Source: an uncultured Methylococcaceae bacterium
GTDB lineage: Bacteria; Pseudomonadota; Gammaproteobacteria; Methylococcales; Methylomonadaceae
Length of the DNA stretch: 64,000 nucleotides
Assembly (NCBI GenBank): GCA_903863905.1
Contig: CAIPDT010000032.1
Coordinates: 27,481-91,480, forward strand
Direction of reading: 5' to 3'
The notes under the pieces were generated by a model, which did no database searches, was not told where the DNA came from, and saw only the letters and a program-made list of their open reading frames with translations. The position numbers and the translations under genes are program-made. This document shows positions 1 to 64,000 of this stretch, one piece after another (position 1 is the first letter of the stretch; every line of letters starts with the position of its first letter).

Positions 1-285
1 GATATGGAATGTTTAGTACAAAGCGTACATCACGGTGAACTATTAGATGAAAACTGGCCAGCTATTTTTAGTCGCCGCCATGTTAAATCAGAAGACCTAA
101 ACCCAGAAGAACTGGCTTCAATGTGGCAAGGTCACCTTGACGATGAGTTTGCCGAACAATCTATTATCGGCACAACGGCCGTAGCGCTTAAATTACTCGG
201 CAAAGCAGACACCCAAACAGACGCCTACAAACTGGCGCAACAGTATTGGTTAAACCGAGATAAACTGAAATACGGGCCCCGTTAA
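1..285 (+). CDS. C-terminal fragment of a glycosyltransferase family 3 / YbiB-like protein (gene begins upstream of the window)
   Basis: Frame is open from base 1. WPAIFSRRHVK...MWQGHLDDEFAEQSIIGTTAVAL resembles the C-terminus of YbiB-type TrpD-like proteins. Confidence 0.6.
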   Translation, partial: DMECLVQSVHHGELLDENWPAIFSRRHVKSEDLNPEELASMWQGHLDDEFAEQSIIGTTAVALKLLGKADTQTDAYKLAQQYWLNRDKLKYGPR

Positions 286-1022
286 GCGGCTTTTTTTTGT
301 AAGAGCACCGCCAAGCCACGCAAGACTAAATCGGTATCTAGCGTGGCGTTAACGGAAAGGTGTGGCACAATATGCTCGGCATCACCACCCGTTAAAATTA
401 ATGGCGTGGCTTCAGCTTGAGTATTTAACACCTGTGTAATTAAACCCACCGCTGCAAACAAAGTACCATTATGAATAGCGGCGGCAGTAAAGTTACTTAA
501 ACCCGTTTCATACGTCTCGTTATCAAACGCTAAATTCGCCGTTCCTTGCGCTAACGATTGCCTCATTAACCTTAAACCCGGACTAATCAGCCCACCTTGA
601 TGTTGACCTTGCTCATTCATTAAATCTACCGTAATGGCGGTTCCACAATCAACAATACAGGCAGGCCCTGGATAATAATGATGGGTAGCGACTAAAGCCA
701 ACCACCGATCCACACCTAACTTTTCTGGCTGTTGATACGCATTGCAAACACCAAACGCTTGCGCTTCAGAACGAGCAACAATAAGAGGCACCTCTGGCCA
801 TAAAACTGTCGCCACTGTTTGCACCCAAGCCAAAATAGCCGTTGCACTTACACTCGAATAAGCAATCTGTTCGGGTCGTTCTAACTCCGACCACGCCGAC
901 CTTAAAGACGCTTCAGACAATTGCTCATTAAACACAGAATGCTTCGTCAGTTGGCCGAACTCATCCACCGTGGCCCATTTAAAACAGGTATTCCCACTAT
1001 CAATTAATAAATTAATGGTCAT
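282..1022 (-). CDS. coaX: Type III pantothenate kinase
   Basis: Motifs LLIDSGNT, LGVDRW, VDCGTAITVD, GGLISPG. Overlaps birA by 4 nt, the conserved birA-coaX pair. Confidence 0.95.
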   Translation of the reverse strand: MTINLLIDSGNTCFKWATVDEFGQLTKHSVFNEQLSEASLRSAWSELERPEQIAYSSVSATAILAWVQTVATVLWPEVPLIVARSEAQAFGVCNAYQQPEKLGVDRWLALVATHHYYPGPACIVDCGTAITVDLMNEQGQHQGGLISPGLRLMRQSLAQGTANLAFDNETYETGLSNFTAAAIHNGTLFAAVGLITQVLNTQAEATPLILTGGDAEHIVPHLSVNATLDTDLVLRGLAVLLQKKAA

Positions 1023-2014
1023 GAGGCACTAAAACTCACTTCACCCGAGGCATACGCTTGAATGGTTCCCTCTCGTTTCTTAAGTAATAACAAGCCTTGC
1101 TGATCAATACCCATGACCGTACCTTGTATCTGTTGCTGACCAATATATAAGGTAGCCGACTGGTCTTTTAAACAATCATACTGCCGCCACTCTTCGATAT
1201 AAGCCGCAATGCCCGTGGTTTCATAGGTCATGAGCACCGTGAGTAATTGCTTAAGAAGTTGACCTGCTAACTCATTTCGAGGTAATGCCTTTCCACCTAG
1301 CAGTTTTGTTAAATCTGTCCACGCTTGGGTAATGGCATGAGCCTGCGTTTCCGGTAAGAATAAATTCAAACCTAAACCAATGACAGCGGCACACGGGCCA
1401 TCGGACTCGCCAGAGACCTCAATTAAAATACCGCCTAGCTTCTTACCTTGACAATAAATATCATTCGGCCATTTTAAGCCAGCTTCACTAAAACCCTGTG
1501 CGCGTAAAGCTCTGATGACTGCAACCCCAATGGCTAAACTTAAACCCGCTGTGCTGGCCATACCGCCTTGTTGAAAGCGCCAAAGGATGGATAGATATAA
1601 GTTACTGCCATAAGGCGACACCCATTGCCGACCGCGACGTCCTTTACCGGCTGTTTGATGTTCCGCAAAACACACAAAACCCGAGAGTGCGCCTTGCTGA
1701 GAGGCTTCCACTAAATACGTATTCGTAGAAGGAAGGGTGTCATGAATCTCTAAAACCGATATGGCCGCTTGCTGTGCTGGCGTCAGTTCTGCATTAATTT
1801 GAGTGTTATCCAATAACTCTAACGGCCTATCTAAACGATAACCTTTGCCACTGACCGCCGCATGTTGCAAGCCTAATACTGATAAGCCATTTAATTGCTT
1901 ACAAATAGCCGAACGACTGACACCCAAAAGCTCCGCTAACTCTGTACCCGAATGAAACTCACCATCCGCGAGTAGCTTGAGTATTTTTTTTTGTTTATCT
2001 GAAATTAACACCAT
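1019..2014 (-). CDS. birA: Bifunctional biotin operon repressor / biotin-protein ligase
   Basis: N-terminal HTH (HSGTELAELLGVSRSAI), QTAGKGRRGRQW, LKWPND, KKLGGILIE. Confidence 0.97.
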   Translation of the reverse strand: MVLISDKQKKILKLLADGEFHSGTELAELLGVSRSAICKQLNGLSVLGLQHAAVSGKGYRLDRPLELLDNTQINAELTPAQQAAISVLEIHDTLPSTNTYLVEASQQGALSGFVCFAEHQTAGKGRRGRQWVSPYGSNLYLSILWRFQQGGMASTAGLSLAIGVAVIRALRAQGFSEAGLKWPNDIYCQGKKLGGILIEVSGESDGPCAAVIGLGLNLFLPETQAHAITQAWTDLTKLLGGKALPRNELAGQLLKQLLTVLMTYETTGIAAYIEEWRQYDCLKDQSATLYIGQQQIQGTVMGIDQQGLLLLKKREGTIQAYASGEVSFSAS

Positions 2015-2124
2015 TCTTTTAGAGCCATTAAAGTAAAAATCAATTGAATAATCTTATCTTAATAAGATATAAAGTTGATATTAATAAAGTCTGTAAAGGA
2101 TATCATAAATGAGGATGGAACCAA

Positions 2125-2150
2125 TAAGCCCTAACTCTCGTTAAGGCTTA
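2125..2150. terminator. Imperfect inverted repeat just downstream of the SPFH gene
   Basis: TAAGCC(C)TAAC-TCTC-GTTA(A)GGCTTA, 8 nt past the stop codon at 2158. Confidence 0.45.
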
Positions 2151-2157
2151 GCTTTTA

Positions 2158-2931
2158 TTAGCTTTTGCTCGTATCATTCCTAATGGTTGAAATGGCCTCT
2201 TGTACCGTGGTCATAAACTGGGCAGGGAAAATGATAGTTGAGTTTTTCTCAGTAGCAATCTCGGCCATAGTTTGCAGGGTACGAAGTTGCAGGGCAACGG
2301 GATGTAAGGCAATAATATCGGCCGCCTCCCCTAACTTAACGGCGGCTTGAAACTCACCTTCTGCGGCGACAATTTTAGCGCGACGTTCTCGCTCTGCTTC
2401 AGCTTCTTTAGCCATCGCCCGTTGCATATTATCGGGCAGGGTAATATCTTTTATCTCTACCGCCGTCACTTCTGCCCCCCACGGTTCAGTATGTCCATCA
2501 ATCACCGTTTTAATCTGTAAATTAATGTTGCTAGTTTGTGATAATAATTGATCTAAAGAAAACTGACCGACCACATTACGCACGGTAGTTTGGCTAATTT
2601 GATTCACAGCGCTGGTGATATCTTCAATGGCAATCACAGATTTCTGTGGATCTATAATTTTATAATAAGCCACTGCTGCAATATCAATGGAGACATTATC
2701 TTTAGTAATGATTTTTTGTGACGGAATATTCATGGTGATGGTACGCAAAGTGACTTGCGTCATCTGCTCTAAAATCGGAATCAGAATAATAAGACCCGGA
2801 CCTCGAATTCCGGTCACTTTTCCCAGAAAAAAAATAACCCCTCTATCATACTCTTTCACAATTCGAAGAGAGGTAAACGCTAAAAACACCAACACTGCGA
2901 TGACAATATAAATTAATTCGACCGGAAACAT
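2158..2931 (-). CDS. SPFH / band-7 stomatin-like (slipin) membrane protein
   Basis: One N-terminal TM helix, [53 protein letters not shown]. Confidence 0.92.
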
Positions 2932-3082
2932 AATGATATCCTTTTTGATTAACTAACGAAAACGATACTAACGCTTGAGTATGGCCGCCATTAGTCATTA
3001 CGTCAAGATATTATGAATATTGAGCACTTCAAACCGCGCCTGACAGAAAATAAGATGCGCCATTCACAGCATCTCCTTATGT

Positions 3083-3545
3083 ATCGAACGTCCTAACCTT
3101 TATTCAGCTTTACAAAGATGCACATCGAACGTCCTAACCTTTATTCAGCTTTACAAAGATGCACTCGGCTTTACAAAGATGCACTCGGCTTCGCAAAGTT
3201 GGACAGGCGCTATAACAACCTGCACTCGTGCTGTGCAACAATGCAAAATCCGCAATAAAAATTTTAAACCGCGTGTAAAAGTTTACACAGCCGAGGTACA
3301 GGCCTGCACTCCTCGAATACAAACTTGCATCATTGAATTAAAGTCTGAAATCATCTTTTTCATCAATAAAAAGCCTCGATAAAAAATTTTATACCGCGAG
3401 TGCAACTTTGCACAGCCGAGGTACAGACCTGCACACCACCAGTACGACTTTGCATAACCGAAGTGCAACTTATAATTCATCGAGTAAAACTTTGTATAAC
3501 CGAAGTGCAGCTTATAATTCATCGAGCAAAACTTGGAACGCCGAG
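3083..3545. repeat. Intergenic degenerate tandem-repeat tract with about 20/21-nt periodicity
   Basis: Exact 41-nt duplication (3083-3123, 3124-3164), exact 20-nt duplication (3149-3188), degenerate 21-nt units at 3191-3330 and 3384-3545, and a near-exact 42-nt duplication (3447-3488, 3489-3530). Confidence 0.85.
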
Positions 3546-3785
3546 AAAACATTTGTACTGCTCAAATAAAACGTTTAACAGCCGACATATCGATCGACAC
3601 TTAACCAATTTCGCTAAATAAACATGATTAATAGCTCCTACAGAAAATCTAGATAGGTTTATTAACTTAAAAAGGACTACAATCCCTTTAATCCACTTAA
3701 CAGCCAGAATCTTCTCCTTAAGAACTTTAACCAACTGACTATTAAGCGTTCAATCCATTGATTACTCTTCCCTTAAGGAATCATC

Positions 3786-6200
3786 ATGTCCACTCAAAAT
3801 AATTATATTCGCTGGTTCAATGAACTTAACTTAGACGATGTACCTTTGGTCGGCGGAAAAAATGCCTCCTTAGGTGAAATGTATCAAGCCCTCTCTCCTC
3901 AAGGCATTCAAATACCGAATGGCTTTGCTGTGACTGCCGAAGGTTATCGTTACCTCTTAGATCAAGCCCAAGCGTGGGGCCCTTTACATTCCGCATTGGA
4001 TACCCTAAAACCAGATGACGTCGCAGACCTTGCTAAACGGGCCCGTATTGCTAGAGATATTATTTATGCGGCCCCTTTTCCTGACGATCTTAAATCCCAA
4101 ATCATTAACGCTTACGCCCAATTACAACAACAATACGGTGATGAACTCAGTGTCGCAGTCAGAAGCTCTGCCACTGCAGAAGATTTACCCACCGCCAGTT
4201 TTGCAGGGCAACAAGATACCTTTTTAAATATACGCGGCGAACTAGCCTTGTTAGAAGCCTGTAAACGTTGCTTTGCCAGTTTATTTACCGATCGCGCCAT
4301 TCATTATCGAATTGACCAAGGCTTTGATCATTTTAAAATTGCCCTTTCGATCGGTATTATGAAAATGGTTCGCTCTGACATAGCCACCAGTGGCGTCATG
4401 TTTTCTCTTGATACTGAGTCTGGCTTTGATGAGGTGGTGTTTATTACCGGCGCCTACGGTCTAGGAGAAAATGTCGTCCAAGGCGCGGTTGATCCTGATG
4501 AGTTTTATGTCCATAAACCCACTTTTAACTTAGGTCATCGGGCTGTATTAAAACGCAGTCTCGGTTCTAAAAAGATAAAAATGATTTACAGTGCCGGTCG
4601 AAATCATGAACCGACCCGTAATATTGCCACGTCAGTTCAAGAACGGCAACGCTTTTGCCTCACTGACGAAGACGTGTTAACCCTGGCTGATTACGCTATT
4701 AAAATTGAAAGCCATTACACCGCCTTAGCGGGTCACGCTAAACCGATGGATATGGAATGGGCGAAAGACGGTCTGGATGGCACTTTATATATTGTACAAG
4801 CAAGGCCAGAGACGGTAGTTTCACAATTAAATGGTTTAATGCTTGAACAATATCACCTTAAAGAACGTGCACCCGTGCTAGTGACCGGCCACGCCGTTGG
4901 TAATAAAATTGCCACGGGCACCGCTCGCATTATTAATAATCTCAGTGAACTAAATACCTTTAAAGCGGGAGATGTATTAGTTGCCGACCTGACCACGCCT
5001 GATTGGGAACCGGTGATGAAGATTGCCTCCGCTATTATCACCAACCGAGGGGGGCGTACCTGTCATGCCGCCATTATCTCTCGTGAACTGGGTGTGCCTG
5101 CAGTGATTGGTTGTGAAAATGCCACCACGTTAATCAAAAATAATAGTCTTATTACGGTGTCGTGCGCTGAAGGTGATAAAGGGAATGTCTATGCGGGCCA
5201 CCTTGATTTTGACATTACCATGACTGACTTAGCGGGTTTAAAGCGCCCTAAAACTAAAATCATGCTGAATCTTGGCAATCCAGAATTGGCTTTTAAAACT
5301 CAATTTTTACCCAATGATGGGGTGGGCTTAGCCCGCATGGAATTTATTATCACTGAATATATTAAAGCCCACCCCATGGCTTTATTACATCCAGAAAAAG
5401 TGCAAGATGTGCACGAACGTCAACAACTGGCCGAGTTAACTCAACAATTTAAACACCCCGAAGACTTCTTTATTCAACGACTCTCAGAAGGTGTGGCTAC
5501 TATTGCCGCCGCCTTTTATCCAAAACCCGTTGTGGTTCGCATGTCTGATTTTAAAACCAATGAATACGCCACGTTATTAGGGGGACGTTGGTTTGAATTT
5601 GAAGAAGCCAATCCCATGATTGGTTTTAGAGGGGCATCTCGCTACATACACCCGGCTTATGCCGAAGGTTTTGCCTTAGAATGTGCCGCCATGAAACGGG
5701 TCCGCAATGACATGGGCCTTAATAATGTGATCTTAATGATCCCGTTTTGTAGACGCGTTCAAGAAGCACAAAAAGTACTGGCTTATATGGCAGAACTGGG
5801 CTTAACACGTGGCGAAAACGGTTTAGAGATTTATGTGATGTGTGAAATCCCTAATAACGTCATTCAAATAGACGCCTTTTCTGAACATTTTGATGGTTTT
5901 TCTATCGGATCTAATGATTTAACCCAATTAACCTTAGGTGTAGATCGTGATTCAGCCATTCTAGCTGATGATTTTGATGAGAGGGATGCGGGTGTTAAAG
6001 AAATGATTCGCTTAGCCGTTGAAGGCTCAAAACGGAATCATAAACATTGTGGCTTATGTGGCCAGGCGCCCTCAGATTACCCTGAAATGGCAGAATATTT
6101 AGTGGAGATCGGCATTGATTCGATGAGTTTAAATCCAGATACAGTCCTAGAAACAACTCAACATGTACTGGCGACTGAAAAAAGACTGGGGCGGCTTTAA
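3786..6200 (+). CDS. ppsA: Phosphoenolpyruvate synthase (pyruvate, water dikinase)
   Basis: VGGKNASLGEM, AVRSSATAEDL, phospho-His motif GGRTCHAAII, C-terminal FSIGSNDLTQ. Confidence 0.98.
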   Translation: MSTQNNYIRWFNELNLDDVPLVGGKNASLGEMYQALSPQGIQIPNGFAVTAEGYRYLLDQAQAWGPLHSALDTLKPDDVADLAKRARIARDIIYAAPFPDDLKSQIINAYAQLQQQYGDELSVAVRSSATAEDLPTASFAGQQDTFLNIRGELALLEACKRCFASLFTDRAIHYRIDQGFDHFKIALSIGIMKMVRSDIATSGVMFSLDTESGFDEVVFITGAYGLGENVVQGAVDPDEFYVHKPTFNLGHRAVLKRSLGSKKIKMIYSAGRNHEPTRNIATSVQERQRFCLTDEDVLTLADYAIKIESHYTALAGHAKPMDMEWAKDGLDGTLYIVQARPETVVSQLNGLMLEQYHLKERAPVLVTGHAVGNKIATGTARIINNLSELNTFKAGDVLVADLTTPDWEPVMKIASAIITNRGGRTCHAAIISRELGVPAVIGCENATTLIKNNSLITVSCAEGDKGNVYAGHLDFDITMTDLAGLKRPKTKIMLNLGNPELAFKTQFLPNDGVGLARMEFIITEYIKAHPMALLHPEKVQDVHERQQLAELTQQFKHPEDFFIQRLSEGVATIAAAFYPKPVVVRMSDFKTNEYATLLGGRWFEFEEANPMIGFRGASRYIHPAYAEGFALECAAMKRVRNDMGLNNVILMIPFCRRVQEAQKVLAYMAELGLTRGENGLEIYVMCEIPNNVIQIDAFSEHFDGFSIGSNDLTQLTLGVDRDSAILADDFDERDAGVKEMIRLAVEGSKRNHKHCGLCGQAPSDYPEMAEYLVEIGIDSMSLNPDTVLETTQHVLATEKRLGRL

Positions 6201-6214
6201 TCGTCTAAGCAGGA

Positions 6215-6260
6215 CTGAGTGCGCTCTTCTTTCTCCTGATAAAGAATTAGAGCCACTCAG
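6215..6260. terminator. Long imperfect hairpin between convergent ppsA and the response regulator
   Basis: CTGAGTG...CACTCAG, GCTCT...AGAGC and TCTTT...AAAGA form nested complementary arms. Confidence 0.5.
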
Positions 6261-6432
6261 CCATTAACACAGCTTAACGATTTAACATCAGATCAAAAAT
6301 AAATTGACCCACAATGATCATAACCGCCATAAAACCAATTCGATTGATAATGACAATTAAAACGGGCTTATAAAAAGCCATTACTTTCACAACTGGATGT
6401 GAATTATTCATTAAAGACAGCCTCATAAACGG

Positions 6433-7107
6433 TTAATCTTTTTTGACTAAACTAATAACCTTAACCAACTCTACGACTTTGACAACGCCCAGTTTTTCAA
6501 AGGCATGTTGCCGATGCAACTTAACCGTTCGTAAAGCAATATCTAATTCTTCAGCAATTTCTCGATTAATTTTACCCAACAACACCCGGTCAATTATTTC
6601 CGCTTCACGCGTTGTTAACAAGGCGTAACGTTCATTAGCATTGGACACTTCCCTCGCTTCTTGTTGAGTTTGACAACTTTTAATCATTGCGTCACTAATA
6701 ACACTTAACAAATCATCGGCATCAAATGGCTTGATTAAAAAATCAATCGCCCCTTTTCTTAAGCCTTCAACGGCTTCAAGTGCACCACTGTTACCACTCA
6801 TTAAAATTAACGGTGGATTACCTTTTTCAATTAATACCCGTTGTAACTCTAAACCGTCAATACCGGGTAATTTAACATCACTTAATACACACCAAGGTCC
6901 TGGAAAGGGCAAAGGTCTTTCTGCATCGTAGTCTAAATAAGACTCAGCGGATAAGTAACTCTCACAATAATAACCTTCCATTTCAAACAAAGGTACTAAA
7001 GCAGAGAGGATTTCTGGATAGTCATCAATTAAAACGATGCGACCACGCAAGCAACTCAACGCCATTTTATGTTCTTCTAGTGTAACGGGCACTCTTGTTC
7101 TACTCAT
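6433..7107 (-). CDS. FixJ/NarL-type response regulator (REC + LuxR HTH)
   Basis: IVLIDD, phospho-Asp in LSDVKLPGIDG, DFLIKPF, and LTTREAEI...NREIAEELDIALRTVKLHR. Confidence 0.92.
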   Translation of the reverse strand: MSRTRVPVTLEEHKMALSCLRGRIVLIDDYPEILSALVPLFEMEGYYCESYLSAESYLDYDAERPLPFPGPWCVLSDVKLPGIDGLELQRVLIEKGNPPLILMSGNSGALEAVEGLRKGAIDFLIKPFDADDLLSVISDAMIKSCQTQQEAREVSNANERYALLTTREAEIIDRVLLGKINREIAEELDIALRTVKLHRQHAFEKLGVVKVVELVKVISLVKKD

Positions 7108-7375
7108 TCATTTCGCCTTATTTTTACCTAGATCAATTCAAATAATAGCCGGTGACACAGGCATCAACTCTATAAGATGATTTAAGGTTATTAAAATATG
7201 CACTTTAATGATCTAATACACATTATATTTCTGTTAATGGTTCATTAAACATCACACAAAACTATTTAACTTAACTTTGTAGACGTATTTATACTTAACA
7301 GTTTAAATACTATTAACATTTAAACAACTACCCCAAAGGGCAAGGCAACAAAAAATTATTTTTTTAGACATTAAA

Positions 7376-8230
7376 TTACTGGTTTAATAAAGCCTGAAAC
7401 GCGTCTATAGGCAAAGGTTTAGAAAATAAATATCCCTGAAAACTATGACACCCAATCTCACGTAAGTAATCAAATTGCGCTTTAGTTTCTACACCTTCAG
7501 CAAGGACTTCAAAATGATAACTTTTAGATAATGCCACAATAGCTTTAACCAGGCCTGCATCTTTGTGACTCGTAGCAATATTAACAATAAAACTTTGATC
7601 TATTTTGATTTCATCAAAGGGCATGGTTTTTAAATAAACTAAAGATGAATAACCGGTCCCAAAATCATCTAACGATAATTTAATCTGGTAGTTATCTTTT
7701 AGATAATGCATTTTTTGTGTTACGCAGCCTACATCAGCGACCTGAATACTTTCGGTTAATTCTAAAGTGAGTTTGCTGGCATCAATAGGATATTTTTTTA
7801 ATAATGCGGTTATTGTGGAAATAAAGTCAGGCATACCATATTGTTTTGCAGTCACATTCACTGAAAGAGTCAGATGCTTAGTAGAATCACACTGCCCCCA
7901 CTCAAGCAGTTGTTTAAAAGCCATTTCTAATAAATGATTACCCAGCTCTACGATTAATAAAGACTGTTCCGCGATAGGAATAAACTCAAGGGGTGAAAGT
8001 AAACCGAGCTCAGGATGATTCCATCTCACCAAAGCTTCTGCACTGATCGGTTTACGATCATGATCCACTTGTATTTGGTAATAAAATTCTAATTGATTCT
8101 GCTCAATGCCGCCCTGTAAGTCACTCTCAATTCGAGTTTTTCTAATACTTCGCTCAAAATAATATTTATCATAACAAAGCGCACTATGACCGAGTATAGA
8201 CGTCGCACGAATCAAAGAAATATCCAGCAT
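7376..8230 (-). CDS. Stand-alone EAL c-di-GMP phosphodiesterase
   Basis: EALVRW, LSVNV, LELTES, DDFGTGYSS, KIDQSF, AEGVET and QGYLFSKP are all intact. Confidence 0.92.
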   Translation of the reverse strand: MLDISLIRATSILGHSALCYDKYYFERSIRKTRIESDLQGGIEQNQLEFYYQIQVDHDRKPISAEALVRWNHPELGLLSPLEFIPIAEQSLLIVELGNHLLEMAFKQLLEWGQCDSTKHLTLSVNVTAKQYGMPDFISTITALLKKYPIDASKLTLELTESIQVADVGCVTQKMHYLKDNYQIKLSLDDFGTGYSSLVYLKTMPFDEIKIDQSFIVNIATSHKDAGLVKAIVALSKSYHFEVLAEGVETKAQFDYLREIGCHSFQGYLFSKPLPIDAFQALLNQ

Positions 8231-8242
8231 CTTAAGTCAAGC

Positions 8243-8461
8243 TTAAAAAGGTTTATGAACTAAACGTAACCATGAGGTTCTTAAGTTCTTAAAGAGTGCT
8301 TGTAAATACACACGCCAAAGCAAAGATAATTTTTGATCATTAAAATCTTTAGTGGCTAGTAAACTGTCATGAACTCTATTTCTTGGCGCATAGTGAGCCG
8401 ATGTTTTTTTGATAAGATCGAAATCATTTATTTCAATTCGTGTTGTTTTTTCTATAGACAT
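8243..8461 (-). CDS. Small hypothetical protein (72 aa) in frame with the downstream EAL gene
   Basis: ATG preceded by AAGGTGGGA. No recognisable domain. Confidence 0.45.
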   Translation of the reverse strand: MSIEKTTRIEINDFDLIKKTSAHYAPRNRVHDSLLATKDFNDQKLSLLWRVYLQALFKNLRTSWLRLVHKPF

Positions 8462-8666
8462 AATTGCATCCCACCTTAAAGCTATTTATAACAAGATGGG
8501 AGCATTGTAGGTACTCTAAAAAATAAAACAATCACCCCTAAGGGCAACAAACCTAAAATAAATCAATTTTATTAATGTTATTTTAAATACGTTAACATTC
8601 TAATTCAGAAACTTAATGTTCTTTCAGGCTGAATAAGCTCTAATTATGGATAACCTATCATTAACA

Positions 8667-10136
8667 CTACTGATTGATAACACTCGGCAACTCTACAATA
8701 AAGGCAACGCCAGTACTGTTTGGTTGATTTTTATAAACCAAGGAACCTCCGTGGCGCTCTACAATATACCGAGATAACCATAAGCCTATCCCCATTCCCG
8801 ACTCATTAGTCGTTTTCATTAAATCGAAAATAGAATCACCCAAGTCTTCTGGTACACCCATGCCATTATCAATCACTAAAACACGCAGCGACTCTTTTAG
8901 TTGCTGCGTTTTAATAACAATTTTTTTATTTTCCATCTCAAGAGGACTTAACGCTGTCACTGCATTATTTAATAAATTAATAATGACTTGCTGAAACTCA
9001 CCGACAATAACATTCACTGCCTTAGGTGCATTTAGTTCATACACTAACTGTATGCCTTTTTTTTGCGCATTAGACCTAAGAATAACATCTAAAGACTTAA
9101 TAAATTGATCAACCGATATTTGTTCATATTGACCATTGGGCGCTATAAATAACTGCTTTAGCGTATCGATAATACCGGTCACACGGTCAATATTACTATC
9201 GACTCGATCTAATACCTCATCAAATAAATGAGACTTTTCATGGCGTACTATTCTATGTAAAGACTGTATATTAATTTTAACGGCACACAATGGCTGGCTT
9301 AATTCATGAGCAATAGATGCCGATAAAACCCCCGACTGCACTCTTTTTTCGGCTCTAACTAAAGAAAAAAGTAAATGCTCTCGTTCTTTTAAAAGCCTAT
9401 CAATCTCTTCTTTTTCTGCCGTGGTTTCCTTCAGGGCTAACATGGTCGCCTTTAACTGGGTCACTACGTCTTTTTCTCTTAACAACAGTTTATCGTAAAA
9501 ATAACTACTGACAAAAACATACATCCCAAAATAAAGAGACGTCATAATAATTCTAGCCAATAACCCAACAGACGACTCTTGATAAACGTAATTCACATTT
9601 TTATAGTTAATCGGATCAAAATTAGCGACACGCACTACAATTAAAATAAGCACGGGGACTAATAACATAACAAAAAACTTTAAATGGATAGACTTATCTA
9701 TTTTAATGACCTGAATAATTTCCTTTAAATGCCAAGCCGTTATAATAAATAAAACACTCGCTACAACACGATACCGGTAAATATAAGGTGCTTGCCAAAT
9801 TAACATGATTGACATCACCAACGCGAACAGAATAAATAACAAGATACAGTATCTACTAAAGCGTTGACTGACGGGTTGCCTTAGGGATCTAAATAAAAGC
9901 CCCAAATAAATTAAACCACCAATAAGGCTCAAATTCGCCGTGATTAAAAAAAGGGGCATTCCAAAAGAACCTATCGCAAAACTAACAGTTGATATCAAAA
10001 CGTAGTTAATCGATTTAAGCCAAAAAGATTTCTTATCTGCACTAATATCTAATAGTCTTAACTCTAAATGAGCTTTAACATTAAGGATAATAATGAAAAA
10101 CACAAACATCAAATACGTTATTTGATTAATTGTCAT
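8667..10136 (-). CDS. Membrane-embedded sensor histidine kinase
   Basis: About 7 hydrophobic helices in the N-terminal 215 aa, H-box IAHELSQPL, N-box INLLNNA, G-boxes DNGMG and GMGIGL. Confidence 0.93.
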   Translation of the reverse strand: MTINQITYLMFVFFIIILNVKAHLELRLLDISADKKSFWLKSINYVLISTVSFAIGSFGMPLFLITANLSLIGGLIYLGLLFRSLRQPVSQRFSRYCILLFILFALVMSIMLIWQAPYIYRYRVVASVLFIITAWHLKEIIQVIKIDKSIHLKFFVMLLVPVLILIVVRVANFDPINYKNVNYVYQESSVGLLARIIMTSLYFGMYVFVSSYFYDKLLLREKDVVTQLKATMLALKETTAEKEEIDRLLKEREHLLFSLVRAEKRVQSGVLSASIAHELSQPLCAVKINIQSLHRIVRHEKSHLFDEVLDRVDSNIDRVTGIIDTLKQLFIAPNGQYEQISVDQFIKSLDVILRSNAQKKGIQLVYELNAPKAVNVIVGEFQQVIINLLNNAVTALSPLEMENKKIVIKTQQLKESLRVLVIDNGMGVPEDLGDSIFDLMKTTNESGMGIGLWLSRYIVERHGGSLVYKNQPNSTGVAFIVELPSVINQ

Positions 10137-10318
10137 GAGTGCTCACATCATTGTATATTTTCAAAACTGGCTCCAACTGCTCATTAATGACATCCGATTG
10201 AGTAGACACTTGACCCTGTGCCATTAAAATTATTCACTAAGTCACTAAGACTTAAAAAAACTTATGCGTTAAAATGCTTAGAAATCCATTCGATTAAATA
10301 CCACACCTCGTAAACTCC

Positions 10319-11041
10319 ATGTTTTTTATTCCAGCCTTAAAGACGTTAAACCCAAGACTGCGTGCATTAACATTGTCTTTGTTAATACTCAGCCCTTTTA
10401 CTTCTCAAGCCGAAGAACTTAAAAATCCAACCGATTTATTTGAACAGCTGCTGTCTATACAAGCTCAAATGAATATCAAGATTATAGGGCTTGAACGTAT
10501 CCAAAATGAAGAAAAAATTAAAACCCGAGGTTCTCTGTCACAACAAACTGAACAACTATTAGCTTCATTTAACCATATTGTGAGTCGAAATAACAAAGGT
10601 GAAATTGAGCGAATTGTTATTATTAACAAAAAACAAAAATCTGAGGTCGAAAGCATTGTCTTACCCACGCATCAACAAGGCAATCATTTCATCGTTTCAG
10701 TGGATTTATCTGGTAATGGTGAAACATGGCAAACCGTGGATATGGTCATTGATACCGGAGCCGATTTAGTCGTTTTACCAGAATCAATGATTGCCTCTTT
10801 AGGTTTAACCCATCAAACTTTTACTCAGCAAAATATGCAGACGGCTAATGGCACGACTAAAGCTAAAATTACGCATTTAAACACGGTTAAAATTGCCGGC
10901 GAGAGTCTTGAGCAAGTTCAAGTTGCGTTTATTGCTGATGCCTTATTAGGCACTAACAAACTACTAGGAATGAGCGCCTTAAGTCGATATCAAATTAACA
11001 TTGATGATAAGAGCCAACTCGTTACCTTAATTAAGCGCTAA
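10319..11041 (+). CDS. Secreted clan AA (retropepsin-like, TIGR02281-type) aspartic protease with an extra N-terminal domain
   Basis: Signal peptide ending near SQA|EE, catalytic IDTGAD, QTANG flap, LLGMSAL. Confidence 0.88.
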   Translation: MFFIPALKTLNPRLRALTLSLLILSPFTSQAEELKNPTDLFEQLLSIQAQMNIKIIGLERIQNEEKIKTRGSLSQQTEQLLASFNHIVSRNNKGEIERIVIINKKQKSEVESIVLPTHQQGNHFIVSVDLSGNGETWQTVDMVIDTGADLVVLPESMIASLGLTHQTFTQQNMQTANGTTKAKITHLNTVKIAGESLEQVQVAFIADALLGTNKLLGMSALSRYQINIDDKSQLVTLIKR

Positions 11042-11908
11042 TCAAATACGATTTATTTGAAAAAGTCGCCCCTGATACACTAAGACCATACTTTCTGCGC
11101 GTATCTCTTTTAACAGCAAACCAGGTTGCACGGTTTGGCCTTCTTTATATTTCTCCCCGTCAATCATCACAAAACTATCCTCTGGCGGGACGGCATACAC
11201 AAAAACATTAACCTTAAAGGACGGTACGGCATTTCTAAACTCAACCGGCAATTCTCTTAAAAAAGGCAGCTCTTCTTGAGAGGATTGCTTACTATCTTGC
11301 TCGAAAACTTGAGTTGATTGACTGAAAGGTGTATTGGCTTTATTTAAAGACGTATTAGGTTTACTCAATAACGGCTTAGGCTTAGACTCCAACTGCGCCA
11401 CGACTCCCGGCTCCGACGTAACAGGATGCGCTATTTTTTTCTCAACTTGATCAATTTTCTCTGATTTTGTTTTAGGTTGCTGTTTCACCGGTTGGAACTC
11501 TATTATCTTGGCCTCGTCTGGTTTATCAGTATTAATACTAAACTTTTGGATTTCGATCCAATTTGCTATAGAAGTCGTTTTCATTGGCACATTATCCAGA
11601 GGTTTTGGCGTCGATAGCTCAACCTGAGAAGAATCAGCATCGACTTCGACAGCAGTCGACACGACAGGTTTAGAAACACTTACAGATAAGGCGGGAGCGG
11701 GAGTAGGTGTTTTGAAGTAATACCATGCAAAACCCATTACCCCTAAAATAAGTACCATGTTAGCAATAACCAAACTTTTATAAACACCTCCTGTTTTAGG
11801 ATGACGGGGTTGCCATTGTTTGTTCTGTAAGCGCTCGGCTAAATCTTCAGGATTAAGAGATTTTCTTTCTTGTTCAGATTTACGAAGTGCATTTAAAATA
11901 AAAGACAT
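11042..11908 (-). CDS. exeB: General secretion pathway protein B (ExeB/GspB)
   Basis: MSFILNALRKSEQER N-terminus, one TM helix, Pro-rich linker, C-terminal VNVFVYA...FVMIDGEKYKEG GspB domain. Directly downstream of exeA. Confidence 0.9.
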   Translation of the reverse strand: MSFILNALRKSEQERKSLNPEDLAERLQNKQWQPRHPKTGGVYKSLVIANMVLILGVMGFAWYYFKTPTPAPALSVSVSKPVVSTAVEVDADSSQVELSTPKPLDNVPMKTTSIANWIEIQKFSINTDKPDEAKIIEFQPVKQQPKTKSEKIDQVEKKIAHPVTSEPGVVAQLESKPKPLLSKPNTSLNKANTPFSQSTQVFEQDSKQSSQEELPFLRELPVEFRNAVPSFKVNVFVYAVPPEDSFVMIDGEKYKEGQTVQPGLLLKEIRAESMVLVYQGRLFQINRI

Positions 11909-11910
11909 AA

Positions 11911-13617
11911 TTAATCGCTTATTTTTAAGTGTGACGATTGAAAGTTGTGAACGAATTGCTTTAAACGCAGCAAAGTATCACCTTCGACCCGACTATCTTT
12001 TTTTAAATGAAATTGCTCCTGAAACTTCAAAACTCGCTGGGCTAAAGCCTCATCATAATAAGTAGGGTCTTGAACAATGGGGCTTTTACCATCAATATTA
12101 TTTAACACATTACGTAACCACAACACATTATCAGATGACTGACCTTGCAATATGCCCTTTGCCGTTGGCATTACCGGTGCTTCTAATGCTAAATAGTAAC
12201 CTTCCCAGTATTTTAAAACGTCCGCCAGTGGAAATTTAATATTCTCTTTAAATTCAATTTCAGCGGTTTTCTGCCTATATCCTGTCACTAAAGCATGTTG
12301 CTTTTTACTATTATTCAAAGAAAATTCTAAAATAACGGGACGTTTTATTAGTAATAATTCTCGCCAGGTAGTTTTTCCATACACACAACGTAAACCCATC
12401 GCAACTATCGAATGACAATCAACTTTACCCGTCTCTGGGATCTCTTTACCCCAATGACGTAATAAAGTAATCAAGGCAGAATCTAAAGAATAATCGGGAT
12501 AATAATCAAGAAAGTAATCTGGATTATTAAGCCATTGTTCAAATGCTGTGGGTGGGTTAAAAATCGTGGGCGTGGGTGATATGTTTAATGATTCTGTGGA
12601 GGTTACCCTATTAATTTCAGACGGGCGGACTACTTGCGGAGTCGGTTTAATAGTTTGCAACTGTTCATAAGGGCTCTCTATCGTTTTAGCGTTTACGACT
12701 TTTAAACTTTCAGTGGGCTCTTTGTTTATAAAAAAGAGCCCATAATTAATCAAAGCCACTGAAAATATTGCCAAAGATATCCTTATGTATGGCAGATTCA
12801 GTTCAATAGGTCCAGGTAAAACTTCTTTAGCCGCCATATTCACTATGGAAGCATTAACCGTTTTTGAATGCTTGGAATAAGCGCCTAACAAGGCTCGATC
12901 ACAGAGGATATTGATTAGTCTAGGAATTCCTTCGGTCAATCGATAAACTCTTCGTAAAGCTTTGGCATTAAATATATCAACTTGCCCATGACAGACACTT
13001 AATCGATGCTCAATATAAGCCGATGTTTCTTCAAAAGACAACGGCAACAAATGATAACGTGCCGTGATACGCTGATTTAACTGTCGCAACTCACGTTTAG
13101 CTAACAGTTCTTTTAACTCTGGCTGACCGACTAAAATAATTCTTAATAACTTGGTGGTGCTAGTTTCTAAATTAGTTAATAATCGAATTTGTTCTAAGAC
13201 ATCCATGCTGAGATTCTGAGCTTCGTCGATTAATAAGACCGTGCGTCTACCTTGTGCATGGGCACTTAATAAATATTGATTTAAATTATCAATCAGGTAC
13301 TTAAGTGAAAGCTGAGTTTTATCGTAAGTAACGCCTAACTCATCACAAATAGTGGCTACCAATTCAAAGGCATTGAGTCTTGAATTAAGTATAAGTGCCA
13401 TATCAATATTTTTTGGGAGTTGTTGTAAAAGACAATGACATAAAGTAGTTTTTCCCGTACCAACTTCACCGGTTAACGCTACAAATCCTCCACCAAAATC
13501 AATCCCATACAACAGATGCGCCAATCCTTCTTGATGACGCGCACTCATATACATAAAATGAGGATCAGGCGATATAGAAAAGGGTAATTGATTAAAATGA
13601 AAGTGCTGTTCGTACAC
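11911..13617 (-). CDS. exeA: General secretion pathway protein A (ExeA/GspA AAA ATPase with a C-terminal peptidoglycan-binding region)
   Basis: MYEQHFHFNQLPFSISPDP, GEVGTGKTT, LLIDEAQNL, LVGQPEL, QRITARYHL. GTG start. Confidence 0.93.
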   Translation of the reverse strand: MYEQHFHFNQLPFSISPDPHFMYMSARHQEGLAHLLYGIDFGGGFVALTGEVGTGKTTLCHCLLQQLPKNIDMALILNSRLNAFELVATICDELGVTYDKTQLSLKYLIDNLNQYLLSAHAQGRRTVLLIDEAQNLSMDVLEQIRLLTNLETSTTKLLRIILVGQPELKELLAKRELRQLNQRITARYHLLPLSFEETSAYIEHRLSVCHGQVDIFNAKALRRVYRLTEGIPRLINILCDRALLGAYSKHSKTVNASIVNMAAKEVLPGPIELNLPYIRISLAIFSVALINYGLFFINKEPTESLKVVNAKTIESPYEQLQTIKPTPQVVRPSEINRVTSTESLNISPTPTIFNPPTAFEQWLNNPDYFLDYYPDYSLDSALITLLRHWGKEIPETGKVDCHSIVAMGLRCVYGKTTWRELLLIKRPVILEFSLNNSKKQHALVTGYRQKTAEIEFKENIKFPLADVLKYWEGYYLALEAPVMPTAKGILQGQSSDNVLWLRNVLNNIDGKSPIVQDPTYYDEALAQRVLKFQEQFHLKKDSRVEGDTLLRLKQFVHNFQSSHLKISD

Positions 13618-13757
13618 AGTAGTTATTTATTTTTAAGCATGAAATCTCAATAGGAAATATTGTAACCTACAATATGCGTGTTCATGACCATTATTAGGGA
13701 TAAGTACGTGTTTATCTGTATAATTTGTTTTATTTAAGTTATTCCGCATAAAAATCC

Positions 13758-15152
13758 ATGACTACAGTTAATTCAGAAAAACTTTCTAGTGCCCGTTTTG
13801 CACAAGCGACCGATGCTTTTGTTGAAGTATTTACCGCTTCTGTCGATTTTGATAAACGTATGGCCCAACAAGATATACAAGGCTCTATCGCTCACGCTAA
13901 AATGCTCGCCCATTGTGGTATTTTAACGGAAGCAGAACGTGATGCTATCATTCAAGGTTTAAACCACGTCAGTGATGAAATCATTAGTGGCAACTTTGTT
14001 TGGTCAATTAAACAAGAAGATGTTCACATGAATATCGAGGCTCGTTTAACTGACTTAATTGGTATTGCCGGCAAAAAACTCCATACCGGTCGCTCACGTA
14101 ATGATCAAGTCGCGACCGATATCAGACTGTATTTACGCAGTGAAGTGGCTCAAATTACCGCACAACTGACTCGCTTGCAATGGGCTATTTTAGAACTGGC
14201 AACCCAACATGCCGACACGATTATGCCTGGCTTTACTCATTTACAAGTGGCTCAACCGATTACTTTTGGACATCATCTGATGGCCTGGTACGAAATGTTG
14301 GTTCGTGACCACGAAAGACTCCAAGATTGCTGTAAACGTATCAATGTGATGCCTTTAGGTGCCGCGGCCTTAGCAGGCACTAGCTATCCAATCGATCGTT
14401 ATATGACCGCTGAGTTGTTAGGATTTAGTCATCCTTCCGCTAACTCCTTAGACTCTGTAAGTGACCGTGATTTTGCCATTGAATTTACGGCCGTTGGCAG
14501 TTTAATCATGATGCATTTATCACGTTTTTCTGAAGAACTTATCTTATGGTCAAGCGCCCAATTTGATTTTATTGAAATCCCCGATGCCTTCTGCACAGGT
14601 TCTTCAATTATGCCGCAAAAGAAAAATCCTGATGTACCTGAATTAGTGCGGGGTAAATCAGGTCGAGTCACGGGGCATTTAATGTCTTTATTAATGCTGA
14701 TGAAAAGCCAACCCTTGGCCTATAACAAAGACAACCAGGAAGATAAAGAACCTTTATTTGATACGGCCGACACCTTAGTTAACTGTTTACGTGCTTATGC
14801 CGATATGGTGCCCCATATCACCGCTAAAAAAGCTAATATGTATCAATCTGCAAAAAGAGGTTTCGCTACGGCAACTGATTTAGCCGATTATTTAGTGCGT
14901 AAAGGCATGGCGTTTAGAGATGCTCATGAAGTGGTAGGTTTAGCTGTAAGATTAGGTATCAATAGCCAAAGGGATTTATCAGAAATCTCTTTAGCTGAGT
15001 TACAACAATTTTCGAGCTTAATAACCGAAGATGTGTTTGGCTTCTTAACTTTAGAAGGCTCAGTGGCTGCCCGTCAACATATTGGTGGCACAGCTCCTGA
15101 TACCGTTAGAAAAGCCATCGAAACGGCTCGATTGAAGATGGCTGCTTTATAG
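13758..15152 (+). CDS. argH: Argininosuccinate lyase
   Basis: [39 protein letters not shown]. Confidence 0.98.
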
Positions 15153-15169
15153 TAGACTATTTGAACGAA

Positions 15170-15212
15170 TTGGAGAAGGGTAACATCTAGAGAAGTCTGT
15201 TACCCTCTCCAA
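15170..15212. terminator. Inverted repeat between convergent argH and the hypothetical gene
   Basis: TTGGAG(A)AGGGTAACA...TGTTACCCTCTCCAA, a 15-bp stem with one bulge. Confidence 0.7.
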
Positions 15213-15283
15213 TAAGCTCTTAGTCAATCGACACGCAAGAGCCGCGCAACATATTACTAATTATTTATACACGTTTAAACGTT

Positions 15284-15796
15284 TTATTTACGTGAGCCGG
15301 CATTAGGATCGACCTCTCCCTTAATACGACTTAATAAATTGGTTTGCTGAGAAACTCTATCCGCTTGCGTTAAGTCAATCATACTCTTAAGATCTTCAAA
15401 ACGTTTCTCTGCCTCTTTTAAAAGGTCTGTGGCTTTTGCTAAATCATGTTCTTGAATCGCTCCTCGCGCTTTTTTCAAATAATCGTTTGCACGATTACGA
15501 TTACGATCTAGCTTGTCATTTGCATTAATTTCTTTACTTAATTTTAATGCTTCTTTAATATCATTAATAATCAGCTCATCCCCTGCTTTACCGTCGTCAG
15601 CAGCGCCGCCACTGTTTCTTACTTGAATAGATTTCAACGCTTCATTGATTTGACCTATGGTAGCGTCGATTCCTTCTACTGGCGTCATTCTATTATACAT
15701 ACATGCCATACCTAAGCAGATATCGGCAGTTGCAGGAAAAGATCCAAAAGAAATTGCCAATGTCGTCGCTAAGACAGCTTTTTTTAATACTTTCAT
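15284..15796 (-). CDS. Secreted helical hypothetical protein of a type I recall from Methylococcales
   Basis: Sec signal peptide (…SFPATA|D), CLGMAC motif, amphipathic helices, DRNRNRANDYLKKAR. Confidence 0.65.
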   Translation of the reverse strand: MKVLKKAVLATTLAISFGSFPATADICLGMACMYNRMTPVEGIDATIGQINEALKSIQVRNSGGAADDGKAGDELIINDIKEALKLSKEINANDKLDRNRNRANDYLKKARGAIQEHDLAKATDLLKEAEKRFEDLKSMIDLTQADRVSQQTNLLSRIKGEVDPNAGSRK

Positions 15797-15910
15797 GTAA
15801 TGTACACCTCGTTATAGTTATTTTTATTAAGTCAGTAACTGCCTAGATATTAAGCATATATAATTAGTTACATGACAGGGTGAACTTTATCATAAGTCTT
15901 ACAAATATTA

Positions 15911-16615
15911 TCAACTATTAGTCGGCATTCCCTTTAATAACCATGAAATAAAATTATCACGATTCCTAGAACAGATAACCACCTTACCTCTCCCTGAGAA
16001 TTTAAGGACCATACCCTCACCACTGGTTACACTATTAACCAATTGTCCCAATAAACCACTTGATTGTTGTGTCGTGACCGATATTTCATGATGTAAGCTA
16101 CTATCCCACGCGACGACATGCGCATTATCAATAACAATATCTTTACCCGGTTCAACATCTAAGACAAAACTAGAACCAAATCCTGAAACCGCTAATTTAC
16201 CCACACCAGACGCTTCACAGATAAAAAACCCGCCCGATTGTCCAAATAAAGCAGTGCCGACATTTTGGGTGCGCACATTGAGGTTAACACCACTTTCTGC
16301 CGCCACAAAAGCACCATCTGTTATTTTATAACTCGTAGCGCCCACCTCTAAGACTTGAATAGCCCCAGGTAATGTCGGTGATAACAAACAATCTCCCCCA
16401 CCACGAACTGCTTCTATGTGTTGCTGAAAAAAGGATTCGTCATTCGCAAATCGCCGCATTAAAGCACTTCCTAAGCCACCCGTCATTTTTCCTTTGAGGT
16501 CTAATGCACTTTCCATCATCACCATGGCATTCGATTCACAATAAATCTTTTCACCCTGTAATAAACTGATATGTAAAAAAGGATCTATCTCACCTGTCAC
16601 TGTAAATTGTGCCAT
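15911..16615 (-). CDS. TIGR00266 / AIM24 family protein
   Basis: GEKIYCESNAMVMM, ESFFQQH, GQSGGFF, IDNAHVVAWD, SGEGMVLKFSGRG. Confidence 0.9.
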   Translation of the reverse strand: MAQFTVTGEIDPFLHISLLQGEKIYCESNAMVMMESALDLKGKMTGGLGSALMRRFANDESFFQQHIEAVRGGGDCLLSPTLPGAIQVLEVGATSYKITDGAFVAAESGVNLNVRTQNVGTALFGQSGGFFICEASGVGKLAVSGFGSSFVLDVEPGKDIVIDNAHVVAWDSSLHHEISVTTQQSSGLLGQLVNSVTSGEGMVLKFSGRGKVVICSRNRDNFISWLLKGMPTNS

Positions 16616-16661
16616 TGTTATCTCTGCTAGTAGTTGATATTAAAAAATAAAAAATCGCGTC

Positions 16662-18923
16662 TTACCTATTATTCCAATATTTACCGGCGCTGTCACGGAA
16701 TGACTCTAATGCCCAAACACCGTTTTGCACACTCAGTGTCAACGCGCCTTTATCTGCGGTATTCAGCCAATTGATATGTTGCTGTGCATATCTTGCCAAA
16801 ATATCAGGATGCGGGTGTTTAAATTGATTCCGATAACCTGCAGGTATCAATATCGTCTCGGGTTGAACAGCCTTTAAAAAATTTAACGTTGAAGAGGTTT
16901 TACTGCCATGATGGGGGGCAATTAATATATTGGCTTTTAAATCGTCTCCATATCGTTCAACTAATCCTGTTTCAGCAGACGCTTCTATATCACTGGGTAA
17001 TAAAACAATACCGTGTGCGGATTTAATTTGCAAGACACACGAATTATCATTGTCTGATACAAAAATATGCGGTGGTGATAATATTGTAAAAATAACGTTA
17101 TCCCATTCCCACGTTTGCCCTTCAATACATTTAATCGGGGCATAATCTTTTAAAGGTTCCAACGCACTGGTTAAGACGTCAGTCACCGGCATTGACGTTA
17201 ACAAGGAGACGGCTCCGCCAATATGATCATTATCACCATGACTTATAATTAAACGGTCAATGTGTTCTGCCCCTTGTTGCCTCAAAAAAGGTAGCAACAC
17301 GCTTTTACCCATATCACTGTCTTTTGAGAATTTAGCGCCGGTATCATACACCAACCAGTGCTGTTGAGTTTGTACCACCACCGCTAACGCCTGCCCAACA
17401 TCCAGTAATGTCATTTTAATAGCGCCGCTTAATGGTTTTTCGGTTTCTGTAAAGAATAGAGGTAAAAACATCAGTCCACTTATCCAGCGACACGGCATGC
17501 CTCGTGGTGCTAATAATAACAAAATACCCGGTATCGCAAACACCAACGCCCCAATAGACGGTTGGGTATGATTAAGGGTTGCCCAAGATAGCGTAGACAT
17601 CTGCTCTAAAACGAAGAATAAACCCTGCAGAGTAAGATCGACACCCTTTAGCAGTTGAGTCGCTAAAAAAGGCGATATTTCCATTAATACCACACCGACC
17701 AAAGCCACTGGCACAGCAATAAAACTAATCACGGGGACTGCAATAAAATTAGCGACGGGGGATATTAAGGAAACTTGTTGAAAAAACAATAACAATAAAG
17801 GCGCTAAGCCTATAGAGGTAGCCCAATTTATTTTTAGCATTTCGAGCCAATAACCGCCCTTCCCTAAGCGTGAAGAGACGACATAAACAATTAAACTCAC
17901 CGCTAAAAATGATAACCAAAAGCCCACAGACAAAATAGCTAATGGATCAAAAATCAATACGGCAAATAAAGCAATCGCTAAGGTATTAAAGGGCCGACTA
18001 TGACGTTGCAATATTAACGTTAACATCACGACGATTAACATAACCATAGCACGTTGTACCGGAATAGAAAAACCGGCTAGGCTCGAATAAAATACTGCAA
18101 CAACCATCGCCACTAAAGCAGATAAGGTTTGAGGTGACCACAATAAAACACCTACCCTAGCCCAGATTCTAAAAACCAGTAAGTATGCTAACCCCGCCAC
18201 TAAACCAATATGAGAACCTGAAATAACCACTAAATGGGTGGTGCCTGTTTTACGAAACACATCCCACTCATGCGGACTAATTTGGCTTCCATCGCCAATG
18301 GTTAACGCTTTAAGCAATGCTAAACTCGGACTATTAGGTAATAACTCCGTTAACCCATCGCCGATGGTTTGGCGCCAAACAGCACCATTAAACCAAGCGG
18401 ATTCACGTCCCAATAACACTGGCTTTTGTCCCGGACGCACATATCCAGTCGCACCTATCGCTTGAGTCAATAACCAACGTTCATAGTCAAAGCCCCCTGG
18501 ATTTAAATTACCATGAGGTCGTTTTAGTTTAACTAAGAGTGTCCAATACTGCCCCGATTTAATGAGCTGATCTGGAAAATACCAGCTTAACCTGAGTATA
18601 GAGGGTAACTTTTGATCCGCTTGGATCACCCTAAAATCAAAACGCGTTTGCCTCTCATTTTGCTCGGGTAAATCGACAATTAATCCAGTCACCACTATTT
18701 CTTGACCGTCTAGAGCCATAGGCAACCGATCGGCTAAACGATTTAACGCGAAGATCACTGCCCACAACAATCCGACTATAAAAAACACCCACCGCCAATA
18801 ACGTAACCATGCCATAATAATAGCTAAGATTGTCAACATGAACACGCCTATCCAACTTGGCAACACTGAAAATTGTTGCACAAATAACAGTCCTGTTAAA
18901 AAGGCCAACGCAGAAACAATCAT
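16662..18923 (-). CDS. comEC: DNA internalization competence protein ComEC/Rec2
   Basis: NPGGFDYERW, HLVVISGSHIG, metallo-beta-lactamase motifs DVGQ, SHGDNDHIGG, HHGSKTSS. Confidence 0.95.
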   Translation of the reverse strand: MIVSALAFLTGLLFVQQFSVLPSWIGVFMLTILAIIMAWLRYWRWVFFIVGLLWAVIFALNRLADRLPMALDGQEIVVTGLIVDLPEQNERQTRFDFRVIQADQKLPSILRLSWYFPDQLIKSGQYWTLLVKLKRPHGNLNPGGFDYERWLLTQAIGATGYVRPGQKPVLLGRESAWFNGAVWRQTIGDGLTELLPNSPSLALLKALTIGDGSQISPHEWDVFRKTGTTHLVVISGSHIGLVAGLAYLLVFRIWARVGVLLWSPQTLSALVAMVVAVFYSSLAGFSIPVQRAMVMLIVVMLTLILQRHSRPFNTLAIALFAVLIFDPLAILSVGFWLSFLAVSLIVYVVSSRLGKGGYWLEMLKINWATSIGLAPLLLLFFQQVSLISPVANFIAVPVISFIAVPVALVGVVLMEISPFLATQLLKGVDLTLQGLFFVLEQMSTLSWATLNHTQPSIGALVFAIPGILLLLAPRGMPCRWISGLMFLPLFFTETEKPLSGAIKMTLLDVGQALAVVVQTQQHWLVYDTGAKFSKDSDMGKSVLLPFLRQQGAEHIDRLIISHGDNDHIGGAVSLLTSMPVTDVLTSALEPLKDYAPIKCIEGQTWEWDNVIFTILSPPHIFVSDNDNSCVLQIKSAHGIVLLPSDIEASAETGLVERYGDDLKANILIAPHHGSKTSSTLNFLKAVQPETILIPAGYRNQFKHPHPDILARYAQQHINWLNTADKGALTLSVQNGVWALESFRDSAGKYWNNR

Positions 18924-18997
18924 AAAGCACCTAGGTGTTTTGAGGCTTATAAAACCTAATAAACTACGTTTAATCCACTTTAATCTATAGAGAACCG

Positions 18998-19543
18998 ATG
19001 GCGAAAGAACTTATAAAAAAACTACTGCATAAAGTTATCCCTGATTTTAATAGTCTTAAAACTCACAAGAATCTTCAATTTCTAGGTGATAAACTGCACC
19101 ATCCAAATCTTTGGCATTTTAATAGACGCTCAGTCTCTATTGCTTTTGCGGTGGGTCTGTTTGGAGCGTGGATTCCAACTCCGGGTCAAATGGCAATTGC
19201 TGCCGTTGGGGCTTTTTATTTTAGAGGAAACTTACCTATCTCGGTGGTCCTAGTATGGCTAACTAATCCGCTCACAATGCCACCTTTATTTTATTTTGCC
19301 TATTTAGTAGGGTTATCAATATTAAATCTACCGGCCACTTCTTTTTCTATTGCCTCGGTACTTTCTGGCGAGATTCTCTTTCCGTTTTTAACGGGTTGCT
19401 TCATTGTAGGTACGATAAGTGCCTCAATAGGTTATTTTGGAATTAATCTTTTCTGGCGTTGCAACACCTTAAAAAGATGGAATGCTAGAAAACAAAAACG
19501 CTTATTACCTAAGGAAAATCCGTTTAGAGCTATTAAATACTAA
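18998..19543 (+). CDS. DUF2062 family membrane protein
   Basis: HHPNLWHFNRRSVSIAFAVGLF, WLTNPLTMPPLFY. Usual position between lolD and comEC. Confidence 0.9.
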   Translation: MAKELIKKLLHKVIPDFNSLKTHKNLQFLGDKLHHPNLWHFNRRSVSIAFAVGLFGAWIPTPGQMAIAAVGAFYFRGNLPISVVLVWLTNPLTMPPLFYFAYLVGLSILNLPATSFSIASVLSGEILFPFLTGCFIVGTISASIGYFGINLFWRCNTLKRWNARKQKRLLPKENPFRAIKY

Positions 19544-19641
19544 GTAATGTTACAAAAGCCATCGAAGATATAAGCACTCACCCAGTAAAAAAACCCGTTG
19601 TGAATGATTAATCTTTCGTCGGCGCTTAACACCACCTACAC

Positions 19642-19663
19642 AAGGGGATATTAAAACCCCCTT
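19642..19663. terminator. Short GC hairpin between convergent DUF2062 and lolD genes
   Basis: AAGGGG-N10-CCCCTT followed by a T-rich tail. Confidence 0.4.
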
Positions 19664-19693
19664 TCTTTATTAAATAAAGCCCTTAAATAACTA

Positions 19694-20374
19694 TCAACCA
19701 ACGATCAAGCCATCTTCCATGTGTAAGACTTTACCCATACGAGCAGCTAATTCATGATCATGAGTAACCACTAAAAAACTTACCTGCAATTCTTGATTAA
19801 GCTCTAACATTAACTGATAAACTTGATCTGCCGTTTTACTGTCTAAGTTTCCAGTCGGCTCATCCGCTAAAATCAAACTGGGTTTATTAATTAACGCTCT
19901 GGCAACGGCAGCTCGTTGTCTCTCACCGCCAGAAAGCTCACCAGGTTTATGTTCAATCCGATGCCCTAAACCTACGCGTTTTAATAACTCAATCGCTCGA
20001 ACTCGGGCTTGTTTAACGGTCTCACCGGCAATCAACAACGGCATAGCAACATTTTCCAGCACGGTAAACTCGCCTAACAAGTGATGTGATTGATAAATAA
20101 ATCCCAGTGATTTATTTCTTAATTTCGCCAGTTTTGCCCCACTGACTTGATTAATGTTCACACCCTCTAAAATGACTTCACCACTGGTGGCTTTTTCTAA
20201 GCCCCCTAATAAATGTAGCAAGGTACTCTTTCCTGAACCCGAAGCACCCATGATCGCTACACGCTCACCGACTCTAATCTCTAAATCGACCCCTTTAAGA
20301 ACATCAACATTTAAACCGCCTTGATCGTAACGTTTTATTAATTGCTGACAATGTAAGATGATATTTTTATTCAT
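19694..20374 (-). CDS. lolD: Lipoprotein-releasing ABC transporter ATP-binding protein
   Basis: GASGSGKST, LSGGERQR, LADEPTGNLD, VVTHD. Confidence 0.96.
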   Translation of the reverse strand: MNKNIILHCQQLIKRYDQGGLNVDVLKGVDLEIRVGERVAIMGASGSGKSTLLHLLGGLEKATSGEVILEGVNINQVSGAKLAKLRNKSLGFIYQSHHLLGEFTVLENVAMPLLIAGETVKQARVRAIELLKRVGLGHRIEHKPGELSGGERQRAAVARALINKPSLILADEPTGNLDSKTADQVYQLMLELNQELQVSFLVVTHDHELAARMGKVLHMEDGLIVG

Positions 20375-21614
20375 ATCGAAGCACCTCGGCTGGATTAATT
20401 CGAGAGGCTTGCCAAGCAGGATAAATAGTGGCTAACAACGACAAAAAGAAAGCCATTCCTGCGATGGCATAAACATCGGCCCAAACCAATTTAGACGGCA
20501 ACTCACTAATGTAATACACATCCGCCGCCATAAATTGCACTTGAAATAACTTTTCGATTGCGGGTACTATCGTTTCTACATTTAAGGCTAACACGACCCC
20601 ACCCAGCGTGCCTAAGGCTGTCCCTACAATTCCAATAATGGAACCTAACACCATAAAGATACCCATAATGGCAGGCGATGTCAGTCCTTGTGTTTTAAGA
20701 ATAGCAATATCACCCCGTTTATCAGTCACCACCATAACTAAGGTAGACACGATATTAAAGGCAGCTACAGCCACGATCAGCAACAGGATGATAAACATCA
20801 CCCTTTTTTCTGTTTGAATTGCTCTAAAGAAATTACTATGAGCTAAAGTCCAATCGCTCACCTGGTATTCATCAGCTAAAGCAGTGGCTAAAGTATGAGT
20901 TATTTTAGGTGCGTTAAATAAATCATCTAACTTAATACGTAAGCCAGAAACCGCCGCATCCATACGAAATAACTTGGCCGCGTCATCAATATTAATCAAG
21001 GCCATGTTACGATCGTATTCATACATACCGACTTGAAAGACACCCACAATAGTAAATCGACGCATTCTCGGCACAATACCCGCCGGGGTTGAATTAATTT
21101 GCGGACTAATGACGGTAATTTTATCGCCCATAGCCACGCCTAAATAATTAGCTAATTCAACACCTAAGACAATACCATACTCACCCGCCACCAAATTACT
21201 GAGCTGCCCCGCTTTCATTTTATTGGCTACATCAGACACTTTAGCTTCGTACTCTGGTAATATCCCATTTAACATGGTACCACTCACGCGACGATCGGCA
21301 TTAATCATCACCTGACCGGTAATAAAAGGAGCAGACCCTTCGACATGAGGATAACCTTTTAATTTTTGATCTAATTCTTGCCAGTTATCTAACTGACCGT
21401 ATTTACCCGTCGCGGTGGCATGAGAGGTCATTCCTAAAATACGTTCCCGCAGTTCTGCCTCAAAACCATTCATCACAGAAAGCACTGTTATCAGTGCCGT
21501 GACACCTAAAGCAATTCCTAAGACAGAGGTTAAGGTAATAAACGAGATAAATTGAGTACGACGTTTTGCTCGCGTATATCGCAAGCCTATATAAAAAATA
21601 AGAGGTTTAAACAT
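20367..21614 (-). CDS. lolE: Lipoprotein-releasing ABC transporter permease (LolC/E family)
   Basis: IGLRYTRAKRR, LSVMNGFE, VAAFNIVSTLVMVV, AADVYYISELP, NPAEVLRYE. Confidence 0.93.
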   Translation of the reverse strand: MFKPLIFYIGLRYTRAKRRTQFISFITLTSVLGIALGVTALITVLSVMNGFEAELRERILGMTSHATATGKYGQLDNWQELDQKLKGYPHVEGSAPFITGQVMINADRRVSGTMLNGILPEYEAKVSDVANKMKAGQLSNLVAGEYGIVLGVELANYLGVAMGDKITVISPQINSTPAGIVPRMRRFTIVGVFQVGMYEYDRNMALINIDDAAKLFRMDAAVSGLRIKLDDLFNAPKITHTLATALADEYQVSDWTLAHSNFFRAIQTEKRVMFIILLLIVAVAAFNIVSTLVMVVTDKRGDIAILKTQGLTSPAIMGIFMVLGSIIGIVGTALGTLGGVVLALNVETIVPAIEKLFQVQFMAADVYYISELPSKLVWADVYAIAGMAFFLSLLATIYPAWQASRINPAEVLRYE

Positions 21615-21638
21615 GAATTCGATAAGATAAAGAAAAAA

Positions 21639-22058
21639 TCAGGATAACTTGCACTGTGGGCAAAAACCATATAAATAAAGACCATGATCAGTCAATTCAT
21701 AACCCAGTTTTAACGCCACTTCTTTTTGTCGAGCTTCAATGATTTCATCCCTAAATTCATCGACTTTACCACATTTCATACAAAGAACATGATCATGATG
21801 ATCCCCTGTATCGAGCTCAAAAATTGAATTACCCCCTTCAAAATGGTGTCTCGTGACTAAACCAGCCGCTTCAAACTGCGTTAATACTCGATAAACAGTT
21901 GCCAAACCGATTTCTTCACCTTCACTTAACAGAATTTTATAAACCATTTCAGCTGTTAAATGCCGATCATCAACTTGTTTCTCAAGAATTTGCAGGATCT
22001 TTACTCGAGGCAAAGTAACCTTAAGCCCTACATTTCTCAAATTATCTGTTTCCAACAC
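21639..22058 (-). CDS. fur: Ferric uptake regulator
   Basis: GLKVTLPRVKIL, GLATVYRVLTQF, HHDHVLC. TTG start with GGAGG 6 nt upstream. Confidence 0.97.
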   Translation of the reverse strand: MLETDNLRNVGLKVTLPRVKILQILEKQVDDRHLTAEMVYKILLSEGEEIGLATVYRVLTQFEAAGLVTRHHFEGGNSIFELDTGDHHDHVLCMKCGKVDEFRDEIIEARQKEVALKLGYELTDHGLYLYGFCPQCKLS

Positions 22059-22205
22059 TAACCTCCGACTAGTCTACTTTGTGGGCATTTAAATACAAAT
22101 TTTTGCTTATTGTAGCCTTTTTATAAGCCAAGAGTATGACACTTTTATAGGATTATTAATTAACATCCTGTATCATTTCACTTTTAAACATTGCAGAAAG
22201 CCCAA

Positions 22206-22730
22206 ATGAGAAAGACGCTTTTTTCTTTAAGTCTACTAACCAGTCTATCACTGACCTCCTGTTCAACTATTTTGAACCATTTACCTGGCGTCTATCATAT
22301 TGATGTTCAGCAAGGTAATATCATAGAACAAAGCATGGTAGATCAACTTCGCCCAGGCATGAACAAACGCCAAGTATTATTTATTATGGGTTCTCCTATG
22401 ATGGATAATATTTTCCATAAAAATCGATGGGATTACCTATACTCTAATCACCCTACTGGTGAAGACACAGTACAAAAGCAACTATCATTGTTTTTTGAAA
22501 ATGACCAAATAGTCGGTATTCAGGGTGATTACAGACCTGGGAAAACACCCGCACTTAGAGTATCAAATGAAATGATCGTTGATATTCCTAAGCGCGATCT
22601 TGATAAAACACTCTGGGAAAAAATAACGGGGCTCTCCAATATTTTTAACTTCATGAGTGCAGATACAGCCACTAAAAATAGCAAGTCTGATGTTAAATCA
22701 ATTCCAAATACCGATAACTTACCGCTTTAA
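22206..22730 (+). CDS. bamE: Outer membrane protein assembly factor BamE (lipoprotein)
   Basis: Lipobox LTSC, IDVQQGN, GMNKRQV, RWDYLY. Divergent from fur. ATG at 22206 preferred over TTG at 22191. Confidence 0.93.
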   Translation: MRKTLFSLSLLTSLSLTSCSTILNHLPGVYHIDVQQGNIIEQSMVDQLRPGMNKRQVLFIMGSPMMDNIFHKNRWDYLYSNHPTGEDTVQKQLSLFFENDQIVGIQGDYRPGKTPALRVSNEMIVDIPKRDLDKTLWEKITGLSNIFNFMSADTATKNSKSDVKSIPNTDNLPL

Positions 22731-23026
22731 CTCTTTACAGCGCGTTGCCGGCGGGCTTCTTTAGGATCATGAACTAAAGGCCGATAGATTTCGACTCTAT
22801 CGGCCTGAACTAATACTTGCTCAGGCTTACAAACAGCCCCAAAAATACCTACCGCTAACTCTCGTCCTTGTATTTCAGGAAACTGGCTTAGTAACCCCGA
22901 GGCTTTAACCGCTTGTTCTGCGGTAACCCCTTCAGGCATCTCTAAAGTAATAAGCACTTGTTGCTCAGGCACTGCATAAGCCACTTCGATTGTTATCATC
23001 CGCTCAACCATAAATCTCTTTTGCAC
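22727..23026 (-). CDS. ratB: RnfH family ubiquitin-like protein (RatB/PasI)
   Basis: IEVAYA, GIFG, DRVEIYRPLVHDPKEARRQRA. Confidence 0.92.
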   Translation of the reverse strand: MQKRFMVERMITIEVAYAVPEQQVLITLEMPEGVTAEQAVKASGLLSQFPEIQGRELAVGIFGAVCKPEQVLVQADRVEIYRPLVHDPKEARRQRAVKS

Positions 23027-23435
23027 GACTAGTAAAGGAGCTCACCATCGTGTTGCATATTTGATTAAAAACCACACCAAAAGCCAGACTCGCTAACTTA
23101 CCTGACATTTCAAACTCTAAGTCTAAAGAAATCTTACTGGCATCTTCTCGCAACGGCATAAAATTCCAGACGCCTTCTAAATAAGAAAAAGGCCCATCAA
23201 GTAAGGACACCGTAATCATGCCGCCTTCATCGATTTTATTTCTAGTTGAAAATGATTTTTTAAAGCCACCTTTTGAAATCAACAGCTCTGCTTCAACAAT
23301 CCCCTCTCCTCTCCTAATAATCCGACTACCACTACACCACGGCAAGAAGTTTGGATAATCTTCAATATCATTGACTAGATCAAACATTTGGTTAGCTGAA
23401 AACTTAACCAAAGCACTTTTCTGAACCACTGTCAT
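23004..23435 (-). CDS. ratA: RatA/PasT START-domain protein (coenzyme Q-binding family)
   Basis: MFDLVNDIEDYPNFLPWC, GPFSYLEGVWNF. Confidence 0.94.
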   Translation of the reverse strand: MTVVQKSALVKFSANQMFDLVNDIEDYPNFLPWCSGSRIIRRGEGIVEAELLISKGGFKKSFSTRNKIDEGGMITVSLLDGPFSYLEGVWNFMPLREDASKISLDLEFEMSGKLASLAFGVVFNQICNTMVSSFTSRAKEIYG

Positions 23436-24797
23436 TTAAAGCACTCCAACCACATGTAGAAACACAAAAAAGACCGCTGCTGGCGCAACATAACTAATTA
23501 AAAGTTTCCAAGCGTCATAACCTGCTTGAGTCGGCATATCTAACTCTTCAGCACTATGTTGAGATTTCATCATCCACCCAGCAAAAATAGCGATACAAAA
23601 ACCACCAATAGGTAGCATTAAGTTAGCGGTTAAATAATCTAATAGTTGAAAGATAGTGCGCTCAAAGAACGTAACATCAGACCAGACATTAAAGGAAAAA
23701 ACCGTACCTAAGCCTAAGACCCAAGTCAAACCACCCGTCCAAGCACAGGCTTTTTCACGACTAAAACCTTTATTTTCAACTAACCAGGCCACCGCAGGTT
23801 CAATCAAAGAAATTGAGGATGTTAAAGCAGCAATCGTTAACATTACAAAAAACAAGATCCCCATTAACCAACCGCCTGTCATAGAACCAAAGGCAATCGG
23901 TAAAGTTTCAAAAATTAAACCAGGACCTGAATTAGGATGTAAATTATTAGCAAATACAATCGGAAAAATAGCAATACCTGCCAGTAAAGCGACAATAGTA
24001 TCTGCTCCGGCGATTAAGAAGGCAGTTTTAGCAATAGAAATATTTTTAGGTAAATAAGAACCATAAACCATGATAGCGCCCATCCCCAAACTTAAGGTAA
24101 AAAAGGCGTGACCCATCGCGGTTAATACTGAATTACTCGTCAACTTACTAAAGTCAGGTATAAACAAGAACTGTAAGCCTTGAAAATAACTGCCTGTTGT
24201 CATGGCATAGCCTACCAACAAAAACATCAAGACAAATAAACTCGGCATTAAATATTGAGTTGCTTTTTCTAGTCCATTATTAATACCACGCACCACAATC
24301 AACATAGTTGCCAGCATAAATAAGGAATGCCAAAAAATTAACTGAATAGGACTCCCTACAAAGTTATTAAAAATAGTTTTTATTTCTTTCGCATCTGCAT
24401 CAAAAAAACTACCCGCAAAGGCTTTAAAAACATAGGCAGAAGCCCAACCTGCAATCACACTGTAATACGATAAAATTAATAACCCCGCAATCACTCCCAT
24501 CCAACCGAGATAATGCCAGTTTTTATCAGCACCCGCCTCTTCGGTTAATATCTGCATCGTTTCAATTGGATTTCTTTGGCTTCTTCGTCCTAACATCGTT
24601 TCCGCAATCATGATGGGGATACCGATTAACAGGACGCAAAATAGATAAACGAGTACGAATGCACCCCCTCCATTTTCTCCAGTAATATAAGGAAACTTCC
24701 AGATATTACCCAAACCAACGGCTGAACCGGTAGCGGCTAAAATAAATGCAAAACGTGAAGACCATGCACCATGAACTGTTTTTTGTGTTTCCATCAT
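23436..24797 (-). CDS. Sodium-dependent transporter (neurotransmitter:sodium symporter family)
   Basis: GSAVGLGNIWKFPY, GGGAFVLVY, FFTLSLGMG, GPGLIFETLP. Confidence 0.95.
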   Translation of the reverse strand: MMETQKTVHGAWSSRFAFILAATGSAVGLGNIWKFPYITGENGGGAFVLVYLFCVLLIGIPIMIAETMLGRRSQRNPIETMQILTEEAGADKNWHYLGWMGVIAGLLILSYYSVIAGWASAYVFKAFAGSFFDADAKEIKTIFNNFVGSPIQLIFWHSLFMLATMLIVVRGINNGLEKATQYLMPSLFVLMFLLVGYAMTTGSYFQGLQFLFIPDFSKLTSNSVLTAMGHAFFTLSLGMGAIMVYGSYLPKNISIAKTAFLIAGADTIVALLAGIAIFPIVFANNLHPNSGPGLIFETLPIAFGSMTGGWLMGILFFVMLTIAALTSSISLIEPAVAWLVENKGFSREKACAWTGGLTWVLGLGTVFSFNVWSDVTFFERTIFQLLDYLTANLMLPIGGFCIAIFAGWMMKSQHSAEELDMPTQAGYDAWKLLISYVAPAAVFFVFLHVVGVL

Positions 24798-24895
24798 TAT
24801 TGAACGCCTATTAAAAACTCACCTTATTAATAATATCGGGTAAAATAGCAAAAATATTCCTTTACGTCAGTTTAAAATTCAAAAACCTATCTAAT

Positions 24896-25381
24896 ATGGC
24901 CGAAAACAAGTCCCAAAAAAATAAATCTCAGCTAAATGCAACGATCGCAGTTAATCGCCAAGCTAAGCATGAGTATTTTATTGAGGAGCGTTTTGAGGCC
25001 GGTATTGTTTTGCAAGGTTGGGAAGTAAAAAGCCTTAGAGAAGGACGTGTTCAGCTCAAAGAAAGCTATGTCGTCTTAAAACGAGGTGAAGCCTGGTTAT
25101 CTGGCGCGCATATTTCAGCTTTACTTTCTGCTTCTACGCACATAAATCCGGATTCTATTCGCTCTAAAAAACTTTTACTCAACCGCCATGAACTCAATAA
25201 ACTCATTGGTTCGGTTGAACGCAAAGGCTATACCTTGATTCCACTCTCCATGTATTGGAAAAATGGCCGCGCTAAACTAGAAATTGGTTTAGCTAAAGGT
25301 AAGCAATTACATGATAAACGAGCAACCTCTAAAGATCGTGATTGGCAACGAGAAAAAGCCAGAATCATGAAAAAAGGTTAA
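24896..25381 (+). CDS. smpB: SsrA-binding protein
   Basis: [48 protein letters not shown]. Confidence 0.98.
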
Positions 25382-25440
25382 CACTGTTACTCACAGACTT
25401 TTTAAATTTATATTAAGCTTCTCTATTTAGGCCGTAACCC

Positions 25441-25797
25441 ATGTCACTTGCTTTATTTCTTGAAAAAATTAACGCTAATCATCCGGTCAGCTTCGACGAA
25501 ACAATCGCGATTATTCATGAAAACTATGAATATCAACCCGCTGAATTTCATAATGGCCTTAAGGACGAACTATTAGTTAATAAAGCAGGTACCAATGAAG
25601 GCTCTTGTAAGATTTTTGCTTTCGCTCAACTTAATCAATTAACACAAGAACAAACGCTCAATCTATTTGGTGACTATTACCAACTAGATGTTTTAAATAA
25701 CCCTCAAGGCATTGATCACCAAAATATCAGACATTTTTTTCACTTTGGTTGGGCAGGAATTTCATTTAAATCGCCCGCCTTACACGTGAAACAATAG
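25441..25797 (+). CDS. HopJ family protein
   Basis: NKAGTNEGSCKIFAFA, LFGDYY, DHQNIR. Confidence 0.88.
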   Translation: MSLALFLEKINANHPVSFDETIAIIHENYEYQPAEFHNGLKDELLVNKAGTNEGSCKIFAFAQLNQLTQEQTLNLFGDYYQLDVLNNPQGIDHQNIRHFFHFGWAGISFKSPALHVKQ

Positions 25798-25871
25798 ATG
25801 CCATGGTCTGGCTCGTTGTATAATTAAATTTGAATCTTTACTGTCTATCACATTTTAGGATTAATTGAAGA

Positions 25872-26612
25872 ATGACTCCAGAAAAACGCTCGATAAGCCG
25901 TCGTGGCATTTACTTATTACCTAATTTGTTTACTACAGGCGCATTATTTTCCGGTTTCTATGCAATCACCTCTGCTATAGATGGTCGCTTTGAAACCGCC
26001 GCTATTTCTATTTTTGTTGCCATGATTCTTGATGGTATGGATGGAAGAGTCGCACGACTAACCAATACCCAAAGTGAGTTTGGGGCTCAGTACGATAGCT
26101 TATCAGACATGGTCTCTTTTGGTGCTGCACCTGCTTTAGTGATGTATTTATGGTCATTTCATAGCTTAGGTCAATTAGGCCTATTTGCTGCATTTGTACA
26201 CATGGCAGGGGGAGCCTTAAGATTGGCTCGTTTTAACACCCAATTAACATCCGCAGATAAACGCTACTTCCAAGGTTTACCCAGTCCTGCTGCAGCCGCT
26301 ATTTTAGCGGGCTTTATTTGGATTTCTTTAGATAATAACTATCCTGTTGAAATTGTTAAATACATTGGGATTGCCTTAACTATTAGCACCGGCTTGTTAA
26401 TGGTTAGCAATTTTAGATACTCCAGCTTTAAAGAAATCGATTTAAAAGGTAAAGTGCCTTTTTTTGTAGCGATAGCGGTGATGTTAAGTATTGCTTTTGT
26501 GATGGCTCAACCTGAAACAATGCTATTCTTATTATTCCTAGGTTATGCTATTTCTGGCCCCGTTATTACTTTAGTGATGCGTAAACGCCGATTACATAGC
26601 CGTAAAGTTTAA
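25872..26612 (+). CDS. pssA: CDP-diacylglycerol--serine O-phosphatidyltransferase
   Basis: IYLLPNLFT, DGMDGRVAR...GAQYDSLSD, RLARFN, FQGLPSP. Confidence 0.94.
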   Translation: MTPEKRSISRRGIYLLPNLFTTGALFSGFYAITSAIDGRFETAAISIFVAMILDGMDGRVARLTNTQSEFGAQYDSLSDMVSFGAAPALVMYLWSFHSLGQLGLFAAFVHMAGGALRLARFNTQLTSADKRYFQGLPSPAAAAILAGFIWISLDNNYPVEIVKYIGIALTISTGLLMVSNFRYSSFKEIDLKGKVPFFVAIAVMLSIAFVMAQPETMLFLLFLGYAISGPVITLVMRKRRLHSRKV

Positions 26613-26692
26613 AAGCACTTAAACATAAATTACCCCCCCCTTTTTAATGACATCAACGTTACAGTTGATATAGCTCTATAAATTGAGTTTTT

Positions 26693-28237
26693 ATGAAAGA
26701 CAAATTAATTATATTCGATACAACTCTACGCGACGGCGAACAAAGCCCAGGCGCGTCTATGACTCGTGAAGAAAAAATCAGAATTGCTCGAGCGCTTGAA
26801 CGTCTTAAAGTAGACGTCATCGAAGCGGGTTTTCCCGCTGCTAGTCCAGGCGACTTTGAATCTGTTCAAGCCGTTGCCAATGTCATTAAAGACAGCGTTG
26901 TTTGTGGTTTAGCTAGAGCTTTAGATAAAGATATTGACAGTGCAGGAGCGGCCCTTAAAGGTGCCCAACGGTCACGCATTCATACCTTTATTGCCACCTC
27001 GCCTATCCACATGCAAATGAAGCTGCAAATGTCACCTGAACAAGTGATTGAATATGCAGTAAGAGCCGTTAAACGCGCACGTCAATATACCGACAATGTT
27101 GAATTTTCTCCTGAAGATGCCGGACGTTCTGATGAAGATTTTTTATGTCGTATTCTAGAAGCTGTTATTGATGCAGGTGCCACTACGCTAAACATTCCCG
27201 ATACTGTCGGTTATAGTGTCCCTCAACAATTTGGCGCCACGATTGCTAACCTAATCAACCGTATCCCTAATTCAGACAAAGCCATCTTCTCCGTGCATTG
27301 TCATAATGATTTAGGCTTAGCGGTCGCTAACTCTTTAGCTGCGGTCATGAATGGCGCTCGTCAAGTTGAATGTACCATTAATGGTTTAGGAGAGCGGGCG
27401 GGTAATGCATCGCTTGAAGAAATTGTTATGGCAGTTCGTACCCGTCACGATGTTTTCAACTGCCAAACCGGTATTGATACCCGTGAAATTTTAACCTGCT
27501 CTAAACTCGTTTCGTCTATTACGGGCTTTCCTGTACAACCTAATAAAGCGATTGTAGGAGCGAATGCTTTTGCCCATGAAGCAGGGATTCACCAAGATGG
27601 CGTATTAAAAAGTCGTGAAACCTATGAAATCATGCGCGCCGAAGATGTAGGTTGGACCACCAACCGTATGGTCTTAGGTAAACATTCAGGCAGAAATGCA
27701 TTCAAAAGTCGCATAACCGAGTTAGGTTTCGAATTTACCTCTGAAAAAGAACTGAATGATGCTTTCTCGCGGTTTAAACACTTAGCGGATAAAAAGCATG
27801 AAATCTTTGACGAAGACTTGCAAGCCTTAATTTCTGAGGCAGGCTTTGAAGCAGAAGATGAGTATGTCAAACTCGTTGCGTTAAAAGTATGCTCAGAAAC
27901 CGGAGAAACTCCCAATGCAACCGTCACCATTCGTATTGATAACCAAGAAGTTTCTGGTTGCTCTGAAGGCGGCGGCGCTGTCGATGCTAGCTTAAAAGCC
28001 ATTGAAAAACTAGTCAAATCAGAGGCCACTTTAGAACTGTACTCTGTTAACAACATCACCAACGGTACTGATGCTCAAGGTGAAGTCACTATTCGCCTTG
28101 AGAAAGAAGGTCGCATGGTTAATGGTCTCGGTGCTGACACAGATATCGTGATTGCCTCAGCTAAAGCGTATATCAATGCTGTTAATAAACTCAATAGTCC
28201 TAATCAACGCCGACATCCTCAAAAAGGCGAGGTCTAA
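26693..28237 (+). CDS. leuA: 2-isopropylmalate synthase
   Basis: [36 protein letters not shown]-terminal regulatory domain. Confidence 0.97.
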
Positions 28238-28313
28238 ATTAGAGGCCGTGTGACTGTCTTTTTAGAGCTTGAGGTGATCAAACCAACGCTGTCTCAGCGA
28301 AGAGCGTTTAACC

Positions 28314-28982
28314 TTGGATAACGCGCTTCGCTTACAGTATTTAGAGGCGATGGGTATTGATGTATGGATACCTAAAACAGCCTCAGTTGAACTGCCCCAC
28401 CCCTCTTCTTTTGAGGCGATGAGTCAAGACACGTGGGATTTATTAAAAGCCGATATTACTCAGTGTACACAATGTGAATTATGTACATCACGGGAACAGC
28501 CTGTCTTAGGGTCTGGTAATCAACAGGCTGATTGGATGCTGATCACCGAAGCGCCAGGTCAGGATGAAGCACATCAAGGCGAGCCCTTAACTGGAAGTGC
28601 TGATGCCCTATTAACTGAAATGTTGAGGGCCATTAACTTAACCCGAAACGATGTCTTTATAACCAATATTACTAAATGTGCACCACCTAAAAATCGGGAT
28701 CCACATGTCAATGAAATTGAAAATTGCAGTCTATTTCTACAGCGACAACAGCAACTCCTCAAACCTAAAATCATTATCGCCTTAGGTCGAGTTTCTGCTC
28801 AAGCGTTATTAAAAACAAACGAACCGTTAGCCAAGCTAAGAAATCAAGTTCACGCATTAAATGATACGCCGATTGTAGTCGTGTATCACCCAGCCTATTT
28901 ACTTCGATTTTTGCCCGAAAAAAGCAAAGCCTGGCTAGATTTAACGAAAGCACTACAGACATTTACAAATAATAAAGGTTGA
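28314..28982 (+). CDS. Uracil-DNA glycosylase family 4 (Fe-S type)
   Basis: YLEAMGIDVW, CTQCELC, EAPG, NITKCAPP, YHPAYLLR. Confidence 0.9.
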   Translation: MDNALRLQYLEAMGIDVWIPKTASVELPHPSSFEAMSQDTWDLLKADITQCTQCELCTSREQPVLGSGNQQADWMLITEAPGQDEAHQGEPLTGSADALLTEMLRAINLTRNDVFITNITKCAPPKNRDPHVNEIENCSLFLQRQQQLLKPKIIIALGRVSAQALLKTNEPLAKLRNQVHALNDTPIVVVYHPAYLLRFLPEKSKAWLDLTKALQTFTNNKG

Positions 28983-29524
28983 TTATGCGGGGATTAATGG
29001 ACAAAATAAAAAATCTAGTCATTTATGACGCCGATAAAGAGTTTTACGCTAAAATTTTTCCCGATTCTGTCACTAAGAAAGATTTGCTTCGCATTAGAAC
29101 AATGACGCATGATGATCTATCAAGCGTCATGAGAATAGAACGCATTAACTATCAATTTCCTTGGGAAGAAGATCTATTTACCGACTGTTTTAAAGCGGGC
29201 TATCATTGCTGGGTCTGTGAATTAGAAAATAAAGTCGTGGGCTACAGCTTACTTTCAATTGCGGTGGGTGAAGCCCATATTCTCAACATATCGATAGATC
29301 CCTCGGAACAAAAACAAGGTATTGGCCGAAGAATGCTAGAACATCTTATTGAGTATTCTAAAGGCCGTGCAGAAACCGTTTTCTTAGAAGTCAGACCCAC
29401 TAATATCCACGCGATTGCGCTTTATGAAGACGTGGGCTTTAATGAAATAGGAATTAGAAAAGGTTATTATCCAGCAGAAAATGGCCGAGAAGACGGGATT
29501 ATGCTAGCACTAGAATTATTTTAA
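28979..29524 (+). CDS. rimI: Ribosomal protein S18 alanine N-acetyltransferase with an N-terminal extension
   Basis: GEAHILNI, QKQGIG, FLEVRPTN, RKGYY...REDG. Confidence 0.93.
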   Translation: MIMRGLMDKIKNLVIYDADKEFYAKIFPDSVTKKDLLRIRTMTHDDLSSVMRIERINYQFPWEEDLFTDCFKAGYHCWVCELENKVVGYSLLSIAVGEAHILNISIDPSEQKQGIGRRMLEHLIEYSKGRAETVFLEVRPTNIHAIALYEDVGFNEIGIRKGYYPAENGREDGIMLALELF

Positions 29525-29542
29525 TAAGGTAACTAAAGTCAA

Positions 29543-29566
29543 AGGGGGTAAATAGCGCTACCCCCT
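29543..29566. terminator. Bidirectional terminator candidate between rimI and suhB
   Basis: AGGGGGTA-N8-TACCCCCT perfect 8-bp stem. Confidence 0.6.
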
Positions 29567-29582
29567 CCTACGTATTAAAAAA

Positions 29583-30377
29583 CTATTTTAGTTCTGGTGT
29601 GACATGAGGTTCAATCAATTGATACATTAATTGATGCATTTTTGGGCTACCCACAATCACATTACCTGACTCCATATATTTATCATTAAATGAAAAATCA
29701 GTGGCTACCCCTCCGGCCTCTTTAATTAACAAAATGCCGGCGGCCATATCCCATTCCATGATTCCAATTTCCCAATAACCATCTAAACGTCCCGCTGCCA
29801 CATACGCCAAATCTAACGCAGCAGAACCCGCACGGCGAATACCGGCACATTCGGTCGTTAACGACTTAAACATACCGACATAGGCATCAAGATGCTTATC
29901 CGTTTTAAACGGGAAGCCAGTACCCAATAAAGCGCCTTTTAAGGTATTTTGATTGGTGACTCTAAGTCTACGATTATTAAGCATCGCACCACCACCCCGT
30001 TTAGCCGTGAATAACTCATCACGTAACGGATCATAAACCACTCCTACTTCTAAGCGACCTTTATATTTTAAAGCAATAGAAACGGCGTATTGAGGGAAAC
30101 CATGCAAAAAATTTGTGGTTCCATCTAACGGGTCAATAACCCAAACAAAATCGTTTCCCTTATGTTCTCCACTCTCTTCCGCTAGAATGGCATGCTCAGG
30201 ATAAGCAGCTTTAATAATACTAATAATTTCACGCTCTGCCATACGATCAACTTCACTGGCATAATCATTTTTGCCTTTTTGATCAACGGATAAACGACTA
30301 ATACTATCAACAGAACGAAGGATTAAATCACCCGCACTTCTAGCCGCACGGACGGCAATATTTAACATGGGTTGCAT
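29583..30377 (-). CDS. suhB: Inositol monophosphatase SuhB
   Basis: MQPMLNIAVRAAR, EES, WVIDPLDGTTNF, GIRRAGSAALDL, WDMAAG. Start taken at ATG 30377. Confidence 0.96.
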   Translation of the reverse strand: MQPMLNIAVRAARSAGDLILRSVDSISRLSVDQKGKNDYASEVDRMAEREIISIIKAAYPEHAILAEESGEHKGNDFVWVIDPLDGTTNFLHGFPQYAVSIALKYKGRLEVGVVYDPLRDELFTAKRGGGAMLNNRRLRVTNQNTLKGALLGTGFPFKTDKHLDAYVGMFKSLTTECAGIRRAGSAALDLAYVAAGRLDGYWEIGIMEWDMAAGILLIKEAGGVATDFSFNDKYMESGNVIVGSPKMHQLMYQLIEPHVTPELK

Positions 30378-30463
30378 AGACAAATTTACAATGAGCAGAT
30401 AAAACGTCAATGATAGCAAATCTTTTGGTAAACTTGACTTATTTTTAACTAAGGACGACACCC

Positions 30464-31192
30464 TTGCTGTCACATATCAAAATAATTTTAGTCGAAACAA
30501 GTCATCCCGGCAATATCGGCGCGGTTGCGCGCGCGATGAAAAACATGAAGATGACGGAACTCTGTTTAGTTTCCCCCAAAGTATTTCCCAGCGCTGAAGC
30601 CACCTCTCGTGCTTCAGGGGCTGATGATATCTTAGCCAAAGCTAAAGTCTACTCTAGTTTGCAAGAGGCTATTAGTGACTGCCAACTCGTCATCGGGGCA
30701 AGCGCTCGATGCCGAACGATTAGTTGGCCAGAAATGACGCCCAGAGAATGTGCTGAAACAATCACGGCACCCGATTACGATCAAAAAATCGGCATTATCT
30801 TTGGCCGTGAAAACTCTGGCTTAAAAAACCATGAGTTAGACTTATGTCACTTTCTTCTCAGAATCCCCTGCAATAGTGACTACAGTTCATTAAACATTGC
30901 AGCCGCTGTGCAAGTCGTTTGTTATGAATTATTTGTTAGCGCGGGCCAACAAACACCTATCGCTATTGGAGATAGAGGAAAAACACCCAAAGCAACGACC
31001 TTACAAATGGAATCTTTTTATACGCATTTATACCAAACTTTAACTGATATTGGTTTTATGCACCCCGACAAATCAAAATCAATCATGCGCCGTTTACGAC
31101 GTATTTATAACCGCGTGCATTTAGATATCAAAGAACTGGATATACTTAGAGGTATATTAAGAATGTCTCAAGATAATCAAAAGGATAATTAA
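30464..31192 (+). CDS. trmJ: tRNA (cytidine/uridine-2'-O-)-methyltransferase TrmJ
   Basis: [43 protein letters not shown]. Confidence 0.95.
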
Positions 31193-31944
31193 TGCTTGAT
31201 CGTCTAAAAGAAGATATTGCGTGTGTATTCGAACGAGATCCTGCTGCGCAATCATGGGTTGAAATTATCACTACCTATCCCGGTGTACACGCAGTTTTAA
31301 TACATCGCATTAGCCACTTTTTCTGGAATGCTGGTTATCATTGGTTGGCCAGATTCATTGCGCATACCTGTCGCGGGTTAACAGGCATTGAAATTCATCC
31401 TGGTGCTCAAATAGGTAGACGATTTTTTATTGATCATGGTATGGGGGTTGTTATCGGCGAAACCGCCATTATTGGTGACGACTGCACCCTGTATCATGGC
31501 GTCACCCTAGGTGGAACTTCTTGGTTAAAAGGTAAGAGACACCCTACCCTTCACAACGGTGTTGTTATTGGTGCAGGTGCAAAGATTCTTGGGCCGATTG
31601 AAATTGGCAACGGCGCCAGAGTCGGCTCAAATTCAGTCGTTTTAAAATCTGTTCCAGAAGGGGCAACCGTCGTCGGTATTCCAGGACACATTGTAGGAAC
31701 AGAAACTAAATCTGAGCACAATGAAATTGTTGATACGTTAAAGTTTGATGCCTACGGTACCAGTGCTAATATGCCAGACCCTGTCGCCTTTGCCATTAAT
31801 AGCATGCTTAATCATATTCAAGCGCTCGATACACAGATTGAAATGATGCAAAAAGCACTCAATGAAAATGGTATCTATTGTAAAGAAACCACTTTATTAC
31901 CTTTAGAGGGTTGTGAAATAGCCGACAGTTACGATAAAAAATAG
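31192..31944 (+). CDS. cysE: Serine O-acetyltransferase
   Basis: [32 protein letters not shown]. Confidence 0.96.
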
Positions 31945-31972
31945 TTGACTATTTTGGTAGGTTAAGTATATT
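31941..31972 (+). promoter_or_regulatory. IscR type-1 operator overlapping a sigma70 promoter of iscR
   Basis: ATAGTTGACTATTTTGGTAGGTTAA matches the left half of the ATASYYGACTRWWWYAGTCRRSTAT consensus exactly. TTGACT-N16-TATATT gives -35/-10. Confidence 0.75.
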
Positions 31973-32008
31973 TGTGCTAATATACTTTTTTTTTTGAGGG
32001 ATTATCTC

Positions 32009-32506
32009 ATGCGCTTAACTACAAAAGGCCGTTACGCTGTAACCGCAATGCTTGACCTTGCTTTTCATAGCCAAGTTAAACCCGTTACCTTGACGGATAT
32101 TGCTGCAAGACAAACCATCTCGTTGTCTTACCTGGAACAACTATTCGCTCGTTTACGACGTGCCAATATGGTTAAAGGTATTCGTGGTCCAGGCGGGGGC
32201 TACACCTTAGCAGGAAAAATACTAAAAATTAATATTGCTGACATTATTGCCGCGGTTGATGAACCGATTGACGCCACAAAATGTGGTGGTGAAGCTAATT
32301 GCCAAAATGAAAAAGCGTGTTTAACGCATGATCTTTGGATGGGCCTAAGTGACCAAATTAGAGAATATTTAAAAGGTATTACCTTAGAGCAGTTACTTGA
32401 TAAACATCAAATTCAAGAAACGGCTAAAAGACAATCTCAGGACGCGCAAATCATTACCTTACATAAAAATACCGATCAAACGCCTATTTTTAATGATTTA
32501 CTTTGA
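32009..32506 (+). CDS. iscR: Fe-S cluster assembly transcriptional regulator IscR (Rrf2 family)
   Basis: MRLTTKGRYAVTAM, SYLEQLF, RGPGGGY, three Cys plus His ligands (C..C..C.THDLW). Confidence 0.96.
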   Translation: MRLTTKGRYAVTAMLDLAFHSQVKPVTLTDIAARQTISLSYLEQLFARLRRANMVKGIRGPGGGYTLAGKILKINIADIIAAVDEPIDATKCGGEANCQNEKACLTHDLWMGLSDQIREYLKGITLEQLLDKHQIQETAKRQSQDAQIITLHKNTDQTPIFNDLL

Positions 32507-33602
32507 TCACAATGCAACAACCCCCATTGATGATAGAGTGCTTGAGGCCATGCTGCCCTTTTTAAAAGGGTTTTATGGCAACCCCTCTGCGTTATATCGC
32601 CACGGTAGAATTGTTCGTAGCGCCCTTGAGACAGCCCGCGAACAAATTGCCGATTTAATTGCGGTCACACCGTCTCAAGTCATTTTTACCAGTGGGGGAA
32701 CTGAGGCCAACAACATGGCTTTAGCCTCTGTATCCCCACATAGTAAATTAGTTATTTCAAGTATTGAACACCCCTCAATTACCGAACCTGCACTGTATTT
32801 AAAAAACCAAGGTGTACATGTCGATCTAATGCCTGTAAATGGTGAAGGATTAATTACCGTCTCTGCAATTGAGACAACCCTAAAAAACAAACCCGACCGG
32901 ATTTCGATCATGTTGGCCAATAATGAGACGGGCGTTATTCAACCCCTGTCTGACATCACTGATCGCTTTAAAGAACATAATATTATTATCCATACCGATG
33001 CAGTACAAGCACTGGGTAAAATCCCTTTATCCTTTAATCATCTAGGTGTAGATTTAATGTCACTCTCCAGTCATAAAATTTATGGACCTAAAGGCGTTGG
33101 TGCGTTGATATTTGATAAAAAAACACCTCTTAAAGCCTTAATTCAAGGCGGTGATCAAGAGCAAGGACTTAGAGCGGGCACTGAGAATGTTGCAGGCATT
33201 ATCGGCTTTGGAAAAGCCGCAGAATTAGCTAAAAAAGAACTATCTAAACGTATAGAACATTTATTCACGTTAAGAACCCAACTAGAAAGAGAACTACTGA
33301 CCTTTCCAGGCTTGACTATTTTCGCCCAAGCAGCCCAACGTCTTCCTAATACCATCCAATTTGGCATCCCCAACATGGATGGTGAAATGTTACTGATGAA
33401 TTTAGACAAAAAAGGCATTGCCGTATCCAGTGGCTCTGCGTGCGCCAGTGGCTCGAGACTCATCAGCCCCGTATTGAACGCAATGCACGTTGATGCTAAT
33501 TTAGCAAAAAGTGCAGTCCGATTAAGCTTAGGTATGCACAATACCTCATCTGAAGTTTCTGAATTTATTCAGCAATTAAAAACCTTAGTTTACCCCATAT
33601 AA
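32493..33602 (+). CDS. iscS: Cysteine desulfurase (group I, IscS/NifS-like)
   Basis: [36 protein letters not shown]. Start taken at ATG 32493. Confidence 0.93.
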
Positions 33603-33612
33603 AGAGGATAGT

Positions 33613-33936
33613 ATGTCAATCTCATTAACTGAAAGTGCAGCTCGTCAAATTAAAAAACAACTAGAAAAACGCGGCAATGGCCTTGGCCTAAAGTTAGGCG
33701 TCAAAAAATCAGGCTGTTCTGGTTATGCTTATGTGCTTGAATACGCCGATACACTCAATGAAAATGATACGGTATTTGAAGAGTTTGGCGTTAAAGTGAT
33801 TGTACCCACCAACGACTTAGAATTCGTTGATGGCATAGAATTAGATTACAGAAAAGAAGGTATTAATGAAGCGTTTAAATTCAATAATCCAAATGTAAAA
33901 GGTACGTGTGGCTGTGGAGAAAGCTTTTCAGTCTAA
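33613..33936 (+). CDS. iscA: A-type Fe-S carrier protein
   Basis: [28 protein letters not shown]. Confidence 0.93.
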
Positions 33937-33957
33937 GATAAAATCATTATTAAGAAC

Positions 33958-34743
33958 TTAATGGGCGTCTAACCTACGACCATTAAGTTTCTGTTCTCCT
34001 CTGGCATTACCGTGGTAAAACTTACTGTTAAATAACGCAATTTGGTTTTCTGATACTTCTAAAGCCTCTTGCAATATAAACCACTGCACCCCTTCATTAC
34101 AAGGTGGCGTTGTTAAAGAACCTGAATAGGTATAAAAATGTTGTGGATGTGCCGGTAAAAACTGTTCAGGATGAATGACTACCATAGACGTCGTTGTTTG
34201 CCCTCCAACACTCGGTGCCCGATCTAAAATCTCTTGAAATGCTGAATTAAAAGCCCCTGCCTTAACCATAACACCGAGTACCGCCATCCGCCCATCTGCA
34301 GTTCCATTAACAAAATGAATCTCCATCGGATAAGAAACTCCATTGATCAAATGTTCACTAGGCGAATGAAAATGAAACTGGACTAAATCATATTCATTGT
34401 TACCAAAATATAATTTACCGTAAGCCGTATTTGCACGAATAGTATGACCATTATTCGTCAAACTCAACGGTATTTCTGTATAGCTAGGCTGAAGCTCGTC
34501 AATTTTTTCAACCTTAATAATATTACTGGGCTCTATATTAATCGGTGATTGTTTTTGACCAATACTACATTCAGCATAAGGATAAGGTGGACTATAAAGA
34601 TGATCTTTAAGTTCACCCCAGACTCCTTGTTTTTCGTAGACCCAATGTGGATCAACATGAACATTCTTAGAAAAGGTTAAATGAGGCAATAAAAGAGAAC
34701 TTAAAAAGACTAATGCTAAAGTGGTGTTAATTTTTTTATTCAT
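33958..34743 (-). CDS. Periplasmic alpha-class carbonic anhydrase
   Basis: Signal peptide, GQKQSPINI, NNGHT, zinc ligands QFHFHSPSEH and MEIHFV, GSLTTPPCNEGVQW. Confidence 0.94.
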   Translation of the reverse strand: MNKKINTTLALVFLSSLLLPHLTFSKNVHVDPHWVYEKQGVWGELKDHLYSPPYPYAECSIGQKQSPINIEPSNIIKVEKIDELQPSYTEIPLSLTNNGHTIRANTAYGKLYFGNNEYDLVQFHFHSPSEHLINGVSYPMEIHFVNGTADGRMAVLGVMVKAGAFNSAFQEILDRAPSVGGQTTTSMVVIHPEQFLPAHPQHFYTYSGSLTTPPCNEGVQWFILQEALEVSENQIALFNSKFYHGNARGEQKLNGRRLDAH

Positions 34744-34886
34744 GTTGCGAATGAAGGGGGAGGCAAATCAAAATCATGTGTTATCAAATAAAATAAAGCC
34801 TGTAAAAATTCAACAAGAATTATCCTGACTAAATAATCAATATCTTTTAACATCAAAAATACTGACAAAGAGTGTAACCACTGTTG

Positions 34887-35456
34887 CTAACAAGTGTATC
34901 CAGGGTCTTTGCATTGATCTAATAAACTGCGACTTTTTCTAAATAAAGAATGGCAAGAAGTGCAGGTATTTGAGAGAGAATCCAATGTTTCTGGAATTTT
35001 ATGTAACTTATTTTGGCGCGCCAACTCTTCAAGTTGGAGAGCTTCCGTTTTTAATTTAGTTGCCAGAGCAACAAAAGCCACTTTCTCCGTTGAATTAAGA
35101 TCCAAAAAAGGCATTGTTTCAAGAATAGAGGTCTCGCTTGAGGCCAATTCGCTCGCAATTCTAGCTATTTCTTGTGCTTTAATTTTACGTTCATCGTGCG
35201 CATTAATTTCATTATTCAATTCAGTATAAACCAATGAATTGATCTGACGCATAATTTGCTGTAGATGATTATTTTGAATAGCATGTAAAGCCGGTTCCCC
35301 CGTATCAGGAGGCGCCAACAATCGAGTTTTTTGCTCAAGTTCTGAAGATTGATTAGAAGCAGATATAGCAACAGGCGCTTGAGGCCCGGACTCTGTGGAA
35401 CAAGATATTAGATGAACCAACATCATGACAGATAAAATAACACGCAATTGAAACAT
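34887..35456 (-). CDS. Lipoprotein class II cytochrome c (c'-like)
   Basis: Lipobox-like LISC, helical body, single CTSCH heme motif near the C-terminus. Confidence 0.8.
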   Translation of the reverse strand: MFQLRVILSVMMLVHLISCSTESGPQAPVAISASNQSSELEQKTRLLAPPDTGEPALHAIQNNHLQQIMRQINSLVYTELNNEINAHDERKIKAQEIARIASELASSETSILETMPFLDLNSTEKVAFVALATKLKTEALQLEELARQNKLHKIPETLDSLSNTCTSCHSLFRKSRSLLDQCKDPGYTC

Positions 35457-35645
35457 ATTAACCCCAGCCCTATTTAAGGCTGAATTATCGCTTGTTATCT
35501 TTAAATATGTCTAGCATTTATTATTAATATACCCAATAAAGCTCAGGTAAAATCATAACCCCTATTCATTTCCCAAATAACATAACATTTAAAAAACGAA
35601 TAGAGGCGCTGAGTAACGCAGTCACTAAGAACTTAATCCTTAAGA

Positions 35646-38369
35646 TTAGACTTCAAGTTTACCGTGACAATGTTTATATTTCTTTCCAGAACCACACGTA
35701 CAAAGCTCGTTACGACCTATTTTGTCACCCTGACGTACAAAAGGTTGTTCTACGTTAATACCCTCTTCAGCATTAACCGGAACGGGCGCTTCAAACTCTT
35801 CCAAAGCCGGTGCTTCAGCATGTTCAAAATGCATTTCTCTCGGCGCTTGCATTTGCTCATCAATCGCTTGCACATCTTCTTCTTGACGCACTTGAACTTT
35901 AAACAAAATACCAATCACTTCATATTTGATATGATCTAATAAGCTAGTAAACATTTCAAACGCTTCACGCTTGTATTCTTGCTTAGGATCTTTTTGTGCA
36001 TAGCCTCTAAAATGAATGCCTTGACGCAAATAATCCATCGCAGCCAAATGCTCTTTCCAGCTAGTATCAAGCACTTGCAACATGACTGATTTTTCAAAGT
36101 GCTGCAAGACGTCTTTGGTAATATGCGTTTCTTTTTCTTTGTTATTTTGTTCTAAAATATCAATAATGCGGACACGCAATGAAGACTCTTGAAGACTATG
36201 ATCTTCATCCAGCATTTTTTGCACTGGAATTTGAACATTAAACTCTTGATGTAAATGCTCTTCTAACCCTTCTATATCCCACTGCTCAGCCATTGTTTTA
36301 GCAGGAATATACTGAGTAATCACATCATTAACCACATCCGCACGAATCGCCGAAATAATATCAGAAATGTCTTTAGCAGCCATTAACTCATTTCGTTGAG
36401 TGTAAACCACTTTACGTTGATCATTAGCGACATCGTCATACGCCAAAATTTCTTTACGAATGTCAAAGTTTCTACCTTCAACCTTACGCTGTGCGTTTTC
36501 AATCGATCGAGTCACCCAAGGATGTTCGATGGCTTCACCATCACCCATACCTAACTTTTTCATCAACGCTGCAACACGGTCTGACGCAAAGATACGCATC
36601 AAATCATCTTGTAAAGACAAATAAAATCGCGTTGATCCGGGATCACCTTGACGGCCTGAACGACCTCTTAATTGGTTATCAATTCGGCGTGATTCATGAC
36701 GTTCAGAACCAATGACATGCAGACCACCGCTTGCAAGCACTTGATTATGTCTGTCTAACCAAACCGCACGCACTTGATCTTTTTGAGCTTGAGAAGCGTC
36801 TTCACCTAATAACTTTAATTCAGCTTCTAAGTTACCCCCTAAAACGATATCAGTGCCTCGACCGGCCATATTAGTCGCAATAGTAACGGCACCCGGCATA
36901 CCGGCTTGCTCAATAATATGCGCTTCACGCTCATGCTGTTTTGCATTAAGCACTTCATGCTTAATACCTTGCTTGATTAATAAGTTAGATAAGCGTTCAG
37001 AGTTTTCAATGGAGGTAGTACCGACTAAAACCGGTTGTCCACGACTCACACAATCTTTAATATCGGTAGCAACGGCAATATATTTTTCATCGGTGGTTAG
37101 ATAAACTAAATCACCCATATCCTTACGGATCAAAGGACGGTGTGTCGGTACAACCACCACTTCAAGACCGTAAATTTTATTTAACTCAAAGGCTTCTGTA
37201 TCTGCGGTTCCGGTCATACCCGATAATTTATCGTACAAGCGGAAATAATTTTGGAAAGTAATAGATGCTAAGGTCTGATTTTCGCTATTGATAGCGACGC
37301 CTTCTTTAGCTTCAATGGCTTGATGCAAGCCTTCTGACCAACGACGACCCGGCATAATACGACCGGTAAACTCATCAACAATGATGACTTCATTATCAGC
37401 CACAATATAGTCCACATCTTTTTTAAATAAGACGTGTCCACGTAAAGAGGCGTTCAGATAATGCATCAAACGAATATTCGAAGCATCATAAAGACTGGTG
37501 CCTTCAGACATTAAACCATGCTCAACCATTAAACGTTCAATACGCTCATGACCCGCTTCGGTTAAATAGACCTGACGAATTTTCTCATCAACCGTGTAAT
37601 CACCCGGCTTATCATCGCTATCTTGGCGCGTTAAATGAGGAATAACCGCATTCGCTTTAATATAAATCTCAGTACTTTCTTCAGTAGGACCTGAAATAAT
37701 TAAAGGCGTTCTAGCCTCATCAATCAAAATAGAATCGACTTCATCAACAATCGCGAAGCTTAAATCGCGCTGAACTTTTTGCTCCAAGCTAAAAGCCATG
37801 TTATCACGAAGATAATCAAAACCAAATTCGTTGTTAGTACCGTAAGTAATGTCAGCAGTATAAGCATCACGTCTTGCCGCCTGCTCCATTTGGCTCACAA
37901 TAACGCCCGTTGTTAACCCTAAAAAGCTATACAAACGCCCCATCCATTCAGAGTCACGCTTTGCTAAATAATCGTTAACAGTAACAACATGAACACCACG
38001 ACCCGGTAAGGCGTTTAAATAAGCCGCCAAGGTTGCCATTAAAGTTTTACCTTCACCGGTCTTCATTTCGGCAATTTTGCCGTCATGAAGCATCATGCCG
38101 CCAATCAACTGCACATCAAAATGTCGCATTCGAAAAACTCTAGAAGACGCTTCTCTGACCGCTGCAAAGGCTTCTGGAATTAAGTTATCCAGTTTTTCAC
38201 CTTGCTCTAAACGATCTCGAAACTCTTGAGTTTTTGCTCTTAGTGCCTCATCAGATAATGTTTCGTATTCAGAAGCCAAAGCATTGATCTTTTTGACCAA
38301 CTTCTTTTTCTTCTTTACCAGCCTGTCGTTACGGCTCCCTACAACAAATTTAACTACCTTACCCAGCAT
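35646..38369 (-). CDS. secA: Preprotein translocase ATPase SecA
   Basis: [32 protein letters not shown]-terminal [13 protein letters not shown] zinc motif. Confidence 0.99.
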
Positions 38370-38575
38370 GCTTTTTTTCCGGTATGAATTTAGTAAATGA
38401 TTGACTCAAAGTGTTTGATTATATACCGTCTATTTATTTAGTAACAGATAAAAACACCGACAATAACTATTTAATGATCAATAGCAACTGCCAAACTGAG
38501 AGTATTATTGAAAAAACCTTTATGATCTTTTGATCTTAGTAATCCTAATCTGACATCTTAACCTTTTAAAATTAA

Positions 38576-39643
38576 TTATTCTTGTAATCTCATCACCGCA
38601 ACCACAGCCAACGTTAATACGATTAAACTCGGCATCAAGGCTATTAATGGAGGGTTTAAGTTATAAATCAAGCCCAGATGACCCACAATCTTATCGATGA
38701 TATTAAAACTCATGCCGATAACAATCCCTATCATCATTCGCTCACCCACACTGACACCGCGTTTAACCCCTATTACGAAAGGCGCAGACAACAGTAACAT
38801 AATTAAAGTAACTAAAGGATTGACTATGCGCCCCCAAAAAGCCAACTCAAACGTATGAGACTCCTGATGATTTTGCTTTAAGTAACTCACATAACCCGCC
38901 AAATCGTATAAAGATAAATTATTGGGTGTCACGGCGACTATTTTCAATAAATTAGGCGCAATACTCGATTGCCATAACGCACTATCGAGTGAGCGGGCCT
39001 GCATTTGTTGAGTTGAAATATCAGACTCTTGAATATGCTCTAAGCGCCATTGCTGATCACCTATAAATAAAGCTTGATCAGCATGCTGCATCTTAAGCAA
39101 ATGTTGTAACGGATCTATTTCATAGATACTCACATCCGCTAAATGTCCGTCATCCAATACTTGCCGAACATTAATAAAACGCTTACCTTCACGTAACCAC
39201 AAACCATACTTAGTATTCATCTGGATTTGCTGGTTTTGTGCTACCACCCGAACCATTTGTGCCATTCTTTGGGTGACAGGAGCCACAAACTCTCCTATTA
39301 ACAAAGATAAAAACACCAAAACAACACCCGCCACCATGACGGCTCGAATAATACCAAACACCGATAATCCAGCGGCACGCATCGCAATTAATTCACGATT
39401 ATTACCCATAGCCCCTAAGATAAACAAACTACCTAATAAGGCAGACGCTGGCACCAATTCATACAAAACCCCCGGGGAAGTCAGCGCAATATAATAAATA
39501 ATTTGTTTTAAGCCATAGCCCGCACTGATATCTTTTATCTCATCACTAAAAGTAAATAAGTTAAACAGTGTCAATAAAAGTAACAAAGCGACCAGAGACC
39601 CCTTTAAAACTTCTTTAGCGATATAAAGTGTTAATACATACAC
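38576..39643 (-). CDS. lptG: LPS export ABC transporter permease LptG
   Basis: GNNRELIAMRAAG, GLWLREG, 6-TM YjgP/Q architecture, directly downstream of lptF. Confidence 0.93.
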   Translation of the reverse strand: MYVLTLYIAKEVLKGSLVALLLLLTLFNLFTFSDEIKDISAGYGLKQIIYYIALTSPGVLYELVPASALLGSLFILGAMGNNRELIAMRAAGLSVFGIIRAVMVAGVVLVFLSLLIGEFVAPVTQRMAQMVRVVAQNQQIQMNTKYGLWLREGKRFINVRQVLDDGHLADVSIYEIDPLQHLLKMQHADQALFIGDQQWRLEHIQESDISTQQMQARSLDSALWQSSIAPNLLKIVAVTPNNLSLYDLAGYVSYLKQNHQESHTFELAFWGRIVNPLVTLIMLLLSAPFVIGVKRGVSVGERMMIGIVIGMSFNIIDKIVGHLGLIYNLNPPLIALMPSLIVLTLAVVAVMRLQE

Positions 39644-40747
39644 TTAAGATTCCCTTCCCGTGACTTTCAACAATAACCATTGCCAACCATATAAACGCGC
39701 CAACAAGACACCTCCCACGATTAACAACAACAGATCAACACCTACTCCGCCCAACCAATTAGGAATGGCTTGATTAATAACCAAGCCTTCACTCACACGC
39801 AATAAATTTCCGTAGGTAAAATAGATTAAAAATCCCATGAACACATTACCATAAACCCCACCGCGCGGAGACAATTGCGCTAAAGGCACCGCAATAAAAC
39901 TTAATAACAACACCCCTAACGGTATCGCAAATCGTCGTTGTAATTCAGCCACATAACTTTGTAAATTTGAACCCCATAACACCTCAGCAGGCAACGATTG
40001 CCGATGCAGTATTGCCTCGGAGGCTTTAGTATCAATTCTAACGGCGTATTCATCAAATTGCTCAATGACATAATTAAGTGTGCCCGGTAAACCTTTAATC
40101 TGCTCGCCCTGCTCAAACACCAAATAACGTCCTTCAGGTCGATCATCAAATTGTGCGGCTTCCGCATTAATGATACTTAGATTGCCATGTTGCCTATTTT
40201 GCACAAATACATGATGCATCTTTTTATCATCACCTATTTTTTCTACATAAAAAACTAAATCACCTTGACTATATTCACTAAACTTACCTTCAGCAATCCC
40301 TCGAAGGTCTGCGGAATCAGCACCTTTCTGCATAACATTATCAAATTCAGACTCGGCCCAAGGCGACACATAAAGGGATAAACCCACCGTGCATAAACTT
40401 AAAGGAAACACCAATAAAAACACGGCCCGATAAAGAGTGCCAGCACCGCCTCCTGCAGAAGCAATAGCCGCCATTTCCTGATCTCGATACATGCGACCTA
40501 ACACCATTAAGACCGACATAAATAAAGCAACCGGTAAGAACTCAATCAGTGCCACAATTGTTTTATAGGCCAAGATGTTTAACAAAACTTCGTTGGCTAC
40601 TTGCCCCGTCACAGCATCATCAAGAATCCTAATAAATTTACGACTGACTATAATCACCACAATAACGATTAACACAGATAACAGGGTTTTAAATAAATCC
40701 TGAACAATCATTTTATCTAATACCGTAATGAGCTTACGTCTCCCCAT
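39644..40747 (-). CDS. lptF: LPS export ABC transporter permease LptF
   Basis: LGRMYRDQEM, AELQRRFAIP, PRGG. Start uncertain: ATG 40747 chosen, but the ORF is open to 40816. Confidence 0.92.
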   Translation of the reverse strand: MGRRKLITVLDKMIVQDLFKTLLSVLIVIVVIIVSRKFIRILDDAVTGQVANEVLLNILAYKTIVALIEFLPVALFMSVLMVLGRMYRDQEMAAIASAGGGAGTLYRAVFLLVFPLSLCTVGLSLYVSPWAESEFDNVMQKGADSADLRGIAEGKFSEYSQGDLVFYVEKIGDDKKMHHVFVQNRQHGNLSIINAEAAQFDDRPEGRYLVFEQGEQIKGLPGTLNYVIEQFDEYAVRIDTKASEAILHRQSLPAEVLWGSNLQSYVAELQRRFAIPLGVLLLSFIAVPLAQLSPRGGVYGNVFMGFLIYFTYGNLLRVSEGLVINQAIPNWLGGVGVDLLLLIVGGVLLARLYGWQWLLLKVTGRES

Positions 40748-41070
40748 TTTATAACTTTTTGGCCAATCCGCTTCCAAGAAGACTCCCCCAACAAATTTAT
40801 ACATTATGTGAGCCAAATGATGGCAAGATAAAATTTTACCACAACCACCTCTAATTCCCTTATTTCATCACCTGTAAAGTCTCGGTGCAAATAAACCACT
40901 CACGGGTTGTTTTACACCGATAAACTCGCACATAAATCATAATAAATACATTTTTTATCTTTATTTAACTAATAAAATCAGATCATTAAGAAAACAAAAT
41001 TGAAGATGGCATAGTAATAGCTTGTAATTTAGATAATTATAAAATATCACCACCCTAATCGAGGATTTAT

Positions 41071-42717
41071 ATGAGCAAGGCTTCATTATCAGTACTGCCC
41101 AAAACGGGCATAGAGGGCTTAAAAGAAAACTGGCGCAGTGATCTTTTATCTGGATTTTTAGTATTCCTAATTGCCTTACCCCTTTGCCTTGGCATCTCAA
41201 TGGCATCAGGCTTTCCACCTTCTGCCGGCATTATTACCGCCATTATTGGGGGGATGTTAGTTTCTCGAATTAATGGCTCCTTTGTGACCATCAACGGCCC
41301 AGCAGCGGGCTTAATTGTCGTGGTTCTTGGAGCTGTTCAAGAACTAGGTGAAGGCGATGCCATGGCGGGCTATCGTTATGCCTTGGCCGCTATCGTCATC
41401 GCGAGTGCCTTACAAATTGTACTGGGTTTATTAAAAGCGGGACGTTTAAGTTCATTTTTTCCTTCTTCAGTCGTTCATGGCATGTTAGCAGCCATTGGTA
41501 TTATTATCATGGCCAAACAAATTCATGTCATGCTAGGTGTTGCACCCGAAAAAGGCAGTAGCTTACTGTCTACCATTGCTCAAGTGCCTCATAGCATTTT
41601 CAACCCTAATTATGAAATCGCTGTGATTGGCTTAGTCGGCTTAGGTATCTTAATTATCTGGTCTTTAATTAAAAACCCAATCCTAAAAATGATCCCCGCC
41701 CCTTTAGTGGTGGTTTTAGTCGGGATAGCTTTGGCAAAATATTTTGATCTTGATCATGAACACATGTATCTCTTTCTACCTGATGCCTCTTTCCTATCTC
41801 CTCACGATCACACCGTAGGCCCTAAGTTTTTAGTCGCGATCTCAGACAACTTCATGTCGAGTTTTAACTTTCCTGACTTTTCAAAAATTGGCACTTTAGA
41901 GTTTTGGGAAGCGGTCATTAGTATTAGTCTAGTCGGCAGCTTAGAAAGCTTATTAAGCGCAATGGCAGTGGATAAACTAGACACCTACAAACGCCATGCG
42001 GATCTGGATAAAGATCTCACGGCTGTGGGTATCGGTAACTTAGTGTCCGGACTTATTGGTGGTTTGCCTATGATTGCTGAAATTGTTCGTAGTTCAGCAA
42101 ACGTGAATAATGGTGCAAAAACGCAATGGGCTAATTTCTTTCACGGAACTTTCCTACTCTTATTCGTCGTTTTATTTCCACGCCTTATCCATAGCATTCC
42201 GTTAGCGGCACTGGCGGCCTTATTAGTTTTTACTGGTTTTCGATTAGCTTCACCGTCTTCATTTGCTCACGTGATGGACATTGGTAAAGAACAACTCTTT
42301 ATCTTTGTTGTAACGATTATCGGTGTTTTAGCAACTGATTTATTAGTGGGCGTTGCCTTAGGTATTGTCGCTAAATTTTTAATCCATATCTTACGTGGCG
42401 TTAAACTAAAAAATCTATTTAAAATCTACTTTACGATCGAACAAAAGAATTCAGAAACCATTGAGGTTCACATTGTAGGCTCAGCCATTTTCTCTAATTT
42501 TTTGGCGTTGAAAACCCAATTAGCCACGGTAGAAAAAGGGCAAAGCATTATCTTTTATCTTAACCAAGCTTACCTGATTGACCATACCGTGATGGAATTT
42601 TTTCATGACTTCCAACATAACTATGAAGACAATGGTGGAAAAATTACTTTTATAGGCTTAGATAGACACGAAAGTTTATCGGATCATCCTTTAGCGGTGC
42701 GTAGAATAAAATCGTAA
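41071..42717 (+). CDS. SulP/SLC26 family anion (probable bicarbonate) permease with a short STAS-like C-terminus
   Basis: DLLSGFLVFLIALPLCLGI, GPAAG, ESLLSAMA, IVRSSANVNNGAKT, NFFHG. Confidence 0.93.
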   Translation: MSKASLSVLPKTGIEGLKENWRSDLLSGFLVFLIALPLCLGISMASGFPPSAGIITAIIGGMLVSRINGSFVTINGPAAGLIVVVLGAVQELGEGDAMAGYRYALAAIVIASALQIVLGLLKAGRLSSFFPSSVVHGMLAAIGIIIMAKQIHVMLGVAPEKGSSLLSTIAQVPHSIFNPNYEIAVIGLVGLGILIIWSLIKNPILKMIPAPLVVVLVGIALAKYFDLDHEHMYLFLPDASFLSPHDHTVGPKFLVAISDNFMSSFNFPDFSKIGTLEFWEAVISISLVGSLESLLSAMAVDKLDTYKRHADLDKDLTAVGIGNLVSGLIGGLPMIAEIVRSSANVNNGAKTQWANFFHGTFLLLFVVLFPRLIHSIPLAALAALLVFTGFRLASPSSFAHVMDIGKEQLFIFVVTIIGVLATDLLVGVALGIVAKFLIHILRGVKLKNLFKIYFTIEQKNSETIEVHIVGSAIFSNFLALKTQLATVEKGQSIIFYLNQAYLIDHTVMEFFHDFQHNYEDNGGKITFIGLDRHESLSDHPLAVRRIKS

Positions 42718-42740
42718 GACATTAACATCACACTTACTCC

Positions 42741-42774
42741 ATGAGCGCTTTTTATCACCTATAAAAGCGCTCAT
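42741..42774. terminator. Strong inverted repeat between sulP and the DUF2490 gene
   Basis: ATGAGCGCTTTT...AAAAGCGCTCAT, 12-bp perfect arms. Confidence 0.65.
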
Positions 42775-42889
42775 ACATTTCCAAGCATTATTTCAAAAAT
42801 ATTCACGATTAACCTGGCTTTTGACTGACTCGAATACCTTGTTAATCGTTGCTTATCCTAGAATAATTCACCCTATTGATCTAACACTT

Positions 42890-43648
42890 ATGACTCAAAA
42901 AAACATCAAAATAGTAGCATTGACCTTTGCACTGTTAAACGCACTAGGCCTTGCGCCACAAACACATGCCGCAGCCGCTCCCGTAGTACAAGATGATTTA
43001 GTGCAAGATGCGGGTTCTTGGGCACAAGTTGCTGCCGAAGGAAGTTTAAAATCAGTGGATCCTAAATTAGAAAAGGTCCGTGTCTGGCTGGAAGGTCAAT
43101 CACGTTGGGATCATAACTGGGATCATTGGTATCAAGGCATGGCGCGTGCCGCGGTAGGTTATGCGCTAACTGACCGTGCGACCATTTGGGCGGGTTACAC
43201 GTATTTACCTACTCAACAAATCAGTGCTTCAGGCGTGGTCGCGCCCTATAAAGCCCAACAAGATATTTGGCCTGGTTTCCGCTATGTATTACCGACCTCA
43301 TTAGGCACAGTGACCTTTAGAACTATTATTGAAAGTAACTTTATCCCGTATAACAATAATGAAGTTAGGGTCCGCCCTCGTCAAATGGTGCGTTTCATGC
43401 ACCCCTTAGATCTTGAGCCTCGTTTAAGTTTAATCAGTTGGGATGAAGCTTTTGTAAGAGTGAACTCGACGCCTACCGGTGGACAAGCTGGGTTTGATCA
43501 AAATCGTTTCTTTGCCGGGCTCGGTTGGTCCTTTAATAAAAACTTCCGTGCTGAAGGTGGGTATCTTAATCAATATTTAGCCCGTATTAATACCACACCA
43601 GATACCATGCATCACTTAATCATGGGGTCTTTATTTATCAATTGGTAA
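42890..43648 (+). CDS. DUF2490 family outer-membrane beta-barrel protein
   Basis: Signal peptide, alternating beta-strand pattern, WDEAFV, GFDQNRFFAGLG, EGGYLNQY, C-terminal aromatic residue (FINW). ATG 42890 preferred. Confidence 0.85.
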   Translation: MTQKNIKIVALTFALLNALGLAPQTHAAAAPVVQDDLVQDAGSWAQVAAEGSLKSVDPKLEKVRVWLEGQSRWDHNWDHWYQGMARAAVGYALTDRATIWAGYTYLPTQQISASGVVAPYKAQQDIWPGFRYVLPTSLGTVTFRTIIESNFIPYNNNEVRVRPRQMVRFMHPLDLEPRLSLISWDEAFVRVNSTPTGGQAGFDQNRFFAGLGWSFNKNFRAEGGYLNQYLARINTTPDTMHHLIMGSLFINW

Positions 43649-43868
43649 GTCAATCACGTTGTCGCTATTGATCGGCTTATACTTTACTCAGTCCGTGTTT
43701 TCAGTGCCTGCTTATGCAAAGATAGGGTAAAAAAGCGAACAAACTAACAGTTTACTCGCGTTGAAGACATAGAACGTAACAAAGGAAGAAATTGACACGC
43801 TATACAACGGATTGACAAAAACACGTAAAACATTGATTAATATTATAAAATTAGCCTTTTAAAGCAGA

Positions 43869-44211
43869 GTACGCCCTACTCTCAACAGCATAAGTCCTAC
43901 TCTGTTGGGAGTAAGGCCTACTCTACATAGAACAGACCGTACTCCTAACAGCATAAGCCCTGCTCTGTTGGGAACAGGGCCTACTCTACACAGAACAAGC
44001 CTTACTCCCAACAGCACAAGCCCTACTCTATTGGGAACAGGGCCTACTCTACACAGAACAAGCCTTACTCCCAACAGCACAAGCCCTACTCTGTTGGGAA
44101 CAGGCCCTACTCTACACAGAACAAGCCTTACTCCCAACAGCATAAGCCTTACTCTGTTGGGAACAGGCCCTACTCCAGACAGAACAGGCCTTACTCCCGT
44201 GAAAACAGGAG
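43869..44211. repeat. 16 x 21-nt tandem array organised as a 63-nt (A-B-C) higher-order repeat
   Basis: YTACTC core (variants GTACTC and CTGCTC once each) at 43876+21k for k=0..15. The 8-nt variable segments cycle CCAACAGC / TGTTGGGA / TACACAGA. Confidence 0.95.
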
Positions 44212-44465
44212 CTATAGTGATTTTCAAAGGCGTTTTACGCCATAAAACACCTAAAATAGCCCCTCTACCTTAGATTTTATAACAGACTTCCGAAGTTAAC
44301 TTTAGCCACTCGCGTCCTATACCTTAATAACTAAATTATACAGCGGTGAAGACACTTGATACCGTTCACTCAACTGACGTTAAATTCAAAATTTAACCCG
44401 AATCTAAACAGGATACATAGCGACAATTTTGTTATACTCCGCTCATCACGAACGGAGATTTATTA

Positions 44466-45458
44466 ATGGCGCACGACCACTCACACCACGCACACGATCA
44501 TTCTCAGCACTCGCCTCACGATCACTCTCAACATTCGCATTCTCACCACGACCATTCGCACCATGCTCATGGCCATCATCACGTAACGCCCTCTAAAATC
44601 GGTCGTACCTTTGCGATTGCGGTGTTTTTAAATCTTATCTACGTGGGCGTGGAATTAGGTTACGGCTTTATCACCCATTCAACCGCACTGATCGCCGATG
44701 CCGGCCACAATGTCTCTGATGTACTGGGCTTAATCTTATCGTGGACGGCCATTGTTTTAGCCCGTAAGAAACCAAATGAACGCTACACTTATGGCTTGCG
44801 TAGCACCTCTATCTTAGCCGCACTGATTAACGCTATGTTATTACTAATCGCCTGTGGCGCGATTGCGTGGGAAGCCATCCATCGCTTAAGCTCACCGCCT
44901 GAAGTCGCTGGACTCACTATTTCAGCCGTCGCCGGGATAGGCATTGTTGTGAACGGCCTCTCCGCTTTATTATTGATGAAAGGCAGTCAACACGACGTCA
45001 ATATACGCAGTGCTTACTTGCACATGGCGGCTGATGCCGCCGTTTCACTTTCGGTGGTTATCGCAGGTCTAGCGATGCTATATGGCCAGTGGTATTGGTT
45101 AGATCCTGCGATGAGCTTAGTGATTGTGGTGGTGATTGTGTTAGGAACGGGGAGTTTATTACTCGAAGCGATAAAATTAGCCTTAAGTGCCGTGCCTAAA
45201 CATATCGACACAACTGCTATTAACCACTATTTGAACCACTTAGTCGGTGTTAAAGAAATACATGACTTACATATTTGGGGCTTAAGCACCACCGAAAATG
45301 CTTTAACCGTCCACTTAGTGATGCCTGAAGGTTTTCCTGGCGACGCCTTTCTTGATAAGATCGTGTTAACCCTTAAAGAACACTACAACATTCATCACAG
45401 CACGCTACAAGTTGAATTAGGCCAGACTGAGCACCATTGCGCACTGGTGAGTCATTAA
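44466..45458 (+). CDS. Cation diffusion facilitator (CzcD/ZitB-like zinc exporter) with a His-rich N-terminus
   Basis: 20 His in residues 3-39. Site-A motifs HNVSD and HMAAD. HDLHIW. Confidence 0.94.
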   Translation: MAHDHSHHAHDHSQHSPHDHSQHSHSHHDHSHHAHGHHHVTPSKIGRTFAIAVFLNLIYVGVELGYGFITHSTALIADAGHNVSDVLGLILSWTAIVLARKKPNERYTYGLRSTSILAALINAMLLLIACGAIAWEAIHRLSSPPEVAGLTISAVAGIGIVVNGLSALLLMKGSQHDVNIRSAYLHMAADAAVSLSVVIAGLAMLYGQWYWLDPAMSLVIVVVIVLGTGSLLLEAIKLALSAVPKHIDTTAINHYLNHLVGVKEIHDLHIWGLSTTENALTVHLVMPEGFPGDAFLDKIVLTLKEHYNIHHSTLQVELGQTEHHCALVSH

Positions 45459-45979
45459 ACAATCAATTTAAAGTATTCGCTTTCTGCCACGATATCTTGA
45501 TTATCTTCAACACGATCTAAATACACCTTACCTTCGAGGTGATCATATTCGTGTTGAAATATTCTGGCCACAAAACTGTCGAATTGCTGTTGCACTGCGT
45601 GGCCCTCAATATTGGTATACGTCACTTCAATGGCGGTATAACGAGGCACTAATGCACGAATACCGGGAATACTTAGACACCCCTCCCAGCCTTTTTCTTT
45701 CTCCTCCGACAAGGCCACAAAGCGGGGATTAATCATCACCGTCGGCTCCATTAAGGGCGCCTGTGGATAGCGAGGAGACGGCCTTGAAGCCACAATGACT
45801 ATTTGCTTAGAGATACCAATCTGAGGTGCGGCCAATCCCACGCCTTGCGTACTGGCTAAGGCCGCTTGCATCGCTTTAATCTCTGTTTGAGTTTCAATAC
45901 CACCCACTTCCGTTACCGGCGTGGCCACAACACGTAACACCGGATTGCCTAATTGCACAATTTCAACGGCACTCATCAC
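45455..45979 (-). CDS. def: Peptide deformylase
   Basis: GVGLAAPQIG, EGCLSI, QHEYDHLEG. Confidence 0.96.
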   Translation of the reverse strand: MMSAVEIVQLGNPVLRVVATPVTEVGGIETQTEIKAMQAALASTQGVGLAAPQIGISKQIVIVASRPSPRYPQAPLMEPTVMINPRFVALSEEKEKGWEGCLSIPGIRALVPRYTAIEVTYTNIEGHAVQQQFDSFVARIFQHEYDHLEGKVYLDRVEDNQDIVAESEYFKLIV

Positions 45980-48747
45980 TAGGAGGCCAATGATTCATTC
46001 AAAATAGCCGATTGAGCTTGGACCGGTTCTTCATCACTTGTGTTTAATAATTGTTTATAACTGCCATCGGATTGCAACAACCACGCTTGTGTATTATCTT
46101 TTAAATATAAATCCAGATCATGCAGAATACGGGTATATAAACGCTTACTCTCAATGGGGAAGCAAATCTCCACCCGTCTAAACATATTGCGGTTCATTAA
46201 ATCAGCACTAGACGCATACACTTCAACATTACCGTCATTCGCAAAGGCATAAATTCGCGCATGTTCCAAAAAGCGCCCAATAATCGCCCGCACCTCAATG
46301 TTTTCAGAGACCCCTGGAATACCCGGTCTTAAGCAACAAATCCCTCGCACAATTAACTTAACCTCAACGCCCGCTTGTGAAGCCCGATACAACGCTTGTA
46401 TCGCTTGCTCTTCAACAATTGCGTTGACTTGAATAATAATCTTAGCCGCCTTACCATTTTTAGCATGAGTAATTTCACGCTCAATTTTTTCTAATAAGCC
46501 TTTATGCAAAGTAAACGGAGATTGTAATAATTTGTTTAACTTAGTGACCTTACCTAAACTGGTTAACTGTGCAAATACCCGGCGCACATCTTCACCCAAT
46601 TCTTTGTTACACGAGAATAAGCCATAATCCGTATACAGTTGCGCTGTTTTAGGATGATAGTTGCCGGTGCCTAAATGCACATAATTACGCAGTTCTTTAC
46701 CTTCTCTACGCAACACTAAGCACATTTTGGCATGCGTTTTATAGCCCACAACCCCATACACAACGTGCACGGCCGCTTCTTGTAATTTAGACGCTAAATC
46801 GATATTTGCCTTTTCATCAAAACGGGCTCTTAACTCAATAACCACGGTCACTTCCTTGCCCGCCCGTGCCGCTCTAATTAAAGCGGCAACGACCGGTGAA
46901 TCCGCACCGGTGCGATACAAGGTTTGTTTTATCGCCAACACTTCAGGAGAGGCGGCCGCTTGTCGTAAAAACTCCACCACCGGTGAGAACGATTCAAAGG
47001 GGTGATGAAGCAAAATATCATGACGCTTAATGGCGGCAAAAAAATCTTTATTACGCGCTAATTGGGGTGAGGTCGTCGGTTTAAAGGACGGAAACTTTAG
47101 ATCAGGTCTATCCACCAAATCATTCACTTCTTGAATTCGATTTAAATTAACCGGGCCATCCACCAGGAATAAACGATCTCGATTCATTTCAAAGCGATCT
47201 AACAAAAAACTAACCGTATCATCAGGACAGGCCGCATCGATTTCTAAACGCACCTCATCCCCATAATTACGCATTGCTAATTCGCCTTGCACCGCCAGTA
47301 ATAAATCATCAATGGCATCATCATCCACAAAGAAGTCACTGTTACGTGTCACTCTAAATTGATAACAGCCTTTAACGGTCATGCCCGTAAACAACTCACT
47401 GACAAAGGCATGAATAATAGACGATAAGAATACAAAATCACTGGGACCGCTATGAGTTTCCTCAACCGGTAACTGAATCACTCGTGGCAAGGTTCGAGGT
47501 GCTTGCAAAACTGCACGTCCGCTGTTACGTCCAAAGGCGTCTTTACCCGTTAACGAAATAATAAAGTTTAAACTTTTATTTAATATGCGCGGAAAAGGAT
47601 GCGCAGAATCTAAACCCACTGGGGTTAAAATCGGTAATAACTCATCATTAAAATAATTTGCCAACCATTTTAGTTGAGCTTCATTCCAGTCAGTACGACG
47701 TATGAATCGAATGTTTTCTTCATTCAGTTTAGGAATTAAAATGTCGTTGAGAACTTGATACTGCTCTTCAACTAATTTATGCGCATGAATAGAAATCTGC
47801 TCCAATTGATCTTTTGCGGTTAAGCCATCAGACCCAATCGCTTTAGGATCAATTCCGGCCATCTCTAAGACACTGGCCACACGTACTTCAAAGAACTCAT
47901 CCAGATTTGAACAAGAAATACATAAATAATTAAGGCGTTCCAGCAAAGGCACAGATTCATTTTTGGCTTGTGCCAAGACCCGTTTATTAAAAGCCAATAA
48001 ACTTAAATCACGATTGATATACAGTTCAGGTTTCTCTAAGTTGATTGCTTCAACAGTTTCTGGGGTATCCATATTGTTCCTTAAATTATCAGGGATAATG
48101 CCACTTATAAACACATGTCGATCACTGATTTGAACGACATGCAAATTTAACTCGGCTTGCGCAAGTTGGGAGATAATTTCTTTCAAGCTAAACGCGGCTA
48201 ACAAGGAATTATAAAAATCTCGTTGTAAAATCTCGGGTTCATCTCCCGCATACTGAGCCACCATTTTTTGGGCTTCTTCAGGACTACCTGGCCGTAATAA
48301 GTCCATAATAAACACCGCCGTACCGGGTTTAGCATAGCTTTTTACCGTCTGCCAAAGCACCTGTGGCTCCGCTAAATGATGCAACAGACTATTGCTATAG
48401 ATGATCTCATAATTAGATTGCGGTAATGTGACATGCGGTAACACAGCCTTAATAAACCGAATTCGGGTCGATAAATTAGTGGGTAAGGCACCTTTCGCAT
48501 ACGCTAACATAGGCTCAGAACCATCAACTGCATGCACAGTTGCCGCAGGAAAAGCATTAGCAAACCGCACGGTAATATCGCCTGGTCCACAGCCCAAATC
48601 TAAGGCGGTGCCGTTAAAGGCTGGTTTGTTTAAATAGAGTTTTAATTGCCGCATAAAATTATCATGTGGCACTTCAAAATTCGCCTCCGCATAGGCTTTA
48701 ACTTGATCAAGTGCCTCCATTAACTCAGGTTCTAAAATTCGATTCAT
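45979..48747 (-). CDS. ppk1: Class I SAM-dependent methyltransferase fused to polyphosphate kinase 1
   Basis: Residues 1 to about 218 carry LDLGCGPG, VDGSEPML, SNSLLHHL. From Met226: YINRDLSLLAFNKRVL, SNLDEFFEVRV, LLHHPFES, ELRARFDE, HLGTGNY, GRFLEH. Confidence 0.95.
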   Translation of the reverse strand: MNRILEPELMEALDQVKAYAEANFEVPHDNFMRQLKLYLNKPAFNGTALDLGCGPGDITVRFANAFPAATVHAVDGSEPMLAYAKGALPTNLSTRIRFIKAVLPHVTLPQSNYEIIYSNSLLHHLAEPQVLWQTVKSYAKPGTAVFIMDLLRPGSPEEAQKMVAQYAGDEPEILQRDFYNSLLAAFSLKEIISQLAQAELNLHVVQISDRHVFISGIIPDNLRNNMDTPETVEAINLEKPELYINRDLSLLAFNKRVLAQAKNESVPLLERLNYLCISCSNLDEFFEVRVASVLEMAGIDPKAIGSDGLTAKDQLEQISIHAHKLVEEQYQVLNDILIPKLNEENIRFIRRTDWNEAQLKWLANYFNDELLPILTPVGLDSAHPFPRILNKSLNFIISLTGKDAFGRNSGRAVLQAPRTLPRVIQLPVEETHSGPSDFVFLSSIIHAFVSELFTGMTVKGCYQFRVTRNSDFFVDDDAIDDLLLAVQGELAMRNYGDEVRLEIDAACPDDTVSFLLDRFEMNRDRLFLVDGPVNLNRIQEVNDLVDRPDLKFPSFKPTTSPQLARNKDFFAAIKRHDILLHHPFESFSPVVEFLRQAAASPEVLAIKQTLYRTGADSPVVAALIRAARAGKEVTVVIELRARFDEKANIDLASKLQEAAVHVVYGVVGYKTHAKMCLVLRREGKELRNYVHLGTGNYHPKTAQLYTDYGLFSCNKELGEDVRRVFAQLTSLGKVTKLNKLLQSPFTLHKGLLEKIEREITHAKNGKAAKIIIQVNAIVEEQAIQALYRASQAGVEVKLIVRGICCLRPGIPGVSENIEVRAIIGRFLEHARIYAFANDGNVEVYASSADLMNRNMFRRVEICFPIESKRLYTRILHDLDLYLKDNTQAWLLQSDGSYKQLLNTSDEEPVQAQSAILNESLAS

Positions 48748-49649
48748 ACTTTAAATCCTCTATTCCCTTGTAATCCACCGGTATGTACTGCAATCATTCG
48801 TTGTCCTGGTTTAAAATGGCGCTGTGTTATTAAGTCATAGAGTCCATACAGCATCTTACCTGTATAAACAGGCTCTAATAAGATGCCCGTCCGCTGTGCA
48901 AACGCACTCATAAATTGAAGTAAAGTAGCATTACTGTTAGCAAAACCACCGAAGTGATAATCGAAATTAACCTGCCAATGCAGACTAGGTTCTACTAATA
49001 AAGCGTCCACGTCAGCGTTTAAAAACCCCGCACTTTTTAGCGCCGCAAAACCTAATACCGACACCTGCTCAGGAACTGCCCCAATAATGCCCGCTAAGGT
49101 AGTTCCGGTTCCACAAGGCACGCAGATTAAGTCATAACAGACTGGGATTTCTGTCACAAGTTCCGCGATGCCTTTTAAAGCCAACACTTGCGCACCTCCC
49201 TCGGGTATCCAATATTCATTAGGTTTAATACCAGGCAACGCATCGTGCTGTTTATACTGTCTGAGTTGTCGATACTCGGTCCGGGAAATAAAGGTTAATT
49301 CCATGCCCCATTGCTGAATATCAATTAAGGTAGGAGTTAATACCGAGGGACGCTCACCGCGAATAAACGCATGAGTTTTTAAGCCCAACACCTTACCGGT
49401 GTAAGCTAAGGCATGTAAATGATTAGAATAGGCGCCGCCCATACTCATCAGCGTATCAGCGCCGACAGTCAAGGCATGATCCAAACAGTATTTTAATTTA
49501 CGCCATTTGTTACCGGAAATAATCGGATGAATTAAATCATCTCGTTTCAACCAAAGCTCAATGTTATGTTCACTCAGCAAGGGATCGTCAATCTGGGTTA
49601 ATACCGAAGGCTGAAAAGAATGTTCTAATTGACTTAACGCGGGGTGCAT
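48744..49649 (-). CDS. PLP-dependent ACC deaminase / D-cysteine desulfhydrase family protein (desulfhydrase-like residues)
   Basis: LKRDD...SGNKWRKL, GGAYSNH, EPVYTGK, HTGGLQG. Confidence 0.9.
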   Translation of the reverse strand: MHPALSQLEHSFQPSVLTQIDDPLLSEHNIELWLKRDDLIHPIISGNKWRKLKYCLDHALTVGADTLMSMGGAYSNHLHALAYTGKVLGLKTHAFIRGERPSVLTPTLIDIQQWGMELTFISRTEYRQLRQYKQHDALPGIKPNEYWIPEGGAQVLALKGIAELVTEIPVCYDLICVPCGTGTTLAGIIGAVPEQVSVLGFAALKSAGFLNADVDALLVEPSLHWQVNFDYHFGGFANSNATLLQFMSAFAQRTGILLEPVYTGKMLYGLYDLITQRHFKPGQRMIAVHTGGLQGNRGFKV

Positions 49650-49675
49650 GTCAGTTTTATCAATAGAATAAAGGC

Positions 49676-50137
49676 TTAAGACTGAAACTTAGCTTTGTAA
49701 TAAACTTTGAACTGTTTTAAGCGCTGATAAACGAAGGTGCCAGTGACCTTATCATGCGCCCAATGCAGCCAACTTGTAATGGTGGTATACACATAATTAA
49801 GTAACCTAAACGTCATTAACTGGGGTTTGGTTAAGGCGAATACCCGAGTCACTAATAAGGTCCCGAGCAGTTTTGCGAATATTTCTAGCAACAGACCTTG
49901 TAAAAGCAGGCCCCGCGCCATCATAGCAAAAGCGATAATATTAATGGGAGCTACAATTAAAACTGGGATACTAAAGGCAAGCAACGCCATCATCGGCTTC
50001 GTCTGCTGTAACCACGCTTCTATTTGCTCTAAATGCAGACGTTTTGATAAATACCGCCCTAAAGCCGTAAACAGATCCCATAATGCTTCTTCAATCAATA
50101 AGACAATGGCTAAGAATGAGAGCAGTATTTTTTTCAT
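49676..50137 (-). CDS. Hypothetical membrane protein
   Basis: Two to three hydrophobic segments, LLIEEALWD motif, same strand as and 26 nt from the downstream gene. Confidence 0.7.
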   Translation of the reverse strand: MKKILLSFLAIVLLIEEALWDLFTALGRYLSKRLHLEQIEAWLQQTKPMMALLAFSIPVLIVAPINIIAFAMMARGLLLQGLLLEIFAKLLGTLLVTRVFALTKPQLMTFRLLNYVYTTITSWLHWAHDKVTGTFVYQRLKQFKVYYKAKFQS

Positions 50138-50616
50138 GGGTTATTGAATAGGTGTTAGATTGTTGAGCAATACTGATTATTTAACATATTTATGGGTTGA
50201 TAACAACGTTAGATTTTAATATGCCTGTAACAGTGTTTAAAACAGCCTTATTAAAGCTATCTATCCTAACTGTTAACGCTTCAAAACGATCATCATCACT
50301 AAGCGACCTTACCATAAAACACCGTCACGAAGTTTTAACATGTTTGATTTATCATATATCCTATAGAACAGTGATTATATGGGATCGTATTAAGCATCTA
50401 TTAAACATAATATTAACACTAAAAAACACTATCTAATCAGGTAGGTAGGTAACAAATAATTTCACTTATAAACAAAAACCAAGTTACCATTGACTTAGTA
50501 TTCAAATATCTGCGGGATCTAAACTGCAATGACTGTGACGACTTCTGAATTTATAAAAAACAGAAACATTAACTAAATCTTACAAATCCATCGCAATACA
50601 TATAAAACAATCTACT

Positions 50617-50799
50617 ATGAATACAGATTATATTTGCCCTAAATGCGGATCAGAATTACAGAGGACTAAACGTAGTCGATTAGATAAATTTTTAGGTATA
50701 TTTACTAAAAAAGAACGTTATCGCTGTTACTCGTTTGGTTATAACTGTGACTATACAGGCCTAAGACTCCCCAAGCCTAAAACTGAACGTACTCAATAA
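50617..50799 (+). CDS. Small basic zinc-ribbon-like protein
   Basis: CPKCG...CYSFGYNC, four Cys in 60 aa, followed by a terminator-like hairpin. Confidence 0.55.
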   Translation: MNTDYICPKCGSELQRTKRSRLDKFLGIFTKKERYRCYSFGYNCDYTGLRLPKPKTERTQ

Positions 50800-50809
50800 T
50801 TCCATTAAT

Positions 50810-50849
50810 AAAAAGCCCTAGCCATCTATAAGGATCACTAAGGCTTTTT
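50810..50849. terminator. Bidirectional terminator candidate
   Basis: AAAAAGCC(C)TAG...CTA(A)GGCTTTTT with A/T tails on both sides, between convergent genes. Confidence 0.65.
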
Positions 50850-50933
50850 GAGTCAGTAGATTCAGTTCAAAAACGTCTGCAAAGACGAGGTTACTCATTC
50901 AACTTAGCTTAGGCCTTTCAGAAGGCGATTAAA

Positions 50934-53900
50934 TTAAACCTCCTGCAATTCCTTACTGTGTGTTTGGCCAATCATTAAATACACAGCGGGCACTACAAAA
51001 AGTGTAAACAAAGTACCAATCGCAATCCCTGAGGCAATCACTAAGCCGATATTAAAGCGAGACACGGCCCCGGCACCGCTGGCAAAAATTAACGGTAACA
51101 CACCCAGCACCATCGCCGCCGTGGTCATTAAAATGGGTCTTAACCGAATACTGGCCGCACTCTCTATAGCTTCACGTTTAGATAAACCCTCTTTTTGCTT
51201 ATTGTTAGCAAACTCCACAATCAAAATACCATGCTTACTAATTAAGCCCATTAAGGTCACCAAACCGACTTCGGTATAAATATTTAACGTAGCGCCACCA
51301 ATACCCAAAGCGATGAAGATCAACGCACCGGCAATCGACATCGGTACTGACACTAAAATAATCAATGGATCGCGAAAGCTTTCAAATTGGGCCGCTAGGG
51401 CTAAGAAAATAATGATCAAAGCAAACGCAAATGTCATCACAAAACTACTGGACTCTTGCACCATTTGTCGAGACTGCCCAGCATAATCAATGGTATAACT
51501 GGGCGGCAAGATAGACGGTGCAATCGCTTTTAAAGACTCTATGGCATCACCGACCGTGACTCCCGGAAAAGGCACACCCGACACCACCACTGCATTCAAT
51601 TGCTGAAAGTGATTTAAAGATTGCGGCACGGTTTTAGTACTTATATTAGCAATGGTTGATAACGGCACCATAGTGCCATCTGCCGCCCGAATCTGATAAT
51701 TAAGCAACTGATCCGCATTAAGCCTTGAAACTTGTTGTGCTTGCGGAATCACTTTATAAGAACGCCCCGCTAAACTAAAATAATTAACATAACCACCCCC
51801 TAAAATAGAGGCTAAAGAAGACCCGACATCTTGCATACTTAAGCCTAAGAGCGCCGTTTTATCACGATCAATATCGACTTGAGACTGCGGTTGATCAAAC
51901 TTTAAATCTTTATCTAAAAAGATAAAGCGTCCACTCTTTTGGGCTTCCTGCATGAATTGTTCAGCAATGGTATTGAGCTTTTCAAAGGAGTCGGTGGTTC
52001 CCAACACAAATTGCACCGGCAAGCCACTACTGCCCGGCAATGGCGGGGGTTGAAAAGCGGCCACCCGCACGCCTGCAATACCATTAAGTTCTTGCTGTAA
52101 TATTGGTTGTAACTGACTGGCGTTAACCGTTCGCTCATGCCAGGGTTTAAGCACGGCCCCAGCTATCGATTGGCCCGGCATATTTAACTGAAACACATGA
52201 TCCGTTTCAGTGTGCTTAACAAACGTATCATGGACTTGATCAGCGTAAATCAAGCGTTGTGCCAAGGTGGCATCCGGCGCTGAAGTGGCCATGGTGATAA
52301 TAACTCCTTGATCTTCTTGCGGCGCCAATTCACTGTTTGAACTACTATACAGAAAATAGATGCTGCCTAAAATAATCAACGCAAAAACCGCCGTCACCGG
52401 TAAATAATCTAAAGAACCGTGTAACCAACGTGCATAGGTGCGTTGCAGCGCAAACACTTGTCGATCAATAAAATCCACAATACGCTCTTCCCAGCCACTG
52501 CGATCACGGGTATGTGCTTTAAGTAACTTAGATGACATCATCGGTGACAAGGTTAAAGCCACAATGGCCGAGACAGTCACTGCCGCTACCACGGTAAAGG
52601 CGAACTCTGAAAACAAAGCCCCCGTTAAACCTCCCTGAAAACCAACCGGCACATACACCGCTATCAACACAATGGTCATCGCAATAATAGGCCCCGTTAA
52701 TTCACGGGCCGCTAATAAGGACGCTTGTAAAGGTTGCATCCCCTCTTCAAGGTGTCGATTGACATTTTCGACCACAATAATCGCATCATCCACCACGAGT
52801 CCAATCGCTAACACTAAAGCCAATAAGGTCAATAAATTAATCGAAAAACCCAGCAGTAACATGATGGTAAAGGTACCAATCAGTGACAAGGGAATCGCAA
52901 TAACCGGGATTAATACCGAACGCGGTGAACCTAAAAATGCAAACACCACGAGGGTTACAATCAACAACGCTTCTATTAAGGTATGAATCACTTCATGAAT
53001 AGAGCTATCAACAAATTTAGTGGCATCATAAACAATTTTCCCACTAATCCCTTCAGGTAACTGAGCTTGTATCTCTGGAAACACCTGCCGAACCCGCTCA
53101 ATCACTTCTAATAAATTAGCACTTGAAGCGACTTGAAGCCCGATATAAACCGCTTTATTGCCATCAAAAGACACACTGGTTTCATATTCATCGGAGCCCA
53201 AGGTGACTTTTGCCACATCTTTTAAGCGTACAATAGCGCCATCCTGTTGTTTAATAATTAACGCTTCAAACTCAGCCACCGAATGTAAGCTCGTAGACGC
53301 CGTTAAATTGACTTGCACCATTTGGCCTTTGGTGGTGCCTAAGCCAGCAATATAGTTATTTTTAGCTAAAGCCGCACTCACATCAGTCGCTGTTAAAGCA
53401 TACGCCGCCATTTTATTGGGGTCTAACCACGCCCGTAAGGAAAAGTTTTTTCCGCCCAATAACTCCGCCACTTGAATTCCTTCTACGCCCTGTAAACGGG
53501 GTTGTACGGAACGAATTAAGTAATCGGTAATGTTGTTAGCGGATAACACATCACTGGAAAACCCGATATACATCGAATCAATCGTCTCACCCACCTTCAC
53601 ACTCAACACAGGAGTTTGTGCTTCAGGAGGCAATTGATTATGCACTGCATTCACTTTGGCATTGATCTCAGTTAAGGCTTTATTAGGATCAAAATTAAGC
53701 CGTAAATTCGCGGTGATGGTACTTAAACCATTTTTACTGGTTGAGGTGATGTAATCAATACCATTCGCTTGAGCAATACTATTTTCTAAAGGCGTGGTAA
53801 TAAAACCGGCGACCAAATCAGGATCAGCTCCATAGTAAGCCGTGGTAATCGTGACGATGGCATTTTCGGTACGGGGATACTGCAGAATAGGTAAATCAAT

Positions 53901-53987
53901 TAAGGCCCTTAAACCCAGCACTAACAACATCAAACTAACCACTGAAGCCAATATAGGCCGACGAATAAAAATATCGGTAAAATTCAT
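50934..53987 (-). CDS. RND efflux transporter permease (AcrB family, MexW/MexI-like)
   Basis: FIRRPILASV, GLVVDDAIIVVENV, GLISKHGILIVEFA, RLRPILMT. Confidence 0.95.
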   Translation of the reverse strand: MNFTDIFIRRPILASVVSLMLLVLGLRALIDLPILQYPRTENAIVTITTAYYGADPDLVAGFITTPLENSIAQANGIDYITSTSKNGLSTITANLRLNFDPNKALTEINAKVNAVHNQLPPEAQTPVLSVKVGETIDSMYIGFSSDVLSANNITDYLIRSVQPRLQGVEGIQVAELLGGKNFSLRAWLDPNKMAAYALTATDVSAALAKNNYIAGLGTTKGQMVQVNLTASTSLHSVAEFEALIIKQQDGAIVRLKDVAKVTLGSDEYETSVSFDGNKAVYIGLQVASSANLLEVIERVRQVFPEIQAQLPEGISGKIVYDATKFVDSSIHEVIHTLIEALLIVTLVVFAFLGSPRSVLIPVIAIPLSLIGTFTIMLLLGFSINLLTLLALVLAIGLVVDDAIIVVENVNRHLEEGMQPLQASLLAARELTGPIIAMTIVLIAVYVPVGFQGGLTGALFSEFAFTVVAAVTVSAIVALTLSPMMSSKLLKAHTRDRSGWEERIVDFIDRQVFALQRTYARWLHGSLDYLPVTAVFALIILGSIYFLYSSSNSELAPQEDQGVIITMATSAPDATLAQRLIYADQVHDTFVKHTETDHVFQLNMPGQSIAGAVLKPWHERTVNASQLQPILQQELNGIAGVRVAAFQPPPLPGSSGLPVQFVLGTTDSFEKLNTIAEQFMQEAQKSGRFIFLDKDLKFDQPQSQVDIDRDKTALLGLSMQDVGSSLASILGGGYVNYFSLAGRSYKVIPQAQQVSRLNADQLLNYQIRAADGTMVPLSTIANISTKTVPQSLNHFQQLNAVVVSGVPFPGVTVGDAIESLKAIAPSILPPSYTIDYAGQSRQMVQESSSFVMTFAFALIIIFLALAAQFESFRDPLIILVSVPMSIAGALIFIALGIGGATLNIYTEVGLVTLMGLISKHGILIVEFANNKQKEGLSKREAIESAASIRLRPILMTTAAMVLGVLPLIFASGAGAVSRFNIGLVIASGIAIGTLFTLFVVPAVYLMIGQTHSKELQEV

Positions 53988-53993
53988 AGTCTG

Positions 53994-55124
53994 CTATTGA
54001 TCAGTCGGTTGTGGATTAGGATCGTTACTGGAGGGAATAGAATTATCAACCAAGACCGGTGAACCATTATGTAATTTAATTTGCCCAGTGGTCACAATCG
54101 TATCACCTGCATTAATGCCTTTAAGAATTGCAATTTGATCGCCTCGGGTCTCGCCCGTTATCACTAAACTTTGTTTGGCAATTAATTTGGGCTTACCTTG
54201 ACTATCAAGTCCAGCCTGCTCAAGCTTATAAACACTGGAACCAAAGGCATTAAAAGTTAGCACTGAGCGGGGTAATGTCAGTTGTGATTTAAGCCCACCC
54301 GTTGCGATATTAACACTGACATACATACCGGATAATAATTTGTGTTGCGGATTTTTTAACAGCGCTCTAAGGCGAACATTACGGGTATTAATCTCCACTT
54401 TGGGATTTATCACGATTAACTCACCAGTAAATAACTCACTGGGATAGGTATCGACCTTTAAATGTACTTTTTGACCTAATTTAAGGGTGCCCAGCGTTTG
54501 CTGAGGTAAATAAAAATCGACATAGACGCTGTCTAAGGCTTGCAAAGTAGTAATCGCGGCACCGGGATCAAGATATTGACCGACATCAATCTGCCGAACC
54601 CCTATTTGGCCCGTAAAAGGCGCACGAATCAATTTCTTATTCAATAAGGCCTGTTGCTGAGCCACATTCGCTTTAGCAATCTCCCAATTGGCCTTATCAA
54701 TATCCAAGGTCTGTTGGCTAATGGCACTGGCTTCAAACTGCGCTTTATCTCGTTTATAGGTAAGCTCGGCTAATTGCACGGCAGCTTTTAAGGCGTCTAA
54801 TTTAGCTTGCTCATCATACGTGCGTAATTGCACTAGTGGCGTTCCGCTTTGAACGTTCTCACCTTGTTTAACATAAATCTCTTCCACCATGCCTGCCACT
54901 TCGGCACTAATGTTCACGCTTTGACTGGCTTGAATAGTCCCTACGGCGTCTAATTTAGGTTGCCACTCTAAACTTTCTACGGCTGTAGTTGAAACGGTTT
55001 GAATCGGCTCACCTTGTGCGGACATAAATTGCTTTATCATTTGACCTTTAAAGCGAATAAATCCAAAAATTCCGGCGAGTATCACACCCACTATCATGAG
55101 CATAATGATCATGCGTTTAATCAT
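53994..55124 (-). CDS. RND periplasmic adaptor (membrane fusion protein)
   Basis: N-terminal TM helix, AEVAGMVEEI, IRAPFTGQIG, GETRGDQ. Confidence 0.94.
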   Translation of the reverse strand: MIKRMIIMLMIVGVILAGIFGFIRFKGQMIKQFMSAQGEPIQTVSTTAVESLEWQPKLDAVGTIQASQSVNISAEVAGMVEEIYVKQGENVQSGTPLVQLRTYDEQAKLDALKAAVQLAELTYKRDKAQFEASAISQQTLDIDKANWEIAKANVAQQQALLNKKLIRAPFTGQIGVRQIDVGQYLDPGAAITTLQALDSVYVDFYLPQQTLGTLKLGQKVHLKVDTYPSELFTGELIVINPKVEINTRNVRLRALLKNPQHKLLSGMYVSVNIATGGLKSQLTLPRSVLTFNAFGSSVYKLEQAGLDSQGKPKLIAKQSLVITGETRGDQIAILKGINAGDTIVTTGQIKLHNGSPVLVDNSIPSSNDPNPQPTDQ

Positions 55125-55201
55125 CTAAATATCCTATCAGAGAGTTTTGCAAACATTTTTATAAAACAATATAAAGGGGGAGTACGTCCTTGACTCAAGC
55201 G

Positions 55202-56758
55202 TTACTGAGACAGTTTTTTTTGTTCGGCCTTTAAGTGCGCGGGTAAATCCGCTCGTTGCCACCAACCGCCACCCAAAGCCTGAAACAAGGTGATCGTATC
55301 CATATAGCGAGTTGCTTGCGCCGAGATTTGACCAAGTAAGGCTTTTTGATAACTTTGTTCAGCGGTCAATAAAGCCACATAACTGACTGCACCGATCTGG
55401 TATTGTTGACGCGTTAAAGATAAGGTATCCAAAGCGGCTTGTACGGAGGCATCTTGGGCCTTTAAGGTATTCGCATCTAGATCTAAGGCACTTAAAGTAT
55501 CAGCCACATTTTGAAAGGCTTGCAAGACCGTACTTTTATAATGCGTTGCCGCCTGCTCATAAGCCGCCAAAGTTGCGCGTCGCTTATGAAGTAAAGCCCC
55601 ACCATGAAACACGGGTTGCAACATATTTCCGCCCACACTCCAAATAACACTGCCAGGGACAAATAAATCCCCTAAGTGCGTTGCAATAGAACCTACATTG
55701 GCACTAATTGTAAAATTAGGCAATAAGTTGGCCGTAGCGACACCAATCTGCGCACTGGCATCATGTAATAATGCTTCTTGGGCTTTAATATCAGGACGTT
55801 GCTGAACTAATTTTGACGGTAAGCTTAAAGGTAACTGTTCAGGTAAATGTAAATCCTTTAAGGTAAATTGCTCAAGCAAATCGTGATTCGGTAACTCACC
55901 CACTAAAGTAGTTAAACGATGTCGAGTCTTAGCCAATTGAAGTTGTAACGGCGGCAAAGTGGTTCGGGTTTGCTCTAAATTGGCTTGTAAAGCTAACAGA
56001 TTTATTTTAGCCAACCCCCCTAATTCGACCTGATGCTTAACCACACCAAGTTGCCTTTCTTGAGCGGCAATAATCTCTTCTGTTGCTTTAATTTGGGCTC
56101 TTAACCCCGCTTCTTGAATAGCACTGATAGCAACATTTGAAGCCAAAGTTAAAAACACGCCTTCTAATTGAAAACGCTGATAGGCTTCTTCAGCCTCAAG
56201 ACTTTCAATTTGTCGTCTGATCGCCCCAAACACATCTAAGGTATAAGCGACTTGTACCGAGCCACTGGACACTGTGTAAGTCGACCCCGAAAAACTTGGA
56301 TTACCAAATTGAGATCCTGATATTTTTTGATTGGTACTCCGCGTCACTAAGTCTAAAGCGGGGAATAAGGAACCTTGCATCGCAAGAGTGCTTTCATGGG
56401 CTTGAGTTAAAGCATACGAAGCAGATTGTAAATCTGGGTTCTTCTGCAAAGCACGACCAATTAATTGGGTTAAGGCCGGTGAATTAAATAAGGTCCACCA
56501 TTGCCCTTGCAGTTCTTTACCAAACACAACCGACTGAGATTTAGCTGAAGTCGAACCTGACGTAATGATTTGTCCCGAGGCCGTCTCAGGTGTGTAACTT
56601 TTGATATCCGGGCCTTGAGGACTTTTAAAATCAGGCCCTAAGGTACAACCTCCTATCAATAAAGTACTGATAAGAGCCACGCCAGAAACAGGAATTGAGA
56701 AAGAAGATTTACTACCTTTAACCGCATGAGCGGTGGCTGTCCTTGTATTCAATGTCAT
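55202..56758 (-). CDS. Outer-membrane efflux lipoprotein (NodT/OprM family)
   Basis: Lipobox LIGGC-TLGPDF, LVQQRPDIKA, LFQALGGGWW. Confidence 0.93.
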   Translation of the reverse strand: MTLNTRTATAHAVKGSKSSFSIPVSGVALISTLLIGGCTLGPDFKSPQGPDIKSYTPETASGQIITSGSTSAKSQSVVFGKELQGQWWTLFNSPALTQLIGRALQKNPDLQSASYALTQAHESTLAMQGSLFPALDLVTRSTNQKISGSQFGNPSFSGSTYTVSSGSVQVAYTLDVFGAIRRQIESLEAEEAYQRFQLEGVFLTLASNVAISAIQEAGLRAQIKATEEIIAAQERQLGVVKHQVELGGLAKINLLALQANLEQTRTTLPPLQLQLAKTRHRLTTLVGELPNHDLLEQFTLKDLHLPEQLPLSLPSKLVQQRPDIKAQEALLHDASAQIGVATANLLPNFTISANVGSIATHLGDLFVPGSVIWSVGGNMLQPVFHGGALLHKRRATLAAYEQAATHYKSTVLQAFQNVADTLSALDLDANTLKAQDASVQAALDTLSLTRQQYQIGAVSYVALLTAEQSYQKALLGQISAQATRYMDTITLFQALGGGWWQRADLPAHLKAEQKKLSQ

Positions 56759-56857
56759 AATGACCCAATTAATATAGATATTTACGTTTTATAATACGCT
56801 TTTTTAAATGCGAATAAAATAGACGAGTGGCTTGATTAATCCAGTTATTCAATCAGT

Positions 56858-56890
56858 TAACACGTGTTATCTGTTATCATAACACGTTAT
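56858..56890. promoter_or_regulatory. Cluster of overlapping TGTTA/TAACA palindromes in the divergent efflux/dbpA promoter
   Basis: TAACACGTGTTA (56858-56869), TGTTATCATAACA (56872-56884), ATAACACGTTAT (56879-56890). Confidence 0.45.
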
Positions 56891-56935
56891 AGAGTGACAA
56901 TTCGTCACCCGCTGTGTTTGATATAAAGAGTCCTT

Positions 56936-58321
56936 GTGAATACTATTGAATTTTCGTCGTTACCGTTAAAGCCTGCCCTTCTTGAAAATATTGAATCCCT
57001 AGGTTATACCCATTTAACCCCGATTCAAGCCGAAACATTACCACATATTTTAGAAGGACGAGATATTATTGCCCAAGCTAAAACCGGAAGTGGTAAAACC
57101 GCCGCTTTTGGCATTGGCTTATTGTCTCGTTTAGATTTTAGCAGTTTTAGAGTACAAGCCTTAATTCTTTGTCCAACCCGAGAACTCGCGGATCAAGTCT
57201 GTAAAGAAATTCGTAAACTAGCCCGCTTCACTCAAAATATAAAAGTACTGTCTTTATGTGGCGGAGTGCCTTTTGGCCCTCAGGTCGGCTCCCTTGAACA
57301 TGGCGTTCATGTGGTCGTCGGTACGCCCGGCCGAGTCCAAGAACATTTACGTAAACGTAGCTTACGCTTAAGTAATTTAAAAATCGTCGTCTTAGATGAA
57401 GCCGATCGGATGTTGGACATGGGCTTTGAAGAAGTGATAACCGACGTAATCTCTTATGCACCTACGCACCGTCAAACCTTACTTTTTTCAGCGACCTATG
57501 CTGAACCTATTAGAGAAATCAGCCAAAAGTTTCAATACAAGCCCTTATCGGTCAGTATTGAAAGCCATCACCATGACAGTGTCATTGAGCAACGCTTTTA
57601 TCAAATTGAAAAAAGTCAACGTATCAACGCACTCGGCTATTTATTAGCCTATCACCGCCCTGAATCAACGGTGGTCTTTTGTAACACCAAAAGAGAATGC
57701 CAAGACATCGCCAGTTCCCTAGAAAATTGTGGCTTTTCTGTACAAGCTTTACATGGTGACTTAGAACAAAAACACCGAGACCAAGTCTTGGTCCGTTTTG
57801 CAAATAACAGTTGCTCAATTTTAGTGGCGACTGACGTCGCTGCACGTGGTTTAGATATTAAAGACTTACAAGCCGTCATTAACTATGACTTGCCTTGGGA
57901 CCCTGAAATCTATGTGCACAGAATTGGTCGAACCGGCCGAGCGGGTAAAAACGGCTTAGCGTTAAGTCTTTGTACAGAAGCAGAACTTAACCGGGTTAAA
58001 GGCATTGAAGAATACCAAAATACCACCGCTAAATGGGATGAGGTTGCGCCTTTTCAATTAAAATACGAACAACGCTTTGAACCACCCATGGTCACTCTAT
58101 GGATTGATGGCGGTCGTAAAGATAAAGTCCGTCCTGGAGATATTTTAGGGGCCTTAACGGGTACCGCTGGCATTAGCGGTTCAGAGGTTGGAAAGATTGA
58201 TATTTTTGATGCCCATGCCTATGTAGCCATTAAACAAGATAGTGCCGACAAAGCCTTAATTTGTCTCAAAAACGGTAAAATAAAAGGCCGAAACTTTATG
58301 GTAAAAAGATCGCAGTTCTAA
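56936..58321 (+). CDS. dbpA: ATP-dependent 23S rRNA helicase DbpA
   Basis: AKTGSGKT, DEADRML, FSAT, HRIGRTGRAG, C-terminal GGRKDKVRPGDILGAL. GTG start. Confidence 0.97.
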   Translation: MNTIEFSSLPLKPALLENIESLGYTHLTPIQAETLPHILEGRDIIAQAKTGSGKTAAFGIGLLSRLDFSSFRVQALILCPTRELADQVCKEIRKLARFTQNIKVLSLCGGVPFGPQVGSLEHGVHVVVGTPGRVQEHLRKRSLRLSNLKIVVLDEADRMLDMGFEEVITDVISYAPTHRQTLLFSATYAEPIREISQKFQYKPLSVSIESHHHDSVIEQRFYQIEKSQRINALGYLLAYHRPESTVVFCNTKRECQDIASSLENCGFSVQALHGDLEQKHRDQVLVRFANNSCSILVATDVAARGLDIKDLQAVINYDLPWDPEIYVHRIGRTGRAGKNGLALSLCTEAELNRVKGIEEYQNTTAKWDEVAPFQLKYEQRFEPPMVTLWIDGGRKDKVRPGDILGALTGTAGISGSEVGKIDIFDAHAYVAIKQDSADKALICLKNGKIKGRNFMVKRSQF

Positions 58322-59175
58322 TGAAGCTCCCGATGTCGAACAATGACATTAACCAAGGGACGTCTAAAGTGGTCAACTAACAAGTCAGCGACATAAACCG
58401 AGCGATGTTGACCGCCTGTACAACCAATAGCCACCGTTAAATAACTGCGGCCTTCTGCTTCGAAACGCGGTAACCAGCGTTCAAGAAAACTAGAAACATC
58501 TTGAAAGAACTCTTCAACTAAGGGTTCTTTTCTAAGAAAGTCTGAGACAGGCTGATCTTTACCTGTTAAAGCACGTAACTCTGGAATCCAATAAGGGTTA
58601 GGTAAACTGCGAGCATCAAACACAAAATCAGCATCTAAAGGCACGCCGTGCTTAAAGCCAAAGGATTGAAATTGTAGGGAGATATGCTTTACATCTCGCT
58701 CACCGATTTGTTCTCTGATCAGTTCACGTAATTGATGATAATGGGTACGACTGGTGTCTATAATGACATTGGCGTGCCGAGCAATCTGGGTCAACATTTC
58801 CTTTTCAATTTTTAAGGCTTCTTTAAGAGGCACATTATAATCAGTCAAAGGATGTTTTCGTCGCGTCTCACTGTAACGCTTTAATAATGTTGATTCTTCT
58901 GCCTGCATAAAAATTATTTCGCAATCAATTCCTTTATCGCGAATCATTTTTAAGCTTTCAGAGAAGTTAGCTAAACTCTCATATTGATTCCTAGCATCAA
59001 CACCTATCGCTGTTTTAGCGTAGGCTTTTTGGTCAGAGAACATGACCTTATTAATAAATTCTTGAAGCAAGTTGAGCGGGAGATTATCAATACAATAATA
59101 TCCACAATCTTCTAAGGTATCTAAAGCAATACTTTTTCCAGAACCTGATAATGCGCTGACTATTAATAACTTCAT
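58318..59175 (-). CDS. rapZ: RNase adapter RapZ (YhbJ)
   Basis: SGSGKS, YCIDNLP, RYSETRRKHPL, SFGFKHG, GCTGGQHRSV. Confidence 0.96.
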   Translation of the reverse strand: MKLLIVSALSGSGKSIALDTLEDCGYYCIDNLPLNLLQEFINKVMFSDQKAYAKTAIGVDARNQYESLANFSESLKMIRDKGIDCEIIFMQAEESTLLKRYSETRRKHPLTDYNVPLKEALKIEKEMLTQIARHANVIIDTSRTHYHQLRELIREQIGERDVKHISLQFQSFGFKHGVPLDADFVFDARSLPNPYWIPELRALTGKDQPVSDFLRKEPLVEEFFQDVSSFLERWLPRFEAEGRSYLTVAIGCTGGQHRSVYVADLLVDHFRRPLVNVIVRHRELH

Positions 59176-59195
59176 ATTTAAGGTGTAGATTGATA

Positions 59196-59241
59196 AGGTA
59201 CAAGGGAATAATGAATGATATAGATAGTCACCCTTGTACCT
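59196..59241. terminator. Inverted repeat between hpf and rapZ
   Basis: AGGTACAAGGG-N24-CCCTTGTACCT, 11-bp perfect arms. Confidence 0.55.
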
Positions 59242-59251
59242 CGATATTATA

Positions 59252-59542
59252 TTATCTGTGGTTGCCCGTTTTTTCTTTGTGCTTAATGATTTGACGATCT
59301 AATTTATCAACTAAAGCATCAATTGCAACATACATATCTTCTTGATGATCTTCAGCAAACAAATGAGTACCGCCTAATTGCAGTGTTGCTTCTGCTTTTT
59401 GAATTAATTTTTCTACACTTAAAATAACGTGTACATCGGTAACACTTTCAAAATGACGGGCTAATTTTTCAAATTTTGAATCAACATAGTCTTTTAAAGC
59501 TTCGGTGACTTCAAGATGGCGGCCTGTTATTATTAATTGCAT
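59252..59542 (-). CDS. hpf: Ribosome hibernation promoting factor (short HPF)
   Basis: ITGRHLEVTEAL, DMYVAIDALVDKLDRQIIKHKEK. Confidence 0.95.
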   Translation of the reverse strand: MQLIITGRHLEVTEALKDYVDSKFEKLARHFESVTDVHVILSVEKLIQKAEATLQLGGTHLFAEDHQEDMYVAIDALVDKLDRQIIKHKEKTGNHR

Positions 59543-59603
59543 AGATTAAACTCCTTATTATAAATTTTTGTAAATTGATTGGGTTGGTACTATCTATTTG
59601 TCG

Positions 59604-61049
59604 CTACAAAATACGTTTACGTTGACTTGATGAAGAAATCAGCATCGCTTCTCGATACTTTGCGATGGTTCTTCTGGCAACGTTAATGCCCTTTGCTTGT
59701 AAAAAATCGGCAATTTTACTATCACTTAAAGGTCTTCCTTGATTTTCATTGTCGATTAACTCTTTAATAAAAGATCTGATGGCAGTGGATGAGCACTCTC
59801 CTCCGTCTTTTGTTGAAACATGACTCGAAAAGAAATATTTAAAATCAATGATACCATTAGGCGTATGCATATACTTATGAGTCGTCACCCTAGAGATAGT
59901 CGACTCATGCAATTTAAGCTCTTCTGCTATATCCCTTAACACCATGGGTTTCATAGCAATGGACCCATGATCCAGAAAACCAGTTTGCTTTTCAACAATA
60001 CTGCGTGCCACGCGCAATAGAGTATCATTTCGATTATGTAAATTCTTTATAAACCATTTAGCTTCCTGCAAATGATCCTTCATACACACATTATCCTTAC
60101 TGTTATCAGCCCTCTTAATCAAATTTGAGTAAAAAGGATTAATACGTAACTTAGGCGCAATATCAGGGTTTAAATTAACTTGCCACACGTCATTATGTTT
60201 AGCGACATACACATCGGGAATCACATACTCTGAATCTGATTCTTGTATTTGTGCTCCCGGCCTTGGGTCTAAGGTTCTAATCAAAGCCACGACCTCTGTG
60301 AGTTGACGTTCTGTCACCTCCAGTTTTCGGATTAATTTAGTTTGTTCTTGGGTCGCGAGTAATTTCAAATACCGGGTAACCACCACTAAAGCTTCAGCCC
60401 TATAGGGCGTTGATTCAGGTAATTGTAACAACTGTAAACGTAAACAATCACTTAAATCTATCGCCGCGACACCACTGGGTTCAAACTGTTGAACTCGATG
60501 TAAGACGGCATTAAACTCATCAAACTCAAGATCATCAAATTGATTCTGCAAGCCCTCAAAAATATCTTCTGGGGAACTGCTTAAATAACCATCTTCATTC
60601 ACTGAATCGATAACCGCCATGGCAATGGCATGATCACGCTCAGAAAAAGGCGTTAACTCTAATTGCCACAACAAATGATCTAACAAAGTTGAGCTATTAC
60701 TGCGCTGACTTTCAAATTCAACGGGTTCGTTATTATTTAAACCCGGTGATGAAGATGTTTCATAAATATCATCCCATGAAGAATCAATAGGTAATTCATC
60801 TGGTATATTAGTTTGAGAACCTTCGCTGGTATAGGATTCCGTATTTTCAAGCTTCTTTTCAGTACTAATTAAACCTTCACGTGAACCACTCTCTTCATCA
60901 TTTATTTCCAGCATGATATTAGATTCAAGAGCTTGCTGAATTTCTTGCTGTAAATCAAGTGTAGACATTTGCAATAGCTTAATCGCTTGTTGCAACTGTG
61001 GCGTCATGGTTAATTGTTGGCCTAGCCTAAGATTTAAAGATTGTTTCAT
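59604..61049 (-). CDS. rpoN: RNA polymerase sigma-54 factor
   Basis: QQLTMTPQLQQAIKLLQ, HESTISRVTT, RpoN box ARRTIAKYRE. Confidence 0.98.
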   Translation of the reverse strand: MKQSLNLRLGQQLTMTPQLQQAIKLLQMSTLDLQQEIQQALESNIMLEINDEESGSREGLISTEKKLENTESYTSEGSQTNIPDELPIDSSWDDIYETSSSPGLNNNEPVEFESQRSNSSTLLDHLLWQLELTPFSERDHAIAMAVIDSVNEDGYLSSSPEDIFEGLQNQFDDLEFDEFNAVLHRVQQFEPSGVAAIDLSDCLRLQLLQLPESTPYRAEALVVVTRYLKLLATQEQTKLIRKLEVTERQLTEVVALIRTLDPRPGAQIQESDSEYVIPDVYVAKHNDVWQVNLNPDIAPKLRINPFYSNLIKRADNSKDNVCMKDHLQEAKWFIKNLHNRNDTLLRVARSIVEKQTGFLDHGSIAMKPMVLRDIAEELKLHESTISRVTTHKYMHTPNGIIDFKYFFSSHVSTKDGGECSSTAIRSFIKELIDNENQGRPLSDSKIADFLQAKGINVARRTIAKYREAMLISSSSQRKRIL

Positions 61050-61125
61050 CTGCTCACTATGGTGTAAGAGTAATACTGTAGATTAATCTAATTCTAATTA
61101 GATGACCCGCTCTCATTGTATTACC

Positions 61126-61851
61126 TTAAAGTATAAAGTTTTTACCTAAATAAACATCACGCACTTCTTGATTGGCAACAATAGCGTCAGCAGAACCCTC
61201 TGCAATCACTTTACCGCCATTAAGTATATACGCACGATCACAAATACCTAAGGTTTCTCTTACATTATGCTCAGTAATCAATACTCCAATACCTCGCTGT
61301 TTTAAGTGCTCTATAATTTTTTTAATTTCATCTACTGAAATAGGATCAACACCCGCAAACGGCTCATCTAATAAGATAAACTGTGGGTTACTCGCTAAAG
61401 CTCTCGCAATTTCAACTCGCCTTCTTTCTCCACCAGACAAGCCTAAAGCAATCTGATGACGTAAATGTTCAATATGAAATTCTTGTAATAACTCTTCAAT
61501 CATTAACTCTACTTGCCCAAAACTTAATTCGGCACGGAGTTGTAAAACAGCCCGAAGATTATCAGCAACCGTTAATTTTCTAAAGATAGAAGGCTCTTGT
61601 GGCAAGTATCCTATCCCACTAATCGCCCTGATATGCATGGGGTCATGGGTAATATCCTTAGAGTTTAAAGTTATTTTACCTTTATCTGCCTTAATTAAGC
61701 CAACCATCATATAAAAACTCGTTGTTTTACCGGCACCATTTGGCCCCAGTAACCCAACTACTTCATTATTAGTGACGTGTAAAGAAACTCCATCAACCAC
61801 ATTGCGTTTATTATAAGTTTTAATGAGTTGGTGTGCCGCTAATGTCGCCAT
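61126..61851 (-). CDS. lptB: LPS export ABC transporter ATP-binding protein
   Basis: [40 protein letters not shown]. Confidence 0.97.
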
Positions 61852-61853
61852 AC

Positions 61854-62354
61854 TTAATTAGCCTTAGGTTCGATTATGACATGCACTCGTTTAGAGTCAG
61901 AGGTCTTTTCACCTGCTTTAACTAAAGATGTTTTAATATTATATTCAATCAACTGACTTGAATAGGTACCATTGTCTTTCCAAACAGTAGCATCATCAAT
62001 CAGAACTAACAAATCCTTTTTAGGATAAAACTCACCCGTTAAGGCTTCACCCGTAATATCCTTTTCACCTTCTGCGGGCGTTTGCTTAAACTTTGCTTTT
62101 TTCCCTGTAAAAACCAACTTTTCAGCATCACCATTAATGAAATGCACCACCAGTTTATCTGAGTTAACTCGGATACTGCCTTGCACTGAAATAACATTAC
62201 CCACATAGGTACTGGTTGCTGAGGCATCGTCATAGGTTGCCGTATTTGAATCAATCACAATCGGTTGCTGAGCATCACTTTCTAAAGCCCACCCCTTAAC
62301 GCTAATCAATATCAGTAAAAAGGCAAACCGAGACATTTTTTTATTTAGAGTCAT
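61854..62354 (-). CDS. lptA: LPS transport periplasmic protein LptA
   Basis: [33 protein letters not shown]. Confidence 0.9.
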
Positions 62355-62907
62355 AACTCCCCTTTACATTGGCAAGCAATTGCACATGGACTGGCTCAAT
62401 ATAGGTCATTTTCATGCCATTCCCTGTTGTTTTATTCGATGAACTAATGAGTTCAGCCCACTCTTGAGTTTCTGCGTAACTAGAACCTGGATTGACCTTT
62501 AACATTTGGGTATTAATAGTCAGAGGAATTATACCACTCGCTTTTGCCCGACTAATTATAACCTGACCATTTAAAAATAGATCCTTACCATCTGCTGATA
62601 AGATGCTAGTTTCTGATTTTATAACCCAAGGCGGTGTTTTATTATTATAAAAAAACATCAATGGACTCACTGTATGAGTCGTACCATCATCACTGTAATG
62701 CAGAATTTTATCCGCCAATAATTTATTTTTTAGCGTCCCCTGCTCATTCATTTCCCACTTAATATAGGCCGTTCCAAAATAATCTGGACTATGTTCCATT
62801 AATGGAGTGGAATTAAAGAAAATGGGCGTGGTTAAATTAACCAGCCACGCACTTAACAACGCAATAATACCCAATAAAATATAACCTTTATTTTCGCTTA
62901 AGATCAT
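62341..62907 (-). CDS. lptC: LPS export protein LptC
   Basis: One TM helix, HSPDYF, LFLNGQV. Position between kdsC and lptA. Confidence 0.88.
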   Translation of the reverse strand: MILSENKGYILLGIIALLSAWLVNLTTPIFFNSTPLMEHSPDYFGTAYIKWEMNEQGTLKNKLLADKILHYSDDGTTHTVSPLMFFYNNKTPPWVIKSETSILSADGKDLFLNGQVIISRAKASGIIPLTINTQMLKVNPGSSYAETQEWAELISSSNKTTGNGMKMTYIEPVHVQLLANVKGSYDSK

Positions 62908-63443
62908 TTTAAATACGCATTTAAAACAGCATCAAAAGTTCCTTGTGCCTGCATAACCAAATCACACACTTCCCTAACAGCCCCCAATCCTCCTGGAAGC
63001 GAGGTACACCAATGCGCGTGTTGTAATACGGCAAAATTGGCATCAGCAACCGCAATGGCAAGACCCACACGCGTCATAATAGGCAAATCTAATAGATCAT
63101 CTCCCACATGAGCAGTTTGATCAGTACTAACTCCTACTTTTTCAAGAATCTCATAAAACGCCTCTAATTTATGTTCATGACCTTGATAAACATGCGTGAT
63201 ACCTAAGTTTTTCATTCTAAGTGCGACCGAGGCAGATTTTCTTCCCGAAATAACCGCTATTTCAACACCTGCTTGACGTAACAACTTAATGCCATGACCA
63301 TCTCGGGCATGAAAAGATTTATATTCATTGCCTTGATGATCAAAAAACAACTTACCGTCTGTTAATACACCATCAACATCAAGAATTAACAGTTTAAGTT
63401 TTTTTGCTTTCTCAATAATATCAGTCATTTGAAGCATCATCAC
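62904..63443 (-). CDS. kdsC: KDO 8-phosphate phosphatase
   Basis: HAD motif LILDVDGVLTDG, DGHGIK, VGDDLLDL, GAVREVCD. Confidence 0.96.
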   Translation of the reverse strand: MMMLQMTDIIEKAKKLKLLILDVDGVLTDGKLFFDHQGNEYKSFHARDGHGIKLLRQAGVEIAVISGRKSASVALRMKNLGITHVYQGHEHKLEAFYEILEKVGVSTDQTAHVGDDLLDLPIMTRVGLAIAVADANFAVLQHAHWCTSLPGGLGAVREVCDLVMQAQGTFDAVLNAYLK

Positions 63444-64000
63444 ACAATACCCGCTCGAATTAAATCATGCATATTTAAGGCGCCGACCGCTTGCTGATGC
63501 TCATCAACAACAATCAGAGCATTAATTTTCTTTTGCTCCATAATTTGCATCGCTTCAGCCGCCAATATATCAGCCGTAATTAAAGCACAGGGTGATGTCA
63601 TAACTGTATTAATCATGGTGTGATGCAAATCACTATTTTTTGCCAACGTGCGCCGTAAATCACCATCGGTAAAAATACCAATCACTTGGGAATCGGTATT
63701 AACAATAGCCGTCATCCCTAATTTTTTCTCTGTCATTTCTAATAAAGCATGACTGATATAAGCCGTTTCCAGAACTGAAGGAATATCAATACCTGTGTGC
63801 ATAATGTCACTGACTCTAAGTAACAATCGACGCCCTAAACTACCTCCAGGATGCGATAACGCAAAGTCATCTCGAGTAAAGCCTTTGGCTTCAAGCAAAG
63901 AGATGGCTAAGGCATCACCCATCACTAAGGCAGCGGTGGTACTTGATGTGGGGGCAAGCCCTAAAGGACAAGCTTCTTGCTGAACAGAAACGTTGATATG
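63440..64000 (-). CDS. kdsD: Arabinose-5-phosphate isomerase KdsD, C-terminal part (gene starts beyond the window)
   Basis: Frame is open to the window end. EACPLGLAPTSSTTAALVMGDAL, HPGGSLG, tandem CBS domains. Confidence 0.95.
   Translation of the reverse strand, partial: HINVSVQQEACPLGLAPTSSTTAALVMGDALAISLLEAKGFTRDDFALSHPGGSLGRRLLLRVSDIMHTGIDIPSVLETAYISHALLEMTEKKLGMTAIVNTDSQVIGIFTDGDLRRTLAKNSDLHHTMINTVMTSPCALITADILAAEAMQIMEQKKINALIVVDEHQQAVGALNMHDLIRAGIV

Follow-up and report, generated by a model that had tools for sequence, protein, structure and literature searches.

The spacer between the DUF2490 gene and the zinc (CDF) exporter gene of an uncultured Methylococcaceae bacterium contains sixteen 21-nt units in exact phase, and a sequence-only reading had proposed that they may form a structured RNA, a phased protein-binding array or a contingency locus. 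This raises the question what kind of element the array is, how it came into being and whether it matters for the exporter gene downstream. The window, by which we mean the whole stretch of DNA analysed (64,000 nt), was compared with conspecific contigs, with related loci and with metagenome and metatranscriptome data. The best explanation, to which we assign a probability of roughly 0.55, is that the array is the internal minisatellite of a species-restricted family of non-coding intergenic elements with the modular structure leader-(21-nt unit)n-tail. Although unusually tidy, the element belongs to a fairly ordinary type of bacterial repeat.

Layout of the array and its variation within the species

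The features of the element and of its immediate surroundings are the following.

42821..43648, + strand: DUF2490 gene, upstream of and outside the element (Pfam PF10677, E 5.7e-42)
43716..43868, + strand: leader module (nhmmer leader profile match 43716-43888)
43735..43759, - strand: terminator-like hairpin inside the leader, 11 pairs and then T6
43869..44204, + strand: minisatellite of 16 x 21 nt, super-units starting at 43869, 43932, 43995, 44058 and 44121
44184-44204, + strand: terminal (16th) A-like unit (21-nt register print)
44205..44309, + strand: tail module (nhmmer tail profile match 44184-44309)
44437-44457: hairpin before the CDF gene, CTCCG...CGGAG
44466..45458, + strand: CDF metal exporter gene with a His-rich N-terminus, downstream of and outside the element (Cation_efflux and ZT_dimer domains)

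The array consists of five 63-nt super-units, each made of the units A, B and C, and of the terminal A-like unit. In the 21-nt register counted from 43869, every unit begins with a 13-nt frame (A-Y-A-R-G-S-C-Y-TACTC) and ends with an 8-nt cassette, which reads CCAACAGC in A, TGTTGGGA in B and TACACAGA in C, and the order A-B-C is cycled five times. Tandem Repeats Finder reported a period of 63 with 5.2 copies, 90% matches and a score of 505 at 43873-44198, together with a 21-nt sub-period inside the 63-nt array (15.4 copies, 63% matches). The layout described in the sequence-only reading was thus confirmed by this program and by the register print, as was the position between the DUF2490 gene and the exporter gene by the domain matches. 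The true end of the array is at 44204, the bases up to 44211 being part of the tail, and the strongest deviation within the array is found in units 1-4. The motif GCCYTACTC occurs 11 times in the window, compared with 0.48 expected occurrences, and 11/11 lie within the array.

Since the array was recovered in independent assemblies and in runs of several studies, it is not an assembly artefact. The earlier statement that it is not CRISPR was also correct: a CRISPR array needs identical repeats and unique spacers, whereas the variable part here comprises 8 nt with the three recurring states A, B and C. The genes within about 6 kb of the array are LptF/G, SulP, DUF2490, CDF, Pdf and PPK, with no cas gene among these.

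The closest named relatives of the flanking proteins are Methylobacter and Methylococcales MAG proteins, and every contig and run containing the locus is of lake or freshwater metagenome origin. In nine conspecific copies the array is found at the same place, and the assemblies differ by whole 63-nt blocks, with three super-units in L007, four in L001 and five, to be read as five or more, in the window, L002, L004 and L133; three further conspecific scaffolds are broken by N runs inside the array. The variation in copy number that had been suspected was therefore found (3, 4 or 5 and more super-units), and head-to-tail repeats of 10-100 nt whose copy number is polymorphic within a species are what defines a bacterial minisatellite or VNTR, with the reservation that part of the differences between these short-read assemblies could be collapse. 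The 68 nt before the array (43800-43868) contain 11 variable sites among seven conspecific sequences (about 16%); in the 4.9 and 4.8 kb on either side, variable sites make up about 1% and 0.3%. They form three or four mosaic haplotypes among conspecifics, and both TTGACA hexamers of the window are lost in one conspecific haplotype.

Tandem repeats were observed also elsewhere in the window. Short tandem repeats of 9 and 24 nt (44470-44538) code for the His-rich N-terminus of the CDF protein itself (HSHH/HDHS repeats). Another long intergenic spacer of about 850 nt (2932-3785), located upstream of an 804-aa ORF, contains nested unrelated tandem repeats: two copies of a 41-nt unit overlap 2.5 copies of a 20-nt unit (3083-3198), 2.1 copies of a 42-nt unit whose sub-period is 21 nt occupy 3447-3534, and a further repeat, about 125 nt long, lies near 3270 and 3395. 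A further observation concerns a 922-aa product encoded on the - strand at 45979-48747, an unusual fusion in which a SAM-methyltransferase domain at the N-terminus is joined to a complete polyphosphate kinase 1 (PP_kinase_N, PP_kinase, PP_kinase_C).

Paralogous elements and the origin of the hairpin

A scan of 241 million metagenome records for two consecutive frames led to four contigs, all from one sample. One of them represents the window locus, and the similarity of the remaining three to the window is confined to the array and the near flanks. The search for homologous arrays that had been recommended thus revealed two paralogous arrays, which have the same 13-nt frame and are organised as a 42-nt dimer or as a 21-nt monomer. 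The dimer array (L135) is located between DUF1348 and yceD-rpmF, and in it C-type units (TACACAGA) alternate with A-type units (CCAACAGA). The other is a plain 21-nt A-type monomer array beside a BrnT/BrnA pair, of which L134 and L136 are the left and right sides; a contig of run X1 joins the L134 array to the L136 tail, and the other neighbour of this array is an unknown ORF.

The read depths of L135 and the window were compared in four DNA runs from three studies and match in each of them (about 11-16 vs 11-15 in X1, about 6-13 vs 9-13 in X2, about 7.6-9 vs 7.2-9.3 in X5, and about 10-12 vs 9-11 in X7), while the depth of L134 agrees with that of the window in two of the runs, X1 and X7, coverage of L134 being patchy in X2 and X5. 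The three loci therefore most likely belong to one genome population of a Methylobacter-like lake bacterium. The region L134 1-2350, where the third array adjoins the BrnT/BrnA toxin-antitoxin pair, is patchy or about 2% diverged between runs and looks like strain-variable accessory DNA.

The nhmmer profiles of leader and tail were each built from three sequences including the window's own, so that the window match is partly circular; they found no other copy of the element in the 64-kb window. The window leader is weakly conserved (50-57% identity to the paralogue leaders) and has in common with them the block ATTGATTAAT (43832-43841), which is followed by 27 nt and then by the array. The tail, with 60-64% identity to the paralogue tails, has in common with them GAAAACAGGA, GTTTTAC (44232-44238) and, after 12 nt, CTAAAATAG (44251-44259). 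The terminator-like hairpin at 43735-43759 has no counterpart at the equivalent place in L134 or L135. Considering all three loci, leaders are 50-73% and tails 60-68% identical, whereas the units differ by 0-3 in 21 nt, and a window C unit is identical to an L135 unit in 21/21 positions. Across 48 units, frame positions 1, 3, 7, 9 and 11-13 never vary, and positions 5 and 10 hardly do. The loci also agree in the variant (A/G)(C/T)ACGCCCTACTC of the first unit and in the junction ...GAAAACAGGA between array and tail. These common edge units, together with the frame and the leader and tail blocks, show that whole elements were copied to new sites and that the arrays do not have three independent origins. 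The higher-order period differs per locus, being 21, 42 or 63 nt. All three loci lie between genes and contain no supported ORF, three is a low number of copies, and all five flanking genes are co-oriented with the + strand of the array, which hints at an orientation constraint.

At the boundaries of similarity, GTGCCAAAG is present on both sides of L135 in 9/9 positions (about 1050 and 1615, reverse-complement orientation), and the boundaries of L134/L136 (L134 about 2206; L136 tail end) read CCGCCAAAG and CCGTCAAAA (7/9); the corresponding motifs of the window, GCAAAG and CCGAAG, are weak. These motifs resemble each other across loci and may represent a target site or a duplication, although their scores as direct motifs are not statistically above chance. 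The empty site in the relative L130 reads TGCCAAGCA. Terminal inverted repeats were not detected at the three loci, where the leader compared with the reverse-complemented tail scores 15-18 (shuffled mean 16, maximum 24-27), so that leader and tail have no complementarity above chance. A separate polymorphism adjoins the leader of the yceD locus, where a 181-nt insertion/deletion (L135 2453-2633, native coordinates) is bounded by TTAA and carries a C6...G6 inverted repeat; its short form is present in L143 and as a joint in the runs X1, X2 and X7.

No matches to the element were obtained in viral, plasmid and phage collections, and a genome-collection scan for three CYTACTC cores at 21-nt spacing gave at least 120 loci, of which none among those listed is the window array; the matches listed are unrelated 7- and 21-nt repeats, mostly cyanobacterial. 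The relatives L130/L131 (CDF protein 74% identical) have the same order LptFG-SulP-DUF2490-CDF with a spacer of only 82 nt and no array, and in L144-L146 (CDF 72% identity) the spacer measures 385 nt and contains no tandem repeat. In the relatives whose yceD is 88% or 81% identical, the 10 kb around the locus are likewise free of an array. As far as these alignable sequences indicate, the element is absent from close relatives at both comparable loci (DUF2490-CDF and yceD), and its roughly 600 nt would be a lineage-specific addition upstream of the CDF gene.

The sequence-only reading had regarded a hairpin formed by the cassettes A and B as built into every 63-mer. Its arms are located as follows.

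43880-88/43902-10: A/B arms of copy 1
43943-51/43965-73: A/B arms of copy 2
44006-14/44028-36: A/B arms of copy 3
44069..44099, no strand assigned: A/B hairpin of copy 4 as an example, arms 44069-44077 TCCCAACAG and 44091-44099 CTGTTGGGA, 13-nt loop
44132-40/44154-62: A/B arms of copy 5

The complementarity of 9 nt is indeed present in each 63-mer; the stem is perfect in copies 4 and 5, copies 1 and 2 each contain a single G.U, and copy 3 is interrupted by an A.C mismatch. The predicted fold of the 63-mer has a 9-bp stem, a 13-nt loop and a 4-bp outer helix, with a predicted energy for copy 4 of -17.9 kcal/mol (RNA) or -10.5 (DNA). The stem of copy 1 is predicted to extend to about 15 pairs, in rough agreement with the earlier estimate of about 16 bp, and copy 3 folds no better than shuffled sequences. 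The stem as such is therefore real, but its interpretation as a designed feature was not supported, since the B cassette is absent from both paralogous arrays and compensation was lacking: among conspecific 63-mers the stem changes are one-sided only, two of them leaving a G.U pair on the + strand but not on the - strand and one doing so on the - strand but not on the + strand; no compensatory A/B change was found. Missing covariation between A and B had itself been named as a result that would speak against the proposal, and for the hairpin this result was obtained. A fair test for the folding of a tandem array is to shuffle the unit and then to repeat it; under this unit-shuffle null the trimer array stands out owing to the inversion described below, while the monomer array has no significant structure on either strand (p = 0.2 and 0.115). 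In a separate comparison with shuffled sequences, the + strand of the monomer array did not stand out (z = -0.16). Whole-array dinucleotide-shuffle z-scores (-7.7, -13.8) were discarded as structure evidence because such shuffling destroys the repeat.

The B unit corresponds exactly to an A-type unit whose last 10 nt are reverse-complemented in place (TCCCAACAGA -> TCTGTTGGGA). The simplest history that we infer begins with one small inversion of the last 10 nt in a single A-type unit, which would have produced the B unit, probably through template switching across an imperfect palindrome that this unit itself contains; the A-B-C block would then have been amplified by replication slippage or unequal recombination. 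Such an origin of B implies that the 9-bp hairpin would be a by-product of the inversion that arose late, and not a conserved functional design.

Passive element, regulatory RNA, binding platform or gene

According to the explanation that we favour, the element was copied whole to new sites, so that three copies are now found at unrelated intergenic places, each array then gained its own higher-order period, and the element would evolve by slippage, unequal exchange and the one small inversion. It would be carried along, and its transcription, by read-through or from weak internal promoters, would probably be low to moderate. Any effect in cis would be modest at best, for instance protection of RNA 3' ends, pausing, or a locally raised rate of recombination or mutation; the element would not control the CDF gene. 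Several observations are not easily accommodated. Against a neutral element stand the 0-3/21 differences between the units of different loci, compared with the far more diverged leaders and tails; this conservation could result from ectopic gene conversion homogenising the arrays or, equally, from selection on the unit as an RNA or DNA binding module. Against a mobile element stand the lack of terminal inverted repeats and of significant terminal direct repeats, so that no mobilisation mechanism can be named, and the low number of three copies. Against a passive element, the RNA contigs on the array or tail also fit a dedicated RNA gene, and the common orientation of the five flanking genes likewise speaks against the favoured explanation. 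Because the units are far better conserved than the flanks, both a sponge RNA and a protein-binding array were kept as rivals.

The RNA data of the window locus are restricted to a short stretch.

44114..44257, unstranded: metatranscriptome-covered stretch (158-nt contig, depth about 15-16, two small runs)

The other RNA contigs across 20 kb in these two small runs are CDF fragments (depth 3-10) and contigs at 37302-37343 and 45718-45753 only. In a larger metatranscriptome, contigs with at least 97% identity are located on the L135 array with a depth of 5-35, compared with 10-16 for rpmF, and none on the flanks. Considering that these contigs are unstranded, that repeated k-mers inflate depth, that the small runs resemble PCR-duplicate islands and that traces of DNA would preferentially assemble the repeat, the data give a hint that the array region is transcribed; the transcription check proposed earlier thus gave some, though unstranded, RNA signal.

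The rival that survives best, although we consider it unlikely, understands the three loci as paralogous genes for a repeat-built sponge or decoy RNA that titrates an RNA-binding protein or a small RNA. It would resemble CsrB/CsrC or RsmX/Y/Z, with one motif per 21-nt unit and the number of units as its capacity, and would most plausibly be formed by the G/U-rich - strand. Units conserved much beyond their flanks, three paralogues with different unit numbers, RNA contigs on the L135 array at rpmF-like depth next to bare flanks, and an RNA contig on the last unit and tail of the window that is deeper than the CDF gene are all consistent with such an RNA. Moreover, the - strand folds better in all three arrays, has GGGAG in the A-type units and a terminator-like hairpin in the window, and three one-sided transitions at the array-tail junction keep the hairpin there paired on the - strand but would mismatch it on the + strand. 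However, Rfam gave nothing at the gathering threshold and, at E up to 10, only generic hairpin (miRNA) models, not even a sub-threshold match for CsrB or Rsm. GGA on the - strand is present in A-type units, absent from B and most C units, and predicted in stems, not in loops; the monomer structure is not significant (p = 0.12 and 0.2, unit-shuffle null); no promoter or terminator candidate on either strand is conserved between the loci; the leader is hypervariable within the species; and the unstranded contigs that constitute the RNA evidence may be inflated by k-mer multiplicity, PCR duplicates and DNA traces. Slightly more doubtful is the wider claim that the three loci are a new regulatory repeat-RNA family in Methylococcales with the 21-nt unit as protein or sRNA binding module, in which gain and loss of units would tune the capacity and selection would hold the unit while leader and tail drift.

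Less probable again is a phased DNA-binding platform, in which sixteen direct sites two helical turns apart would allow cooperative protein loading on one face of the helix, and which could act in chromosome organisation, silencing or decoy titration in an iteron- or centromere-like manner. This reading is independent of transcription and RNA structure, and it agrees with the exact 21-bp period in all three arrays, with the invariant frame positions, with the better conservation of units than of flanks and with the partly palindromic core GGCC/AGGCCT. Exact phasing is, however, automatic in any tandem repeat, the copy number is free to vary within the species, the element is missing in related species at both comparable loci, no rep, par or regulator gene is present at any of the three loci, and there is no plasmid or phage similarity. 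An iteron origin or plasmid centromere in particular was rejected, since the phasing is as expected but the neighbours are DUF2490/CDF, DUF1348/yceD and BrnTA/unknown ORF, with no plasmid or phage match.

It is very unlikely that the array is a contingency (phase-variation) switch, in which gain or loss of 63-nt blocks would alter the expression of the CDF exporter. In its favour one may cite the varying copy number among conspecific contigs, the position of the array upstream of and co-oriented with the CDF gene and the hypervariable 68 nt before it. An extended -10-like motif, TGTTATACT, is located before the CDF start codon (44430-44438) and is common to all relatives compared at this locus, none of which has the array, which points to a putative promoter region of the exporter's own; this motif and an operator-like hairpin are found within 40 nt of the CDF start. 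The array ends 226 nt upstream of TGTTATACT, so that 63-nt steps leave the geometry of the core promoter unchanged, and one such step corresponds to six helical turns, which keeps the helical phase. A contingency locus has its repeat in the promoter spacer or in a reading frame, whereas this array is remote from the promoter-like motif and has no supported ORF, and the paralogous arrays precede unrelated genes (yceD-rpmF and an unknown ORF). The contingency locus of the sequence-only reading is thus not supported, as the CDF gene keeps a proximal promoter-like motif that is present also in relatives lacking the array. As a separate observation, the palindrome after TGTTATACT differs by species, being CTCCG...CGGAG in the window and GAACTGAAT-C-ATTCAGTTC in L130 (about 2960-3000); this hairpin may be an operator or a 5'-UTR structure evolving by replacement.

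Finally, the array might encode a heptad-repeat protein, composed of TGPTLHR / TSLTPNS / TSPTLLG or of VGPVPNR / VGLVLLG / VRLVLCR. The open frames of 122 codons reported for both strands do exist, at each of the three loci the + frame extends without a shift into the conserved tail, and a gene caller predicted a 78-aa ORF in the tail of L143. As a sign of coding, however, these frames carry little meaning, since they are expected by chance: two or more of the six frames are open in 80% of composition-matched shuffled 63-mers, and in the monomer array 5/6 are open. A search of 5.8 billion proteins gave no homologue of the - strand ORF (43862-44227), and this ORF, used as bait for annotated arrays elsewhere, likewise gave no matches. 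The sole Pfam match, a herpesvirus Thr/Pro-rich region with 27.2 bits against a cut-off of 26.4, is borderline and probably compositional. The variable unit positions (2, 4, 6, 8, 14-18 and 21) have no third-codon-position bias, and of the tail substitutions that separate L135 from L136, 11 affect codon position 3, 6 position 1 and 6 position 2, which is not significant. In L135 the array frame lacks a canonical start codon, the start position of the tail ORF is GTG, ATG or ATT across the three loci, and an in-frame stop precedes the window array by 9 nt. A repeat protein gene should have a start codon, homologues and codon bias; with no such start in L135, no homologue of the - strand ORF and no codon bias, the array is judged non-coding, and this least likely of the readings is, together with the contingency switch, close to excluded.

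Known repeat systems and meaning of the family

The closest known counterpart of the leader-unit-tail family is BrickBuilt of Porphyromonas gingivalis, which consists of a leader, a 23-nt minisatellite and a tail, is intergenic, multi-copy, species-restricted and transcribed, and has IS5-like 12-nt terminal inverted repeats and 19 copies (PMC4596501). Both families have a leader, spacerless head-to-tail units of about 21-23 nt and a tail, are always intergenic without an ORF, occur in several copies per genome with differing unit numbers, and do not extend beyond a single species and its closest relatives; BrickBuilt is transcribed, and the window family probably is as well. The window family differs in lacking terminal inverted repeats, in having three loci with leaders and tails 50-73% identical and periods of 2 and 3 units, and it has no sequence similarity to BrickBuilt. 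Compared with a MITE of the BrickBuilt type, it is multi-copy, intergenic, without transposase and of leader-minisatellite-tail structure, but the terminal inverted repeats are not present. REP/BIME elements, which need alternating palindromes and hundreds of copies, were rejected, as all frames here are direct, only the 10-nt cassette is inverted in B, and there is no further copy in 64 kb.

BOX elements of Streptococcus pneumoniae have the architecture boxA-(boxB)n-boxC. With these the window family has in common two conserved end modules around variable tandem units, the intergenic position, transcription (here probable) with neighbours and the use as VNTR markers (PMC3049150). It differs from BOX, which has >100 copies, a 45-nt boxB and pairing end modules, by its three copies, 21-nt units and lack of leader-tail pairing. 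In the higher-order repeats of alpha satellites, which are eukaryotic and of megabase scale, sets of diverged monomers are amplified as a block. The amplification of a block of 2 or 3 monomers, the more diverged edge units and the homogenisation by unequal exchange are similar here, whereas the window family spans 200-450 nt in a bacterial intergenic spacer and contains one monomer with a 10-nt in-place inversion.

The likeness to CsrB/CsrC and RsmX/Y/Z is limited to several paralogues per genome, about one motif per 20 nt and a variable motif number. Membership in this group was rejected, the window family having no match to a covariance model in Rfam, no GGA in every unit or in loops, and no conserved promoter, upstream activating site or terminator. 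The R6K gamma origin has 7 x 22 bp iterons, and sopC is a plasmid centromere. Direct repeats of about 21-22 bp in exact helical phase are found in these as well as in the window array, which differs in being chromosomal, at three unrelated housekeeping loci, without a Rep/Par gene and without plasmid or phage similarity.

A family of this kind makes the formation of hierarchical minisatellites visible, since what is most likely one genome population holds the same 21-nt unit as monomer, dimer and trimer. One 10-nt inversion would account for the hairpin of the trimer, and the case is a clear warning against reading function into the stem-loops and open frames of repeats. Moreover, the locus is a VNTR strain marker for a widespread Methylobacter-like lake population, at which short-read assemblies break. 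If the conservation of the unit reflects selection, methanotrophs would have in this family a repeat RNA or a protein-binding array of a new kind.
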